From positions 1 to 64,000 of IMG/VR virus record IMGVR_UViG_2595698914_000001: a DNA stretch of 64,000 bases. The stretch is one strand, 5' to 3'. Source of the DNA: a virus (taxonomy: Duplodnaviria > Caudoviricetes). This document shows positions 1 to 64,000 of the stretch, piece by piece. Made by a program: the position numbers and the translations under genes. How positions within the stretch are numbered: the stretch's first letter is position 1; each line of letters begins with the position of its first letter. Under the pieces are notes generated by a model. It made no database searches, was not told the DNA's origin, and saw only the letters and a program-made list of their open reading frames with translations.

Positions 1-1
1 T

Positions 2-769
2 TTTACTGGTAACAATAAACGTCTACGTGTATTAGGTAAGTTAAGTGCGGAAGACCGTTACAACGTTATGATTCTTAAAGAACCTAATGCTTACATGGAA
101 GGTGTATTTAAATATCAACGTGAAGTATGTAAGGGTCTTTATAGTACAGAGCAGATGGTAGCGTATCGACGTCGTGAACTATTTAGTCCGGGTACTAGTA
201 ACTATATCGACGATGGTAACTTTGATGTATTAGGTCATAGTATCCATGGGGATATCTTTACTTTGAATTGTCCACGTAAAGACTTGAGTTATGTATTTAA
301 TCCACCACGTTTGGCTTTTAAGATTAAGCGTGAGTTAGAACAGAATCAGACTAGACTACTTGCACACATCCACGGTAAAGCAGAATCATCTAATATGGCT
401 GTTACTGACTTAACTGATGTATTCTACTACGATGATGGTGGTAAGTTAAAACTAAATTCTGAATTCACTAGTAAAACTAAATTCTTTAAACTAGATAATG
501 TTAAATTACCTGAAACTGATAAAGTTATCAGCATTAAAGCACTAGTTAAGTATGACTTACCTGAGCGTAACTTCTTAAACAAACTAGTTAAAGATAATCC
601 TAAAGTAGAATTACTTACATGGATGATTGACCAGTATACGGTTAGTTACGCGTTTGTGATTACTACAGATGAAGGTTGGTTATTTTATCATGCACAATAT
701 GGTAGTCGTTTCTTACTACGTGGTGCATCAGCAGCGGCAAGGAAAGAATTAAATGCCCTTAAATCTTAA
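2..769 (+). CDS. 5'-truncated CDS; probable C-terminal part of a phiKZ gp155-like RNase H-domain protein
   Basis: Frame is open from the window edge (FTGNNKRLRVLGKLSAEDRYNVMILKEP...). The GK...V.LKEP and PPRLA pattern recalls phiKZ-like RNase H C-terminal regions. The catalytic domain is not in the window. Confidence 0.45.
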   Translation, partial: FTGNNKRLRVLGKLSAEDRYNVMILKEPNAYMEGVFKYQREVCKGLYSTEQMVAYRRRELFSPGTSNYIDDGNFDVLGHSIHGDIFTLNCPRKDLSYVFNPPRLAFKIKRELEQNQTRLLAHIHGKAESSNMAVTDLTDVFYYDDGGKLKLNSEFTSKTKFFKLDNVKLPETDKVISIKALVKYDLPERNFLNKLVKDNPKVELLTWMIDQYTVSYAFVITTDEGWLFYHAQYGSRFLLRGASAAARKELNALKS

Positions 770-1163
770 AACTCAAATAGATAACCATACCTGTACTACA
801 GCATGTATAGCTATGATATTAGATGTACCTATATTATCGTTACTTAAAACATTCCATGTTAAAAATCTAAAAGGTCAGATTACATCTTCTGACTTTCTTA
901 GAGAAAATGGAGTTAACGTTACCGAGTGTAATACATTAGAACGTGTAGTCGACGATGGTATATATGTCCTATGCGTTGCTAGCTTAAATGAATTGGGTGC
1001 ATTGCATAATATCATCTTAGAACAAATAGATGGTAAACGAACTATATACGATCCTATAAAGGGTACTAAAGGTAAACGGTACTATACGTTATCTAAGTTC
1101 GACGTGTCAGATGAAGCGTTTATGTTAACTCAGTACGCTATTGATTTTAAAGTAATTAAATAA
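753..1163 (+). CDS. peptidase C39-like (papain-fold) cysteine protease
   Basis: Q-x5-C motif (QIDNHTCTTACIAMIL), downstream H (ALHNII) and YDP. Confidence 0.65.
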   Translation: MPLNLKTQIDNHTCTTACIAMILDVPILSLLKTFHVKNLKGQITSSDFLRENGVNVTECNTLERVVDDGIYVLCVASLNELGALHNIILEQIDGKRTIYDPIKGTKGKRYYTLSKFDVSDEAFMLTQYAIDFKVIK

Positions 1164-1173
1164 GGAATAAAAA

Positions 1174-2127
1174 ATGCCTAAGGCAACAATTATATACGTA
1201 GAAGGTCCAAAAGGCGCAGGTAAAGACTTTGCTATAACAAACCTAGCCAGAGACTTAACTTTACGTGGGGTTAAGTTTAAAGTAGTTAGAGAACCGGGTG
1301 GCGATGATAGTAACTTAGAGTCTGCTCCTATGGCTCATGCAATCCGTGCGTTGATAAAATCAGATATAGTTAGAACGCGTGAGTGTGAAGCTTTACTATT
1401 TCAAGCAGCTAGAGTTGAGTTGTTCAAGAAAGAGATAGAGCCTCTTTTAGAAGAAGATATCTTAATCATTGTTAATCGTAGTATCTTTAGTACATTAGTT
1501 ACTCAACATGCTTTACATGGCGTTGACTTTGTACGTGAAGTACATTTAGCAACTGCGTCTGAGTATATAGCAGATAGTACTGTATGGTTAATGCCTCCTC
1601 TTGATGTTCTTAAGGAGCGACGTATACATCGTAATGATAACTTCGATATAGTTAATCCAGAAGATAACATTGATTCAGAATATAAGGCATACGCTTATAT
1701 CTATCAGTCGATGGCTACTATAGGTGAGCAGAACATCACTAAGCGTCATGCTCTAGTTCAATCTACAAAAGCACCAGAAGTTCTAGATGCTATCTTAAAA
1801 GAATTACATGAGGTTAATCCTAAGATATGGGGAAACAACGTAACTATAACAGATTGCGTTGATGGTAAGTTTGTAGTTAGGGATAAGTCGGTAGACTCCC
1901 TAACTATACTCTGCACCGACGTAGTAAATTTAAAGACCTTAGTTTGGGGAAGTTTAATAATACGTAATCCTACCAATATGCATTACTGGTTGGATGTAGA
2001 TAAGGATTTACCCGTTACTAAGTTTACAATAAAACCTACCGATATAAACCCTGACCTTAACCCAATGTTAAATAAGTTCAGAGTGCAGGACGAGATGTAT
2101 ACAATTCTAGAGTTTCCTAAACTCTAA
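1174..2127 (+). CDS. tmk: thymidylate kinase with C-terminal extension
   Basis: P-loop EGPKGAGK, REPGG, ALLFQAAR; NRS in place of the DR motif; RBS AAGGA. Confidence 0.85.
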   Translation: MPKATIIYVEGPKGAGKDFAITNLARDLTLRGVKFKVVREPGGDDSNLESAPMAHAIRALIKSDIVRTRECEALLFQAARVELFKKEIEPLLEEDILIIVNRSIFSTLVTQHALHGVDFVREVHLATASEYIADSTVWLMPPLDVLKERRIHRNDNFDIVNPEDNIDSEYKAYAYIYQSMATIGEQNITKRHALVQSTKAPEVLDAILKELHEVNPKIWGNNVTITDCVDGKFVVRDKSVDSLTILCTDVVNLKTLVWGSLIIRNPTNMHYWLDVDKDLPVTKFTIKPTDINPDLNPMLNKFRVQDEMYTILEFPKL

Positions 2128-2136
2128 TATATTATA

Positions 2137-2150
2137 TCTATATATTATAG
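2137..2150 (+). promoter_or_regulatory. putative early (virion RNAP) promoter TCTATATATTATAG
   Basis: Same motif recurs at 24184, 25994, 31599 and 57651 upstream of non-structural genes; resembles the phiKZ early TATATTAC element. Confidence 0.65.
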
Positions 2151-2193
2151 AAGTGTATAAGTATATTAATATAAACAAAATAAGGATTATCAC

Positions 2194-2691
2194 ATGTTTA
2201 ATATCGAACTAATTGTAACTCTAATAATATTAGCAACTCTTTCAATTCTGGGGAACAAAATGAAAAACGAATTAACTCAGACTATTACTCTGGGTAAACA
2301 CTCTATAGTAACTAAATTACTGACTGTAACTATAACAGTTCTATGGTCTCTATTGATTGCCTCGTATATAACAGACAATCCTGAATTAAGATTCAATATC
2401 AATGGATGGTATGCGATAATTATCATCTACAGTTTTATCTTGTTCAAGTTTACACACACACACTACGGACACCATCTATATTCTAAGGTTACTGGTTTAT
2501 CTGAAAGGTTTAATACTAATAGTCCTTGGATGAGAGTAGGTTCAATTGATGCAGGTATTAATAACACTACAGTTGGTCAGTACTTCGGTATTTCTAATTG
2601 TTCAGGTGAAGTTGAAATATATAGACACTTAACAAATAACACAGCGGTCTATGTAACTAACGTACAGGACATTATGTATGAAAAAGTTTAA
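2194..2691 (+). CDS. hypothetical membrane protein
   Basis: 2-3 hydrophobic segments; RBS AAGGA. Confidence 0.7.
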   Translation: MFNIELIVTLIILATLSILGNKMKNELTQTITLGKHSIVTKLLTVTITVLWSLLIASYITDNPELRFNINGWYAIIIIYSFILFKFTHTHYGHHLYSKVTGLSERFNTNSPWMRVGSIDAGINNTTVGQYFGISNCSGEVEIYRHLTNNTAVYVTNVQDIMYEKV

Positions 2692-2977
2692 CTTGTTACT
2701 AGCGGTAACTCTAATAGTATCATGGTCTCTTTTACTTATTAGTTGGTATATAGAAAATCAGGAATGGTGGTTTGGCTTTGACCGAATTAACGTAACCGTT
2801 ATTAGCTTTATCTTTATTAACTTCTATACATTACCGACTATGGTCTGGGAACATCGTGGTATTGAAGAAGAAAAGAAAAACTACGGGTATATATCCGATG
2901 ACATTTACCATATGCGTGAGATGTTAAAATATAAATCTCTAGCGGCAATTATAGCCGCATTTATAACTATACTTTAA
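2678..2977 (+). CDS. hypothetical membrane protein (N-terminus similar to the previous gene)
   Basis: LLLAVTLIVSWSLLLISWYIENQE resembles LLTVTITVLWSLLIASYITDNPE. Confidence 0.65.
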   Translation: MKKFNLLLAVTLIVSWSLLLISWYIENQEWWFGFDRINVTVISFIFINFYTLPTMVWEHRGIEEEKKNYGYISDDIYHMREMLKYKSLAAIIAAFITIL

Positions 2978-2992
2978 AGAAGGGTATTAAAA

Positions 2993-3886
2993 ATGAGTAC
3001 AACTAAGATTAAGAAGGCTATCTCTGATGAGATAGAACGTATAATCGGTGGGTGCGGGGATGACTTAGATGTCACCGAAGTACTTACCTTACCACTGTTA
3101 AGAATGATACCTCTAGCAGCAGTGGAAGGCTGGGAGGAACATTCTTATCCTTCAGGTAAAGAATTTGTTAGGTTAGCATGTTCTAACTTAAATGATGAAG
3201 CACTTAAGTCTATGCTGAATGAACTAAAAGCTATAGATAATGACGTTATAGCTAAGGCTCAAGAAGAAGAGAGAGACTATAAAGAAGTTAGAAATCAACG
3301 AAGAATGGAACGTGACAAGTTAGACGTAGAAAATGCTCTTCATGTCTCCAAGGCTAATCATAACATCGATAAAGCATTAGAACTATGGACTGGTTTACTT
3401 CTCGGTCGACTAGCTCGTTTCCGTAACGAATTCGCAGCTATACTACCTAACACATCTGATGAGATAATTGAATTTAAGATATGTTCAAATATTGACATCT
3501 GTCGTCGTGTTCTAAAAGTTAGCGATGAAGTACATCAGACACTTAACGATATCTATTCACTACTTACCAACGGTAGAGCTAAACTAGTAAAGACTGGTGA
3601 ATCTTTATTTGTAGATGTTGTTGACTGTGGTCTGTACTGGAATATTTTAGCTAAAGACGATATTACTTTACCGGCAAACGTAATTACAGTAATAGAGCTG
3701 GGTATTAGTCTAGCCTCTAGTACACCTTTAAATTTATTCCATATGTTAGGTACTAGCGATACTGATAACTTTTCTGTTGAATTAATATCTAGACGCGGTC
3801 TAGGTTCTTTATTAATTCATTCTTACTCGTTCACCGATATTAAGATAGAAAAAGGTACGTTAATTGCAGAAGTGCGCGGAATATAA
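2993..3886 (+). CDS. hypothetical protein with degenerate dUTPase-like C-terminal domain
   Basis: AKDDITLPANVITVIELGI, SRRGLG (motif 2-like) and IEKGTLIAEV (motif 4-like); motif 3 is absent. Confidence 0.55.
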   Translation: MSTTKIKKAISDEIERIIGGCGDDLDVTEVLTLPLLRMIPLAAVEGWEEHSYPSGKEFVRLACSNLNDEALKSMLNELKAIDNDVIAKAQEEERDYKEVRNQRRMERDKLDVENALHVSKANHNIDKALELWTGLLLGRLARFRNEFAAILPNTSDEIIEFKICSNIDICRRVLKVSDEVHQTLNDIYSLLTNGRAKLVKTGESLFVDVVDCGLYWNILAKDDITLPANVITVIELGISLASSTPLNLFHMLGTSDTDNFSVELISRRGLGSLLIHSYSFTDIKIEKGTLIAEVRGI

Positions 3887-3895
3887 TTCTAAACT

Positions 3896-3923
3896 TAGGT
3901 AGGGGTTTATACTCCTACCTACT
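3896..3923 (+). terminator. intergenic hairpin / intrinsic terminator
   Basis: TAGGTAGGGG...CTCCTACCTA. Confidence 0.5.
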
Positions 3924-3948
3924 AACCCATTTAAATAAGGTATATAAA

Positions 3949-4470
3949 ATGAAAACTCAAAAAGTAAAAGTTAAATTTAAAGAGCTACACTCAGGTCAGA
4001 AGGTATTTATTACAGATGGTACACACATCTACCCTATGACAGTACTACGTAAGTCTATGGATTCTACTGAGTATAAGTCGTTACATATTATAGGAACTGG
4101 TGAAATCAAGTTACCTTATTCTGATTCTAAGATTGAAACTCTACAGGGCGATAGAGCTATAGGCGTACTTAACAGCTTAGGTATAACTGTACCAGTATCG
4201 GATGAAGATAAGGTCTGCTTGGTATCTCATGTACAATACATTCCTGCGGTAGACTTTACAACACGCATTAGAAGAACAGAAGATAAAGTAAAGATTAAAC
4301 TACATCGCGATATCTTCAATCAGGAAAATACCAAACTACGTATATTCAAGAAAATGAAACATGCGGTTAATTTCTGTAAACTTAATCTAGTTGAAACTGA
4401 TATAGATGGTATGGACGATTTACTTCTTGGTTACTCAGATGACATATTAAGATTTACACCAGATATTTAA
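3949..4470 (+). CDS. hypothetical protein
   Basis: 173-aa ORF, RBS AAGG. Confidence 0.7.
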   Translation: MKTQKVKVKFKELHSGQKVFITDGTHIYPMTVLRKSMDSTEYKSLHIIGTGEIKLPYSDSKIETLQGDRAIGVLNSLGITVPVSDEDKVCLVSHVQYIPAVDFTTRIRRTEDKVKIKLHRDIFNQENTKLRIFKKMKHAVNFCKLNLVETDIDGMDDLLLGYSDDILRFTPDI

Positions 4471-4489
4471 ATCCTGATATGGATTATAT

Positions 4490-4518
4490 AAGGAGAGCTT
4501 AGGCTCTTCTTTTTTTTA
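4490..4518 (+). terminator. rho-independent terminator
   Basis: AAGGAGAGC-TTAG-GCTCTTCTT followed by a T-run. Confidence 0.75.
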
Positions 4519-4574
4519 CTTTAACATCCGTCTGACTAGGTATGTAACCGAATTAGCATGAAAAGGTATTCCTT

Positions 4575-7160
4575 ATGTCAGAGACTATCAGTGATAGTAC
4601 TAATGCTCTCAATCTATACATAGATTCGATTGAGCTTGAAAACTTCTTAGGATTTAGTAAACCTAGAATTAGAAACTTAAAGGCTTCATTTGATAAGAAG
4701 CTACAAATCCTAAACAGTACAAATGGTTGTGGTAAAACAACATTTATTAGCGAATTAAATATCTTCCCTATTGAAAAGAGTTTATTTGATGTAGGTGGGT
4801 ACAAGATTGTAAGATTTAGATTTAATGAAGTTAAGTACAAGTTTGTAAGTGACCATAAGCGTAATTATTTATATAACGAAGATACAGGCGAGAACTTAAA
4901 TGATGGTGGTACTATAACTCAGCAGTTAGCTATAGTTAAACAATTATTTGGTCTGACTCCTTTCTTATGGGATGCTGCAATGGGTAATATTACATTTACC
5001 GATTCGGATAAGAATGTACGTCGTACTTGGATTGAAACTATCAGCGGTATAGACTTCGATTATCCATTTCAAACTTACAAGAAAATTACCTCAGAGTTAA
5101 ACAGTTTAAAAGGTGCAGCTAAACATATAAACATTCAGCTCACTACAGAAGCTAGCAAATTACTTAGAGAAGAAGAAGTATTAGAATTAGTAAGTCATAA
5201 AGATAAGTATAGTAAGTTAGTTAAGGAACTTCTACTTAGCCGTGACACTTCTATAAGTAAAGAAGAAGCTAATCGTCTTATAAGTAACATACGTAACTTA
5301 GAACAAAAGTGTAAAGATACACAACTTAGCTACAATAGACTCTCACGCTTTATTAATCCTTTTAGCGATGTATCTAGCTTAGAATCATTACGTGACTACC
5401 ATGTAGCTGTTAAGAGCGAAATACAGTCTGTTACTGATAAAGTTGATAGTTTAGTTACTAGGCTAGAAGATAAAACTAGTCTATTACGTAAACTAGATAC
5501 AGGTAAAGGTATAGATATAACTAAAGTAGATAAGGAGATAAGCTACTTTACTGATATTCAAAATGATGCTAGACGTTATATAGCTCAAGCTTCTAATAAA
5601 GATTTAATTAAATACTTAACTAGTTCTGAATTAGCTCTTAGTTTATCAGCATCTATTGGTATGTTACCACGACAGTTATCTAATCATCTTATATCGGATA
5701 AAGACTACAACACAGATTCTCTTGTTCTACCTTACGACTCAGAGAAGTATAAAGCTCTCTCAGTAACTCTTAAGGAGAAGATGGACTTACAGATGCGTTT
5801 AGAGTATCAGTCCACTCAGATGAATAGGGAGCTTTCTGAACTTGATGATAAGCATATAGTAGAATGTCCTGAATGTTCTACTTCATTCTCTCCTAATAAA
5901 GTAAGTTGTGATACTCTAGTCAGTAAGATAGATTCTATCACCAAACAACTTAATAAGTTAGAAGAAGAAATAAAACATTTAACGTACGATATTGAATCAT
6001 ACGACTCAGTAATAGCTAGACGTAAGTATGTTGAAGATTATATTAACGCAGAACTTAATGAAGACTGTATTTGGTATAGGTCTTTTATACATAACTACGT
6101 TAACGAAATAGCAGATATAAACGAAATAACTAAACAGTTAGATAAAGATGGTCGTACTGCTTATCAATTAGAAGTTGGTCTAACTAGTAAAGAAGAACTA
6201 GCTAAACTTAATGCCTTAAAGAAAGAACATGATATTGTTAAGGGGTTTGGTGATGTTGGTGAGTTAGATAAAGAAGTTAAAGCTTTAGAAGAAGAGATTG
6301 CGTCTCTTAGGGGAATACGTAAAGAAAAAGAAGACTTACTTATTACCATTACTGATACTGGTTCTTTATATAAGAAACATGTTAGTTTATTAACGGAGCT
6401 GAAAGACAACCTAACGTCTCTTGGTGAACTTAGGGAACGTCATATCAAAGTAATGTCTAATGTAGCTCTAGAAGCTATTGAGGGCGATTTACAAGTACAG
6501 TTAGCTAATGTAACTAAGAAAGTTAATGATAATGAGATTCTTGTTAATCTTATAAGTAGTTTACAGGGGATGTTGGATAATACTAAAGAACGTATTGAAC
6601 GTTTTAAAGTATTAGAAATGGCGTTTAGTCCATCTACTGGTTTAATTGCAGAACAGTTGATTGGCTACGTTGATGCCTTTGCTAAACAATTAAGTCTAGT
6701 TATAGCTAAGTTATGGGGTTATCCACTAACTATCCTACCTTGTTCTATTGAAGGTAAGAAAGGAATGGACTATAAGTTCCCTTTCACGGTTGGTGGTAAA
6801 CCTATACCTGATGTATCTAAAGGTAGTAAGTCTCAAGTATCAGTTATTAATTTAGCTGTTATGTTATGTACTAGAATTAGTTTAGGTTTAAATGGTTTAC
6901 CTTTATTCCTAGATGAAGTAGGTGGTGGTTTTGATACAGTACACAATCAAAAACTAGCTAGCTTTATAAGAGAACTATTAGCTAACTATGGATGTAGTAA
7001 TGTATTCTTAGTTCATCATGATGCGGCTGTACGTAACTCACTTGGTCCAAGGGATACTATTGTATTCGATGCTACACAGGTAATAGTCGAACCTAATTAT
7101 AATGCTCATGTTAAATTAACATATTTTAAGGAGAAGAAAATTGAAGATATTGTACATTGA
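4575..7160 (+). CDS. sbcC: SbcC/Rad50-like SMC ATPase (phiKZ gp165-like)
   Basis: Walker A STNGCGKT, central coiled coil with CPEC zinc hook, signature GSKSQ, Walker B LFLDE, H-loop VHH. Confidence 0.9.
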   Translation: MSETISDSTNALNLYIDSIELENFLGFSKPRIRNLKASFDKKLQILNSTNGCGKTTFISELNIFPIEKSLFDVGGYKIVRFRFNEVKYKFVSDHKRNYLYNEDTGENLNDGGTITQQLAIVKQLFGLTPFLWDAAMGNITFTDSDKNVRRTWIETISGIDFDYPFQTYKKITSELNSLKGAAKHINIQLTTEASKLLREEEVLELVSHKDKYSKLVKELLLSRDTSISKEEANRLISNIRNLEQKCKDTQLSYNRLSRFINPFSDVSSLESLRDYHVAVKSEIQSVTDKVDSLVTRLEDKTSLLRKLDTGKGIDITKVDKEISYFTDIQNDARRYIAQASNKDLIKYLTSSELALSLSASIGMLPRQLSNHLISDKDYNTDSLVLPYDSEKYKALSVTLKEKMDLQMRLEYQSTQMNRELSELDDKHIVECPECSTSFSPNKVSCDTLVSKIDSITKQLNKLEEEIKHLTYDIESYDSVIARRKYVEDYINAELNEDCIWYRSFIHNYVNEIADINEITKQLDKDGRTAYQLEVGLTSKEELAKLNALKKEHDIVKGFGDVGELDKEVKALEEEIASLRGIRKEKEDLLITITDTGSLYKKHVSLLTELKDNLTSLGELRERHIKVMSNVALEAIEGDLQVQLANVTKKVNDNEILVNLISSLQGMLDNTKERIERFKVLEMAFSPSTGLIAEQLIGYVDAFAKQLSLVIAKLWGYPLTILPCSIEGKKGMDYKFPFTVGGKPIPDVSKGSKSQVSVINLAVMLCTRISLGLNGLPLFLDEVGGGFDTVHNQKLASFIRELLANYGCSNVFLVHHDAAVRNSLGPRDTIVFDATQVIVEPNYNAHVKLTYFKEKKIEDIVH

Positions 7161-7515
7161 TTTAAGTTGGTTAGCTAAAACTACAACAGATGACTATGCC
7201 AAATTAACTAAGTCTCTTTGTACCACTTATAAGCATCACGCTAAAGTAGTATACGGTGATGTTAAACGTTCTAGTTGTCGTGAGGAGATATTATCTGACT
7301 TACGTTATAGTTACAACGTTACTATTCAACATATACCTATGGGACCTAAGTATGAAGCAGGTGCTAACTCTATTATTGCGGTTGGTCTAACTAACAGTAT
7401 TAATAGTGGTCAGATTAGTAAAGAGCTAGTTATCTTATCTACTGACCCAACATGGAATATGTTAAGAACTATCTGTTTAGAAAAAGACGTTGCTATAAAA
7501 TTGATAGATCGATAA
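7141..7515 (+). CDS. NYN/LabA-like (PIN-fold) protein, degenerate
   Basis: TTG start with AAGGAG RBS; ILYID...VYGD...LVILSTD pattern of NYN domains. Confidence 0.5.
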   Translation: MKILYIDLSWLAKTTTDDYAKLTKSLCTTYKHHAKVVYGDVKRSSCREEILSDLRYSYNVTIQHIPMGPKYEAGANSIIAVGLTNSINSGQISKELVILSTDPTWNMLRTICLEKDVAIKLIDR

Positions 7516-7645
7516 GTTATATATTTACACTCCTATATTATAGGAGTGTAATACTTACGTATTATATAAAATAACACATCTTGTAACTTAACTATGTTAG
7601 AGTATTCTAACAGGACGACCTACACCCCATATTAAGGAGTAGCGA

Positions 7646-7684
7646 ATGAAACAAGACATCAGGCTAGAAACGTCTGAGCAATAA
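7646..7684 (+). CDS. 12-aa leader uORF (MKQDIRLETSEQ)
   Basis: Strong RBS TAAGGAG, ATG, double TAA stop; lies inside a structured leader. Confidence 0.4.
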   Translation: MKQDIRLETSEQ

Positions 7685-7760
7685 TAATTACTAGGCTCAT
7701 AAAGTAGTGAAGGATTCGATTCTAGCCTCAACGGTATATAAACCCACTGAGGTAGAAATA

Positions 7761-8246
7761 ATGAAGACATTCCAATATTGGTTTCAAGGCATGGTAACTG
7801 TAAAGTTAGATGCTGGTAATAGGTTGATGGAAATAACCCAAGAAATCCATAACAACTTAATAACAATCAAAGGTGACAAGGTAGAATTGTACACTAATGG
7901 TTCAACTACGCAGTACCCCAATAGTCTGGAAGGACTAAGGGATGTATATATGCAATGCGGTTTATTAGTGGAGTTTATAAACTCTCCATTATGTATCCGA
8001 ATAAAGGCAATAGACAGTACCTATAAGAAAGAACTCATATACGATAAAACTAATCATAACTTTATTTCGATACTTGAATGTGAAGATATTAAGGTTATGT
8101 TATCTACGGGTGAAACTGGATGGAGCTGTACTACCATAATAGATAACGATGTAAAGACTGTTAGAGGTAACTCATTAGAGATGCACAGTTGTCTCTATGA
8201 ATACGCTAGTAATTTACAAAAAGCATTCCCTGCTATGCAGTGGTAA
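7761..8246 (+). CDS. hypothetical protein (start reassigned to ATG 7761)
   Basis: GAGGT RBS before ATG 7761. Confidence 0.7.
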   Translation: MKTFQYWFQGMVTVKLDAGNRLMEITQEIHNNLITIKGDKVELYTNGSTTQYPNSLEGLRDVYMQCGLLVEFINSPLCIRIKAIDSTYKKELIYDKTNHNFISILECEDIKVMLSTGETGWSCTTIIDNDVKTVRGNSLEMHSCLYEYASNLQKAFPAMQW

Positions 8247-8257
8247 TAACTTAAACC

Positions 8258-8291
8258 TATAACCTACTGGGGTAATTCCTAGTAGGTTATT
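8258..8291 (+). terminator. hairpin terminator
   Basis: ATAACCTACTGGGG-TAA-TTCCTAGTAGGTTAT. Confidence 0.6.
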
Positions 8292-8320
8292 TAACCTATA
8301 ACTTTAAAAGGAAAATATAA

Positions 8321-8677
8321 ATGTCTCCTAATATAACATGTACATCATGCAAAGAAGATTACAGTAAGCATGAGGAACACTCAGAGTACCCTAGAGACGA
8401 CTTAAATCTCTCAGAGGTAGAATGTGTTAAGTGTAACAATAAAACCTTACAGTGGAGCGTACAGGAACATGATTTCGTATATCAAGTATGGTTTGACTTT
8501 GCACATCAGTGTTGGAGAACTAAAGACGGTAATTATGTAGATGAAACTCAATCTGAATGTGATGACTGGTCTCATGTATGCGATATATGTTTCGGTCCCG
8601 CTAAAATAACTTCTATTGATGCCTATGGGGAAAACCATAAGTGTCTTAACTGCTCACACACCTTTCGTGTATCATAA
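8321..8677 (+). CDS. Cys-rich zinc-ribbon protein
   Basis: Four CxxC pairs (CTSC, CVKC, CDIC, CLNC). Confidence 0.7.
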   Translation: MSPNITCTSCKEDYSKHEEHSEYPRDDLNLSEVECVKCNNKTLQWSVQEHDFVYQVWFDFAHQCWRTKDGNYVDETQSECDDWSHVCDICFGPAKITSIDAYGENHKCLNCSHTFRVS

Positions 8678-8691
8678 AGGAAACTTAAAAG

Positions 8692-8922
8692 ATGTCTAGA
8701 CTAATAAGTACAGAAGAGTACAACTCACTACTAAATATAACTCAAGCAGTAGAACCTGATGAAGTTAATAATTTAGAAATAGCGCCAGATGAATACGTAC
8801 AGGTTTTAAATCATTACGGTGAACGTCCAGAAGACCTGTATGTTGTTAATGACAACTTATCACTAATACAGCTTATCCCATCCAATCTAGTTGACGATGG
8901 TATAGTAGAATCTGAATTCTAA
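8692..8922 (+). CDS. small acidic hypothetical protein
   Basis: 76-aa ORF, RBS AAGGA. Confidence 0.6.
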   Translation: MSRLISTEEYNSLLNITQAVEPDEVNNLEIAPDEYVQVLNHYGERPEDLYVVNDNLSLIQLIPSNLVDDGIVESEF

Positions 8923-8934
8923 CTTTTACGGGTT

Positions 8935-8967
8935 AAAAAGAGTAGCCTTCGGGCTACTCTTTTTTTT
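8935..8967. terminator. bidirectional terminator
   Basis: A-run, GAGTAGCC-TTCG-GGCTACTC, T-run between convergent genes. Confidence 0.85.
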
Positions 8968-8992
8968 GATCCATTTAGCTAACTAAAGATTA

Positions 8993-10312
8993 TTAGTCTT
9001 TAGAATGCGCTGAAAGAGATTTGTTAGCAAAATCTTTCTGCATTGTTGAAATCATCTTAGCTTGATTACAGAACTCAAGAGGTAATGTAATAAGTAGACG
9101 ACGACAAACTGAGAAGTATTCAGTAACAATCTTAACGCCTTCACGGTAAGCTGTACGCTTATCTGCTGATTCATCAGCATCAGGAGCATCTTTCTTCCAC
9201 TTGTCTAAAGCTTTAGAAGCTTTGTCGATTTTAGCTTCCGCTTTATCTAACGCTTTGTTACGCTTGATATTGATAAGAGAATCTAAAAGCTCGATGTTCG
9301 CATCAGCAATAACTTCGATAGTTGAAGCTGTAGCTAAGTCCATCTTAACTTTAGTTTTAGACTTTTGATCTTCTGTTAAGTCGCCAAAACCAAAACGGAA
9401 TGCTTTAAGACCTTCAAGACCAGAATACGCTTTATCACCTGCTTTACAGATATAGAAGCGAACACGACCAAGGAATGCTGCTGATTGCTTGCTACCGTCT
9501 TTTACGAATTTAACTGGAGCTTTATTTGAAACAGTTTCTTTGGCAATAACTTCAAGTTGATTAACTACAGCGCTAAGTTTCATTTCGTTTGTGAAAGAAA
9601 CACCAGACTTCATAGCACCAGCATCTGTAAGAAGAGCAGAAGGTTCAAGTTCAATAACATCGTAACCTAAAGTCTTTTCTTTGATGATTTCAGCTAGAGC
9701 TAAGTACTGACGAACGCCTTCAGCTAAATCGCCCGCAGCAACAACAGAATCTTCTTTAAAGAATGCATCAGAACCTTTTTCGAATTCATGCTTAGCGTTC
9801 TTTTCTAAAGAATGACCAGCTTGGTATTCTTTAGCAGATTCAAGGATTTTCATCCAAGATTTCTTAAGACGCTCAACATCGCCAAAGAACTTGTTAAAGT
9901 ACTTAGATACGAAAGTTTTAAATTCTTTCCACTTCTTCTGAATCCACTCAATCGCTTTGATTGCGTATTCTTTGATAGTAGAGAAAGCTTCAAGGCCAAC
10001 ATCAGAACCTTCAGATTCGATACCAGCTGTTTCTGAAACTGCTAGTTCTTCTGACATATCCATGTTAGCTAAAGCTTGAGCCATCATCACGCGAGCAAGC
10101 TTACGTGTAGAAGCGTCTTCAACACCAACCGCATCAAACGCAGCAGATACATCTAAAAGGTTTTCAAGGCGAGCACCAGCAGTATCTAAAGATTGACCGA
10201 TAGTTTGTAATTTTGATTGTACTTGTTCTGCAAGAGCACCTTCTGCATCGGCAGAAAGAACAGCAGCAACCGCTTGGTGAGATACACCAGTAATACCAGC
10301 TAAGATTGACAT
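8993..10312 (-). CDS. internal head/ejection protein (phiKZ gp93/95/97/162/163-type paralog family)
   Basis: Acidic propeptide ending VGLE|AF, then the amphipathic IKEYAIKAIEWIQKKWKEFKTFVSKYF helix typical of the family. Confidence 0.75.
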   Translation of the reverse strand: MSILAGITGVSHQAVAAVLSADAEGALAEQVQSKLQTIGQSLDTAGARLENLLDVSAAFDAVGVEDASTRKLARVMMAQALANMDMSEELAVSETAGIESEGSDVGLEAFSTIKEYAIKAIEWIQKKWKEFKTFVSKYFNKFFGDVERLKKSWMKILESAKEYQAGHSLEKNAKHEFEKGSDAFFKEDSVVAAGDLAEGVRQYLALAEIIKEKTLGYDVIELEPSALLTDAGAMKSGVSFTNEMKLSAVVNQLEVIAKETVSNKAPVKFVKDGSKQSAAFLGRVRFYICKAGDKAYSGLEGLKAFRFGFGDLTEDQKSKTKVKMDLATASTIEVIADANIELLDSLINIKRNKALDKAEAKIDKASKALDKWKKDAPDADESADKRTAYREGVKIVTEYFSVCRRLLITLPLEFCNQAKMISTMQKDFANKSLSAHSKD

Positions 10313-10390
10313 ATTTTTAATTCCTAAAAAATAAGAGAAAGTTTTACCTTAGCCTAAAAAGTTATTAACCTAATAGACTAAGGCTTAAAA

Positions 10391-10401
10391 ACATAATACT
10401 T
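10391..10401 (-). promoter_or_regulatory. putative late promoter AAGTATTATGT
   Basis: TATG core of phiKZ late promoters; identical 11-mer at 46368 and 48854; precedes a virion gene. Confidence 0.6.
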
Positions 10402-10422
10402 CTAAACTTGCGCTTAGTTATA

Positions 10423-11769
10423 TTAGATTGATTGTTCTGCTGCTTTAAGAGCCGCGTTTGCTACGTTAACAATGTGTGAAGTCCAAGATGCAACAGCACC
10501 ACCAGATACTTCTTTAAGAACACTTGTTGAAGCTTTAGACATTGCAGTTAATTCACCGCGATTAGCTTTATCTTCGTCTTCTAAAGATGTAGCATCTTTC
10601 TTAAGACCTTCAGCTGCTTTAGTAATGTCGTCTGCATACTTACGAGCATCTTGACGAGACTTACGTAGTTCTAAGATACCGTCTGCTAATTCAATAGCTT
10701 TATCAGCAATATCTTCAACGTCAGATTTAGATAGACGATCGATTGTTACATCTTTAGTGTCTTTCTTATCGTCTGAACCTTTAACTTTATAAGATACTTT
10801 AGCAAGTGCCTTATAGAAGTCAGCACGAGAAGCAGTTGTATCTTCTACTGTAACTTCACCAGCATCAGAAACTACAACAGTTTTATCGCCCATTACGTCT
10901 GCGCCAAATACAACACCTGTTGCTGGAACACTTGCAGCTAGATGAGTTGCGGCTAAGTACTTCTTAACATCATCTTTAGCACTAATAGTATCTGCTGCGC
11001 TCTTAAGTTTAGCTGCTGTACCATCTGCGCCATCCATTGCCTTTTCAAGAGCATCGGTTGTAGCTTCAACAACTTTACCGTGTGCACCGATGAAACCAGA
11101 AACCGAAGCTTCTACTTTAGTCATACCTGCTTTAATAGATGCAGCTGTTGGTTTAGAACCGCCAGTGTAAAGAGTTTTACCTTTGATGGTAATTTTCTTA
11201 TCTTCTTTGTCGTCGTTGTACTTTTCAGCACCAGACTTAACTTTTTCTGCGTAAGATTTTAACTTCTCAACAGAACCGAAGAATTTATCCCACCATGTGG
11301 CGAACATGTCTTTGATTTTCTTAAGAGTAGCGATGATGTAATCCCAAGCTTTAGCTAGGCCACCGTCTGCTGCTTCAAGACCTACACTTGTGTAGTTCTT
11401 CGCTGAGATTTTATCGCCGAATGATTCAAGAGCAGGCATTGCAATTAAATCTGCGCCAAGTTCTGCATTGATTTCATTTACTGAATCAGTTACAAAACCA
11501 GCTTCGCGTTGAGTTAGACCATCTACTGCAATGTTTTCTACACGAGAAACCATGTTAGTAAGACGTTGTTGAACGTTATGTAAACCTTCAAGGCGCTCAC
11601 AGTCAGCGTTGATTGATTGTAGTTCTAGTTCTGCTTCGCCAATTGCTACATCTGAGTGCATCATTGCTAGGCTGATTAATAGAGCTGTGCTTGCAGTCTT
11701 ACCTGCACTTTCGTTACCTACGTTAGCCGGAGTGTTACCTGCTAAACCTAATTGGTTAAGAATACCCAT
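10423..11769 (-). CDS. internal head/ejection protein, paralog of 8993..10312
   Basis: ALESF and VGLE|A sites, then AWDYIIATLKKIKDMFATWWDKFFGSVEKLK. Confidence 0.75.
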   Translation of the reverse strand: MGILNQLGLAGNTPANVGNESAGKTASTALLISLAMMHSDVAIGEAELELQSINADCERLEGLHNVQQRLTNMVSRVENIAVDGLTQREAGFVTDSVNEINAELGADLIAMPALESFGDKISAKNYTSVGLEAADGGLAKAWDYIIATLKKIKDMFATWWDKFFGSVEKLKSYAEKVKSGAEKYNDDKEDKKITIKGKTLYTGGSKPTAASIKAGMTKVEASVSGFIGAHGKVVEATTDALEKAMDGADGTAAKLKSAADTISAKDDVKKYLAATHLAASVPATGVVFGADVMGDKTVVVSDAGEVTVEDTTASRADFYKALAKVSYKVKGSDDKKDTKDVTIDRLSKSDVEDIADKAIELADGILELRKSRQDARKYADDITKAAEGLKKDATSLEDEDKANRGELTAMSKASTSVLKEVSGGAVASWTSHIVNVANAALKAAEQSI

Positions 11770-11818
11770 AGTTTACCTCTTAAAGTATTAAAGGAATTAA
11801 AAATTAATTTATTCGAAG

Positions 11819-12451
11819 TTAAAGACCTAACATGGTTTTATGACTACATATTAAGTCCTGTAATCCACCTTTCTGACGAATCCAAGCATTGAAGAACTCT
11901 TGACTTGTCATGTTTTCTATTTCTTTCCACTCAAATCGCTGTTTAACATTAAGCTCTGGAAACAGAATACCCTTAGGTGATTCATTACAACTTTCCGCAT
12001 AACTACGACTCATGTCTAATAGTATACGAGGATGTATGTCGCGTTTACCCGTTACAACAAAATTACAGGTATCGATTATTAGCTCACGTAAGAACGGTTG
12101 CCAACTTGCAATGTAAGAAAAGAAGTCAAGGCGCGAGGCACTATAACAGATGTCTTCCCTATAAGTTTTGTTTAATATGAAAGCTTCAAATGGTTTATCA
12201 CCAAAAATCGTACTAATACCACGGAAGTAGAAATTAGTTATGCCTAGTAAAGTAGTGTCGCACTTCTCAAATATTTTACCGTAATCTGAATCTAAATAGT
12301 TAGGTGCAGTCGGGTATGCTTTACTATCGTCATTAGACGTTACTAGAGAAGCAACAATATCTTTAGTGGTTTTAGCACTACGAAACGATTCGATTTCTGG
12401 GATAGCATCTAACTTACTATTTGCTAAAAATGTTTTAAAGTTAGACTTCAT
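11819..12451 (-). CDS. conserved phiKZ-like hypothetical/virion protein
   Basis: 210-aa ORF in the head-protein operon. Confidence 0.6.
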   Translation of the reverse strand: MKSNFKTFLANSKLDAIPEIESFRSAKTTKDIVASLVTSNDDSKAYPTAPNYLDSDYGKIFEKCDTTLLGITNFYFRGISTIFGDKPFEAFILNKTYREDICYSASRLDFFSYIASWQPFLRELIIDTCNFVVTGKRDIHPRILLDMSRSYAESCNESPKGILFPELNVKQRFEWKEIENMTSQEFFNAWIRQKGGLQDLICSHKTMLGL

Positions 12452-12454
12452 AAC

Positions 12455-13357
12455 TTACCCCATACGTTCTTTGATACGATTTATCTTAACACGTAGAGTT
12501 TGAATGTCGTCTTGGTAAATACCAATCTTACGTTCTAGTGCTGGATTATTACGACCTTCGCGAAGCAGTACTAGCTCTTGATGACGTAGTTCTAAGTACT
12601 CCATCTCCTTCTGTGCTTTCTCTAAGCGATAGAACTTAATCTCTGACCATAACTTCTGTGCAGTGAATGCATAAAAAGTAGGGTTAAAGATATTTAAAGG
12701 ATTGAAACCCGCTGGGTCAATCTTAACATTACCTTCGGTTGACTGAATGGTACTTAAGATTGTAGGGTCTACTTTAATATCTGGTAAGTCGTAAATCTTA
12801 CTAACTACTTCTTCTTTTTCTTTAGTTACAAAGAAACCAAGTAAAGATGCAATTGATGACAGTTTATCACCACCAAAGTTTTCATCTATATACTTAAGAG
12901 AAGAACGTTCAAGCTTATCACCACGAAGATGATATACTTCAGCTTCTTGGATAACTACCATAAGAGCACGCACTACTTCTAGGTAGTAGTCGGCTAATGT
13001 AATGAACTGAATGATTTGTGCTTCTTTAACATTTAAAGCTTCACGCATTACCGATTCAATATTATCGCTATCTAAAGACTTCTCAAGTAGAGCAGCTTCA
13101 CGAGCAATAACAGTTACACCAACTAACAACTTAGCAAAAAGTGTTTTAGCGGTAAGAGAACGATGGTAACGTTCAAGTTCTTTACTAAGTTCTTTACCTA
13201 CTGGAGATAATAACTTATTATCGAATGTATCTTTGAATCGTTCAAGGGCTGGCCCAATCTCTTCATCAGCAGATAACTTAATTCGATTTGTTTGATTTAG
13301 CAAAGTATCAGCACGGATAATGTTGATAAGTGCATTTTTAATTGTGGTTAATTGCAT
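12455..13357 (-). CDS. virion head protein (phiKZ gp90-like)
   Basis: Synteny; C-terminal coiled coil (YLELR...NPALERKI). Confidence 0.6.
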   Translation of the reverse strand: MQLTTIKNALINIIRADTLLNQTNRIKLSADEEIGPALERFKDTFDNKLLSPVGKELSKELERYHRSLTAKTLFAKLLVGVTVIAREAALLEKSLDSDNIESVMREALNVKEAQIIQFITLADYYLEVVRALMVVIQEAEVYHLRGDKLERSSLKYIDENFGGDKLSSIASLLGFFVTKEKEEVVSKIYDLPDIKVDPTILSTIQSTEGNVKIDPAGFNPLNIFNPTFYAFTAQKLWSEIKFYRLEKAQKEMEYLELRHQELVLLREGRNNPALERKIGIYQDDIQTLRVKINRIKERMG

Positions 13358-13384
13358 AACTAAAAGTTCCTGTATGTATCAGAC

Positions 13385-14431
13385 CTAACCTACTCGACCA
13401 CTAAGTAAGTCTTTAACTACTGGTGTTAAGTCATTACTAGAGTTCTTACTTGAACGCATCAAGCTACGGAATGTTTCAGTACTACCGTCTTTGAATCCAC
13501 GGTAATAAATATCAACAACTTCTTCTTCAATATTAACTACTGCTAATACCATAGTTGCTGTACCCTCAAAGAACTTAGCACGGTCACGAGGATTAGAAAT
13601 CTTACCACGAATGATTCGATTGACTGCTGCTTCGGTACGTGTATCAATGATTGTAACGCCACTAGCACGGTTAATTGGAATTTCACCTGTGATAGCTGCA
13701 TAACCCGCATCTTTCATTGCAGAAGTAAAGTGAGACTTAACTAGACCTTCTTTATCTGCTGCACGTACACGTTCTTGAGCTGCGATAATATCTGAACCAG
13801 ACAATGCTTCACCTAGAGTAATCTCTTCGCGAGAATACAACTTAATACGAGTTAACATATTAAAGTCTGCGTGGTTAGCTTTGAAGATATCACCAATAAC
13901 ATCACTAGGTACAATACGCGAACGGAAACGTATGCTAACTGGAATATCTAAACTTTCACGACCATTACTAACTTCTAACTTAACCAGTTTACCAACTGAC
14001 AAGCTATTGTTTTCTGTAATAGCAGTAAAGGCTTTATCACCCACTTTGATTCCGGCTTCTAAACCAAGAGATATAAAATTAGCCCCTTCTGATTCTGTAG
14101 CTGCTACTGCACTTAAGATATCTCTATCTGTTGCTAGTTTTTCTAGCGTACGGGTAACTTTAACAGCATCAATAGTAACTGCGTTTAAACGTGCTGCTAC
14201 TTGCACATACATACATGCGTAGCTTTCTAAAAGGCTCATTGTTAGGCTTTCAGTTACGTCAAGATGCACTAAACTTCCTTCAATTAAACAAGTAGGTTCT
14301 ACAGCAGTAGAACCTAAATATTCACTGATACTACTATTACGTGACGCTGAAACAGCTCTACCAATAGTACGTGCACCCTGAGCGAACTCACCAAATAAAC
14401 CAAATAGTCCAAGATTTGTACCTTTAGACAT
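13385..14431 (-). CDS. inner-body head protein (phiKZ gp89-like)
   Basis: SISEY..STAVEP.CLI and NSLSVGKLV motifs, GLE site, synteny. Confidence 0.65.
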   Translation of the reverse strand: MSKGTNLGLFGLFGEFAQGARTIGRAVSASRNSSISEYLGSTAVEPTCLIEGSLVHLDVTESLTMSLLESYACMYVQVAARLNAVTIDAVKVTRTLEKLATDRDILSAVAATESEGANFISLGLEAGIKVGDKAFTAITENNSLSVGKLVKLEVSNGRESLDIPVSIRFRSRIVPSDVIGDIFKANHADFNMLTRIKLYSREEITLGEALSGSDIIAAQERVRAADKEGLVKSHFTSAMKDAGYAAITGEIPINRASGVTIIDTRTEAAVNRIIRGKISNPRDRAKFFEGTATMVLAVVNIEEEVVDIYYRGFKDGSTETFRSLMRSSKNSSNDLTPVVKDLLSGRVG

Positions 14432-14487
14432 TTGCTTACTCCTTAAAACTCTATGTTAATCGATTATAAATTAGGGGAATCTTAGTT

Positions 14488-15636
14488 ATGGCAGGTAATC
14501 CATCTTACTATGACATAAATTTTAGTTCTGCTACCCGTGCAAACGGTGTAGGTAACAGAGAAACATCATTACATAATGTCATCCGAAGTAAGAACTGGGT
14601 TGGGGGTCCGCCTTCACTACCAGTTCTCAAAGAAAACACTGGTTTAGTTTTTATAGCTCCACCAGATTTAAATTTGCATCCGGCTAATATAGGACACATC
14701 CGAGAATTTAGCCCTTTATTAGTAGAAGACCCATATAGTTTAGGATCTACTATAAGAGACATGTTAGATCCGAGAGGTGCATGGACTAAACGTAACAGTA
14801 TGTTGAATGACCCACAGTACCCATTTTTAGGTATCTTAGACAATACTTTAACTAGTCTAGACGGTTGGCCAGATTACGTTATGGACGAGTTTGTAAGTAC
14901 TCCAGGTAGAGCTGGTTCTACATCTATAGCTGCTAGAGGTAGAGTTAAGAAGTTCCAGAAATTCGATTTATCTGCAACCCATATAAACTTACCGGGTGAT
15001 GCCATTAACCAAATTTATAGTTACTTAGCGCACTGGCAAGATAAAGTACATAGTTGGTCAGCATCTCCACATATGAAGAATGTTCAACATAACAGATTAG
15101 ACTACGCGATGCGTATTTATAGATTCGCCTTCGATTCTACTGGAACACGTGTTAATCAGTTTACTATGTCCGGCTATGGTTATCCTCGCTCTGCTAGTCA
15201 GGGTGCTGTAATGAACTATTCAACTGATAAACCAAACAATCAGGGATACGATACCATAAGCGCTAGTTGGTCATGTGTAGGTGCTTATCATAACGACCCA
15301 ATAGTACTATTATGTTTTAATCAGTTAGTTGAAAGGTTCAATCCGTTAATGAAAGACGGTATACGTGAACTAACATATGTTAAAGTTGGTACAGATACTA
15401 CTAGTAAAAGTTTAGCAGATGCAGCAACATTCCAATACCATGGTTATCCAAGAATAAATCTACAAACGTTAGAGTTTGAGATATGGGTTCCTAAGGCTAT
15501 ATTTAATTATCTTAAACAAGGCGCGATATCAGATGAGATACTTCTGGCTATTCAACGTAAACGTGATGATGATTTATATGCAGCCACTCAAGAATTAACT
15601 GATGCCGAATTAGAACTGTTATTCGGTCAATTATAA
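14488..15636 (+). CDS. virion structural protein (phiKZ gp88-like; tail tube/baseplate-related)
   Basis: GLVFIAPPDLNL, GWPD and RLDYAMRIYRF motifs; divergent from the gp89-like gene. Confidence 0.65.
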   Translation: MAGNPSYYDINFSSATRANGVGNRETSLHNVIRSKNWVGGPPSLPVLKENTGLVFIAPPDLNLHPANIGHIREFSPLLVEDPYSLGSTIRDMLDPRGAWTKRNSMLNDPQYPFLGILDNTLTSLDGWPDYVMDEFVSTPGRAGSTSIAARGRVKKFQKFDLSATHINLPGDAINQIYSYLAHWQDKVHSWSASPHMKNVQHNRLDYAMRIYRFAFDSTGTRVNQFTMSGYGYPRSASQGAVMNYSTDKPNNQGYDTISASWSCVGAYHNDPIVLLCFNQLVERFNPLMKDGIRELTYVKVGTDTTSKSLADAATFQYHGYPRINLQTLEFEIWVPKAIFNYLKQGAISDEILLAIQRKRDDDLYAATQELTDAELELLFGQL

Positions 15637-15651
15637 TTAAGAAGGTTTATT

Positions 15652-18534
15652 ATGGACTTTAAAAATTTAGAAACATTAATAGCTAAAAATAAGTTTGAAC
15701 CTGAACTTATATTTAGACAAAGCTTAGAGGCTATGGAAGATTCATTTATTCCTTCCACTGCTACGATGCCACTTGTTAGTCTATTAGAACATCAGGTTAT
15801 CTGTACAACAGTTAATAACTCTGAAATTGACTTAGTTAATAAATACCTTAATCCTAACTACGCGGATACTCATGAGTCTATAGCTAGACATTTAGACTAT
15901 AGAACTCTAAATACAATTCATGCTGAACCGACAAGTACCACGGTGACTTTAGGTTTAGGTGTTACCGATATTAATCGCTTTGGTATGACTTTAGCCAACG
16001 GTAATAAACGAGTAGTTATTCCTGAAAATACAATCATAACTTATCAAGATGATACTTACTTCGCATTACATCATGCTGTACAAATAACACTAATGGATAA
16101 TCAAACTATCGATGTAAATTACATTGATAATAATAATCCTTTAAAGGAATTAGATAACCCTGTTATAGAGATTAGTTACCTAAATCCAGATGATACTAAT
16201 AATGATTTTAGTAAGATGATTATTCAGTTACCATTAAAGGTTTATCAATTTAAACGTCAAACTTTTAATTATCCTATAAACCAGACTTTAGGCTTTAATA
16301 AGTCGTACACAGTAACAGACCAGTATTACCATGCTAGAGTATTTAGTCGTAGTGGTAATGATTGGATTGAACTAGATACATGTTTTAGTGAATTCATCTA
16401 TAGTTCCTACAGTAACTTAGCTACTGTAGTTGTAAAATTAGAAGGCAATCAATTAAACCTTCATATACCACAAATATACTTTAGTCGTGGTCTTATAGGT
16501 ACTGAAGTTAAAGTTGTATTAATGACCACCAAAGGTAATATTGAAGAAGACTACAAATTAAGTCTACCTTCTGATTGGGCGGTTGAGTTTACGAATGATG
16601 ATTACCGTTACGACTTACTCACAGCACCTCTAAGTAGTTTTGAAACAGTTTACGCTTACGGTACGGACATATTGGTAGGTGGTGCAGACATACCTACATT
16701 GGAAGAACTAAGAACGTTAGTAACTTCATCTGATGAAGGTGATGTTCCTATTACTAGGGCTAACTTAGGTAGACGTTTAGACGTATTAGGTTATTCATTG
16801 GTACATGAACTTAACTATCCGTCTGATAACGTTTATTTAGCTAGTAAGCGTTTAGACAATCTAACCTTAGAAACTTCTTCTGTGGTTATTGAGTCGGGTG
16901 GTTTAGATGTATTATTAAAGGATGTGGGTTCCATACATGGGTCTGTGTCTAATGGTAATAACTTTACTATAACCCCTAACGCTATTGCTAAGCTAGATAA
17001 TGGCGTAGTTAGTATGCTAACTAATAATGAGGTTGTTACTTTAGAAAGTATGAATACTGAAAACTTACTAAAGGAACTTAACACCAATCATTATCTTAAG
17101 ACTCCATTCTACTATCTAATTGAAGAACTAGATAACGAACATCTAGTTACAGTTTTTGATATGGATGATGTGGAGGTTGTATCTCGTGACTTCATAGGTA
17201 CTAACCAATACAATACGGGTCTAATTAGTACTAGTAATTATTCTTTAATTAAAACTGATACAGGTTATCGTTTAGATATAACTGCAATCACCAATGACAC
17301 GTTCCTAGGTTATGAGGACAACTCATTTATACCGCAATTAAAGGTTACTGATTCAAAAGGTAATTCTTACTCTATCAACGCAACGTTTACTGGTAGAGGT
17401 GAGTCAGGCGAGTTTAATTATTCATTTGACCTCAATAGTAACTACGGACTAAGTTACATAGGTACAATAGAAATTACCTCGTTACTAGGTATAAATGGCT
17501 CTTATAAAGCTAACCTAACGGATACGTTTAATCTAACTTATAACTTGGTTAAGAATTTACCCAGCGAAGAAGATTCGTTATATAAGAACTATACAGATGG
17601 TGCAAAGTTACCTTCGGAGTATCAAACTATAACGCTTGAGTCTTTTGATTTGAAGTTTGGTACAATACTTAACTCACTGTATACGCCAACTAAAACTTAC
17701 GCTGGTAATGTTCAGTATCAGACATATGAGAATGACCAGTTAGCTTATTATCCGGAAGATGTATATGAAACAGATAGCGATGGTTACTTAGTCTTTAATC
17801 CTAATCCAGATTATGAAACTGACGATACTCAGCCACCGATACTCTATAACAAGTTACATTCTGCTGGAGACCAGATGTTTGAAGAGGACGGAGTCACTCC
17901 TGTTTACTCAGCTAGAGCAGGTAATGTTATAACTGATGGTAATGGTATCCCTATTCCGATTAGTCGAGATAACTACCAATTACTTACTAAGTTAATATTA
18001 ATTGATTTTAAGTATAGTAAAGTCGGTACTTACATGCAGGATATTAAAGATTCTATTCTGTATGATATAGAAGATGATATTATACCTCTAGAAGAAAACA
18101 TGTTGGGTTTAGCGGAACTTAAATATAACTTAAGTAATAGTTTGGGTAAGGTACTTGTTAGATTTGATTCAGAAACCACAGCATCGCTTAGTAGTGGTAT
18201 GAGTTTTAATATTACAGTATTAGCGGACTCTGTTTCTTATAAGGATACATCACTTCGTAATCTTATAATATCTAACATCAATGAGACTATCAGTAATTAT
18301 GTTGTAGGTAATACATTTGCAACTAATGAACTAACTAGTCTTATCAATGATAAGATAGGGGATAGCGTTAAAGGATTTGATATTACATCGATTAATGGTA
18401 GAAGTGATATTATTAATTTTGAATTAGTAAATTCGACTGACCGTATAGGTGTGAAAGCGGAACTGACTCTAGGTTTAGATAATAAGGTTAAGTTAGAACC
18501 AAGTATTAATGTTCTATTCAAACTCTCACAATAG
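15652..18534 (+). CDS. baseplate wedge-like virion protein (phiKZ gp87-like)
   Basis: 960 aa; AEPTSTTVTL, TTKG and GGAD...EELR motifs reminiscent of T4 gp6/P2 J wedge proteins. Confidence 0.65.
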   Translation: MDFKNLETLIAKNKFEPELIFRQSLEAMEDSFIPSTATMPLVSLLEHQVICTTVNNSEIDLVNKYLNPNYADTHESIARHLDYRTLNTIHAEPTSTTVTLGLGVTDINRFGMTLANGNKRVVIPENTIITYQDDTYFALHHAVQITLMDNQTIDVNYIDNNNPLKELDNPVIEISYLNPDDTNNDFSKMIIQLPLKVYQFKRQTFNYPINQTLGFNKSYTVTDQYYHARVFSRSGNDWIELDTCFSEFIYSSYSNLATVVVKLEGNQLNLHIPQIYFSRGLIGTEVKVVLMTTKGNIEEDYKLSLPSDWAVEFTNDDYRYDLLTAPLSSFETVYAYGTDILVGGADIPTLEELRTLVTSSDEGDVPITRANLGRRLDVLGYSLVHELNYPSDNVYLASKRLDNLTLETSSVVIESGGLDVLLKDVGSIHGSVSNGNNFTITPNAIAKLDNGVVSMLTNNEVVTLESMNTENLLKELNTNHYLKTPFYYLIEELDNEHLVTVFDMDDVEVVSRDFIGTNQYNTGLISTSNYSLIKTDTGYRLDITAITNDTFLGYEDNSFIPQLKVTDSKGNSYSINATFTGRGESGEFNYSFDLNSNYGLSYIGTIEITSLLGINGSYKANLTDTFNLTYNLVKNLPSEEDSLYKNYTDGAKLPSEYQTITLESFDLKFGTILNSLYTPTKTYAGNVQYQTYENDQLAYYPEDVYETDSDGYLVFNPNPDYETDDTQPPILYNKLHSAGDQMFEEDGVTPVYSARAGNVITDGNGIPIPISRDNYQLLTKLILIDFKYSKVGTYMQDIKDSILYDIEDDIIPLEENMLGLAELKYNLSNSLGKVLVRFDSETTASLSSGMSFNITVLADSVSYKDTSLRNLIISNINETISNYVVGNTFATNELTSLINDKIGDSVKGFDITSINGRSDIINFELVNSTDRIGVKAELTLGLDNKVKLEPSINVLFKLSQ

Positions 18535-18543
18535 AGACGTATA

Positions 18544-18571
18544 TTAGGTAGGGCGAAAGCCCTACCTAATT
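18544..18571. terminator. bidirectional hairpin terminator
   Basis: ATTAGGTAGGGC-GAAA-GCCCTACCTAAT. Confidence 0.75.
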
Positions 18572-18582
18572 CATGTATAACT

Positions 18583-20103
18583 TTACACTTCTACTATTGT
18601 AGAGAATAAATCAGCAGAGCTAGTAACACCCGATGAACTGTTACCGGTGGTTATATTAATAACCTTAGCACCATTACCATCTACAATCTTATCGTAGTCC
18701 GCAGCCAACTTAGCAAGTATATCACAGGCTTCTGTAATAGTTGTTCCTTCAAAAGACTTAAGTCTGTCTAAGAAGTCCTTCTGTTGTTCTGTAGATAAAG
18801 CTTTATCATCTTTAACCATAGTGACAATCTTAGCTATGTCGCCAGAGAAGAATGTCTTAGCTGCATTATTTTTAACTTTAACTTGAATGCTTGCATACTT
18901 AAGATGAGCTTTCATAAGAGTAGTTAAACATTTACCAACTAGAGTATTAATATACTGAGCAGGGTAAACTACTTGATAGTTAAGGTATTTACGGATATAG
19001 AACTTAGTAGACTTACTACCTAATGTTGCAGGACCAAACTGACCTTTAACGCTATTACTAAATAAGTCTAACTTACCAGATTTAAATTCTTTCTGGTATT
19101 TCTGAAGACCTTTAAGTTCACCTTCCAAAGACTTAAAGTCTTTTTCTTCAACGCCAGCTTTAACATAACCATCATCAAGAATTAACTCGATTTCAGTTTT
19201 AGCAGTCAACTTAGATGAAAATATTTCAGATGCTCGGTAGTTACAGACTTGCTGAGAGCGAGCCATAATAGTACCATCTTTAAGTTCTTCACCATTACGG
19301 TCGCTAGTACTAACTGATGTTAAGTTTTCACCCATTACACTTTGCATAATATCGTAGGTGTTTTTAACAAGGTCAATAGTAATATTAGACAATGGCATAT
19401 CTTTAGACAGTTTTTCTAAAACATCTTTATTAGTTAAATCAGCATCACCTACTAACTTATTAAGGCGGTCTTGCAACTCACCACTGTTAGATAACTCACC
19501 AATAGTCTCCTTAAGGTCCTTAGTAGCATCCTTAGCAGCTTCATAAAGAGTAATTAGACTTTCACCAGTTAAGAACTTATCGCCTAGTGTGTGTAATGCT
19601 ACGACGTCTAAGTCACCTGACTTACTAGAACCTTTGGATTTAGCTAAGTCAACCTTAACTGTTTCTTTTGTATCAGATAACTCTAATGGTGTTTTACTAT
19701 TAGCTTTATCACCCGCAGAAGACAAAGAAGAACTAGAACCGAAAAAGTAACCGATGAACTTACCAACTATAAAAGCCAATAGTGCCACAAGAGCCGCAAT
19801 GATACCGCCAAGGACAATAGTCATCCAGTTAGCTTTACCTTCTGCTTCCAATGCTACACCCATACCGATAGAGCTACGCACTTCACTGTAATACTTTTCT
19901 TCAGCTTCAATAAGACCTAATTCATTTAAGGCCACAACATCCTTACGACAAATACCTTCCTGACGGATGGTATCAAAAAGACGTTCTACTTTAAGATGGG
20001 TCTGTTCTAAGTCTCTAAGCTCTAACGTATCATCCGATAGCGCCTTTAATTCAGATTCAATGGCTACATGTAACTCATTAATCTCTTCTAAAATCTTTTC
20101 CAT
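18583..20103 (-). CDS. virion head/ejection protein with TM-like segment (phiKZ gp85/86-like)
   Basis: Propeptide ending VALE, hydrophobic IVLGGIIAALVALLAFIVG, poly-Ser linker. Confidence 0.65.
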   Translation of the reverse strand: MEKILEEINELHVAIESELKALSDDTLELRDLEQTHLKVERLFDTIRQEGICRKDVVALNELGLIEAEEKYYSEVRSSIGMGVALEAEGKANWMTIVLGGIIAALVALLAFIVGKFIGYFFGSSSSLSSAGDKANSKTPLELSDTKETVKVDLAKSKGSSKSGDLDVVALHTLGDKFLTGESLITLYEAAKDATKDLKETIGELSNSGELQDRLNKLVGDADLTNKDVLEKLSKDMPLSNITIDLVKNTYDIMQSVMGENLTSVSTSDRNGEELKDGTIMARSQQVCNYRASEIFSSKLTAKTEIELILDDGYVKAGVEEKDFKSLEGELKGLQKYQKEFKSGKLDLFSNSVKGQFGPATLGSKSTKFYIRKYLNYQVVYPAQYINTLVGKCLTTLMKAHLKYASIQVKVKNNAAKTFFSGDIAKIVTMVKDDKALSTEQQKDFLDRLKSFEGTTITEACDILAKLAADYDKIVDGNGAKVINITTGNSSSGVTSSADLFSTIVEV

Positions 20104-20109
20104 TATAAG

Positions 20110-20427
20110 TTACCCTTTATTTTTAATTACAGATATACAACCTTTCAATACCTGTCTGTAGTTAACTACACCGACTAAACTAGGCTCAGTTGGATAATCA
20201 CTTGCAGATAGATGTTTAGTTATAGGTTCAAACGCTGTGAAGTTTTTCAACCAGCTAATATCGTTATAACAAACACCTTTAGTTAAGGATTCCTCATAAC
20301 GTGATTGTAGGGAGCTTAACAAGTCACCTGATTGATTCTCAATAGATATACCTGTTTCGATTTCAACCAACTTAACCATATTAGCTCGTTCAAGTTCAAT
20401 GACAAACATTAAATCATCAACATGCAT
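20110..20427 (-). CDS. small protein homologous to the N-terminal propeptide of 18583..20103
   Basis: GVCYNDI...YPTEPSLVG resembles GICRKDV...YSEVRSSIG. Confidence 0.55.
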   Translation of the reverse strand: MHVDDLMFVIELERANMVKLVEIETGISIENQSGDLLSSLQSRYEESLTKGVCYNDISWLKNFTAFEPITKHLSASDYPTEPSLVGVVNYRQVLKGCISVIKNKG

Positions 20428-20445
20428 AATTAAACTCCCTAAAAA

Positions 20446-20868
20446 TTAAAGTAGTAAGTCAGAACGCTCATCACAACAATCTTGGTCTTCTTTAGATAAG
20501 ACTGGACTTTCTTCTAGCATATCCATGATGTACTTTTCAGTAACTTCACCACGTACTAAAAGAAGACGTTGATACCATACTTTAAACGTTAGGTCAATAA
20601 CGGCTTTAGTATCGATTAGAACATGCTCATTAACCATACTAACTAAATGATGTACAGATGGTTCTAGGTTAGTCTGGTAATAACTACGTGCAATGATACC
20701 TTCATCGGTAGGTACATCTAAAACCTTGAAACCAATGTATGATGATAAACCTAATGCGATAAGGCGATTAATCTTAGAAGGGTTATTACACTTCTTATTT
20801 AGTATTTGAGTTTCAGACTTAACTTTATTACTCATTACTTCTACTTGCTTCATTTGTTCTTCGTTCAT
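20446..20868 (-). CDS. hypothetical protein
   Basis: 140-aa ORF in a structural operon. Confidence 0.65.
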   Translation of the reverse strand: MNEEQMKQVEVMSNKVKSETQILNKKCNNPSKINRLIALGLSSYIGFKVLDVPTDEGIIARSYYQTNLEPSVHHLVSMVNEHVLIDTKAVIDLTFKVWYQRLLLVRGEVTEKYIMDMLEESPVLSKEDQDCCDERSDLLL

Positions 20869-20875
20869 GATTCTT

Positions 20876-22156
20876 TTACCCCATATCTTTAAATTTAGCA
20901 GCCGCCAAATATAGTTTATTACTTGCGAAATCTTCTAGGTTCTGGTTAAGCTCACGTAAACTACGGTCTCGTCTACCAGAAGGCATAACTGTTTCATAGA
21001 TTGATTCAATAACACCACGTTTGTTATGGTACTGTTCCATAATCTCATGAATGCTTTCTATCTGCTCTATAAGCTTCTTGTTATCGCCTTTACGATTAGA
21101 GCTAAGAGAAGTGATTAGATTATCCGCAACACGCTTAAAGCGGTCTTTAGGGTCGTCGTATATCTTCTTCTCTGGTGCATAAAACATAAGAGATAACATC
21201 ATTAGAACTGAAGCCCCTGCTGGATTTAACACAGCGGATGCTAACATCATCATACCTTTAAGACCATCAAGGATTAATGGCTCAGTTGTTCCAAACTTCT
21301 GAAAGCGAGAACCAGGCATTGTGTCTAAAGCTATTACTAAGTCTAAACCATTACCATGACTTGCAGCGAAGTTATCACTTAATGCCTCAAAGCCGCGTGC
21401 GTCGTATACATCTGAACCTAACTCACTACGCATACGATTAAGTAAGCCACCTACAATAACTGTAGTTGTAGTTTTCTCATCGTTAACATTAGCGATATAA
21501 TCAATGTCGTCGTGAATATTAATTTCTTCAGACTTAGCTACTTCTTTAAGTAACTTAACTCGACCAGAAGAATCACCAATACCCATCATACGGTTATTAA
21601 CTTGTTGTAAGACGTAGTTAGTTCTAACTGACCAGCCCAAACCTTTCATGAAGTTTGTAAAGTGGCCGATTTCATGTAGGATAATACCCACGGCTCCAGC
21701 AGGCTTTAGTTGCCATTTAGTTTTAGTATGTAACATATCTAAACTGACTGTTAGGCGACTTGGAGCTTTAGCCATAAATCCATGGAAGCGACCTTTATCA
21801 TCGATATGACCAGTTAAGTCTTTACCTGATGCACGGTATAGCTCTTTGTTGGCTTCACTATCTAAATGTTCGGAATAGTTATCGCGGTAAACCTGTTGCC
21901 ACATCGGATTGTTTTTATCAATCATCGGAATACTAACATTAGCATTCTGACTAATAGTTGGGTCAATGTACACTGTGAAGTTACTATTAAATACTTCATT
22001 AATTCCATCTGTAAGTTCTTTACATACAGTAGGTTTAGTTATATTAGCGTACGTCATTTTATCTCTTAAGGTTAAGATAATACCTTGAATGGTTAAGCTT
22101 TGAACTGACTTATCCCCATCCATCTTACGATTATTTACATCAAAACTCATTGCCAT
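20876..22156 (-). CDS. virion zincin-like metallopeptidase (phiKZ gp84-like)
   Basis: IILHEIGHF (HExxH), EALSDNFA third ligand, YDDPKDR; hydrophobic helix pair. Confidence 0.75.
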   Translation of the reverse strand: MAMSFDVNNRKMDGDKSVQSLTIQGIILTLRDKMTYANITKPTVCKELTDGINEVFNSNFTVYIDPTISQNANVSIPMIDKNNPMWQQVYRDNYSEHLDSEANKELYRASGKDLTGHIDDKGRFHGFMAKAPSRLTVSLDMLHTKTKWQLKPAGAVGIILHEIGHFTNFMKGLGWSVRTNYVLQQVNNRMMGIGDSSGRVKLLKEVAKSEEINIHDDIDYIANVNDEKTTTTVIVGGLLNRMRSELGSDVYDARGFEALSDNFAASHGNGLDLVIALDTMPGSRFQKFGTTEPLILDGLKGMMMLASAVLNPAGASVLMMLSLMFYAPEKKIYDDPKDRFKRVADNLITSLSSNRKGDNKKLIEQIESIHEIMEQYHNKRGVIESIYETVMPSGRRDRSLRELNQNLEDFASNKLYLAAAKFKDMG

Positions 22157-22220
22157 CTCCAGAGCGAGTGAATAGTACTAGGACATATAAAGTACGTTAA
22201 TATGTTTTATACTATCTAAT

Positions 22221-23957
22221 GTGAGTTTAAAGATGAGTAAGCCTAAATTTATAATGGGAGTACATGCTAGTTACTCTCAACACCGAGATCGTCCTAAGAA
22301 CGATATGGTACTAGTTAAAGAAAAGCAGTTATTGGAAGACGGAACCATTAAAGAAAACTTAAGGTTCTTTGAAAATTACCAACGTGATTTCTATGTAACT
22401 AAACCTAGATATAGAGACCATAAGTCTAAGAAAGAATGGGAAAAAATAAGTCGTTGTAGTAGAATAAAAACAAACCAAGCGTGTTTAATCCCTTCAATTG
22501 CTAAAGCACTTAATATACGTAAGAATGGTTTACGTAGAATGGCACGTAATCCTAGTCTGTATGGAGCAGACATCAACGTAACAACCCTTATACTACATAA
22601 GTACATAGAAACATATGGTGACTCTGAGTTAATGCCTACAGTTGCTGTTATGGATTATGAGTGGGATGTTGATACAGGTAAACCATCTATCGGTACGTAC
22701 ATGTATGAGAATAAAGTATATCTCACTATACGTAAAGATAAAATAGCTAACTGCGGATACAGTACTACTGCGTTTATTAATAAACTACAAGAGGACTTTA
22801 AGAAGGAAGTAATTCCTTTAGTTGATGAGTTCTACGAAAGAACTAATGCTGATGGTAAGTTAATTAATAAGAACGTTGCTCGTATTTACCCAGAACTACA
22901 TGTTGAAGTTGTAGACTTAGACCTAGATGTAGTTCGTAAGTTATTCAAACATACACATACAACGATGCCTGACTACCTTACCTTCTGGAACGGTATTTCT
23001 GATTTAGAAATAATCATGGCGCTGTGTGAAGAATACATGGTTGACCCAGCAGACTTCATGAATGACCCGTCTGTACCTAAGGAATATAGAAACTGTAGAT
23101 TAGACAAAGGTTTAACTGAAACCATTGATGCTAATGGTAATAAGAAACCTAAGAGTCCTTCTGAACAATGGCATGTATTAAGTAACATGGCTAGTTGGCA
23201 ATTCATTGATATGATGTGTTGTTACCATACTAACCGTGCACATAAACCTAATCTACCATCTTACTCGTTTGAGTTCATCATGAGATTAGAACTTATGATG
23301 AAGAAACTTAGACTAGTTCCTAAGTTAAATGCTTTAGCTGAATCGGATATGGGAACATGGCATAAAGAAATGTCTAACAACCATATCTTAGAGTACGCCC
23401 TATACGCTACAATGGATGTTATTGAACCGATGATACTGGAAGCTAAGTCTTACGAGATACGTGCTCAGGCTTACTCTAACTTAACCTATCATCCTATTGG
23501 CGACTTCAAAAAGAACCCTCGTAAGTTATGTAATGCTCAACATTTCTCATTCTTAAAGTCAGGTCATATTGTAGGAACTACCTCTGACCAGATGCGTGAA
23601 GATGTAGATAATCATATCTATCAAGGTGACAACTGGATTATAACACTTAATAGTAGTTACCATGACCAGCTAGAAACACCGGCTTTAGCAGATAGTGATA
23701 TCCCTACTTTATTCTCCCCATCTAACGATGATGGAGATTTAACATCTAGTTACCCATCTAACTCACGATTACTTAATATATCTAAGACTACAACAGTTAC
23801 TGAACTGATTAAAGTTAAAGGTATCCCTGAGGAAATCATGCGTGAGGTTGGTCTTAACTTAAGTAGTAATGGTGATAATAGTATAGATTTCTGTTATCGT
23901 GTACTTGGATTACCACATCTACAAGATGTACTAGTTAGCTGGGATAACTCTAAATAA
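22221..23957 (+). CDS. split family-B DNA polymerase subunit with 3'-5' exonuclease and motif A (phiKZ gp82-like)
   Basis: MDYEWD (Exo I), FWN..SD (Exo II), YATMD (Exo III), DGDLTSSYPS (PolB motif A); motifs B/C lie outside this ORF. Confidence 0.85.
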   Translation: MSLKMSKPKFIMGVHASYSQHRDRPKNDMVLVKEKQLLEDGTIKENLRFFENYQRDFYVTKPRYRDHKSKKEWEKISRCSRIKTNQACLIPSIAKALNIRKNGLRRMARNPSLYGADINVTTLILHKYIETYGDSELMPTVAVMDYEWDVDTGKPSIGTYMYENKVYLTIRKDKIANCGYSTTAFINKLQEDFKKEVIPLVDEFYERTNADGKLINKNVARIYPELHVEVVDLDLDVVRKLFKHTHTTMPDYLTFWNGISDLEIIMALCEEYMVDPADFMNDPSVPKEYRNCRLDKGLTETIDANGNKKPKSPSEQWHVLSNMASWQFIDMMCCYHTNRAHKPNLPSYSFEFIMRLELMMKKLRLVPKLNALAESDMGTWHKEMSNNHILEYALYATMDVIEPMILEAKSYEIRAQAYSNLTYHPIGDFKKNPRKLCNAQHFSFLKSGHIVGTTSDQMREDVDNHIYQGDNWIITLNSSYHDQLETPALADSDIPTLFSPSNDDGDLTSSYPSNSRLLNISKTTTVTELIKVKGIPEEIMREVGLNLSSNGDNSIDFCYRVLGLPHLQDVLVSWDNSK

Positions 23958-23990
23958 TATTGAGTGTTAATGATTTAGAGGTACTATCTT

Positions 23991-24146
23991 ATGAATACTA
24001 GAATGACTTGGGGTGAGTTTAAGGAAATGATTGATAGTACTACAGGTGTAACTGATGATACATCTATAATACTGATTGACTTAGATACAACCGAAAGAGA
24101 GCTTCCTGAAGTATTAGTAGAACCTAATGGATTAGTAATAACTTAA
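23991..24146 (+). CDS. small hypothetical protein, 51 aa (not in ORF track)
   Basis: RBS GAGGT; MNTRMTWGEFKEMIDSTTGVTDDTSIILIDLD...; followed by a terminator hairpin at about 24148-24177. Confidence 0.7.
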   Translation: MNTRMTWGEFKEMIDSTTGVTDDTSIILIDLDTTERELPEVLVEPNGLVIT

Positions 24147-24183
24147 TTATAGGGAGGACTTAGGTTCTCCCTATTTTATTACG

Positions 24184-24196
24184 TCTATATATAATA
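24184..24196 (+). promoter_or_regulatory. putative early promoter TCTATATATAATA
   Basis: Recurrent motif directly after a terminator. Confidence 0.6.
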
Positions 24197-24236
24197 ATAC
24201 TGAATTAAATTAATCAAATAAACTTGGAGAATTAAA

Positions 24237-24773
24237 ATGAATGATAATGATTTGACTATGGCTGACCTTGTACTATTAATCTCTGGTAAACTATCTAAGA
24301 AGATGGTTAGTCCTAACTGGGTTAGTAAATTAACAACTAAGAACCTAGTGGCGGCCTTTAAGGATGAACTTGAACCTACTGATGTAAACTGGCAACATCA
24401 ATTAGATAAAGAATTTAATCTTAAGATTAAAGCTATATCTCTTAATACAGGACTAGACCTACCAACACTATACTCGTTCTTTAATAAAGTAGCATTCTTA
24501 AGTGCGGACATTAGTGAAATAGTTAATGTGTTTTTAACTATAGTGTTAGATACCGATATAGACTGTATGCCTCTTCCTCCTGAGGATTATATAGAACCTT
24601 ATGAGTTCTCACTCGATGAGGATGGATTTTTACATTTAGAATTCGGTAACAATATTAAATGTGTAGACTTCCTAAGAGCGGTAATAGTTAAGTACGATAA
24701 TATTAAAGCTAACAATTTAGGTTTAACTGGAGATGAACTATTAACTCTGGTAAATTCTAATAAGGTGGAGTGA
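24237..24773 (+). CDS. hypothetical protein
   Basis: RBS GGAG; 178 aa. Confidence 0.7.
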   Translation: MNDNDLTMADLVLLISGKLSKKMVSPNWVSKLTTKNLVAAFKDELEPTDVNWQHQLDKEFNLKIKAISLNTGLDLPTLYSFFNKVAFLSADISEIVNVFLTIVLDTDIDCMPLPPEDYIEPYEFSLDEDGFLHLEFGNNIKCVDFLRAVIVKYDNIKANNLGLTGDELLTLVNSNKVE

Positions 24774-25135
24774 TTAGTAAAATGGAATTACAAGAACGTT
24801 TCGAAGTATTTAATGGTGTGGAATTATTAAATAATAATAATGAAGCTGTAGTGCGTGTACATGGCGATACATCGACTATACAATTAGCCGAAGTAGGGGT
24901 AGTAATAACTGAGTGGGGTAAAGAAGAGATTTATCTAACTCACTTAGAGTCGTCTAGACTATGCTCAGCGGTTAGAGGTACTACTGGATTCCTAGCACAG
25001 GAGTCAAGTTCAGGTGGATTGTATATAACTCATGAAAGACTGAAAGGAGAGTTATTCTTTAATACTGTCAGAGGTACATTAAGTTGGAGTAAAGCTGGCT
25101 CCACGACTACAGTAGATATGTATTTAAGGCCATAA
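24770..25135 (+). CDS. hypothetical protein
   Basis: GTGA overlap with the upstream stop; RBS AAGGTGG. Confidence 0.65.
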   Translation: MISKMELQERFEVFNGVELLNNNNEAVVRVHGDTSTIQLAEVGVVITEWGKEEIYLTHLESSRLCSAVRGTTGFLAQESSSGGLYITHERLKGELFFNTVRGTLSWSKAGSTTTVDMYLRP

Positions 25136-25163
25136 TAAAGGATACCCTAATGGGTATCCTTTA
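25136..25163. terminator. bidirectional hairpin terminator
   Basis: TAAAGGATACCC-TAAT-GGGTATCCTTTA. Confidence 0.75.
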
Positions 25164-25182
25164 ACTTTAACAATTATTTTTT

Positions 25183-25902
25183 TTACTCAGAGAAGTAAGA
25201 AATAAACAGTTCTTTCTTATCTTCATTTAAGAATTTATTAAGTGCTGTTGGATCAAAGCTCTTAATTGTTTTCTTACGCGTCTTAGTTGGAGAAAGACGC
25301 TGGATAGCTTCTAAGAAACTACATGCTGGTGGACATCCGCCTAAGAACGGTCGGAATGGACGAATACCAAAGAACGGTGATTTATTACCGAATGTTTCAA
25401 GGTCGTCATTAATAAATTCAGTAAGACCTTTAATGATCTTAATGAACTGAACTGTATTGCTCTTATTAATCATACCAACTAAATCCGCCATATTGTTAGC
25501 AGCAGAAGGCATAGCAGCAATATCATTCGGACCAATTACAATAACGCAGAAGTTACTTAGACGCGCAGCAATACGTTTAGTTAAGAATTCATCATCGTCG
25601 ATAACTAATACTTTAGCTACAGATTCAGCACTGTAATCTTGAACCACTTCACCTTCTTCTTCCATAGGTTCCGGCGCTTCTGATTCAGTGTTACCTTCAG
25701 TACCCGCATCACCTTCGTCTGAACCTTCTGAATTACCTTCTGTACCAGCATCGTTAGCACCAGTGAAAATTGTGTTAGGTGTATTAGTACCAGTATCACC
25801 TGTACCCTCTTCACCTTCAGTCGCTTGTGATTTAAGAGCTTCTTGCTTTGCAGCTTCTGCTTTAGCTTTAGCTTCTTTTTCTGCTTTTGACATTCTAGCC
25901 AT
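25183..25902 (-). CDS. hypothetical protein with disordered acidic N-terminus
   Basis: E/G/T-rich region with a repeated DAGTEGN; RBS GAGG. Confidence 0.7.
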   Translation of the reverse strand: MARMSKAEKEAKAKAEAAKQEALKSQATEGEEGTGDTGTNTPNTIFTGANDAGTEGNSEGSDEGDAGTEGNTESEAPEPMEEEGEVVQDYSAESVAKVLVIDDDEFLTKRIAARLSNFCVIVIGPNDIAAMPSAANNMADLVGMINKSNTVQFIKIIKGLTEFINDDLETFGNKSPFFGIRPFRPFLGGCPPACSFLEAIQRLSPTKTRKKTIKSFDPTALNKFLNEDKKELFISYFSE

Positions 25903-25993
25903 TTTTATACCTCATTAACGTTAATAAAGAATTTAAGATAAGCTTCGCGAACTTACATAATAATTTGTATAGTTGTGTGACTATACGATTACA

Positions 25994-26007
25994 TCTATAT
26001 ATTATAT
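25994..26007 (+). promoter_or_regulatory. putative early promoter TCTATATATTATAT
   Basis: Recurrent motif. Confidence 0.6.
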
Positions 26008-26053
26008 AAATGAATTAACCAATTAAATTAAACTTAATAAGGGAAACCTAATC

Positions 26054-26524
26054 ATGAATACATTATTAAATAAAATAGAAAACGGTAAAGTAATTGCAGA
26101 AACAACTCTTCCTGTTAAAGGTGAATTAATAGAATATGAAACGGGTATCTATGCTCATCGTCTAACTGCTAATGATAACGTCTTTATTCAAACACCAGAA
26201 GGTACATTCGTTAACGGTGAGTATGTAATTAGCTGTTCTGAACAATCACATATGGACGCTATAGCGTCTGTAGGTATTGTATATAAAGAAGTTGAGGATG
26301 GTATAATCTATACTAATGAAGGTGGTACTTATAGTCAACATATCTCATCTGATAGAAGTACCATCACGTGGGTAGTGGGTACAGCTAAGATTGTTATGAA
26401 TTTAAATAACGATAGATTCTATGTAACCGACGGTGAGTATGAAGTTAGTCATCTATTAACAGAACTTGCTATAATGACTAAGTTATACGGTCTCTGTAAT
26501 AAAGTTGTAGCAGGAGAACTATAA
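26054..26524 (+). CDS. hypothetical protein
   Basis: RBS AAGGGA. Confidence 0.7.
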   Translation: MNTLLNKIENGKVIAETTLPVKGELIEYETGIYAHRLTANDNVFIQTPEGTFVNGEYVISCSEQSHMDAIASVGIVYKEVEDGIIYTNEGGTYSQHISSDRSTITWVVGTAKIVMNLNNDRFYVTDGEYEVSHLLTELAIMTKLYGLCNKVVAGEL

Positions 26525-26916
26525 TGGCTAAGATAAGTAATACGGTTAACAAGTGTGGCCGATTAGATATAATCCATAATACTGACTCATCGGTAATGAT
26601 GCGTTGTAGTAATGCAGACTATAGTATTCAAATTGAGGAAGGTACGATAACCTTGGTCATTTGGGGAGCTAGTTATATTAAAGAAGATAAATTGACCTTA
26701 TCTAATTTAGTATCGTTCTTTGTGGAGTATGGTTTAACAATAGAATCACACCAGAAAGCAGATGAAGTTAAGTTCTTAAATGAACATTACATCCTTAAAG
26801 ACGATAACGGTCAGTCTATAACAGTTGGTGTCACCTCATCAGTAGATATTGAAATACTAAATAATGAGATAATGTTCTTACTAGAGGATACCAGTACGTT
26901 ATTCATAACCTACTAA
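26524..26916 (+). CDS. hypothetical protein
   Basis: TAATG coupling; RBS AGGAG. Confidence 0.7.
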   Translation: MAKISNTVNKCGRLDIIHNTDSSVMMRCSNADYSIQIEEGTITLVIWGASYIKEDKLTLSNLVSFFVEYGLTIESHQKADEVKFLNEHYILKDDNGQSITVGVTSSVDIEILNNEIMFLLEDTSTLFITY

Positions 26917-26924
26917 AACATAAT

Positions 26925-26955
26925 AATAGACCACGACATTACGTCGTGGTCTATT
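26925..26955. terminator. bidirectional hairpin terminator
   Basis: AATAGACCACGAC...GTCGTGGTCTATT. Confidence 0.75.
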
Positions 26956-26973
26956 TAACTTCGATTATTTTTT

Positions 26974-28215
26974 TTAACTAAAAGGGACTTTAACAACCTC
27001 TACAGCTTTACCGTGAGCAGCCGACATCATAGCACCCATAGAATTACTATCTATTTGAGTAACGCCGTTAGGTATACCGTATTTCTCTTTAGCGGTAGCT
27101 TCGCCCATGCACTTATGACAATAATCATTCTTAAGTATACAGTGACTAGGAGCACGTATAACTATCTCCTTACCGATGTTACCCTTTAACCAATCGGTAG
27201 CTAGTACTGACCCGTCTTTAAGTAGATACATACCAGCATACATAGAGTAAGTATAAGGTTCTAATTTGACAGTTAAACCTTTCTTAGTTTTACAGTCTTT
27301 AACTTCGGATACTTCCAAGTGACCGTATGCACGTTCATCAACCTTAACACCATAACCACCTAATGCAGTAAGACCACCACGAGATAGAGAACCGTTTCTA
27401 GCTACGTTTACCCAACTCTCAATATGGTCAAGGTCTAAACCTTCTTCTAATGGTTTGGTTATAAGGTCAGTCGGTTTACCGTCTAATCCAGTTTCACTAC
27501 CATATAACATCTTAGTTTTCTTACGTACAACGGTATGTAATTTACCAGAGATAAAGAAAGCTTCGGCCTGAGTACCTTTAATATACTCCTTATCTAAATC
27601 AACACCTACCTTATCAATCTTAGCTTGAGTAGCCGGATTGTTTAAATCATCCTTGTTCTTCTCAAACTCAGCATTTAAAGTTTTACGCATATCTGGATGG
27701 GTGGTAAAGGTTTCAATAGAAGCAGCAGGTACACCCATCTCAGCATCGGCTTCCAGCATATGTAACCAGCTAATACTTTTAATTATCTTATCTGCATCAT
27801 CAATCTTACCTGCTGCATATAAGTCATTGTATGCTTTATGGAATGTCTTATCTGTAAACTCATCATTATGATAAGGTATTACATCACCAAACATTTCAGT
27901 AAAACCGATTATATTAAGTAGTAGTCTACCATATGTGGTTTTAACTTCCGACTTAATATTAGGAATGAATCCTTTAGGTAAGGTTAATTCCGTACGCCAT
28001 GTTATAGGTGGTTTAGAAATACTAACACCTTCTAACTTATACATTTCATCATTCAGACTAAACACATAACTGGTTTTATCTATAGATAGTAGTAAGTCGT
28101 ATTTAGACTTAGATTCAATAACATTCATAACCATACGTAACCGCCAACTACGACGGAAGTATAGTTTACTATCTATACAGAGTTTTAAGTACTCTAATAA
28201 GCTGATTGACTTCAT
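26974..28215 (-). CDS. rpoC: virion RNA polymerase beta'-like subunit, C-terminal part (phiKZ gp80-like)
   Basis: TTYGRLLLN, bridge helix ARNGSLSRGGLTALGGYGVK, DCKT, RAPSHC...YCHKCMG zinc site, trigger loop MMSAAHG. Confidence 0.85.
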   Translation of the reverse strand: MKSISLLEYLKLCIDSKLYFRRSWRLRMVMNVIESKSKYDLLLSIDKTSYVFSLNDEMYKLEGVSISKPPITWRTELTLPKGFIPNIKSEVKTTYGRLLLNIIGFTEMFGDVIPYHNDEFTDKTFHKAYNDLYAAGKIDDADKIIKSISWLHMLEADAEMGVPAASIETFTTHPDMRKTLNAEFEKNKDDLNNPATQAKIDKVGVDLDKEYIKGTQAEAFFISGKLHTVVRKKTKMLYGSETGLDGKPTDLITKPLEEGLDLDHIESWVNVARNGSLSRGGLTALGGYGVKVDERAYGHLEVSEVKDCKTKKGLTVKLEPYTYSMYAGMYLLKDGSVLATDWLKGNIGKEIVIRAPSHCILKNDYCHKCMGEATAKEKYGIPNGVTQIDSNSMGAMMSAAHGKAVEVVKVPFS

Positions 28216-29045
28216 AGTGACCTTCCTACAGTTTCAGTGTATGTCTTACGTAAGTCAGATGTAAATAGTTTACCTTCTGCTTCTGTTTGACCAACTAAAC
28301 GACCAACACGATTAAAGGTTTCACTAAGTTCTGTTGTTTCAACATTACTAATTAAGATTAAAGATATTAATTCAAAGATTAAGTCATCACGGTGTAGTTT
28401 ATATAGTCCATCTTCCACTAAAACAAATAATGAATTAAATTCCATAGAGCCGACTTCCACATTAGCTCTTATAAGCTCGTATACTAAACCGTAACGCTTT
28501 CCTTTAAGGAATTCCTTATATCGTTCGACGTATTCAGAAGTATCCTCAAAATCAGGTACAGAGACTCTACGGTCTTCTAGATTGATAACTATATTTTTAA
28601 TGATATCATCATCTACACTGAAAGTTTCATCTAGAACCGAATCTACAGATGAATCTGTTAATAGATTAACTAACTCAGCGAATACATCCACCGCTTCATT
28701 CGTATCGTCTAATTCAAAATTCATGTTAGCTAATACATAAGACGGATCGTATTCTTCAGATACTAACTTTAGAGTATCGGTCATATCGTAGAGTACTTTA
28801 AGATTATCCGATGAATCGTTTAAAAGGATACCGTGTAGGTTAAGTACATTAAATAGCTCTACTTTAATAACGTTATTGATACCGCCTACTCTACCTACGG
28901 TATCTAAGTTTTCAATATGAAAAGCATATTCTTCCATTTGCTCTTCTACTTCATTAACATTAAACTTACCTAACAACTCTATAGATAGTAGTAATTGCTT
29001 TGCACGTTCAGGGGTGAAGTTGTCCTCAATGTATTTGTACAGCAT
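28212..29045 (-). CDS. conserved phiKZ gp79-like hypothetical protein (start reassigned to 29045)
   Basis: GGAG RBS before MLYKY; synteny. Confidence 0.65.
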   Translation of the reverse strand: MLYKYIEDNFTPERAKQLLLSIELLGKFNVNEVEEQMEEYAFHIENLDTVGRVGGINNVIKVELFNVLNLHGILLNDSSDNLKVLYDMTDTLKLVSEEYDPSYVLANMNFELDDTNEAVDVFAELVNLLTDSSVDSVLDETFSVDDDIIKNIVINLEDRRVSVPDFEDTSEYVERYKEFLKGKRYGLVYELIRANVEVGSMEFNSLFVLVEDGLYKLHRDDLIFELISLILISNVETTELSETFNRVGRLVGQTEAEGKLFTSDLRKTYTETVGRSL

Positions 29046-29109
29046 TACATTTCGCTCCAATATTATGTTGTTAATTATCATAAACCTTAAGATAAGGAAG
29101 GAAAGCACA

Positions 29110-29597
29110 ATGGCTGGTAATAAGAAAACTAATTCTACAAAGAAAAAACAGTTTACACACGTAAGCAGTACACACGCGATATTAATGTAGGTGTGACAAG
29201 TTACGTTGAATCTATTCGCATGGTCGGTATGACTAATAACGTCTGTATCATGATTACTAAGGCATTAAATGCTAAGCGTGATGAAGGTGTGGAAATCAAA
29301 CCTGAGCATGAAGAAGTGCTTGAAGCTCTAACGTCAGGTATTAATAAAACAATTGATACGTTAGAAGAACTAGAAAGAGAATATATTAGTTCTCCACCAG
29401 CACACTTCGTAGGTAACTCTTTGAAAGTAGACCAATGGACACTTGATTTGAATGGTCAAATCTTAGACGCTACTGGTTGGATGGGTTCTATACAAGGTGT
29501 GTATCGCGAACTTATTGAAACTTATGAACTGGATTTAAATCAACCTAAGGTTGAAGAAGCTCCAGAACTATCATCAGAACTAACAGAGGTTGAGTAA
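29110..29597 (+). CDS. hypothetical protein split by a frame change at an A6 run (MAGNKK... joined to ...TVYTRKQY...)
   Basis: Strong RBS and ATG at 29110, stop at 29190; the -1 frame is open from 29133 to 29597. Confidence 0.55.
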
Positions 29598-29599
29598 TT

Positions 29600-31153
29600 A
29601 TGTCTGATAAGAAAGAAACCCCAGAAGAAGAAAAACAAAAAACGGTGAATGTTGAAGAAACAACAACCGAAGATTTACCGACACCTAAAGATAAACCGGT
29701 TACTGTCACTCCCCCTGAGTTTTTAGGTTTCGAAGAATGTGATTTAGAAATAGACCCTTCTCGTCCGATTGTTACTGTTTCTAAAGATGTACCTGTATCA
29801 CCACTTAATACATTAGTATTATCGTCTTCTTTATACGACGAGTCGTATATTGATAAGTTACATCCTGATGGTATAGTTGAAACCGATGCGGCTACTTCTG
29901 TTATGATTAGTGACTACGTAGTGGATACCAATGAAGCCTTATACTCTACACATAAAGGTAAAGTTAGCAATATCATTTCTGGTACAAATAAAGATGGTGA
30001 AGTTCGTAAGTCTGCAATTAGTAAGTCTAAACCTAAGTTAAATGGTAGCACTTTAGTAGGCGAAGCAGCTGTGCTTGCCATTACTACTAATATGGGTATG
30101 TCTGGTCAAATAGAAGTACCTTTAGTTAATAGTGGTTTCAGATTACGTATTAACCGTCTATCTGGTGATGACTTAGCTATTCTTGATGAGCAGTTACTAG
30201 TTAATAAAGGTGAATTTGGTCGTATGACCATTGGTACATCTATGGGCTTTAATAGCTCTTACTTACGTCGTGATATTATAAATGCGATATTACGAGCAGT
30301 AGTATCTCATAATATCGATGGTGTTCGTGATACAGATATAGATGCTATACGTAAACGTATTAAGTCTCGTGATTATAAGAGTCTATTAACTGCGGTTATG
30401 GTTGGTTCTTTCCCTGATGGCTTTAGTGCTAATATACCATGTACTAATACAAAGACTAAGTGTCGTCATGTTACTACCGGTTATGTTAATGCTGCTCGCT
30501 GTTTCCATGTAGACCATGGTTTACTAACAGATAAACAATTAGAAATCATTACTCGTCCTATTAGCGAGAAAGTGACTGATGTTGAATTAGAAGAGTATCA
30601 AGCTGATTTTAACACAGAAAAAGATTTCTTTGAATTCTCTAAAAATGGTTCTGTTTATCGTTTTGACTTCCAAAACTGTAACTTAGAAAATAATATCCGT
30701 TCAGGTATTACTTGGGCTGCTAATATTAATAAAGCGATTAATCGTTTCATTGCCAACAAAGACGATCCTGAAGTACGTAAGCGTGTTGTTAATAATACAC
30801 TTAATACCAACGTATTGGCTCAATTCGGTGGTTGGTTTAAATCTATTACTATATTAGATGAAGAAACGCGAGAAGTACAATTGACTGTTATAGACCAAGA
30901 TACAATTATTAAAGTTCTTAAAGAAATATATTCTGATGAGAAAGTTAATGATGTATTTGAAGCAATCAATAAGTACATCTACTCAGGTAATCCTGTAACT
31001 ATCGGTGTTCCTGAGTATCCATGTCCTGTTTGTGGTGAAGATGAAGTTAAATCAATTCTAGTTCCTCTAGATATTGAGTCGCTTTTTTTTATCCATCAGA
31101 TAGATCAGGGAATGCTATCAATGCATTTCGAACTTACGGATCTGACTACGTAG
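29600..31153 (+). CDS. tail/baseplate-hub assembly chaperone (phiKZ gp77-like; T4 gp26 / lambda gpG-like)
   Basis: C-x6-C and CPVC zinc sites; ...ESLFF near the end, encoded over a T8 slippery run. Confidence 0.6.
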   Translation: MSDKKETPEEEKQKTVNVEETTTEDLPTPKDKPVTVTPPEFLGFEECDLEIDPSRPIVTVSKDVPVSPLNTLVLSSSLYDESYIDKLHPDGIVETDAATSVMISDYVVDTNEALYSTHKGKVSNIISGTNKDGEVRKSAISKSKPKLNGSTLVGEAAVLAITTNMGMSGQIEVPLVNSGFRLRINRLSGDDLAILDEQLLVNKGEFGRMTIGTSMGFNSSYLRRDIINAILRAVVSHNIDGVRDTDIDAIRKRIKSRDYKSLLTAVMVGSFPDGFSANIPCTNTKTKCRHVTTGYVNAARCFHVDHGLLTDKQLEIITRPISEKVTDVELEEYQADFNTEKDFFEFSKNGSVYRFDFQNCNLENNIRSGITWAANINKAINRFIANKDDPEVRKRVVNNTLNTNVLAQFGGWFKSITILDEETREVQLTVIDQDTIIKVLKEIYSDEKVNDVFEAINKYIYSGNPVTIGVPEYPCPVCGEDEVKSILVPLDIESLFFIHQIDQGMLSMHFELTDLTT

Positions 31154-31539
31154 ATAGTCTTATAGAACACACTGAATGGTTAGTTGATTCTTTGTGTTCT
31201 CTAGACTTATCTAAGTCACCAAAAGAACTACTTATAGACATAGAACAACTCTACGTAGATAAGTTTAAATTAGTTCCCTTGGTTGACACTGGACCTAAGA
31301 AAAGTAAGTTTGGTTTATCTGCATTCTTTATAGAGGAGTCTGGATTTGAAGGTGGTTTATATCAGTATTTATATCGGAAGTTTTATTTACTAGATATATA
31401 CAAGGCTACAGGTATTGATTTTAACACATGGTTAAATCAACCTTTTTATATAATAAACCGTCAGCTGAAACAGATACCCCAGTTACTAGAAGAGAAAGCG
31501 GCTATCATGGAAAAGCATAATGCTAACTTAAGTAAATAA
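31090..31539 (+). CDS. gpT/gp51-like extension read in the -1 frame (ORF track start 31192 is a TTG without RBS)
   Basis: -1 frame open from 31078 to 31539; C-terminal IYKATGIDFNTWLNQP matches the gpT-like G.s..e.l..P motif. Confidence 0.6.
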   Translation, partial: YPSDRSGNAINAFRTYGSDYVDSLIEHTEWLVDSLCSLDLSKSPKELLIDIEQLYVDKFKLVPLVDTGPKKSKFGLSAFFIEESGFEGGLYQYLYRKFYLLDIYKATGIDFNTWLNQPFYIINRQLKQIPQLLEEKAAIMEKHNANLSK

Positions 31540-31565
31540 TTAGACAGGGCATTAGCCCTGTCTAA
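31540..31565 (+). terminator. hairpin terminator
   Basis: TTAGACAGGGC-ATTA-GCCCTGTCTAA. Confidence 0.7.
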
Positions 31566-31598
31566 CTTACGTCTTTTAAGTGTGGCTAAATATTTATA

Positions 31599-31617
31599 CC
31601 TATATATAATATAAATG
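31599..31617 (+). promoter_or_regulatory. putative early promoter CCTATATATAATATAAATG for the nvRNAP-beta operon
   Basis: Recurrent motif. Confidence 0.55.
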
Positions 31618-31809
31618 GTAGAGTAATCTATTCTAGTTAAAACTATACTTTAGTTGGGAGTTCCACTATAGTAAATGGTCTTTATGAGATGTACTTAAGC
31701 CTTACCTGAAAACGGTATACTTAAGGAAATCAATAATTTAGTACACTTAGAGTATGTTGTATTATTCTATAAATCTTAATTAAAAGAAATACTTCTTTGG
31801 AGATAAGTT

Positions 31810-32847
31810 ATGATTCACATGACTTTACCTAGAGAAGCGGTAGGTCCTGAAACTAGAAATAGTTCAGTAGATGGTCTAGTACCATTTACGGAAATTAGCT
31901 ATATCAATAAGACAGGTAAAACTGTTTACTTGAAAGATAGGCATGGTGCCCATCAAGCTATTCCCTCGCTACCAGCTGAAGCTAAACACGATGGATATCT
32001 TCATATGAAGGTGTCTTATCATTGTATGTTGTCGGCTCAACTTTCTTTTGATAATCAAGATAATCAATTTCAAGAAGTTAATACCCCTATGGTTGCACGA
32101 CGTGCGACAACGCAGTATTCGGTTAACCCGAGTGATTGCGCATATGGAGAAGTCATTTTTAGTCAAGAACTAGGTTTGCTCATCAGTTTCAATAGGCCGC
32201 TCACTTTTGTCGACGTATTTCCGGATACCTCGCGAGCTGTCCCTGCTGGCACCTACCAATCTTCTGACCGCATCGTTAGTACAGTTGACCTTTCAATTGG
32301 CATAGTTATCGTAGATAACGTCAATCCGAATTCGCCATACTTTATTAACGTAGAGAACCGCGTATATAAGTTATTCTCCAGAACATCCGAGGATGCGGGT
32401 AATTTATCCGATGGAGTCCATGTCTTAGATACCCGAACGCCAGTCGATGGTAGCCGTGAGGCTAGGTACGATTTAAATGAATGCACGTATGATGGGTCTG
32501 GTAAATTTACCAGCCCATTTACGTTGTTTACTAATCCACATGATGCAAAAACAAACGGTCATCGAAATGCGTTAATTGAAGCCGAACGCCATGAAATGGA
32601 AATGAAGCTGAAAGCGCAAGAGAACGACGTCTTGAATTTGAAAGCCTTGATTGCAAAAGCTAAAGAAGAAGCTGCTTTACGTAAAGAAGCTTTAGATGCA
32701 GTGAGTGACCACCGTAAGGACTACTATGAAGGTAGGTCTTATACTAGAAAGGATACCAGCGAAGGTATCTCAATGCCAGCCAAAATTATTGGAGGGATTG
32801 GTGCTATAGCAGCCGCTATCTTTGGGGCAGTTAAATTGCTAGCATAA
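31810..32847 (+). CDS. conserved phiKZ-like protein with coiled coil and C-terminal membrane anchor
   Basis: KDYYEGRSYTRKDTSE followed by a hydrophobic tail; RBS GGAG. Confidence 0.7.
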   Translation: MIHMTLPREAVGPETRNSSVDGLVPFTEISYINKTGKTVYLKDRHGAHQAIPSLPAEAKHDGYLHMKVSYHCMLSAQLSFDNQDNQFQEVNTPMVARRATTQYSVNPSDCAYGEVIFSQELGLLISFNRPLTFVDVFPDTSRAVPAGTYQSSDRIVSTVDLSIGIVIVDNVNPNSPYFINVENRVYKLFSRTSEDAGNLSDGVHVLDTRTPVDGSREARYDLNECTYDGSGKFTSPFTLFTNPHDAKTNGHRNALIEAERHEMEMKLKAQENDVLNLKALIAKAKEEAALRKEALDAVSDHRKDYYEGRSYTRKDTSEGISMPAKIIGGIGAIAAAIFGAVKLLA

Positions 32848-32908
32848 CAATCAACGTACAGTATCTGTAATCGTTTTTTCTTTGTGCTAGTAAAAGGATA
32901 AAAATAAG

Positions 32909-34540
32909 ATGAATCTATTCAGTTTAAGTAAGAAGAGTAATGCTCCAAGGTTCAATAAGTTGATAACGGATAATTTTGCATACCATCAACTTAAAGACCC
33001 TATCGGAGTATTGAGTGCTCAGTTAAATCAAATCAAATCAAGCTTTGGAGACCATTTAGTTCTAAAGCAGATTCGTATGGCTGAACCTAGAGAGGAGATA
33101 CGCGAGAGTTTTATTACGCGTACTATGGGTGGTGGTCCTAGGCTTAAAGTAGACGATTCAAATCTATATATGGTAGCAATTGAATTCGAATACTTTGGTA
33201 AGCCTATAAGACCCGCGTATGTACGTTTACCGTATATACTTAGGGGAGGGAAATTAATAATGGATGGTAGGACATCATTCGTTACGCCAGTAATGGTCGA
33301 TAGAGGTGTTAACTTAAATAAAGACGGTATGTTCGTACCGTTAAACAGAGCTAAGCACATCTTCCTACGTTCCACATATCCTTTATTAGAAAACGATTTC
33401 CTCATTAATGACAATGTTCTTATCTCTGAATTACATACAGGTAAGAAGTTAACACGTGATAAAGGCGTAGGTAGAATACCTATTAAACCTACAATCTTCG
33501 TGTACTTAATGTTGAAACATGGATTCACTAATGCAGTTAAACAGTTCTTTGGTTTAGATGTTGAAGTGTATCAGGGTAGCAAAGAACAAGCGTTTGCAAA
33601 GTACCCACGTGATAAGTATGTAATATACAGTAGCGCTGGAGAGAAACCTCGTTTACTTAATCGTGAGCGTTGGTCTGAACCAGAACTACATATTATCTTT
33701 AAAGGTGAACCAGGCGACCATAGACTATCAGAAATAGCAGTTAATTTCTTTTACATCTACGATAGCTTCACTACCTTCTTAGATAAGGATACAATTGAAA
33801 GTACCGACGTGTGGAAGTATATAGCAGGTCACATTATATTCAATTATCCAGAAAGTAATGCTAAGTTAGCAGAGCGAATTGATAACCATCTAGAACGTTC
33901 AATTAATTTACTCATTGATAATAGTACTCGCAAGGAACTTTATATTGATGGTATTGATGTTGACGATAGTTATGAGTTATTCGCATGGTTAATTAAGAAC
34001 GAGAAAGCTACGTTTATTAATAAGAACCCAGCTAGTCTGGAAAATAAACGCTTAGTTAGTACACGTTACACAATGGCCCCAATTAACAAAGCAGTTACTT
34101 TATTAAGTTATGCATTAGAAAACTGTAAGGATAATCCACCAACCCACGATAAGATGGAAAAGATTATTCGAGACAAGTTACGTGAAGGCTTAATACGTGA
34201 TATACGTAAGAACAACGGTGAGATAAACTCACTACAATGCCCAACCGATAACATATGGTTAAACATTAGTCGTAACGTAGTTCCTCAATCTAAAGCAGTA
34301 CGAGGTAGCGGACGCGATGCTATGTTAATGTATAAACCAGAAAACTTACTTCACCCATCTCTGTTAGTTTACGCACAAGTTGATGGTATGCCTAAGTCTG
34401 ACCCAACACGTAAGAGTTTCATTAACCCTTATCTAAATGTTGACTCGTCAGGTAACTTATCGCATTCACCTAAGTACGACCCAATGCTAAAACAACTTTC
34501 AGAAATGATTAAATACGATTACGGATTTAAAGAGGAATAA
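32909..34540 (+). CDS. rpoB: non-virion RNA polymerase beta subunit, N-terminal part (phiKZ gp123-like)
   Basis: 543 aa; YVRLPYI..GG.L.MDG....TPVM.D beta region; SFINPY near the C-terminus. Confidence 0.75.
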   Translation: MNLFSLSKKSNAPRFNKLITDNFAYHQLKDPIGVLSAQLNQIKSSFGDHLVLKQIRMAEPREEIRESFITRTMGGGPRLKVDDSNLYMVAIEFEYFGKPIRPAYVRLPYILRGGKLIMDGRTSFVTPVMVDRGVNLNKDGMFVPLNRAKHIFLRSTYPLLENDFLINDNVLISELHTGKKLTRDKGVGRIPIKPTIFVYLMLKHGFTNAVKQFFGLDVEVYQGSKEQAFAKYPRDKYVIYSSAGEKPRLLNRERWSEPELHIIFKGEPGDHRLSEIAVNFFYIYDSFTTFLDKDTIESTDVWKYIAGHIIFNYPESNAKLAERIDNHLERSINLLIDNSTRKELYIDGIDVDDSYELFAWLIKNEKATFINKNPASLENKRLVSTRYTMAPINKAVTLLSYALENCKDNPPTHDKMEKIIRDKLREGLIRDIRKNNGEINSLQCPTDNIWLNISRNVVPQSKAVRGSGRDAMLMYKPENLLHPSLLVYAQVDGMPKSDPTRKSFINPYLNVDSSGNLSHSPKYDPMLKQLSEMIKYDYGFKEE

Positions 34541-34546
34541 TTCCAA

Positions 34547-37117
34547 ATGGATAAATCGCACCAGTTTGGCTTTACTAACAAAGCCCATCAAGTACCTGCA
34601 CCACAGCAACATGTACAACCTAGAGAACTTCTTCCTATGGTTAGCACGGTACTTACAGCCCAAGAACAAGTTATTCTAGCTGAAAAATTCAGAAGCTTTA
34701 TTATAGGTATGTATACACCTGCTGAATCTTACAGTAATCTAATTTTCAACATCCTGACAGAAAACAACTGTCGGACTAACACTTACGTAGAAGCCCTTAC
34801 TAATTACCTTATGTATTGTGCTTCGTTTAAAAAGAAATTCCCACAGGACTTTGCGGGTAACGTTGCAGCGCATACGCTATTAGCTAAAGTTGCTATATTC
34901 CGAGTTGATGATATTAAGAATCAATTTAAGTTCTGGATGAATTCTGGTAATCAAGAAGTTATTGGTTGGGTTCAACAAGAAAACAGTCAGATTAAAAATG
35001 ACGGTTTTGTTAATACTATAACTGAATTAACTAAAGCAGCTATTGCTAAACGTACTCAGAATACAGGTATGGGTTTTAGTACCGGTATGGGTGGTCAACC
35101 TCAGTCTGGTATGGGTATGCCTAATCAGAGTATGGGTATGGGTATGCAACAATCAACCGGTATGGGTATGCAGCAGTCGACTGGTATGGGAATGGGGATG
35201 CAACAGCAATCTTCTGGAATGCAAGCGTCTAATAGTGCAGCGGATAGTATGGGATTAAATACTCAACCTGTAATTAAACCCAATACAATGACCTCTATGT
35301 CACCAGAAGCAGTAGTACCTACACCTGCTCCAGTTCAAGAAGTTAAACCAACTACTACAATTCAGTCGGATGTTAAGGTTGAAGGTAATCGTCTTATAGG
35401 TGATACTAACAATCCTCAGTTCTCTGAATTACTTAAACGTCAGTTTGATAAAGTAGGTGGCTGGGAAGTAAATCCTACTGAAGGGTTTGATAAGAGCGAT
35501 GTACTAGACGTTAAATCATTTAGATGGAATAGTAAGTATGGTGTATTAACTCAAGAAAATAAAGTTATGCCTTGTACTTACAATCAGTTAGATGAGTACA
35601 TTGATAAAATCGAACAACACTTCGATAATCAATTAGAAAAGCTTCAAGAGTCATATCCTAAGTTAGATGTTAACGATGCATCTAGTGAAGGGTTCATGGC
35701 TTATAGTCAGTTAGTGAATAAATACACTAGAGCTAAGAACGATGAGTTATCTCAGCGTGAGTTCGGTTCTATGACTGGTTCAGATACAGTTGTAGCTATT
35801 GGTACTAAACCGTGGATGCTTAACATCTCTATCTTAGATGCAGCTATGGAAATATTCGGTGAGCGTACATTAACGTTAATCGAAGAAGATACGTACATCG
35901 TTGTGATTAATAATCGTGAGTATATCTTACTTGATTCATCTGATGCATTTACAAATACATTAGTAGCTAGTAAGCGTAGTACTTATCGTAATAATTGGTC
36001 GCGTGCAGATAACCGTTCTGTTAAAGGACATTACTATTTAATTAACCACTACTTAACAGATGTTGATGGTGGTCCAGTAATCGAAGACTTCTATATAGGA
36101 GAAGAAGGTATGAACCCAGAAAATTATCATTTAGAAGAAAACAGTCCGTCGTTTAAAACAGATGTGATTGATGAAGATGGTAACGTTGCTACTGAAGCGT
36201 TGGTAGTTAACCCTACTGATAAATTTGTAGTGCGTGACTTAGAACTATCTCTAATGCATTACACACCGATTCAAGTTGCAGAAGCGTTACGTACAGAAGC
36301 GGCTAACAAGCGTATTGGTGAATGGGGTCGTTCTATCCTTAAAGGTAGCACATCTCAGTTTAACTACCATCTTGCTACAAGTAAGAAAGACCGTCAACTA
36401 TTAACTGAATTAAATGAGTTACTTGATAAAGGTGACTTACGTACAGTTATGGACTTAGGCGATTGGTTAGTTAGTAAGCGTGAAGAAGGTGTACTTACAT
36501 TACGTACTGAACGTTTCATCGACGGTACAGTAATGAAAGAACTTAACACTGTATTCAACGATGTATTAATGTTTGAAGGTTTAATTATTGATGTGTCTTT
36601 CATTGATGAGTATGTTGAGTTAATCGAATACTTACAATCAGAAAACACACCAAACAACATCAAAGTACTATTTGCTAAGATGGAATACTTCATTCTGCGT
36701 AAAGTACTTTTACCTCAATCTATTAATCCTGTAACTGAGCAAGCCAAATCTATTATTAAACATTACAATACGGTAACTCCGTACAAAGTAACTAATAGTA
36801 AAGATGGCGGTAACATTCGTCTTGAAGAAGGTGCTGACCCACTTAAGCTAGTAGATGTTCTATTACCTTATAAAGAAACAACAGTGGTTTACGCATTACC
36901 TTCAAGTATGCAAGAACTTGGATTAAATCCACATGCAGGTACTCTATCTGTTCCGTGGACTGTTTTGAATGCTGACCTGTTAGATGAAATTAAGAAACAT
37001 TTTACAGCGGCTTACACATTGGAAACAATCGTACTAGTAACTACTGATAATTATGTGGTTCGTGTATCTGGTTCAAGTGATGAGATGTTATCTGGTACTC
37101 TTAGTATCGTAGTATAA
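34547..37117 (+). CDS. large conserved phiKZ-like protein (probably gp122-like) with Met/Gly/Gln low-complexity linker
   Basis: 856 aa; directly downstream of the nvRNAP beta gene. Confidence 0.65.
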   Translation: MDKSHQFGFTNKAHQVPAPQQHVQPRELLPMVSTVLTAQEQVILAEKFRSFIIGMYTPAESYSNLIFNILTENNCRTNTYVEALTNYLMYCASFKKKFPQDFAGNVAAHTLLAKVAIFRVDDIKNQFKFWMNSGNQEVIGWVQQENSQIKNDGFVNTITELTKAAIAKRTQNTGMGFSTGMGGQPQSGMGMPNQSMGMGMQQSTGMGMQQSTGMGMGMQQQSSGMQASNSAADSMGLNTQPVIKPNTMTSMSPEAVVPTPAPVQEVKPTTTIQSDVKVEGNRLIGDTNNPQFSELLKRQFDKVGGWEVNPTEGFDKSDVLDVKSFRWNSKYGVLTQENKVMPCTYNQLDEYIDKIEQHFDNQLEKLQESYPKLDVNDASSEGFMAYSQLVNKYTRAKNDELSQREFGSMTGSDTVVAIGTKPWMLNISILDAAMEIFGERTLTLIEEDTYIVVINNREYILLDSSDAFTNTLVASKRSTYRNNWSRADNRSVKGHYYLINHYLTDVDGGPVIEDFYIGEEGMNPENYHLEENSPSFKTDVIDEDGNVATEALVVNPTDKFVVRDLELSLMHYTPIQVAEALRTEAANKRIGEWGRSILKGSTSQFNYHLATSKKDRQLLTELNELLDKGDLRTVMDLGDWLVSKREEGVLTLRTERFIDGTVMKELNTVFNDVLMFEGLIIDVSFIDEYVELIEYLQSENTPNNIKVLFAKMEYFILRKVLLPQSINPVTEQAKSIIKHYNTVTPYKVTNSKDGGNIRLEEGADPLKLVDVLLPYKETTVVYALPSSMQELGLNPHAGTLSVPWTVLNADLLDEIKKHFTAAYTLETIVLVTTDNYVVRVSGSSDEMLSGTLSIVV
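35061..35226 (+). repeat. degenerate in-frame repeat encoding (S/T)GMGMQQ
   Basis: GGTATGGG(T/A) recurs six times. Confidence 0.8.
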
Positions 37118-37128
37118 TATCAAATAAT

Positions 37129-37155
37129 TATAGCCTAGGGATTACCTAGGCTATA
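37129..37155 (+). terminator. hairpin terminator
   Basis: TATAGCCTAGG-GATTA-CCTAGGCTATA. Confidence 0.6.
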
Positions 37156-37252
37156 TATCTAAGTGTACTTCCATAAGTATCTTTAGATATATTAATTTAC
37201 ATGTAGAGCAAGTATCTATGTATTATTTTATTTTAGTCAAAGGAAACGTATA

Positions 37253-37900
37253 ATGTCTGTACAAACAGCAAGTGAAGTAAGAGCTTTAGATAAGACTGCT
37301 AAAGCCATCAAGAAGAATGTAACAAAAACAAAGATTAATACTAACCAAGTTATTAACTGGGCACTTCTAACGGCTGAATTTCAAACAGCTTATAAGGTTG
37401 CTCCTAGTCTGCGTAAAGTTCTACCTGATAATTTAATATTTAAAATGGAAGAACGTGTACGTGAATTAGAAACTCTTCAACAGCAAGAACTTCTAATGGC
37501 TTTCAATATCGCAACAACTAAAAATCAATTAGCGACGACACCCATCTATCCTATCGCTGAGCCAGATGTAATGTTTGAGTATTACATGATGTCGGTTGCA
37601 GACTACGGTCAAGATGACTTTGGTATGGGTATGCGTGATGTTGGCTTAGTTAGACATCAGTCAGATGTACTATTTACAGCCAATGCGCCTGTATTTAAAA
37701 TAGCTCAGTTCTTTTCAGCCCCAGGTTATGTTGAAATGTTGGCCGATGAATCTATTACTGATGAGAAGTTAACAGCAATTCATTTAACATTGATGCAGTT
37801 GTTCTGTGTTAAATCTAGCGAATATAATGACTTACTATCTAGTGGTTTATTAGACCAAGATACAGTAGTTACATTACAGTTAGATGACGTTATCATTTAA
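37253..37900 (+). CDS. hypothetical protein
   Basis: RBS AAGGA; 215 aa. Confidence 0.7.
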   Translation: MSVQTASEVRALDKTAKAIKKNVTKTKINTNQVINWALLTAEFQTAYKVAPSLRKVLPDNLIFKMEERVRELETLQQQELLMAFNIATTKNQLATTPIYPIAEPDVMFEYYMMSVADYGQDDFGMGMRDVGLVRHQSDVLFTANAPVFKIAQFFSAPGYVEMLADESITDEKLTAIHLTLMQLFCVKSSEYNDLLSSGLLDQDTVVTLQLDDVII

Positions 37901-37971
37901 AGTTAACTATATTACAGGAGAGACATTAGTCTCTCCTTATTTACATATTAAATTTATAAAGGGTAAATCCG

Positions 37972-38505
37972 ATGATTGATTTCATAACTATAGAAGATAA
38001 CAAATTAGTGTATCTTGATGAAGTAAATGGGATTAGTGAGCGAGTTACTGACCTCAGAGGTAAGGAAGTTACTTTAGATGGTTGTGAGGCGGTACTTGGT
38101 CTAATAAGTATAGTTCATGACTTAAATGAAATAATAGCCACATCTACAGGGGACATGGTAAGTATATTAGATAATAACTTCATGTCTATTGGAAGTGTAG
38201 ACTTAACCATATACGTAGTTGTAGTTACTGATGAAGGTAAGTATCGATTATGTAGAATAATTCATAATAGTAAAGATGGGTGGTCTGGTACATGGATTAA
38301 TATAGTAAGTTCTAATGTTGAGATAACGTCAATGTTACGTAAAATGTACGACTGCGATATTATATCTCTTTTAAAACTACGCAGTGTGTTAAATGGCGAT
38401 AAGAGTAATAACATTAAGACTATAGACTTACCTACTTTAGAAAGAGACTATATACCCTTAGGTTCTATTGCTAAAGAGGAAGTTAAATTGGAGTTTAAAC
38501 TATGA
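37972..38505 (+). CDS. hypothetical protein, paralog of the next gene
   Basis: VVVTDEG...HNSKDGW resembles VLVTDTD...HDSKEGW. Confidence 0.65.
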   Translation: MIDFITIEDNKLVYLDEVNGISERVTDLRGKEVTLDGCEAVLGLISIVHDLNEIIATSTGDMVSILDNNFMSIGSVDLTIYVVVVTDEGKYRLCRIIHNSKDGWSGTWINIVSSNVEITSMLRKMYDCDIISLLKLRSVLNGDKSNNIKTIDLPTLERDYIPLGSIAKEEVKLEFKL

Positions 38506-39113
38506 CTATAATTGTTAGAGATGATGATGGTTTATTCTACTCAGATACTAAGGTTACGTTAGATGACCTAAACCCAACATACCATATCAAGTATATTACT
38601 ATGAATGGATATGTTTCTGTAGTTAATCCTGAAGATAAAGATACCAAGTTAAAAATACCTGTCTCTGGTTTCTTTTGTGCTGGATATCTAACTCATGAGT
38701 TTAGAACTCTAATTAATGGTATAGGTGGAGATGTTGGTAATTACTTAGCTGATAACTTAGACGATAGAGTTAATGATATTAAAGTAACTATCGTGTTGGT
38801 AACTGATACGGATACTACGTATACATTACATCATGATTCTAAAGAAGGCTGGCTCATATCTACATATGATAAAGGTTCTGTCTTAGCGTGGGGAGACCCT
38901 AACTTATTCTACACGTTAAATGAAACTTTGACAGATTTAAGTATCCAAGAAGTATTGTTACTAATGTTTAAATTAGAGTTAGTAGATTCTGTAGGTGGTG
39001 ATTTAATCTTAGTAGACCCTAAGAATCCTAAACCTGCGGTAATAAATATCAAAGAATCAGAGAAGAAAGAATTGTATAGTAAATTTGATAAAGCTATGCG
39101 TTCTCTACTTTAA
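38502..39113 (+). CDS. Ntn-hydrolase (HslV/proteasome-beta)-like hypothetical protein
   Basis: N-terminal MTIIV..DG.FYSDT, internal AG and AWGD. Confidence 0.45.
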   Translation: MTIIVRDDDGLFYSDTKVTLDDLNPTYHIKYITMNGYVSVVNPEDKDTKLKIPVSGFFCAGYLTHEFRTLINGIGGDVGNYLADNLDDRVNDIKVTIVLVTDTDTTYTLHHDSKEGWLISTYDKGSVLAWGDPNLFYTLNETLTDLSIQEVLLLMFKLELVDSVGGDLILVDPKNPKPAVINIKESEKKELYSKFDKAMRSLL

Positions 39114-39142
39114 AAGTTTTTAATGGGTCGTTGGTGCGACTT

Positions 39143-39179
39143 AAAAGAGTAGGGTGTGAACCCTACTTCTTTTTTTTTT
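39143..39179. terminator. bidirectional terminator
   Basis: AAAAGAGTAGGGT-GTGA-ACCCTACTTC followed by T10. Confidence 0.8.
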
Positions 39180-39185
39180 ACTTTT

Positions 39186-41609
39186 TTAAGGTATTTCTAT
39201 TGTTGGTAAGCCAGGGTCTTCTTCTTCAGATTCATCATCTTCAGTTTCAGGCTCCGGAACACTATCGTCTTCTGGTTCAACTACAGAAGGTTCTTCAACT
39301 TCAGGTTCTTCGTTAGGTAAGTCATCACCTTCTATTTCATCATTTAGAGCATTAGCTTCTTCTTCAAGCTTACGCGTTATTTCATCTTCGGCGTCCGTTA
39401 TTTCTTTATCTAGGACTTTATCACGAACAATAACTTCTTCTGCGTGTTCTGCAAAGACTTCCATCATTATTCCTTTAATGTCACCTTCACCACCCACAAT
39501 CTGTTTAAGTCCATCAGAAGTTCTAATCTTATCAACGATATGTTTAAAGCTACTATTACGACGGATATAATCTGACATAAAGTAACTAGTAATCATCTCA
39601 CGAACACCTTCCATATATTCACGTGAAGCATTCTCAACACCCTCAAACATACTATCAGGAACAATTGTATCTACTATAGTTTGGATAACTTTAATGTTAT
39701 CTTCTATAATTTCAGACTTCTCTGTAATTGAAGAGTTGCTTGGCTGAGGTAATGTTACATTAAGATTAGCAAGTACCGTTTCTACACGTTCCCATTTATC
39801 TTCACTGTTACCATCTAAAGAATCAACTAATGTGTTAAGTAAAGCCGGTGTATTCAGCGTTTCCTTAATAACACGGTCACTTAACTTCTCACTTGCCATA
39901 GTAGTATAACGGGTTGTCTGTCTAGCAGTAATGTCATTGTCCTGATTAACTTGTGAACTAAAGTTAGGAGAGAATGAACGGTCTACTAGTTCTGGACTAA
40001 AACCTACACGCATTGTAATTAACTTAGTTAACATTTCTAAGAAGTCTGTGTCTACTGGAGACTTATCGTACTTCTTATCATTAACTTCGATATTCATGTT
40101 AGGTAAGTCACCGTTGTCTAAGTTGTTTAACTTAAACTCAACACCGTGTTTCATGATATTCTTAATTACATCTGATGGACCATTAAAGTTAAAGTCAAAA
40201 CTATTAACACGAGAGAGTATTAATTCATTTACTACCATCTCTAATGTTTTATTCTGATCTATATCTTCTGAGTCGAAGTCAACAATAACTTCTTTATGTG
40301 GCGTAGCGTTAGATAAGTTACCTATGAAGTTAGCGTAAAACATAACGGTGTATATTTTAGATAACGCTTTAGTTCTAGATATTAAACTTTCACCTACACC
40401 CTGAGAGTTAGTATCGAAGCAGAAGTAATTAACTAAATGCTCAGGCATAAATAGTAATCGTGTTTTCTGATTCTTAAGGTAACGATGGAACATGATTGTC
40501 TTTATAAGTTCATCATCTTCTAGAGAATACTTCTCAGCATACTCACCACTGATTAGATTTTCCATCACATCTGTTTCAAGATATTTATTAAATTCTTCTT
40601 GAAGTTGAGGTAATGTATTAGCTGAACCGCCAGTAGGTAAGTTATTGGCTAATTTCTTCAATTGATCTTTACTAGTATTATCACCACTTAACTTAGCTAA
40701 ATCTTTATTGAAATCTATATCTTCATCAATCTCAATTGGATAACCATCTTCATCTAAGGCAAATATATAACCATATGGGTTATTAGGTTCACCTTTAAAT
40801 ACTATAGGTTTAACCGCTTCACTTGGAATATTTTTACGGATAGCAGCAGTTATTTCATCTTTACCCTTACCACGCGATAATTTAACAGACGGAGATTCTT
40901 TGAACACACGACGTTTACGTAATACACGAGCAGCATTAAGACCGGCTTTCTTACCGGCTGCTGATTCGTTACCTGCTTCGGCTGCTTTAAAGTTAGCTAA
41001 GTATCGGCGTGTTTCAGATAATAATAGTACACTGGGGTCTTTAATTACAGACACAGGTTTATTAGATTTAGCTGCGTCTGTATTCCCGTCAGTTAACTTT
41101 TTCATCTCAGCTTCAAGAGCTGCACTTTCGTAAATCTGAGTTATCTGTGAATCTGGTATAAATGCTGTTACATACGCGCCGTCTGTGGCTAAAGTATTAT
41201 ACACCATGGTATTTACTTCATTCTGTAACTTAACTGTATTAGTGAAGTAATCATCTAATAGAGCAGCTATAGTAGTAGCGTCTTTATTGTACTTATCATC
41301 CATGGATTTAACTGATGCGTCGTAATGTAGTGTAACAACACTACCACCATTTGGACAAACAATGAAGCCCGTAAGTATCTCAATAGCGCGAGACATCGTA
41401 GGATTAGATTCTAATATTACTTTATTACTAACCTTTTCTGATACGCGAGATTGGATGTGTGGAGATACAGCTCCAAAACTTATGTTTTTACCGCTTTTGC
41501 TGAGGGACTTCTCTACAGAACGATTACCCTCGGCAACCATTCTAGAAGCTACGGAGTCGATGCGTTGACTTACACTAGCTTCTGTTATAACAATATCTTT
41601 CTTAGCCAT
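39186..41609 (-). CDS. portal protein (phiKZ gp129-like); start reassigned to MAKKD
   Basis: YIFALDEDGYP, LFMP..LVNYFCFD..G.GESL and GFSPELVD motifs; acidic tail; AGGAG RBS. Confidence 0.75.
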   Translation of the reverse strand: MAKKDIVITEASVSQRIDSVASRMVAEGNRSVEKSLSKSGKNISFGAVSPHIQSRVSEKVSNKVILESNPTMSRAIEILTGFIVCPNGGSVVTLHYDASVKSMDDKYNKDATTIAALLDDYFTNTVKLQNEVNTMVYNTLATDGAYVTAFIPDSQITQIYESAALEAEMKKLTDGNTDAAKSNKPVSVIKDPSVLLLSETRRYLANFKAAEAGNESAAGKKAGLNAARVLRKRRVFKESPSVKLSRGKGKDEITAAIRKNIPSEAVKPIVFKGEPNNPYGYIFALDEDGYPIEIDEDIDFNKDLAKLSGDNTSKDQLKKLANNLPTGGSANTLPQLQEEFNKYLETDVMENLISGEYAEKYSLEDDELIKTIMFHRYLKNQKTRLLFMPEHLVNYFCFDTNSQGVGESLISRTKALSKIYTVMFYANFIGNLSNATPHKEVIVDFDSEDIDQNKTLEMVVNELILSRVNSFDFNFNGPSDVIKNIMKHGVEFKLNNLDNGDLPNMNIEVNDKKYDKSPVDTDFLEMLTKLITMRVGFSPELVDRSFSPNFSSQVNQDNDITARQTTRYTTMASEKLSDRVIKETLNTPALLNTLVDSLDGNSEDKWERVETVLANLNVTLPQPSNSSITEKSEIIEDNIKVIQTIVDTIVPDSMFEGVENASREYMEGVREMITSYFMSDYIRRNSSFKHIVDKIRTSDGLKQIVGGEGDIKGIMMEVFAEHAEEVIVRDKVLDKEITDAEDEITRKLEEEANALNDEIEGDDLPNEEPEVEEPSVVEPEDDSVPEPETEDDESEEEDPGLPTIEIP

Positions 41610-41622
41610 GAGGCAGGCTCCT

Positions 41623-43662
41623 ATGAGTTTAAAACTAACGATATACAATAGTGAGTGTCTTAGGTTAGCTAAATCACTAATGATAAAATCTGATTTATTA
41701 GCCCGAGATGTTGAATACCGTCTCTCAGGGAATAGTAATTATTTAAATAATCCCAGAACTACATGGAAGTATTATTTAAGTATGTCTGGTCAGTATCATG
41801 AGACTCACCAGATGATGTACGTTACATCTCTAGATACCTTGAGTAGCATAGAATTTACTAAAGAAAATCTTAAGCTACATCCAGTGACAAAAGAAAAGTA
41901 CACTCCTAATAGTGAACTTACAAATGAATTGATTCAATTGTATCCAGAGAATCAACTGTTAATACTTGGTATCATCTACGAATTAAGTATTGATGATGTT
42001 ATAAGTGCTGATGAGTTTACTATTATGGGGTATGACTCATCTCTAGTTGGAGTTCAGGAAATAAACCTTATACCCGAATTACAAACTAGGTTATACAGTG
42101 AGTATCATACCTACATTAATAAGGACTACGCAGATATAGAACCTTATTACGGTCTAGTAGTTATGTCTAATATCGCTAAACAGTCGCTTATAGCCATTAA
42201 GGTTATTAGGTTAAGTAATTATAAAACTACACGTGCTTGTGATTTTTATATCTGGACTTATATAAATTCTAAATTATACCTAGAAGATTTAAAAGACGAT
42301 TTAAAGATAGCAGATATCTTCTACCTATATAAAAACATAGATAGGTTAGTAAGGGATTCAGGTAGTAATGCGGTATTATACGAGCTTATAGCTAAGTTCC
42401 TTACCACAGAATCAATTACTACTTATCAGTTAAATTATGTTAATGATATAACTGGTATTGGTGAATTGGAGTCTTCTTCAAGTATAGTATATAAAGAAGT
42501 TGGTATCGGTTCTGGTATATCAGATAAAGATACTTTATTTAGTGAGTACATTGAAGATGCTATAGCGTCTAGTGAAGGAACTATAGATAACTACACTGAT
42601 GTTATTTCTGAACGTATGGAATTTGCTCCGAATAGAAATAAGACTCGTGAACTTAAGGTATTCGAACTAGTTAAGAACTCAACCGATACACAGATACTAC
42701 TTACCGATATCGATGTTCATGTTCAATCTTTTATAGAAGGGTTCTATGGTGGTACATTTAATATAACTAACCATATCACTAGTCGTGTGTATAGTCTTAA
42801 CTTACAAGAAGTATTTATTCTATATAAGTACATTATTCTTCGTAAGTTTGAATTGGAACCAGGTATAATATTACCTCATACCATATACACGTTACCAGTT
42901 AAAGAACTTCCCACTATACCTTACTTAGTTAATAAGTATTCTATTGATAGTTCTGAAGCAGAAGATATTTTAGCTAGCGTTCCTAAAGTACCTACTACAT
43001 TGATAACTAGAGAAGAACTAGATAATTATATATTAGAAGTTAAAACTTCTTACTCTAACACTATACGTTTGGTACGTCAATCAATGACTCGTAGTAACCA
43101 ATCAATGTTAGTTGGAATATATAACGATTTATACACAACGGAAACTTACGATCTAACACCCACCGAAACTACCTATGAAGCATGGTTAGCTTATAGAGGT
43201 ATTGACTTTGGGGACTTCACCAATATAGATTTCGATATCATTGAAACTTATATCTTGGATGAAGTATTTAATATAGATTTATCCACTAGAACATCAGGAT
43301 ACGCATTAGCGTTAACTGAATTACTTCGTCGCTTTAATAATTACAACGTAAACGTTAGAGCGGAAGCTGGTTCTGATAACTTAATTGATTATCATGTTTC
43401 GCCTTTATTCTCCGGGATAGAACGGTTAGACGTTACGTTCCTCGATAATCAAATTAACTTCGATATAAATACGAGGTATGCTAAGTTAGAATCTTATCCT
43501 ACTATTGTTTATAATAGGATATCTAATTTTAGTAATAAAGTTAATACTAGTCCTAGCGAATTAACCGCTAATCACAAAGGTAAATCTCTAAGCTATAGAA
43601 GTGAAGTTGTAACTTCTATGTCTAATCAGTATAACAATCCAATTGAGTTAAGGAACTTATAA
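41623..43662 (+). CDS. virion structural protein (phiKZ gp128-like)
   Basis: WKYYLSMSGQYH...MYVTSLDT..IEFTKENL..HP and FYLYKNI motifs; divergent from the portal gene. Confidence 0.7.
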   Translation: MSLKLTIYNSECLRLAKSLMIKSDLLARDVEYRLSGNSNYLNNPRTTWKYYLSMSGQYHETHQMMYVTSLDTLSSIEFTKENLKLHPVTKEKYTPNSELTNELIQLYPENQLLILGIIYELSIDDVISADEFTIMGYDSSLVGVQEINLIPELQTRLYSEYHTYINKDYADIEPYYGLVVMSNIAKQSLIAIKVIRLSNYKTTRACDFYIWTYINSKLYLEDLKDDLKIADIFYLYKNIDRLVRDSGSNAVLYELIAKFLTTESITTYQLNYVNDITGIGELESSSSIVYKEVGIGSGISDKDTLFSEYIEDAIASSEGTIDNYTDVISERMEFAPNRNKTRELKVFELVKNSTDTQILLTDIDVHVQSFIEGFYGGTFNITNHITSRVYSLNLQEVFILYKYIILRKFELEPGIILPHTIYTLPVKELPTIPYLVNKYSIDSSEAEDILASVPKVPTTLITREELDNYILEVKTSYSNTIRLVRQSMTRSNQSMLVGIYNDLYTTETYDLTPTETTYEAWLAYRGIDFGDFTNIDFDIIETYILDEVFNIDLSTRTSGYALALTELLRRFNNYNVNVRAEAGSDNLIDYHVSPLFSGIERLDVTFLDNQINFDINTRYAKLESYPTIVYNRISNFSNKVNTSPSELTANHKGKSLSYRSEVVTSMSNQYNNPIELRNL

Positions 43663-44528
43663 TGGCTATAAATTTAAATCTTGAACCACGAAGAACTACT
43701 TGGGGTGCAGTTGCTCAAACCGCAGCCATTGCTAAAGTTCCTGTGGATTATTTAGCGGGTACTACCCTAAATGAAAAGTTTGGTGTCTTTCAAAACGAAA
43801 GTATTAATTCTGCAACCGATTATCCTGAATTATCTTACTTCGGTATAGGTCGTGGTAGTACTTACATGAAAGTACTTAGTGACTCATCTAGTCAGAGTGA
43901 GAATTACCTACATGAACCATTTGATGCAGCATTATTCTATCAGTTACCTTTTGTTCTTAGAACTCTAGATAATGACATTCCAGCAGAAAAACGAGTTAAG
44001 TATGCAATGCGTTGTATTGTGGAAAAAGACGGTATTGAGTATGTCGCTTATTATCTTAAAGCATTAGACAAGTCTAGTAGTTCAATTACTACTAAGACCG
44101 TTGTTCCTGCAACAGACACCGAATCAGAAACCTCTACCGATTTGATCTCTGACCCTCGTTACCTTAATCCTGTACCGACTAAAGCAGATGCGGGTAATGT
44201 AAGAACCGACGGTGCTTATATTCGTGTTAGTTTACTACTCCAGTCTAAATTAGATGCTTGGGATATTTCTGAAATCTTAAATGCTAAACAGATACTAACT
44301 GGTAACAATCAATTAGAAATAACTGAAGTTGGTTTATTTGTTGGTATTCCTAAATCAGTTAGTAGTAGTATTACAAATGAAGCAGTAGTTTATACTGAGT
44401 CGTTACGTGCACAATTATCTATGGTTAGTCCACACCGTATTCTACTTAACCAGTTTGAAGACCGTGAACTTGTAATAAATCATGACTTAGGTGTTGATGA
44501 CCCTACTTCATTAAGTTACATCTTTTAA
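43662..44528 (+). CDS. virion structural protein (phiKZ gp139-like)
   Basis: TTLNEKF, YFGIGRG, H.PFDAALF..LPFVLR..DND and AYYLK motifs. Confidence 0.7.
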   Translation: MAINLNLEPRRTTWGAVAQTAAIAKVPVDYLAGTTLNEKFGVFQNESINSATDYPELSYFGIGRGSTYMKVLSDSSSQSENYLHEPFDAALFYQLPFVLRTLDNDIPAEKRVKYAMRCIVEKDGIEYVAYYLKALDKSSSSITTKTVVPATDTESETSTDLISDPRYLNPVPTKADAGNVRTDGAYIRVSLLLQSKLDAWDISEILNAKQILTGNNQLEITEVGLFVGIPKSVSSSITNEAVVYTESLRAQLSMVSPHRILLNQFEDRELVINHDLGVDDPTSLSYIF

Positions 44529-45124
44529 TGCGTTTGATGGCATTTGACCCAAGTCTAAGAAACTTGGGTGTCTCCACTGGTAATATAATCGACCATCGAT
44601 TACATGTAGATTACGGTGAGACGTTTTATATTGATAAGTTAGTTGACAAGTATAGTGATAGACCCGAATGGGATATCGATCCTAATACACGTCGTTGCAT
44701 TTTATTAGAAACTATTGTTGAAGCTATGATTGCCTCTCATAGACCAGACATACTTATAATTGAGTTACCTATTTATAATAGTCTTAATCCTAAAAGTTTA
44801 CAGGTTCAAATGAAAGCTATAACTATCTTAGAAATGGTAGCTTTAAAGGTTAGCCCACATCTTAAAACTAACATTGTCGAGTACATGCCTAATGTCATCA
44901 AATTAGGTGTTGGTATAGATGTTGCTAAAAAAGATATGGGGGATAAGCTCCAAATTACTAAAGCACTGAAACGTTGCGAGGCTGAAGGTACGTTAGTATA
45001 CACAAAAGCAGAGTATAGACCAGACGTTCTAGATGAACATGCGAACGATTCTGTAGCTATGCTTTACACAAAGTATAAGGAGTTACAAAATGAGTTTTAT
45101 GGCGAGTCTAGGAAAAGTGGGTAG
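44528..45124 (+). CDS. ruvC: RuvC-like Holliday junction resolvase
   Basis: AFDPSLRNLG, IIE, P..IK and DEHANDSVA catalytic acidic motifs. Confidence 0.85.
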   Translation: MRLMAFDPSLRNLGVSTGNIIDHRLHVDYGETFYIDKLVDKYSDRPEWDIDPNTRRCILLETIVEAMIASHRPDILIIELPIYNSLNPKSLQVQMKAITILEMVALKVSPHLKTNIVEYMPNVIKLGVGIDVAKKDMGDKLQITKALKRCEAEGTLVYTKAEYRPDVLDEHANDSVAMLYTKYKELQNEFYGESRKSG

Positions 45125-45674
45125 TGCGGCTCTGGCTACCACTGGTCCATTAGGTATAGCGGCTGCGGCAGCTATTAATGTATTTTTAGGGGAAGATGAT
45201 GCAGTTACTTCATCTGACTCAATAGATTCATTAGAAGCTAAGTTAGCGTCTCTACCTGAAGATAAACGTGCTCAAGTAATGCAGTCTTACTATAATTTCT
45301 TAGGCCGTCAGGTCGAAAGTAATAATGGTGTTATTATTAATAAGGACAGTGAGCTAACAGAGCAACTACGTATAATGGAGGAATCTGATAAACTGACTAA
45401 AGTTCGTCCAGATATAACTACACGAATGTCTTGGCTTATTATAGTTCTGACATCGTTAGTTACAGTTATGCATTGTATTGATGTATTCTGGAACGGTAAT
45501 TCTTTTGATGTTTATCTTATCGGTGCGCTTATGGCGTTACCTACGTGGGTAATTAAGAAGTATTTTGACCGAAGGACTGACGATAAAGCTATTAAGGCCA
45601 ATTTACTTAGTAATCAACAGATTGAAGTTCCCAAGAATATTGGGTCTAAAATCATCAACAAACTTATTAATTGA
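45090..45674 (+). CDS. holin-like membrane protein (GTA 3TM-holin-like)
   Basis: Amphipathic N-terminus, VRP, two TM helices, YF.RR..DK. Confidence 0.55.
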   Translation: MSFMASLGKVGSAALATTGPLGIAAAAAINVFLGEDDAVTSSDSIDSLEAKLASLPEDKRAQVMQSYYNFLGRQVESNNGVIINKDSELTEQLRIMEESDKLTKVRPDITTRMSWLIIVLTSLVTVMHCIDVFWNGNSFDVYLIGALMALPTWVIKKYFDRRTDDKAIKANLLSNQQIEVPKNIGSKIINKLIN

Positions 45675-45681
45675 GGCATCT

Positions 45682-46167
45682 ATGTTTAGTCAAACAATTA
45701 AGCGTATGCGTAACTATAATGAAGGTCGTGCTGATACCACTATTACTACCGATCTTCTTTGGTGTATTGTTACAACCGTATTAGCTGTGGTATTAGCGTT
45801 CTTTGTAAATCAACACATCGTGGCTGGCGGACAGCCTTTAATCACTGAGTTCTTTGCTGGTGTAATTCATGCCATCATGTACTTACAGGCACTTACCTTA
45901 ATGCTTCTTGCTTTAAGTTATCTATCCGCTACGATTAAAATGTACAGAGGTGTCATAATGACAGCTTTACCCATAGGTGTCTACATGGTAGTCTGGACGA
46001 TACAGCAACCAGAACCTGTAGCACTTATGTATAGTTATGGTGCAGTTATTTCTATATTAGGAATTGCTTTCTATAAGGTCACAGCATTAATTCGGTATCT
46101 ATTTGTAACCGTATGGTGTCCTTCTAGTATTCAGCCTAATAAGCACCGTCGTTGTACAGATCGTTAA
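45682..46167 (+). CDS. multi-pass membrane protein (start reassigned to 45682)
   Basis: GAGG RBS; four hydrophobic helices; C-terminal RRCTDR. Confidence 0.65.
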   Translation: MFSQTIKRMRNYNEGRADTTITTDLLWCIVTTVLAVVLAFFVNQHIVAGGQPLITEFFAGVIHAIMYLQALTLMLLALSYLSATIKMYRGVIMTALPIGVYMVVWTIQQPEPVALMYSYGAVISILGIAFYKVTALIRYLFVTVWCPSSIQPNKHRRCTDR

Positions 46168-46176
46168 TGAGATTAT

Positions 46177-46208
46177 ATAAGAGACTGGGGTAATTCCTAG
46201 TCTCTTAT
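46177..46208 (+). terminator. hairpin terminator
   Basis: ATAAGAGACTGGGG-TAA-TTCCTAGTCTCTTAT. Confidence 0.65.
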
Positions 46209-46236
46209 TGACCCGTTTAATTATTGTAAAATATAT

Positions 46237-46349
46237 GGATGGTAGGAGTATTAACCTTTTAGGCTAGACTCTAATCCACAACGGATAAGATGTATTAGGA
46301 GTAGTCGAAAGGCTACTTCTGATATGTTCCCTAAAACTTAACTTTTTTA
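46237..46349 (+). ncRNA. candidate small RNA A (two hairpins)
   Basis: Starts at the G of TATG; GGAT:ATCC / GAGT:ACTC stem, then a 17-bp G.U-rich GAAA-capped hairpin (46290-46327). Confidence 0.35.
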
Positions 46350-46376
46350 TTAATACAACCAACTATAAAGTATTAT

Positions 46377-46650
46377 GTAGGAAACTACACTCGACCGAGC
46401 GGACTGCCCTTTGACTAATCTTCAATACGCCGAAGAAACGATAGGGGAAAGAAAACAGGCTAGTAGGTTGAGTTCGTCGAGAAGGCTCGGTTATTGCGTC
46501 AACCAACACCCACATCCAAACCCATTAAACCTCATCCAACTTCACGGTTGGGTGGGGTGGGATTGAATGAGGACTCGCTTCTAAAGCATGGCAATAACAA
46601 AGAACTCTCGATGGGGGATTGGTAGAATAGGATGGAGGGGACTGGTCCCC
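46377..46650 (+). ncRNA. candidate structured RNA B (about 275 nt), possibly an origin-primer RNA
   Basis: AAGTATTATGT promoter; 5' GTAG-GAAA-CTAC hairpin; nested long-range stems with G.U pairs; GC-rich; no ORF. Confidence 0.55.
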
Positions 46651-46910
46651 TATATATATAATATATATATAATATAGATCAGATTTTAAAAAGATCAAAT
46701 TTAAGATCTAATGAAGTCGTAAATAAATTTACTCCACAGTTCATTAGAAACTTAAATATAAAATTAAACTCTGTTTTAACAGGAATGATCTAAATCTTTA
46801 AGAAGTCGCTATCACTCTTCGAGTTGCTCCCTAAATAAACCAAATAAAATTCCTGTTAATAGAATAAAAAAATTATAGATCCTTTTTCCTACGGAAGTAA
46901 GATCAAATAG
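46651..46910. other. AT-rich GATC cluster; candidate replication origin / unwinding element
   Basis: (TA)n tract, six GATC sites in about 230 bp, 11-bp inverted repeat, AAGATCAAAT direct repeat. Confidence 0.45.
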
Positions 46911-47030
46911 ATATAAATGGGTGGAATGCGGGCTGCGGCGGAGTTAATACGTATAGCTCTAATTGGTCCTGTATGGACTCATAATGATAGTTTACATCTT
47001 AGATGATAAAGTACTCAACTTAATAATATC

Positions 47031-48026
47031 ATGTCTTATAATAGCTTACAGGAAGAACTAGAGCATATGTTAAATTTAAAGAATGTCAACTCAAAGGTAT
47101 CATTGCTACCGTTAAAGGATTTATCTGTATTAGAACTAATGTTTCTACCAGAACACGATAATTACTTTAGGGTCAACTCAGACGAGTCTAGAAGGAAACA
47201 GGTAGATTATATGGAATTCTTAGTTAAAGCCTCTAAGAATAGATTAGCGTGTGAAATTAGACTAGGTAATAACTTAGTTGGATTTATAATGGTCGCAGGT
47301 AAAGATAATAGACTGGTGGGCGGTATATTCCCAGAGTTCAAAAGACAAGGTATCTATAGTCTAGCTAGAAACGCTGTAATTAACTTATTAAACTCAGTTG
47401 GAATCTATAACATAGTTTACTCTATAGACAAGAGTAACGATACGATGGCTAAGTTTGCTAGTGATCAATACAGTACAAATCTAGATGGTAACTTGAGAGT
47501 AGTTCATTACCAACCAAATAAACCATCCGCGTATATTAGTCCTAAAGTTAAACTAGGTAATAAGTTTGGGGCCTATGAAGGTGAATTATATCATCTTAGT
47601 TTTAATAGTAAATTAAAGACTTTAACCCCTAGACTTCCTGAGGGCGATTCTAAGGACGGTAAGTTCAGTGAACCATTAATCCCTAGAGTTTCTATGTCGC
47701 CGTCTCCTGAGTTATGTTTCAGAGCCATCTACGCTAATATAAATAACTTACTAGAAGACTCAGATGAACCCGAGATAACATTTACTCTTTACAGGGCTAA
47801 GAAGTATAATTCTAAGAAGTTACATACTCCAGATGAGTTAATATCTAAAGGATGGGTACATGACGCTCATATCACCCTAGAGCATTTCTCAACTGATGAT
47901 GTGGAACTTGAAGTGATAGAACAGATTACATTTAAAAATACAAGTGATGATATAGGTTTATTTTACCAACCATTTACAAAAGGCGATAACTTATATCATT
48001 CACCATTATCAATTATTAAAGTATAG
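47031..48026 (+). CDS. GNAT acetyltransferase domain fused to an ADP-ribosyltransferase-like domain
   Basis: GIFPEFKRQGIYS (GNAT motif A); C-terminal LYHLS...PRVSMSPS...EHF. Confidence 0.55.
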   Translation: MSYNSLQEELEHMLNLKNVNSKVSLLPLKDLSVLELMFLPEHDNYFRVNSDESRRKQVDYMEFLVKASKNRLACEIRLGNNLVGFIMVAGKDNRLVGGIFPEFKRQGIYSLARNAVINLLNSVGIYNIVYSIDKSNDTMAKFASDQYSTNLDGNLRVVHYQPNKPSAYISPKVKLGNKFGAYEGELYHLSFNSKLKTLTPRLPEGDSKDGKFSEPLIPRVSMSPSPELCFRAIYANINNLLEDSDEPEITFTLYRAKKYNSKKLHTPDELISKGWVHDAHITLEHFSTDDVELEVIEQITFKNTSDDIGLFYQPFTKGDNLYHSPLSIIKV

Positions 48027-48134
48027 TAATCAATAACTTAGATAATTCATTTATTGATACACAATCGTAATAGTATATGTAGTATTCTATCTACTACAAA
48101 AATAACTGTAACTAAACCAAGCAAGGAGAACGTA

Positions 48135-48425
48135 ATGAGAAAAACATTACGCCTAGGGTTGGCTTTAGCAGCTACGTTATTCGTTACAGCAGCATACTCG
48201 TCTGAACACGTTTCAGATGATGCGGCATACCAAACCGTGGATTATAAATATCCTGGTCTTTTTGAGCGAACTGTAGATGTTAAAGTATTAGCCGTAGATA
48301 TCAACGCTTCTAAGTTAGATTACATGCCTGACCGAGTACTTATCAAATACGTAAGTAGAGTTAATGTACTCAACCCATTGAAACTTAGACTTAGTGATTA
48401 TCGCCAAGTCTGGGACGATGGTTAG
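48135..48425 (+). CDS. small exported protein, 96 aa, with Sec signal peptide
   Basis: RBS AAGGAG; MRKTLRLGLALAATLFVTAAYS signal-like N-terminus. Confidence 0.7.
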   Translation: MRKTLRLGLALAATLFVTAAYSSEHVSDDAAYQTVDYKYPGLFERTVDVKVLAVDINASKLDYMPDRVLIKYVSRVNVLNPLKLRLSDYRQVWDDG

Positions 48426-48449
48426 GTACTCTAAACTAACTTAGATAGA

Positions 48450-48835
48450 AGCGCGTTGATAACGCATCAAAAAAATACACGTTAGATTTATCGTGTAGGT
48501 GTTGAAAGATACACCAAACCGAGACCCCTCGCTAATTGTCCATTACGACAAATTAATTTTGCCTTCGCAATCAAGATTAATGAGGGGTACTCACCAATTA
48601 CACTAAGTGAGTATTTTATTAAGTATTCAGTTCGGGTATAGCGATAGAGAGAATAATAATGAAAGTTAGACTATTACTTCATTTGAGTGTAAACGTTACT
48701 CGTAAGAGATAATCCCGATGAGCTACTCTAAAAGCCTTGCACAGCGACTCTTTATGATTGAGTAGTGGCGACATCATATATAAATATCATAGGGTTAAGT
48801 TATTAATTTAAATATTAGAATTTAACTCTATGCTA
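48450..48835 (+). ncRNA. candidate structured RNA C / long structured 3' UTR
   Basis: About ten consecutive or nested stems including a multibranch domain; no ORF. Confidence 0.5.
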
Positions 48836-48862
48836 TTTCCGTAGTATATTAATAAGTATTAT

Positions 48863-48969
48863 GTGTTTTTTGGTTTCCCAACCAGTTAGGTTTTACTTCC
48901 AATTTTCCCTAACGTTAAACACTTCTCCTTGTTGAGTTTAAGGTCCAGTCTTCGGGCTGGACCTCTTTT
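48863..48969 (+). ncRNA. candidate sRNA D with anti-SD loops
   Basis: AAGTATTATGT promoter; three-way junction; TCCC, CTTCC and TTCTCCTT exposed; own TTCG terminator. Confidence 0.6.
48941..48969 (+). terminator. rho-independent terminator
   Basis: AGGTCCAGTC-TTCG-GGCTGGACCT-CTTTT. Confidence 0.85.
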
Positions 48970-49078
48970 ACCGATTACTTTGACAAAGTCAATAATCATA
49001 TATGAAGTCCCTAATTTAGTACATCGAGATTGGAGATATAATCTTAATCATTTAAATATAAAATCAATAGGTTACACT

Positions 49079-49570
49079 ATGTCAATAAAAAAATATTACG
49101 TTGAGTTAGTAGAGTTAAAGAGAACATTGGCTCAATTAAAGTTACCTAAACCAAGAACATCAAGTAATAAACATGAATTCAATTATATACGTGAATGTCT
49201 AGAAGATTACTTATACATCACTAATTATCTTTTCGAAGATATTAAGAGTCCTAATAATAAACCTTATTACTTAGATAGCCAAGTTAATTTAATAGTACGT
49301 ATCAATGTTAATAATATAGGATACATCAAGGAACGCACCATACGCACTACAGCACTCTTTACTCCTCTAACTAGAGAAGAGTCTAAAGAACTACGTAGAA
49401 TGGCACAGGAGCTTTCTGACGCAGCTTTAACTATAGTTGTTAATCCTAATCTAACTGACTATGTAGGTACTAGAAATAAATTCGATTATGAAAGTATAGT
49501 AGTCTACTTAGAATCTCTCATTCTATATCTAAATAGTGTTTATATGGTATTGAATGTTGATAACGTTTAA
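49079..49570 (+). CDS. hypothetical protein (start reassigned to 49079)
   Basis: AGGT RBS before MSIKK; the upstream extension overlaps a terminator. Confidence 0.6.
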   Translation: MSIKKYYVELVELKRTLAQLKLPKPRTSSNKHEFNYIRECLEDYLYITNYLFEDIKSPNNKPYYLDSQVNLIVRINVNNIGYIKERTIRTTALFTPLTREESKELRRMAQELSDAALTIVVNPNLTDYVGTRNKFDYESIVVYLESLILYLNSVYMVLNVDNV

Positions 49571-49591
49571 TTTATAAGAAGGAAGTTTATT

Positions 49592-50191
49592 ATGAGTGAA
49601 GTTACACGTAAGAGTATCATCTTATTCTACTATGGTGTAGAAGGTGGTATGGTAGACATTAAGGATGATAAGGGTGGTCTTACTGCAAGAGGTGGTATGA
49701 CTAAAACTAAGTTAGACGAACATAAAGCTAGCTGGGGAGAGTATTCTTTCTATGGTGATATGAGTAATATACCTTATGAGTTATATGAATATATTATGAC
49801 TGTTGACTTCTGGGATAAGCTTTGGGGTGATGAGCTATTAGAAATAGACCCTAAACTTATTGATGCTTTATATGGTTGGGCAATTAATAGTTCTCCTTAC
49901 TACCCAGTTAAAGCTATGCAGAAACATCTCTGCGTTATGAACTTAAAACAAACGCGCTATAGAGATACCGCAGTAGATGGTGGTATGGGTCAACATACAT
50001 ACGATACACTTATAATGTATCTTGAAGCTTGTAAGGACCGTAGACCTATCCAGAAGCTCCTAGGAACGATCTTCTCATGTCAGCATGTTCATTACTTAAA
50101 TATTAGTTATGAACGCTCAGAAGAGCGTAACGAGACCTTTACGGACGGATGGTTTAATCGTATCATGGATAAGGTTGAACGTCTAAGTTAA
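49592..50191 (+). CDS. endolysin, glycoside hydrolase family 108
   Basis: EGG.V..KDD.GG.T..G catalytic motif, VDGGMG, F..GWFNRI. Confidence 0.85.
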   Translation: MSEVTRKSIILFYYGVEGGMVDIKDDKGGLTARGGMTKTKLDEHKASWGEYSFYGDMSNIPYELYEYIMTVDFWDKLWGDELLEIDPKLIDALYGWAINSSPYYPVKAMQKHLCVMNLKQTRYRDTAVDGGMGQHTYDTLIMYLEACKDRRPIQKLLGTIFSCQHVHYLNISYERSEERNETFTDGWFNRIMDKVERLS

Positions 50192-50195
50192 TTTC

Positions 50196-50241
50196 TAGAT
50201 AATAATCAACCTACCGATATCGGTAGGTTGATTATTATCTA
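50196..50241. terminator. perfect 46-bp palindrome between convergent genes
   Basis: TAGATAATAATCAACCTACCGAT|ATCGGTAGGTTGATTATTATCTA. Confidence 0.75.
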
Positions 50242-50248
50242 TAGTATC

Positions 50249-50986
50249 TTAAGTTCTTGAGTTAATTCTTGATTTAGCTTTAGCGTTTAATAAAGCCAAT
50301 CCCTCAGCATCGAATTGTTTATTAAAAACAACCATTTCTGAAAACTCGATTTCTGGAGTATTACCTGTGTTATAATAGCAATTACCTAAACCTAACTTTC
50401 TATCAGTGGTGATATACGTACTAGTACTAACGTTGTCAAATATAACTTCACCGTCTAACAATACAGTGGTTTCTTTATTAGTACTATTCCAATCACGATG
50501 AATAATTAACGTATACTCCTGACCTACGATAAGTTCTTCGGTAGTGATTTTAACATTAGAAACTATACCGTGATATATTAGGTACAGATGGAAATCATTA
50601 CTTAAGTATACACTACCACCGCCAGATGAACTTGTTGTAGACGACATATTACCATTGATAATACCGACCCCACCAAACTCATTAACTTTAAAACTAATAA
50701 CCTCAGTCAATAGTAAGACTTGACTATCATCGGTTACTGGTGTTATAAGGCCAGATTCATATGCGTCTGTTATAACTCCATTAAATGTCCATGTCGGAGC
50801 TATAGTACCTACCGTTAATTTATCTAGGTAGTTTATACGACTACTAAGTGCTGTGTTTGATATACCTAATATCCAATGATATTTAGAATCTCCTTCAACT
50901 CCAGAAAAGAATTCTACATCTTTGTAATCTATTTTAGTTAAGTCCGTTCTAGAACTAACTACATTTAACATTGTAAATAATGCCAT
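50249..50986 (-). CDS. LamG/concanavalin-like tail accessory protein
   Basis: Beta-rich; HWILG...TVLLDGE...EMVVFNK pattern; follows the tailspike gene. Confidence 0.55.
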   Translation of the reverse strand: MALFTMLNVVSSRTDLTKIDYKDVEFFSGVEGDSKYHWILGISNTALSSRINYLDKLTVGTIAPTWTFNGVITDAYESGLITPVTDDSQVLLLTEVISFKVNEFGGVGIINGNMSSTTSSSGGGSVYLSNDFHLYLIYHGIVSNVKITTEELIVGQEYTLIIHRDWNSTNKETTVLLDGEVIFDNVSTSTYITTDRKLGLGNCYYNTGNTPEIEFSEMVVFNKQFDAEGLALLNAKAKSRINSRT

Positions 50987-50990
50987 AAGG

Positions 50991-53099
50991 TTATTCTCCT
51001 AATTTGATTGCTGTTTTCGTAAAGTGAGTACAAGGATTAACTAATGTATAAGTCTCATTTAATAATGTTATAGTTTCAGAATTACTATCAGTAAGATTAC
51101 CAGACGCACCATCTTTTATAAATACATCAGTGGCTATATTATCTAACGCATATCTTAACTTCACTACACCAGATGGCTCAGAATTTAATTTTAAGGTAAC
51201 TGTGTCATACGATGTAATGTTAATACTTAATATATCAACAGGAACATCATCTACAGTTACAACAAACCCGTAATCTAAAGTCATAGCTAAGTCGTCAGTA
51301 TTCAGTTGTAATGGTGGTACTGGAACGTCGAACGTACAGTTCAGAACTGTACCCCGTAAAGTTACCGATTTAACTTTTAAACACTTAGGTTTATTACCAT
51401 TAAGCATTTGATTATATGATTTTGCGCCATACGCACCCAATAACTTAGAGCCAACATTAGTTAAGTGAGTTCCATCTGGACCATGTGGAAGTATATAGGT
51501 TGGTGTAGTAATATATACAAGATCATGGGTATCGTGGTAATCTTGTTGAGTACTGTATACCGCATCGCTTAATTTACAACCATAAGATAGTTGGTAGGTT
51601 AAGATATAGGTCGTATCAGACTTACCACTTATCGTATTCGCAGCAACATTAATATCATCGATCATAGTTCCAAATTTACCTGAGTAAAATGACTTACTAA
51701 CACCATCATCTATATCAGTTTCACCTTGGATGTAGTAGACAAGACCCATATAATAATCATTAGTAATAGCGTTACCTTGACGAATATGCTCTAAGAAATA
51801 GTCGTTATACCAAGTAGTATCTTTTTCTAGTTCACTAATTGAATACCCACCGTGACCCGCCGCAGATAGGAGTAGTGGTCTTGTCGATAAGTCATCTCCA
51901 GCCATAGCTCTTAACGTTGATAAGTAGTTACCAAAACCAGCACAGGGAGTCTCACCACGACCATCTTTACCATCTGGTGAAAAGATGTCATCTTCAATTA
52001 GATCTTTTAACGGTAAGAATAATTGGTTTGAACCATCATATGCTCTAGGTCCTCCAGCAAACGTCTTAACGTTGTAAGGTTGTATTGAACTTATTATAGG
52101 AACTGCTTTAGCACCTATAGATAATGATTGACCATAAATTACGATATGATTTAATGTATACGAATTGATCTTATAGGGTAACGGTTCTGTGGTGGATGTA
52201 TAGCCGTTACCAGAAATATTTTTAGCTACTATACCCGCACCGATTATAACTTCCGATTTAACATCATAACCTAATAGTACCTTACCAGTAACATCAGTTA
52301 ATATAGGAACAACTTCGGTACCTAAATAATTAACTATTAGCTCTTCGCCGTTACGCTGTTTATTAAGACCTGCACCGATTAGTTCTTGAGTTTGTTTGTT
52401 GTAACCCAACAATATATTAAGATTCTTATCTGTAATAATTGGAACTACAGTTCCATCACCTAGGTAATCTAATAAACCTTTATCCGTTAAGTCATTTGCT
52501 AACTTAAGTATGTCAGATTTAATATATTCTATACTAGCTGTCGATGGATAGGTTTTAATTAATTCAGAATTACCATCCCCTATATTGAGGTAGATATCTA
52601 TATAGATATCTACTGATGTTGATATAACCTTAAAGAACTCACCATTACTAGTGTTAGTAACACCTTCACTTACAGTTGTATAAATGATTCCGGTGAGTAT
52701 TATAGAATCTAAAGCACTTTCTGCACGACTAGCATTATCTGCCGTTGCTTGAACTGCTTCTGTTACCAAGGTCTGTCTGAACTCAGGCTTATCTGCTTCC
52801 CACTGATTAACTACTTCTGTAGGTATGGATTGCTTAGCAGCTTCAAGTTCGTCCAATTTAGCGGAATGCTCAGTTTCAATTTCACCTAATTTAGATTCCT
52901 GGTTAGTTTTAAATTCGTTTATACTCGTAGTGGTAGCTTGTTCAAACTCCTCACGTTTACTGTTAAACTCGTCAATGGCATCATCTTTAGCTTTATCGAT
53001 TTCTACCATCTTACCGCCAACTTCCTGAGTTAATTCTTCTACTCTAGAAGCATGACGTTGAGACTCTAATAAGACTAAATCAACGTTTATATCATTCAT
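50991..53099 (-). CDS. tail fibre/spike with SGNH sialate-O-acetylesterase-like domain
   Basis: Coiled-coil N-terminus; YGQSLS, GHGG, YIQGETD and DGTHL motifs. Confidence 0.8.
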   Translation of the reverse strand: MNDINVDLVLLESQRHASRVEELTQEVGGKMVEIDKAKDDAIDEFNSKREEFEQATTTSINEFKTNQESKLGEIETEHSAKLDELEAAKQSIPTEVVNQWEADKPEFRQTLVTEAVQATADNASRAESALDSIILTGIIYTTVSEGVTNTSNGEFFKVISTSVDIYIDIYLNIGDGNSELIKTYPSTASIEYIKSDILKLANDLTDKGLLDYLGDGTVVPIITDKNLNILLGYNKQTQELIGAGLNKQRNGEELIVNYLGTEVVPILTDVTGKVLLGYDVKSEVIIGAGIVAKNISGNGYTSTTEPLPYKINSYTLNHIVIYGQSLSIGAKAVPIISSIQPYNVKTFAGGPRAYDGSNQLFLPLKDLIEDDIFSPDGKDGRGETPCAGFGNYLSTLRAMAGDDLSTRPLLLSAAGHGGYSISELEKDTTWYNDYFLEHIRQGNAITNDYYMGLVYYIQGETDIDDGVSKSFYSGKFGTMIDDINVAANTISGKSDTTYILTYQLSYGCKLSDAVYSTQQDYHDTHDLVYITTPTYILPHGPDGTHLTNVGSKLLGAYGAKSYNQMLNGNKPKCLKVKSVTLRGTVLNCTFDVPVPPLQLNTDDLAMTLDYGFVVTVDDVPVDILSINITSYDTVTLKLNSEPSGVVKLRYALDNIATDVFIKDGASGNLTDSNSETITLLNETYTLVNPCTHFTKTAIKLGE

Positions 53100-53168
53100 A
53101 ATATATCCTATTTATATAATCGGGTAACTGGGTATTTTTTTACCCAGTTATTTATAATACATGTCACA

Positions 53169-55970
53169 TTAAGAAAGCTTATTGACTGCCCATGCAGTAG
53201 TAGCATTACAGTACATGTCTCTTCCGAATTCATCAAAATGAACCCAGTCTGTAACCGTAGCTTTATTCATCATGGTATTTGGTACAGAGACATTACTATT
53301 CCATGCATTAGAGTAATCTCTAGGTACATGCAGATAGCACGGTATGAAGTCTACTGCTAGATCGGTACATACTTGATGACACTTATCAATCCAGATAGTA
53401 GTTTCTTCGCCCCAACGAACTAATCCATTAGTAGTATGACTCGTAACCGGCGCTGGAATAACACCAATGTCGATATTAGTTGATACCGCTCTAATAGAAC
53501 CTATCATATGTCTAAGTGCCAATTCCATAAATTCTAAACGCTCATCTGCCGTATAAGAGTCACGTTGTAAATTTATATCATTAGTAGATAATGCAATGGT
53601 AACTATATCCGGAACATCCACATTATGAGTACTTAGATAATGTGCAAAGTCGAAGATATAATATTTATCTGCTGAATTGTCTTCTGCAAAACTAACTTCT
53701 TTAATACTACCTGTAAATGTAAAGCATAATTCAGGAGTATTCAGACGATCTGATGCAGTCGCTAAACGTAAGAATGGGTTTTGCCACTTAGAAGTAGTAG
53801 TTGTACCAGGTTCAGGTAACGTATGGGTTGCACCAGTTCTATTACACTTCCCAATAAACGATCGGTACTGCCAGTAACCACGACCTTCAGACGCAATGTT
53901 ATCTGTGTAAGAACTTGCGTATGTACCAACAATTTCCATAGTACAGTTATACTTAGTAGACATCTTATTCTTAAAATCGCTAGCCATACCAACTTCAGTC
54001 AGACTATCTCCTATAAGTAATGCCTTCTTAACTTTGCCGGAAACTAAAGTCTTATCTACCGAATGGATAGTGAATGGTGTATTGTAACGATTATCTGGTT
54101 CTAAGATATGTGTCATACGAATAGATGCTACTTCACCATCTGCCCCTAAGTCTTCTGGTTTAAAGTATAATTCACCGTCTAATGTTTGATATGGTCTGAC
54201 ATTACGAGTTAACTTAGCATTGGTTGATGGTGTTATGAAAATATTAAGATTATCTAACTCATCAGGTTTATCGTTGGCAATAATACTATTTCTGAAAATA
54301 GGCAACTCTTCACCTTCCACAAAGAACAGATTATCAGGCATTAAAAGTCTATTCTCGTACGCATCAAACTCAAGTCCGCTAGTAACCTCACCATTAAGAT
54401 AATCTATAACATTACCCTCGGTATCTATAACTGTAGGTTTATGTTTAGAATTACCTAACCATATAAAATCACCATCTGTTATAGTACCAAATATTAATCC
54501 GTAGGCCGGAGAAATTATTTCTGTTGCAGGGGTAACATGTAACTTATTAGTACGATAATCATACCATAATGTTTGAAACACAGATAAGTCATTATCTGAA
54601 AAATCAACAGTACCAGAGTTTATATACTTATAGCCTTTATGTGCTGTTAAGTCGTTTGGCTCCGCACTAAGATAGCAGTTAGTTAAAACGGTTAATTTTT
54701 TAGTGTGTAAATCCACAATGATACGATCTGGAGTCAATAAGTGACTATGTCTAGTTTCAAAAGTAGATCCGTTAGTATTTAAACCTTTAGGATTATTTGA
54801 TCTGCTAGAGATATTTATTGGTGGAAGTTGGAAGTTAGACCATACTTGCCCGCCATCTGTAAAAATTGCAACTATAGATTCTGATGCAGGTATAATTTGT
54901 GATGTAGTACCTAATGAAGCCCAACTATACAACCTCAGCGTAGACTCTGTTCTATTTACAGCATTAGTAGCTAAGCGACTATAAGTTAGTACTAAGTAAG
55001 TATCATCGGCGGTAACTGTATCGTAATCATCAAAGTTTAAAGTCAGACTTGGTAAACCGACATTCTGACCATTACTCATTACGTTCACGGTACCTGTGAA
55101 TTTTAAAGTACGTGTTACCCAATTACATTCTACCAGATGACCAGAATAACCATATGATGCCGTTGGATTGGTTCGGGCACCAACTGTACCTAAACGATTA
55201 CCATACTTATCAGTTATAGAGAATATGTTAGCATTAGGACCATGTGCTACATCATAGAATACAACACCCAATACTATATCTTTATGATACGGTTTATTAC
55301 TGTTAAACGTACCAACATTAATTGTTGTTGAACCCTCTCTTAAGTAAACGTATAAGGCGTAACCTAATTGTGAATCAGGTATAAGGCTAAAATCAATAAC
55401 TTGAGCTGGAACATTAACGGTTATCTCGCTAGTAGTTAAGACGACAAGTCCTCTAGTTAATTCTAGAGTTTTATCTTTAATGTTCATAACTAACGTACCT
55501 GGATAACCCATCGCTAAAGCGGTACAGTTTATTTTACCGCCTACGTTTTCAGGAGTTAACACACCATCAGTAGAAGGGTAACGTTTAATTTCAGTTGCTA
55601 CTGAACCAGCATCATGACGGTATAAAATTAAATATTCTATATCTGTCGTACTTGGAGTAGAAAAATAATCCCCTTCAGTAGTTCCAGCTAGACCTAATGT
55701 AGTCGTTTGGAAGATACCAGCATTAAGAGCTGCTGCATCTGCCGCCGATACCACTCTATTGGTTTCAGCTGTAATGGTTTCTGTAACCGTAGCACTAACT
55801 TCAGCCGCCACCAAAGTACGTTGAGATTCTATAGTACCCATAACCTCTTGGGTTTTAGCATCTATATCATTAATTTTAGCATCTATATCATCGGTAAGTT
55901 TACGACTCGCCTCAGTTTGGAGCGTAGCCGCTTCCAGAACCTTAGATACTTCATTGGTTAAATCGTTCAT
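53169..55970 (-). CDS. tail fibre/spike with GDSL/SGNH hydrolase domain
   Basis: IGDSLT, EGRGYW, LSTND and DWVHF motifs; N-terminal adaptor shared with 50991..53099. Confidence 0.8.
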   Translation of the reverse strand: MNDLTNEVSKVLEAATLQTEASRKLTDDIDAKINDIDAKTQEVMGTIESQRTLVAAEVSATVTETITAETNRVVSAADAAALNAGIFQTTTLGLAGTTEGDYFSTPSTTDIEYLILYRHDAGSVATEIKRYPSTDGVLTPENVGGKINCTALAMGYPGTLVMNIKDKTLELTRGLVVLTTSEITVNVPAQVIDFSLIPDSQLGYALYVYLREGSTTINVGTFNSNKPYHKDIVLGVVFYDVAHGPNANIFSITDKYGNRLGTVGARTNPTASYGYSGHLVECNWVTRTLKFTGTVNVMSNGQNVGLPSLTLNFDDYDTVTADDTYLVLTYSRLATNAVNRTESTLRLYSWASLGTTSQIIPASESIVAIFTDGGQVWSNFQLPPINISSRSNNPKGLNTNGSTFETRHSHLLTPDRIIVDLHTKKLTVLTNCYLSAEPNDLTAHKGYKYINSGTVDFSDNDLSVFQTLWYDYRTNKLHVTPATEIISPAYGLIFGTITDGDFIWLGNSKHKPTVIDTEGNVIDYLNGEVTSGLEFDAYENRLLMPDNLFFVEGEELPIFRNSIIANDKPDELDNLNIFITPSTNAKLTRNVRPYQTLDGELYFKPEDLGADGEVASIRMTHILEPDNRYNTPFTIHSVDKTLVSGKVKKALLIGDSLTEVGMASDFKNKMSTKYNCTMEIVGTYASSYTDNIASEGRGYWQYRSFIGKCNRTGATHTLPEPGTTTTSKWQNPFLRLATASDRLNTPELCFTFTGSIKEVSFAEDNSADKYYIFDFAHYLSTHNVDVPDIVTIALSTNDINLQRDSYTADERLEFMELALRHMIGSIRAVSTNIDIGVIPAPVTSHTTNGLVRWGEETTIWIDKCHQVCTDLAVDFIPCYLHVPRDYSNAWNSNVSVPNTMMNKATVTDWVHFDEFGRDMYCNATTAWAVNKLS

Positions 55971-56848
55971 CAGTTATTCTCCAATAGTTTAATTCTTTCA
56001 TTTAGTAAGAATTGACTTCTCATTAATTTAATTTCGCCAGTTTGCGATTTTATTATAGAAACAGAATGTTGTAGATTTAAAAATTGAGAGTCACTAACTG
56101 TTTTCTCAAGAACATCAGTTAGATTACTTAATTTGCTAGAGGTAGCTTCTAACCTCATCAACCTAACAGCCATTTCTATATCTTGAATATTGTTACTGAC
56201 TACTGCTTTCTGAAGAGTGATTATGGAATTTCTAGATTCTACTAACCTTACAGAAACTTCGTTATCATAGGTAGCTAGTTCATTTAATTTAGTTACAATA
56301 TACTTAACTAAATCATTCTCAACACCTAAAGCAACATTATCCCCTATACGTTCAAGGGATTGATGAATATTAGCTAATGCTGCTATCTCTTCATCCTTAC
56401 CCGTTACCTGAGAAGCATCATGTAAATGTTCTTCAGTTACATCGAACGAATGAGGTCGATTTTTAAGGTTACTGTAGTAAATCCTAGATAATTCAGTATC
56501 ACCTAAAGTGTCTAGTAGATTTATAATAGTTTCACGTTGTTGAACTTTACTACCGCCGACGTACTGGTATGTGGCTGAGATACTAGCTGTTGGAGTATTA
56601 GTTAATTCTATTAATGAATAAATTAACTTACCGCCAGTATGACCTGTAGCCGCAGAGTCTAATACTCTAGGTTTCCAGTCTCGGTTCTTTATTAATTCTT
56701 CGCCGGTGTTGACGTTTATCAGAGTTAAACTATCTAGGAAAAAAGAACCCTTAGATAGAACTAAGTTACCGTTTGCAAACTCCGACGGTGGTATAATTTC
56801 ACCGGTCATCTTATGTGTAGGTAAGGAACCCGTATAATCTTCTAACAT
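55970..56848 (-). CDS. virion tail-fibre adaptor protein
   Basis: EDYTGSLP..., FFLDSL, YQYVGG and HLH motifs of phiKZ-like fibre N-terminal modules. Confidence 0.6.
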   Translation of the reverse strand: MLEDYTGSLPTHKMTGEIIPPSEFANGNLVLSKGSFFLDSLTLINVNTGEELIKNRDWKPRVLDSAATGHTGGKLIYSLIELTNTPTASISATYQYVGGSKVQQRETIINLLDTLGDTELSRIYYSNLKNRPHSFDVTEEHLHDASQVTGKDEEIAALANIHQSLERIGDNVALGVENDLVKYIVTKLNELATYDNEVSVRLVESRNSIITLQKAVVSNNIQDIEMAVRLMRLEATSSKLSNLTDVLEKTVSDSQFLNLQHSVSIIKSQTGEIKLMRSQFLLNERIKLLENN

Positions 56849-56861
56849 AAGTCACCCTAAG

Positions 56862-57593
56862 TTATTTAACTCTAACGTAAGTATTAGACTTGTCTGTTAA
56901 AACAAAGCTGTCACCTACTATGGCAAGAGTAAGGAAAAAGGCAGGATAATCGTCACGAGTTATAGTCTGACCGTTTGATTCAACCCAGTAATTCATATTT
57001 AAAGAATTATTGGGTACAACAGTGGTTATCTCTGTTCCGATAGGTATCTTAGTACTGTCTGCTTTATCCGCTACTTCCGATAACTTCTTACCTACTTCCC
57101 ATAGAACAGCTACATAGTCCTGAAAACCGGTAGCTATTTTATCTGCTGGTAAATTATGAGTATTTGGATTGCTTGCGGCTGGAGCATCTACTACATTATC
57201 CCAAGTTAACTCTACTGGAACACCATTGATTAATTCAACTACTTCTTTTACAGCAGTTGGATTAAATGTAGTATAGCCTCCACCAACATACGGTGTAGTT
57301 AGACTCAGTGTACCAGTTAAAGTTTTGTTCACTAAAACAATACCAGCAAAGCCGTCTAAGTCGTAATTGGCTTTTAAGTGGTGACTGTAATAAGTCAAGT
57401 AGTAATCTACGTTCAGAGTCAAAGGAGTATTAGTATCTTTATGAGTTACAACTAATCCTTCCGTTAGAAAGACACCGTACTCAGGTACAATTACTTGACC
57501 TTCATTGGTAGCTAAACCGAATCGTATAGGATAATCCTTAGTGATTAGATTATCTTCATTACTACCTGACAAGTTAAGACTTAAGTAAATCAT
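56862..57593 (-). CDS. virion tail-fibre adaptor with collar-like C-terminus
   Basis: VPEYGVF, YVGG, WDNV..AP; PIGT...WVESNGQTITRDDYPAFF (tail-collar-like). Confidence 0.6.
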   Translation of the reverse strand: MIYLSLNLSGSNEDNLITKDYPIRFGLATNEGQVIVPEYGVFLTEGLVVTHKDTNTPLTLNVDYYLTYYSHHLKANYDLDGFAGIVLVNKTLTGTLSLTTPYVGGGYTTFNPTAVKEVVELINGVPVELTWDNVVDAPAASNPNTHNLPADKIATGFQDYVAVLWEVGKKLSEVADKADSTKIPIGTEITTVVPNNSLNMNYWVESNGQTITRDDYPAFFLTLAIVGDSFVLTDKSNTYVRVK

Positions 57594-57650
57594 AAAGTTA
57601 TATCCTTAATCGTTAGGTAACATAGATTTTTGTAAAGTTAAATAAATACA

Positions 57651-57664
57651 TCTATATATTATAG
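57651..57664 (+). promoter_or_regulatory. putative early promoter TCTATATATTATAG
   Basis: Identical to 2137-2150. Confidence 0.65.
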
Positions 57665-57718
57665 AGGTGGAATTATCTAGTAATTAAATAAATATCAATT
57701 TTAAAGGAGTTACCCCCT

Positions 57719-58318
57719 ATGTTAGAATTAACACATTTACAACCTATACTTGAAGATAATAATAAATTAATCAAGTTCTTAGGTTTACCTTTTGTTAGTA
57801 TGTTGAACTTACCAAAGACCAGTGTTAAGCGTCATGTACATGAAGAATACGCTAAGATGTACATTAAACATAACCTATTAAAAGATTCAGAATTAGATAC
57901 TGATTTGATTGAAGATGAAATACCTGAGTTATTAGCTCAGTATGAATATCTAATTAATCATGACAGTCGTCTATTAATGGTTAAGTGGAGATTTGATGAG
58001 GCTTTATATAATTCTAAGATGTTAGCAGAAGTTAATTTCGATGAGTCTCTTTATAAAGTTACAGAAGTAATTCGTCACCTACGTCCCGATGAAGATGCTG
58101 AAGTTAATCGCCAACTTAAGATACTAATAGATATCCGTGATAAGTCAGACGATTACGGTATTAACTTTTGTATAGAGTTAATAGAACTAATAGTTACTGT
58201 GACTTCACCAGAACTATTCTTTAATGTTGTTAGTAAGCAATTCCCGGAACTAAAAGCAACATTAGGTTCACACAACTTTAAGATATTAGTAAACAAAAAC
58301 ATACCGGTTCTAGTATAA
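57719..58318 (+). CDS. hypothetical protein
   Basis: RBS AAGGAG; 199 aa. Confidence 0.7.
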   Translation: MLELTHLQPILEDNNKLIKFLGLPFVSMLNLPKTSVKRHVHEEYAKMYIKHNLLKDSELDTDLIEDEIPELLAQYEYLINHDSRLLMVKWRFDEALYNSKMLAEVNFDESLYKVTEVIRHLRPDEDAEVNRQLKILIDIRDKSDDYGINFCIELIELIVTVTSPELFFNVVSKQFPELKATLGSHNFKILVNKNIPVLV

Positions 58319-58371
58319 CTTTAATAGTCGGGGTATTTAACCTCGACTACAAACCAATTATATTTTATTAA

Positions 58372-59973
<1,602 letters not shown>

Positions 59974-59983
59974 TAACCTATAA

Positions 59984-60017
59984 AAAATAGAGTGGCTTTC
60001 GAGCTACTCTTTTTTTT
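59984..60017 (+). terminator. rho-independent terminator
   Basis: AGAGTGGCT-TTCG-AGCTACTCT followed by a T-run. Confidence 0.85.
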
Positions 60018-60055
60018 GTTTGAAATTAGTATGTTTAGTGAATGATTAGGAGAAT

Positions 60056-61102
60056 GTGATGTATCAGATAGTTAGTGCGTTACGTTACTTGGATGGTAAG
60101 TGGGTATATGATGAAGATGCTAATGTTAAAACTATAGCTACTTTAATAGAAGAAACTCGCTTTAATCTAATAACGTTGATTAGTAATGGTAAGTATTACT
60201 TACTCGATAATAGTTTTTTAAATACATTGGTTAACCGTAGTCAGTCTTTAGGTAACTACCTAGCTAATTCTGGTGTAACTTTACCTGAGATAGAAGAACC
60301 TGTAGACTTAGAATCTATTGGTTTACGTGATTGTTCTGGAATAGAGCGTTCTGGTAACGATTACATCTTTAAAGAACCGCATCCGTTTGTAGTGGGTGCT
60401 AACGGTATAAATAAAGTAACTAGTAGTATAGTGGCTGGGTTACATACTAAACTGCTGGTCCTTGAAGATTTTATATTAGGATACTTAGATACAGAACTAA
60501 TACAGAATACAGTTAAATTCAGTATTAGTGATTTTAATTCTACGGTATTTAAATTACCTAAGAAGTTTAAATTAAACAACACACTTATGGTATTTGGTGA
60601 TAGTCTTATTAAGGCAAACAGTGTTTTATATGATGATGGTGAATCTTATCGTTTAACTCAGGGTTACGCTAAATGGTTGGTTGATTTATATATAGATAAT
60701 TTAACTAGGATACCACCTACAAACTTAGGGTTAAATCCTAAGGGTATGAGTAAGGATGAGTTGTTATCTTTAAGTAATCTAAAGAAACTATTTACTCATA
60801 ATAACGTATACTTTGTGGAGTTGGAAAACGATTACCCAATAGGTTCTGAATCTATAGAAGTAATTAATGAATACATTGATGATTATTATGATGGTATAGT
60901 TATGTATGGTACTAAGCCAACTACGAAGAAGATAATACATCGTAGAAATTTAGGCTATGGCGTTCAGGATATAGTTGGTACTGGTAATCTTCAAACTTTT
61001 AATGATAACCCAACTATAACTATGGCTGCGGAAGATCGAGTTATGAAGACCTACTCTCCTACAGTTATGCTTATGGACTATCCTATTGTTAAGCGGAAAT
61101 AA
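60056..61102 (+). CDS. hypothetical (probably virion) protein
   Basis: RBS AGGAG; TATG motif upstream. Confidence 0.65.
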   Translation: MMYQIVSALRYLDGKWVYDEDANVKTIATLIEETRFNLITLISNGKYYLLDNSFLNTLVNRSQSLGNYLANSGVTLPEIEEPVDLESIGLRDCSGIERSGNDYIFKEPHPFVVGANGINKVTSSIVAGLHTKLLVLEDFILGYLDTELIQNTVKFSISDFNSTVFKLPKKFKLNNTLMVFGDSLIKANSVLYDDGESYRLTQGYAKWLVDLYIDNLTRIPPTNLGLNPKGMSKDELLSLSNLKKLFTHNNVYFVELENDYPIGSESIEVINEYIDDYYDGIVMYGTKPTTKKIIHRRNLGYGVQDIVGTGNLQTFNDNPTITMAAEDRVMKTYSPTVMLMDYPIVKRK

Positions 61103-61135
61103 TAGGGATACCGAAGTATCCCTAAATAGTTTAAG

Positions 61136-61444
61136 TTAACCTTTTGGCTTAATTAACTTTTCAACGAGACTTGGTTCTTTAGTTCTACAGTATTGTAAAT
61201 CCGCTTCTGTATTTTTAAGAAGGGCTTTACAGGACTCCAGCTTTAGTTCCATCATCTCGATTGGACGATTAATCTCATGTGTGGTTTTTATTTTTCGTAC
61301 ATTGAGCATTAACTCACTATACTGTAGGAGTCCGAATGCAGCAACCACGATAAGTACCACCGCGATGTTACGCCAGAATGCATTCTTTTCCAAACCATTA
61401 GCCATGAAGAGCTTCAATAGATGCTCAATTAATATTTTTGTCAT
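61136..61444 (-). CDS. small membrane protein with coiled coil (spanin- or holin-like?)
   Basis: One TM helix plus a Cys-containing coiled coil; start reassigned to MTKIL. Confidence 0.5.
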   Translation of the reverse strand: MTKILIEHLLKLFMANGLEKNAFWRNIAVVLIVVAAFGLLQYSELMLNVRKIKTTHEINRPIEMMELKLESCKALLKNTEADLQYCRTKEPSLVEKLIKPKG

Positions 61445-61469
61445 ACCTAACCTATAGAGGACTCCTGTA

Positions 61470-62774
61470 ATGATTATTACAACGAGCGGATTTGTAAAGC
61501 GTTTAGATTTTAGTGAGAAGTTTTGTAACTTCAATGGATACCATCATACATTTGGTAAAAATTCTGTAACTTATAATGCAGATACATCTGTTTATGATGA
61601 TTTTGAAATAGTAGCCTTACATCGTAAAAATGATGAAGGTACTACTGTAACTGCTCCTATAGACGCTAGTCGTCTAGCCGACTTATTTAATATATTCAAT
61701 TGGTTATTAACTGAAAGCGACGGTGGTATTTTAACCGTGAATGAAACTACAGTCAATAACGAATTGGCTAGTCGTTTTGGTTCAGCAGATAGAGTATTAG
61801 ATGTCGATACTATGGTATCTGATGCTAGCGGTAAAATATTACCTAATAAGTTAACTATAACTTATACAGTAGACGATGATATCTATAACTTTGAGTTTTG
61901 GTTTAATTCATTAACTATAGAATCAGAATACACACAATCAGATATTGTTGTATTTGGTCCAACTGATAGCGTTGACGATTTAGTTAATGATAAGTCTACC
62001 GTACTGTTACTAATGAATCAACGTGACATTGATGATTACAATACTCAGATTAATGAAGCAAGTAGAACTAACCCATACACAGGCGTAGTCAGTATGGAAA
62101 CTCAATGGGTTAACCAAGATAATCCTACTGAGACACTACAAGTACGTTTCTCATTCATCTGTTACGGTCCAGTAACCGATAGTACTAGTTTATTACGAAT
62201 TGCATTACGTCAGTTTGTAGAGGACAATACGCAGTATGCTGATGTGGTATGGGAAACTGTTCTACCTGAAATATTTACAGCAACAACATTCTTGATGATT
62301 CCTAATTGGGATAGTGTTAGTAATGGTTCCGGTAATAGTTCAATCTATAATCCTGTTATTCGTACTAAAGTAGCATTCGATATATTCATAAATAACATTA
62401 GTGGATATGGTCAAGAGCATGTGGATGAGAACTTTGAAGTTCTACCTACCCTATGGCAATCTCTATCTATTGGTGTATGTGGAGCACCCAAGAATAAAGA
62501 CGAATATAAAACCATCAGCGTTAACTTAGATGACTACATGTTAGTTTCTGCTGGTTCAACAGACTTCATTCGTCTTAAAGCGAGTACACAGGACTTTATT
62601 CTTAAATTGAATAACGCTCTACCGTATATTCAAGAATACGTTTCAGGAGACCCTCTACCGGGCACACTAGAGCTTGAAGTAATTGACGGTTTTAACTTCC
62701 TAACATTTACAAGTTACAATGTTAAGTGTAAGATTATGACTAAGAACGATTACCTTAATCTCATAGGAGGTTAA
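61470..62774 (+). CDS. virion structural protein (phiKZ gp130-like)
   Basis: WF...F.CYGP...W...LPEIF..T.F..IPNWD pattern. Confidence 0.6.
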   Translation: MIITTSGFVKRLDFSEKFCNFNGYHHTFGKNSVTYNADTSVYDDFEIVALHRKNDEGTTVTAPIDASRLADLFNIFNWLLTESDGGILTVNETTVNNELASRFGSADRVLDVDTMVSDASGKILPNKLTITYTVDDDIYNFEFWFNSLTIESEYTQSDIVVFGPTDSVDDLVNDKSTVLLLMNQRDIDDYNTQINEASRTNPYTGVVSMETQWVNQDNPTETLQVRFSFICYGPVTDSTSLLRIALRQFVEDNTQYADVVWETVLPEIFTATTFLMIPNWDSVSNGSGNSSIYNPVIRTKVAFDIFINNISGYGQEHVDENFEVLPTLWQSLSIGVCGAPKNKDEYKTISVNLDDYMLVSAGSTDFIRLKASTQDFILKLNNALPYIQEYVSGDPLPGTLELEVIDGFNFLTFTSYNVKCKIMTKNDYLNLIGG

Positions 62775-62775
62775 T

Positions 62776-63378
62776 ATGTTAATTGGTAAGGTAGGTAGAT
62801 TCGTACTTTTACCACCATTTACATTCTATAGTACCACCGGTCTAACTGGTGAAATAGTTGGTGTGAACTACATTCAACATTTAGTTAGTAAAGGAACTAA
62901 TGTAAAGTCTTTAGTTTATTCACCTGTAAGTGGTGATTCGTTATATACTAGTGATTTAGCTAGTAATGTAATCATCGTTACTATTAAGGATGCTTCTGGT
63001 AAGAAGTACAATATACCAGATAAGTATATAGAAAACCTATACGACGATTCCTTAAATTACATTGATGCTTATGTAACCGTTAAGATTGGCTCATTACCTC
63101 GTAATTACGATTACAGTTATATTAAAAATCAATTAGCTACAGAAGTAACTAAGCTGTCTGGTGTAACTGTAACAAGTAACGATGTTTATGTTTCTGCTCA
63201 AGGTTCCGGTCAGATACTAAGTAACGATGAAGCGTCTCTTTTAGATATAGCTAGAAACGCTAACATTGCTAATTTAAATACAGACTACGGTAAGTATTTA
63301 GATGCGGCTAAGGAGAATACAGTTTTAAAATCTAAATTAGATTCTCTTGAGAAAGGTATGTTTGATTTAATTGGTTAA
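62776..63378 (+). CDS. conserved phiKZ-like hypothetical protein
   Basis: G.F.L..PF, YNIPDKYI and IGSLP motifs; RBS AGGAGG. Confidence 0.65.
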   Translation: MLIGKVGRFVLLPPFTFYSTTGLTGEIVGVNYIQHLVSKGTNVKSLVYSPVSGDSLYTSDLASNVIIVTIKDASGKKYNIPDKYIENLYDDSLNYIDAYVTVKIGSLPRNYDYSYIKNQLATEVTKLSGVTVTSNDVYVSAQGSGQILSNDEASLLDIARNANIANLNTDYGKYLDAAKENTVLKSKLDSLEKGMFDLIG

Positions 63379-63382
63379 AGTT

Positions 63383-63412
63383 AATAGGAGAGGCGTTAGC
63401 CTCTCCTATTAT
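63383..63412. terminator. bidirectional hairpin terminator
   Basis: AATAGGAGAGGC-GTTA-GCCTCTCCTATT. Confidence 0.75.
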
Positions 63413-63417
63413 TATGA

Positions 63418-63849
63418 CTAAGTATTTATATACTCTTTAAAGATACTATTAGGTAGCCACCATTCACGATGATTAGGGCGACCTTTATCGGTAACAATGT
63501 ACCAGCCTTCTTCCGTGAAGTCATCTCCGAAGTCTGGAGAAGGTTCTTCTCTAAACTTAAAGTAGTCTCGATGTGTCATTGGCGTAGCTAGAACATTAAC
63601 ATCCTGCATTCTAAACGGTTTTAAATCTGAATGATTGTTTGAGAACTCACATGCAGATTCCTGTAGAGTTTTAGCTTGTTCTAGTAACGCTATAATATCT
63701 TTATTAGAACTATTAAAGTTCTTAGATACAACATCTTCTAAATGTGATACCTTTAGACTTTTACTTTTTAAGTCTTCAATAACAAGCGCCAGTAAGTCTT
63801 CTAAAAACAAACCAGACGTATTCTCTGCTGAATATAATACCTTAGTCAT
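63418..63849 (-). CDS. two-domain small protein; C-terminal domain resembles nucleotide-sponge anti-defence modules
   Basis: ATPMT..DY...EGWYIV...WLPNSIFKEY. Confidence 0.45.
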   Translation of the reverse strand: MTKVLYSAENTSGLFLEDLLALVIEDLKSKSLKVSHLEDVVSKNFNSSNKDIIALLEQAKTLQESACEFSNNHSDLKPFRMQDVNVLATPMTHRDYFKFREEPSPDFGDDFTEEGWYIVTDKGRPNHREWWLPNSIFKEYINT

Positions 63850-63870
63850 AAACTAACCCCTTTCTTATAA

Positions 63871-63999
63871 TTATCTAACTAAATCATTTAGTTTTTCCGC
63901 ACTATCTTTATGTGCATTTACTACACTTAACAATTTAGTTAAGTATAAACTATATACCGCAACCCAATCTGCTAGGTTGTAAATTAAACTACCAATCTT
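63871..63999 (-). CDS. 3' end of a CDS entering from the right edge
   Basis: Open frame KIGSLIYNLADW...LNDLVR* ends at 63871. Confidence 0.5.
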   Translation of the reverse strand, partial: KIGSLIYNLADWVAVYSLYLTKLLSVVNAHKDSAEKLNDLVR

Positions 64000-64000
64000 C

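What the first reader, a model, noticed from the sequence alone, without database searches (positions are those of the whole stretch)
46368..46650. GC-rich ~275-nt rod/branched RNA candidate running into an AT-rich tract
Seen: AAGTATTATGT, with the +1 G (46377) opening GTAG-GAAA-CTAC. Nested long-range helices follow: GGACTG:TGGTCC (46401/46643), CCCTTT:GGAGGG (46407/46634), ACTAATCTTC:GGGGATTGGT (46414/46614), GAGTTC:GAACTC (46470/46602), GTTATTGC:GCAATAAC (46490/46591), and apical CCTCATCCAAC:GTTGGGTGGGG (46530/46547). CCGAGC:GCTCGG (46395/46485) would form a pseudoknot or alternative fold. Many G.U pairs indicate the + strand folds. The G-rich 3' half has no U-tract terminator and abuts (TA)n. 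Established: ColE1 RNAII and T4 origins use a promoter-driven transcript that forms an R-loop to prime replication. Inference: an origin-primer RNA or a novel ncRNA; a putative RNase H gene lies at the start of this window.
Basis: partly seen in the sequence, partly recalled or inferred. Interest (0 to 1): 0.72.

Follow-up and report, generated by a model that had tools for sequence, protein, structure and literature searches.

The report
Conserved structured RNA in jumbo phage
A gene-free stretch of a marine phiKZ-like giant phage holds a ~275-base, GC-rich, strongly folding element with a phage late-type promoter that stays identical between strains whose neighbouring genes differ by 4-12%, so it is most likely an undescribed phage RNA gene whose job is unknown.

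Summary
The element (46364-46650) lies in the largest gene-free gap of a 167-kb PhuZ-encoding, phiKZ-type jumbo-phage contig and is the most GC-rich 250-nt stretch of that contig. The + strand folds better than shuffles (z -3.0; core hairpin 46475-46613 z -5.45). The - strand does not (z -1.2).

New evidence:
- In metagenome contigs the block 46364-46638 has 0 differences (0/275, 0/206), while the flanking genes in the same runs differ by 4-12%.
- The block starts at TAnAAGTATTATG, a phiKZ late-promoter-type TATG motif (G = +1 at 46377) that recurs upstream of other genes.

No Rfam family, tRNA, homologue or covariation could be obtained, and expression is untested.

Downstream lie a (TA)n tract and 6 of the contig's 60 GATC sites, in a genome where GATC is depleted about 9-fold.

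Best reading: a stand-alone late ncRNA of a new family (0.45). The origin-primer idea is neither supported nor excluded (about 0.13). It gains context because chimalliviruses lack a primase.

The parts
45565..46167 (+). upstream gene (hydrophobic, no family match); diverged 8-12% between strains
   Evidence: ORF. No Pfam, PHROG or NCBIfam match. Of the 40 listed variant places, 21 fall on third codon positions (P 0.0096).
46177..46208 (+). terminator-type hairpin of the upstream gene
   Evidence: -19.9 kcal/mol, z -5.4
46289..46328 (+). 18-bp hairpin with GAAA loop, upstream of the conserved block (second terminator or separate small structure)
   Evidence: -22 kcal/mol, z -6.5, 0 of 200 shuffles. 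The window 46228-46377 gives + strand z -3.6 against - strand z 0.0.
46364..46377 (+). promoter-like motif TAnAAGTATTATG; G at 46377 is the proposed +1 (phiKZ late type)
   Evidence: The same 10-11-mer is at 48854 (+) and 10392 (-) upstream of genes. 8 of 16 TATTATGT copies lie in the 6.3% noncoding fraction. phiKZ late promoter is TATG with G = +1 (PMC4666361, passages read).
46364..46638 (+). block invariant between strains
   Evidence: The X9 contig is exactly 46364-46638 with 0 of 275 differences. The X7 contig 46414-46619 has 0 of 206. The X6 contig links the block to the diverged upstream gene. Fisher P 1.8e-7 and 2e-8.
46377..46388 (+). 5' hairpin GUAG-GAAA-CUAC
46389..46474 (+). domain I (branched, closed by an 8-bp helix)
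   Evidence: Minimum-energy fold (z -2.5 for 46377-46474)
46475..46613 (+). domain II: long imperfect hairpin with a C/A-rich 5' arm and a G/U-rich 3' arm
   Evidence: -52 kcal/mol, z -5.45, 0 of 200 shuffles. Holds the two reader helices with pair probability near 1.
46611..46653 (+). 3' hairpin (13 bp with a 17-nt loop; alternative short hairpin 46636-46651), possible transcript end
   Evidence: -16.4 and -9.7 kcal/mol. Followed by UAUAUA, like the tails of this phage's gene-end hairpins. Not a canonical terminator.
46651..46676 (.). (TA)n tract, easily melted; metagenome contigs break here
46677..46904 (.). cluster of 6 GATC sites in (A/T)(A/G)GATC words, with short direct and inverted repeats
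   Evidence: Sites at 46677, 46693, 46705, 46787, 46878 and 46901. Repeats. Genome-wide GATC observed/expected 0.11.
47031..48026 (+). downstream gene: N-terminal GNAT-fold domain plus PHROG 10766 domain (true start may be the ATG at 47067)

Best explanation
The element is a stand-alone gene for a structured non-coding RNA of about 275 nt, in a marine, PhuZ-encoding, phiKZ-type (chimallivirus-like) jumbo phage.

Proposed mechanism:
1. The phage's own non-virion RNA polymerase starts at the G of TATTATG (46377). This step is inferred.
2. The RNA folds into a 5' GAAA hairpin, a branched domain I and a very stable long hairpin (domain II). This is predicted, not proven.
3. The RNA ends at or just after the 3' hairpin in front of the (UA)n run. 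This step is inferred.
4. It acts in trans as a protein-binding or scaffold/decoy RNA late in infection, not by pairing with phage mRNAs. This step is a guess; only its negative part was tested.

The sequence is under very strong purifying selection over its whole length. That part is shown.
For: Non-coding setting:
- It lies in the largest gap of my crude ORF map (863 bp, the largest of 9 gaps of 200 bp or more).
- The gap holds only 32-57-aa ORFs.

Composition:
- It is the highest-GC 250-nt window of the 167-kb contig, about 3.9 sd above the mean. In an AT-rich genome this is a classic sign of structured RNA (recalled principle).

Strand-specific structure:
- + strand z is -3.0 and - strand z is -1.2.
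- Domain II has z -5.45.
- 10 of the 83 predicted pairs are G.U.

Conservation:
- X9: 0 of 275 differences in the block, against 40/497 and 15/357 in the flanking genes.
- X7: 0 of 206, against 26/221.
- Fisher P is 1.8e-7 and 2e-8.
- 21 of the 40 listed differences in the upstream gene are at third codon positions. Near-neutral divergence is therefore about 12%, and the block should carry tens of changes if it were unconstrained.
- The X6 contig joins the block physically to the diverged gene.

Promoter:
- The block begins exactly at TAnAAGTATTATG.
- The 10-mer AAGTATTATG recurs at 48854 (+) and 10392 (-).
- 8 of 16 TATTATGT copies lie in the 6.3% noncoding fraction. Five of them point at a gene 35-80 nt downstream, including the terminase gene.
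- The phiKZ late promoter is TATG with the G as +1 (PMC4666361, passages).
- The contig encodes six phiKZ-type split RNAP beta-family proteins and PhuZ.

The 3' end resembles the local style of terminator tail.

No antisense match of 14 nt or more to the rest of the contig exists. There is one 13-mer, about what chance gives.
Against: - No transcript evidence of any kind.
- No homologue outside near-identical strains, so there is no covariation and the fold is purely thermodynamic.
- Domain I alone is only marginal (z -2.5).
- The 3' hairpin is weak (-9.7 to -16.4 kcal/mol against -12 to -26 for most gene-end hairpins), and the canonical terminator scan finds nothing. Read-through into the downstream gene is therefore possible.
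- TATG alone is not enriched in noncoding DNA (83 of 1587 copies, 5.2%). The 8-mer was chosen after seeing this site. AT-rich words are expected to be commoner in AT-rich spacers.
- The neighbouring intergenic DNA is also less diverged than the genes (X7 46727-46889: 1 change and 1 gap in 163; X6 46756-47069: 8 changes and 1 gap in 314). Part of the conservation could reflect a recently exchanged tract or DNA-level function.
- Both contigs that reach the 3' side stop at 46638. The last 12 nt of the proposed 3' hairpin are not shown to be conserved.
Confidence: 0.45

Rival explanations
1. Origin-primer RNA. The transcript from 46377 forms a persistent RNA-DNA hybrid through its G-rich 3' part at the (TA)n tract. 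It is then trimmed by the phage RNase H-clamp protein and primes DNA synthesis. The GATC words downstream belong to the origin.
For: Layout: promoter, then a G-rich non-template strand (GC skew +0.46 at 46550-46649, +0.39 at 46600-46699), then 26 bp of (TA)n, then a GATC cluster that is extreme for this genome (6 of 60 sites in 225 bp).

The downstream spacer is also conserved.

Chimalliviruses have no recognisable primase. The authors of a 2026 preprint speculate that RNA-DNA hybrids could provide initiation sites (PMC13648698, passages read).

The 2025 Annual Review text holds none of 'origin of replication', 'replication origin', 'primase', 'pac site' or 'headful', so the question appears open.

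ColE1 RNA II, T4 oriF/oriG and mitochondrial CSBII are recalled precedents.
Against: - No GC-skew turn near 46 kb; cumulative skew rises steadily along the contig. This is a weak test for a phage.
- The neighbours are virion, lysis and tail-fibre genes, not replication genes. DnaB, the polymerases and the helicase lie elsewhere.
- The main G-runs (46550-46561) are predicted to be paired in a -52 kcal/mol hairpin.
- The promoter is of the late type.
- Invariance across all 275 nt is more than a hybrid-forming 3' end would need.
- Nothing here measures a hybrid or an initiation site.
Confidence: 0.13
2. A cis-acting leader. The structured element is the 5' part of a long mRNA for the downstream GNAT-like gene (47031/47067) and its followers. 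It acts as a regulatory or stabilising leader, perhaps after processing.
For: - It has the same strand as the downstream genes.
- The 3' hairpin is weak and non-canonical.
- No second TATTATGT-type motif lies between 46650 and 47031; only plain TATG at 46975 (+).
- 5'UTR-derived small RNAs are the commonest kind reported in phage 201phi2-1: 8 of 11 (PMC11512511, passages).
Against: - About 380 nt of AT-rich DNA with its own repeats separates the element from the start codon.
- No Rfam riboswitch or leader family matches.
- In run X9 the block assembled as its own 275-nt contig.
- The block is far more conserved than the gene it would regulate.
Confidence: 0.15
3. A DNA-level site. The region 46364-46900 is read as DNA, as a packaging start (pac), an origin or a protein landing pad, and the RNA fold is incidental.
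For: - The GATC cluster sits in a GATC-purged genome (observed/expected 0.11; the next-lowest 4-mer palindrome is 0.70).
- The GATC sites lie in hexamer-like words, which recalls the P1 pac site: seven TGATCA/G hexamers that are Dam sites (10.1101/2022.09.02.506314, one passage).
- The whole spacer is less diverged than the genes.
- Earlier notes of this scan often tied GATC clusters to pac sites (leads only).
Against: - The fold signal is strand-specific with 10 G.U pairs, which DNA recognition would not need.
- The invariant block stops before the GATC cluster, and the cluster itself shows some changes.
- GATC spacings of 16, 12, 82, 91 and 23 bp are not helically phased.
- No Dam-type methylase is in the 61%-complete contig.
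- The terminase gene is 68 kb away.
Confidence: 0.12
4. No function: a chance GC-rich spacer, conserved only because a recent recombination tract swept through these strains.
For: - Phage spacers are common recombination joints (recalled).
- Only three laid runs inform the block, at depth 2-9.
- The flanking spacer is also low in differences.
Against: - The extreme GC rank, the strand-specific fold, the promoter motif at the exact left edge and zero differences in two runs from different studies would all have to coincide.
Confidence: 0.05

Closest known systems
Small RNAs mapped in phiKZ-like phages (201phi2-1 sRNA001-011; the sRNA upstream of phiKZ gp182 and its homologues)
   Same: Short transcription units in giant phages with the family's own promoters and hairpin terminators. 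One is conserved across genera and has a predicted common fold (PMC11512511, passages read).
   Different: Those were filtered to under 250 bp, and 8 of 11 are 5'UTR-derived. The conserved one lies upstream of a tail gene. The present element is about 275 nt and the GC maximum of its contig. It has no detectable sequence relative in 50,697 phage records. The published sRNA sequences themselves were not compared here.
R-loop origins: ColE1 RNA II, T4 oriF/oriG, mitochondrial CSBII (recalled, not from a call)
   Same: A promoter-driven transcript with a G-rich part running into an easily melted AT-rich tract. ColE1 RNA II also needs a defined fold.
   Different: No hybrid, RNase H cut or DNA start has been shown here. 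No antisense regulator was found: no TATG on the - strand between 46378 and 46975. The promoter is of the late type and the neighbours are structural genes.
Phage P1 pac site
   Same: Several GATC-containing hexamers within about 160-230 bp (P1: seven TGATCA/G in 161 bp).
   Different: This concerns the flank 46677-46904, not the RNA block. The words here are (A/T)(A/G)GATC(A/T/C) and lie in a spacer, not in a pacase gene. No Dam gene was found. Cleavage is untested.
Large stand-alone structured phage/bacterial ncRNAs in Rfam (6S, GOLLD, ROOL, HEARO, tmRNA, CsrB-type sponges)
   Same: Similar size range, GC-rich in an AT-rich genome, multi-helix fold.
   Different: None matches. There were 0 matches at gathering scores over the 64-kb window. 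The 5 sub-threshold matches in 46100-47100 have E 1.5-8.9 and score 11.5-22 bits against gathering scores of 38-76. GGA words are not enriched (9 against 6.0 +/- 2.1, P 0.115). No tmRNA or tRNA was found.

Membership tests
Any Rfam 15 family | Covariance-model score at or above the family's gathering score | tested here: not met
   0 matches in the whole window. The best sub-threshold match inside the block is sR48 on the - strand, at 18.9 bits against a gathering score of 40.
phiKZ-type late (nvRNAP) promoter | 5'-TATG-3' with the G as transcription start | tested here: met
   TATG at 46374-46377; definition from PMC4666361. [quoted passage not shown]
phiKZ-type late (nvRNAP) promoter | The motif recurs upstream of late genes of the same phage | tested here: met
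   8 of 16 TATTATGT copies are in noncoding DNA. 5 point at nearby genes, including the terminase large subunit. Plain TATG is not enriched.
phiKZ-type late (nvRNAP) promoter | Transcription by the phage polymerase from this site | not testable with these tools
   No RNA data. RNAP beta-family genes are present.
Intrinsic terminator | GC-rich hairpin followed by a U-tract | tested here: not met
   0 sites in 45900-47200. The tail is (UA)n. This phage's own gene-end hairpins often lack a U-run too.
R-loop replication origin (ColE1 / T4 oriF type) | Promoter upstream of an unwinding element | tested here: met
   TATG motif at 46374-46377 and (TA)n at 46651-46676. This is sequence layout only.
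R-loop replication origin (ColE1 / T4 oriF type) | Persistent RNA-DNA hybrid, and DNA synthesis starting at its 3' end | not testable with these tools
   Needs DRIP, RNase H sensitivity and junction mapping.
R-loop replication origin (ColE1 / T4 oriF type) | Replication-related asymmetry at the site | tested here: not met
   Cumulative GC skew shows no turn near 46 kb. This is a weak test on a 61%-complete phage contig.
CsrB/RsmZ-type protein sponge | Many GGA words, mostly in hairpin loops | tested here: not met
   9 GGA against 6.0 +/- 2.1 in shuffles (P 0.115). Most lie in predicted stems.
P1-type pac site (flank 46677-46904) | Cluster of GATC-containing hexamers | tested here: met
   6 GATC in 225 bp against 0.36 per kb genome-wide.
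P1-type pac site (flank 46677-46904) | Dam methylation and terminase cleavage at the site | tested here: inconclusive
   No Dam-family gene is in the contig, but the contig is 61% complete and the host may supply one. Cleavage is not testable.
Chimalliviridae-like phage (context) | PhuZ tubulin, two sets of split multisubunit RNAP genes, split DNA polymerase, DnaB-like helicase | tested here: met
   PHROG matches (PhuZ E 2e-91). Chimallin itself was not looked for by name.

The most novel reading that the evidence does not exclude
The block, the (TA)n tract and the GATC cluster together form the replication start (or the packaging start) of a nucleus-forming-type jumbo phage, with an RNA arm. 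A late-polymerase transcript would form a persistent hybrid at the (TA)n tract through its G-rich 3' end. The phage RNase H-clamp protein would trim it to prime DNA synthesis. This phage family has no primase and no mapped origin.
Probability: 0.12. Interest if true: 0.9.

Novelty: new member of a known kind. Interest (0 to 1): 0.55.

Why it matters
Giant nucleus-forming phages separate transcription from translation, and little is known about their non-coding RNAs. The phiKZ early-infection study predicted only one 75-nt sRNA and could not confirm it by northern blot.

An RNA-sized block that stays letter-perfect while neighbouring genes drift by 4-12% marks something this lineage cannot change. 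It is a concrete target for knock-down or deletion.

The locus is also a rare, testable candidate for how these phages start replication. It has a promoter, a G-rich transcript, a melting tract and a cluster of otherwise avoided GATC sites. The family lacks a primase, and RNA-DNA hybrids have been proposed as initiation sites.

Tried and rejected
Known RNA classes:
- Rfam at gathering and at E up to 10: nothing credible.
- tRNA and tmRNA: none in the window or the contig.

Homologue hunt, all negative:
- blastn 'distant' against 50,697 phage records with 863 bp: no match. With 287 bp at E up to 10: 2 matches of 27-31 nt at E 0.9 and 3.
- Two exact 20-mers in IMG/VR: 0 and 0.
- One 20-mer in 185,579 genomes: 2 hits (an Opitutaceae MAG and Devosia). 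About 1 is expected by chance, and the covariance model found nothing else there.
- Flank-protein scans of IMG/VR with single proteins: 0 relatives each.
- Alignment scans gave only distant C-terminal-domain relatives (5 loci; 2 short JGI loci).
- Covariance model R1 on 3 IMG/VR records, on Vibrio phage BONAISHI and on 10 loci gave only generic hairpin matches to model positions 163-195, on both strands.
- BONAISHI keeps the upstream gene order but has no such gap.
- The 41-60% identical homologues of the downstream protein (P0002-P0008) lie only in Logan/ENA contigs, which I could not fetch.

Expression: no RNA holder was listed.

Parts of the stretch without cover in X2, X7 and X9 are not used as evidence.

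Function tests:
- CsrA-sponge idea rejected.
- Antisense-regulator idea: no match of 14 nt or more in the contig.
- Small ORFs inside the block (43-57 aa) were seen by eye to lack ribosome-binding sites, and coding would not explain full invariance.
- GC skew gives no origin signal.
- No Dam gene.

Downstream protein: the model (pLDDT 83) shows a GNAT-type N-terminal domain (Foldseek E 2e-4, probability 1.0, TM 0.45-0.56 on the target). Nothing in it is RNA-specific.

Literature searches found no described ~280-nt ncRNA, origin or pac site of chimalliviruses. Supplementary tables of the transcriptome papers were not opened and may list more RNAs.

Full report
CONTEXT

The window is the first 64 kb of a 167,292-bp IMG/VR virus record, judged 61% complete. 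The contig carries the hallmark genes of phiKZ-like (chimallivirus-like) phages:
- PhuZ tubulin (PHROG 4733, E 2e-91)
- six phiKZ-type split RNA-polymerase beta-family proteins
- three proteins matching polymerase PHROGs
- a DnaB-like helicase
- a GroEL-like chaperonin
- the usual virion genes

Its proteins are only about 25-36% identical to those of any isolate. The DUF7208 protein matches 288 records and the RNAP beta protein 298 records, all below 60% identity. No close relative is in IMG/VR. Runs that hold the stretch are marine, oyster, mollusc, seawater and biofilm metagenomes.

THE OBSERVATION

All 7 helices consist only of Watson-Crick or G.U pairs.

The element lies in the largest gene-free gap of my crude ORF map: 46168-47030, 863 bp, the largest of 9 gaps of 200 bp or more. 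The gap holds only 32-57-aa ORFs. The window 46390-46639 is the most GC-rich 250 nt of the contig (0.492 against 0.354 +/- 0.035).

As RNA, the + strand of 46368-46650 folds to -92.4 kcal/mol, with z -3.0 and 1 of 200 shuffles as good. The - strand gives z -1.2. The signal is concentrated in 46475-46613 (-52 kcal/mol, z -5.45, 0 of 200). The stretch 46377-46474 is marginal (z -2.5). Ten of the 83 predicted pairs are G.U.

Only 2 of its 7 helices have pair probability near 1 and the other 5 are near 0. Enforcing the six nested helices costs 13.6 kcal/mol and brings the energy to the level of shuffled sequence. The favoured picture is:
- a 5' GAAA hairpin (46377-46388)
- domain I (46389-46474)
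- domain II (46475-46613)
- a 3' hairpin (46611-46653, or the short form 46636-46651)

None of this is backed by covariation.

CONSERVATION

I laid the contigs of four runs on 45565-48026.
- X9: the block 46364-46638 is a contig of exactly 275 nt with 0 differences. The gene pieces on either side have 40/497 and 15/357 differences.
- X7: 46414-46619 has 0/206, against 26/221 in the upstream gene.
- X6: one contig runs from the diverged upstream gene through to 46638 with 63 differences in all. X2 shows 55 differences in 45565-46180, and X2 and X6 share all 40 listed places. If they share the rest, about 8 X6 differences fall in 46181-46638. Their places were cut from the table.

Fisher tests give P 1.8e-7 (X9) and 2e-8 (X7). 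Of the 40 listed differences in the upstream ORF, 21 are at third codon positions (P 0.0096). That gene is therefore real, and the near-neutral divergence between these strains is about 12%. An unconstrained 275-nt block should carry tens of changes.

Three caveats apply:
- Depths are 2-9.
- The rest of the spacer is also less diverged than the genes (1 change and 1 gap in 163 nt; 8 changes and 1 gap in 314 nt).
- Both contigs that reach the right side stop at 46638, so the last 12 nt of the proposed 3' hairpin are not shown to be invariant.

PROMOTER AND ENDS

The invariant block begins at 46364, the first base of TATAAAGTATTATG.

The 10-mer AAGTATTATG occurs three times in the contig: here, at 48854 (+) upstream of the gene at 48929, and at 10392 (-) upstream of the gene 8993-10312.

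Of the 16 TATTATGT copies, 8 lie in the 6.3% of the contig that is noncoding:
- one overlaps a start codon
- five point at a gene 35-80 nt downstream, among them the terminase large subunit
- one is this site
- one points antisense

In phiKZ the late promoter is 5'-TATG-3' with the G as +1. It is necessary but not sufficient, and it is read by the non-virion RNAP (PMC4666361, passages read).

Two cautions. Plain TATG is not enriched in noncoding DNA (83 of 1587). I also picked the 8-mer after seeing the site.

At the 3' end the canonical terminator scan is empty. However, 80 of 170 ORF ends in this contig have a hairpin of -8 kcal/mol or better within 75 nt. Many of these are followed by TAT.../ATTTATG rather than a U-run, and several run directly into the next TATG motif. 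The UAUAUA... tail after the 3' hairpin fits that style, though the hairpin is weaker than most.

Upstream of the block lie the upstream gene's terminator hairpin (46177-46208) and a second, 18-bp GAAA-loop hairpin (46289-46328, z -6.5).

WHAT IT IS NOT
- No Rfam family.
- No tRNA or tmRNA.
- No GGA enrichment.
- No antisense target of 14 nt or more in the contig.
- No second copy in the contig.
- No relative in phage records, IMG/VR, representative genomes or the fetched loci.

THE FLANK

GATC is the one strongly avoided 4-mer palindrome in this genome. There are 60 sites against about 550 expected, observed/expected 0.11. The next lowest is 0.70. Six of the 60 sites lie in 46677-46901, straight after the (TA)n tract. 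The next-densest 300-bp window holds 3. They sit in (A/T)(A/G)GATC words. AAGATCAAAT occurs twice and TATAGATC twice, and there are perfect inverted repeats of 9 and 11 bp nearby. Spacing is not helically phased. No Dam gene is in the contig.

This resembles the GATC hexamers of the P1 pac site. From recall, it also resembles Dam-controlled origins.

MECHANISM AND ODDS

My odds for the readings are:
- 0.45: a stand-alone late ncRNA made by the phage polymerase, acting in trans through its structure
- 0.15: a leader of the downstream GNAT-like gene
- 0.13: an origin-primer transcript
- 0.12: a DNA-level pac/ori site with an incidental fold
- 0.05: no function
- the remainder is unassigned

What is shown: strand-specific fold potential, extreme GC, invariance, and a recurring promoter-type motif at the block's edge. 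What is inferred: transcription, the ends, and trans action.

The origin idea deserves to be kept alive. Chimalliviruses lack a recognisable primase and carry an RNase H-clamp protein in the replisome. The authors of that work speculate that RNA-DNA hybrids may provide initiation sites (PMC13648698, passages). The 2025 review text does not mention origins, primase or pac sites. Nothing I could compute measures a hybrid or a start of DNA synthesis.

The truncated ORF at 2-769 matches only the C-terminal 216 positions of PHROG 3265 'ribonuclease'. It may be the tail of that protein. This is a guess, and it does not bear on this locus.

NOVELTY

This is a candidate new family of phage ncRNA in a poorly sampled marine branch of phiKZ-like phages. 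It is a known kind of thing (phage-encoded ncRNA), but with no relative and unusually strong conservation. It sits next to an unusual GATC island.

Interest is 0.55. The element is real and worth an experiment, but it has no expression data, covariation or function.

Noticed in passing
window 46651-46904 and whole contig G000: GATC is about 9-fold depleted genome-wide (60 observed against about 550 expected; the only 4-mer palindrome below observed/expected 0.7). Even so, 6 sites cluster in 225 bp next to a (TA)n tract, and no Dam gene is in the contig.
   Followed up: partly
window 46289-46328: A perfect-looking 18-bp hairpin with a GAAA loop (-22 kcal/mol, z -6.5) lies between the upstream gene's terminator and the conserved block. 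It could be a second terminator or a separate small RNA element.
   Followed up: partly
window 48426-48928: A second large spacer (503 bp) carries the same AAGTATTATGT promoter-type word at 48854. It has strongly folding segments: 48486-48635 with z about -4 on both strands, and 48786-48928 with + strand z -4.3.
   Followed up: no
window 26918 (- strand): One TATTATGT copy sits right after a shared convergent terminator. It points antisense into the ORF 26524-26916, so it may be an antisense promoter, or that ORF may be miscalled.
   Followed up: no
G000 114120-116767 (L015:10120-12767): The 716-aa ORF matches terminase large-subunit profiles only in its first ~200 residues and is followed by an HNH-endonuclease ORF. 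This may be an intron, an intein or a split terminase.
   Followed up: no
window 47031-48026: The downstream protein has a GNAT-fold N-terminal domain (Foldseek E 2e-4) fused to a PHROG 10766 domain that one record (phiR1-37) annotates as a structural protein. Full-length homologues (41-60% identity) occur only in unannotated metagenome contigs.
   Followed up: partly
window 2-769: The contig starts inside an ORF matching the C-terminal 216 positions of PHROG 3265 'ribonuclease'. It may be the clamp-like tail of the chimallivirus RNase H-clamp protein.
   Followed up: partly
window 58387-59973; G000 91386-95539: There is a GroEL-like chaperonin gene (PHROG 5725, E 1.5e-160). There is also an RNA ligase gene (PHROG 548) near a PHROG 289 'GTP-binding domain' gene, which may be an RNA repair pair.
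   Followed up: no
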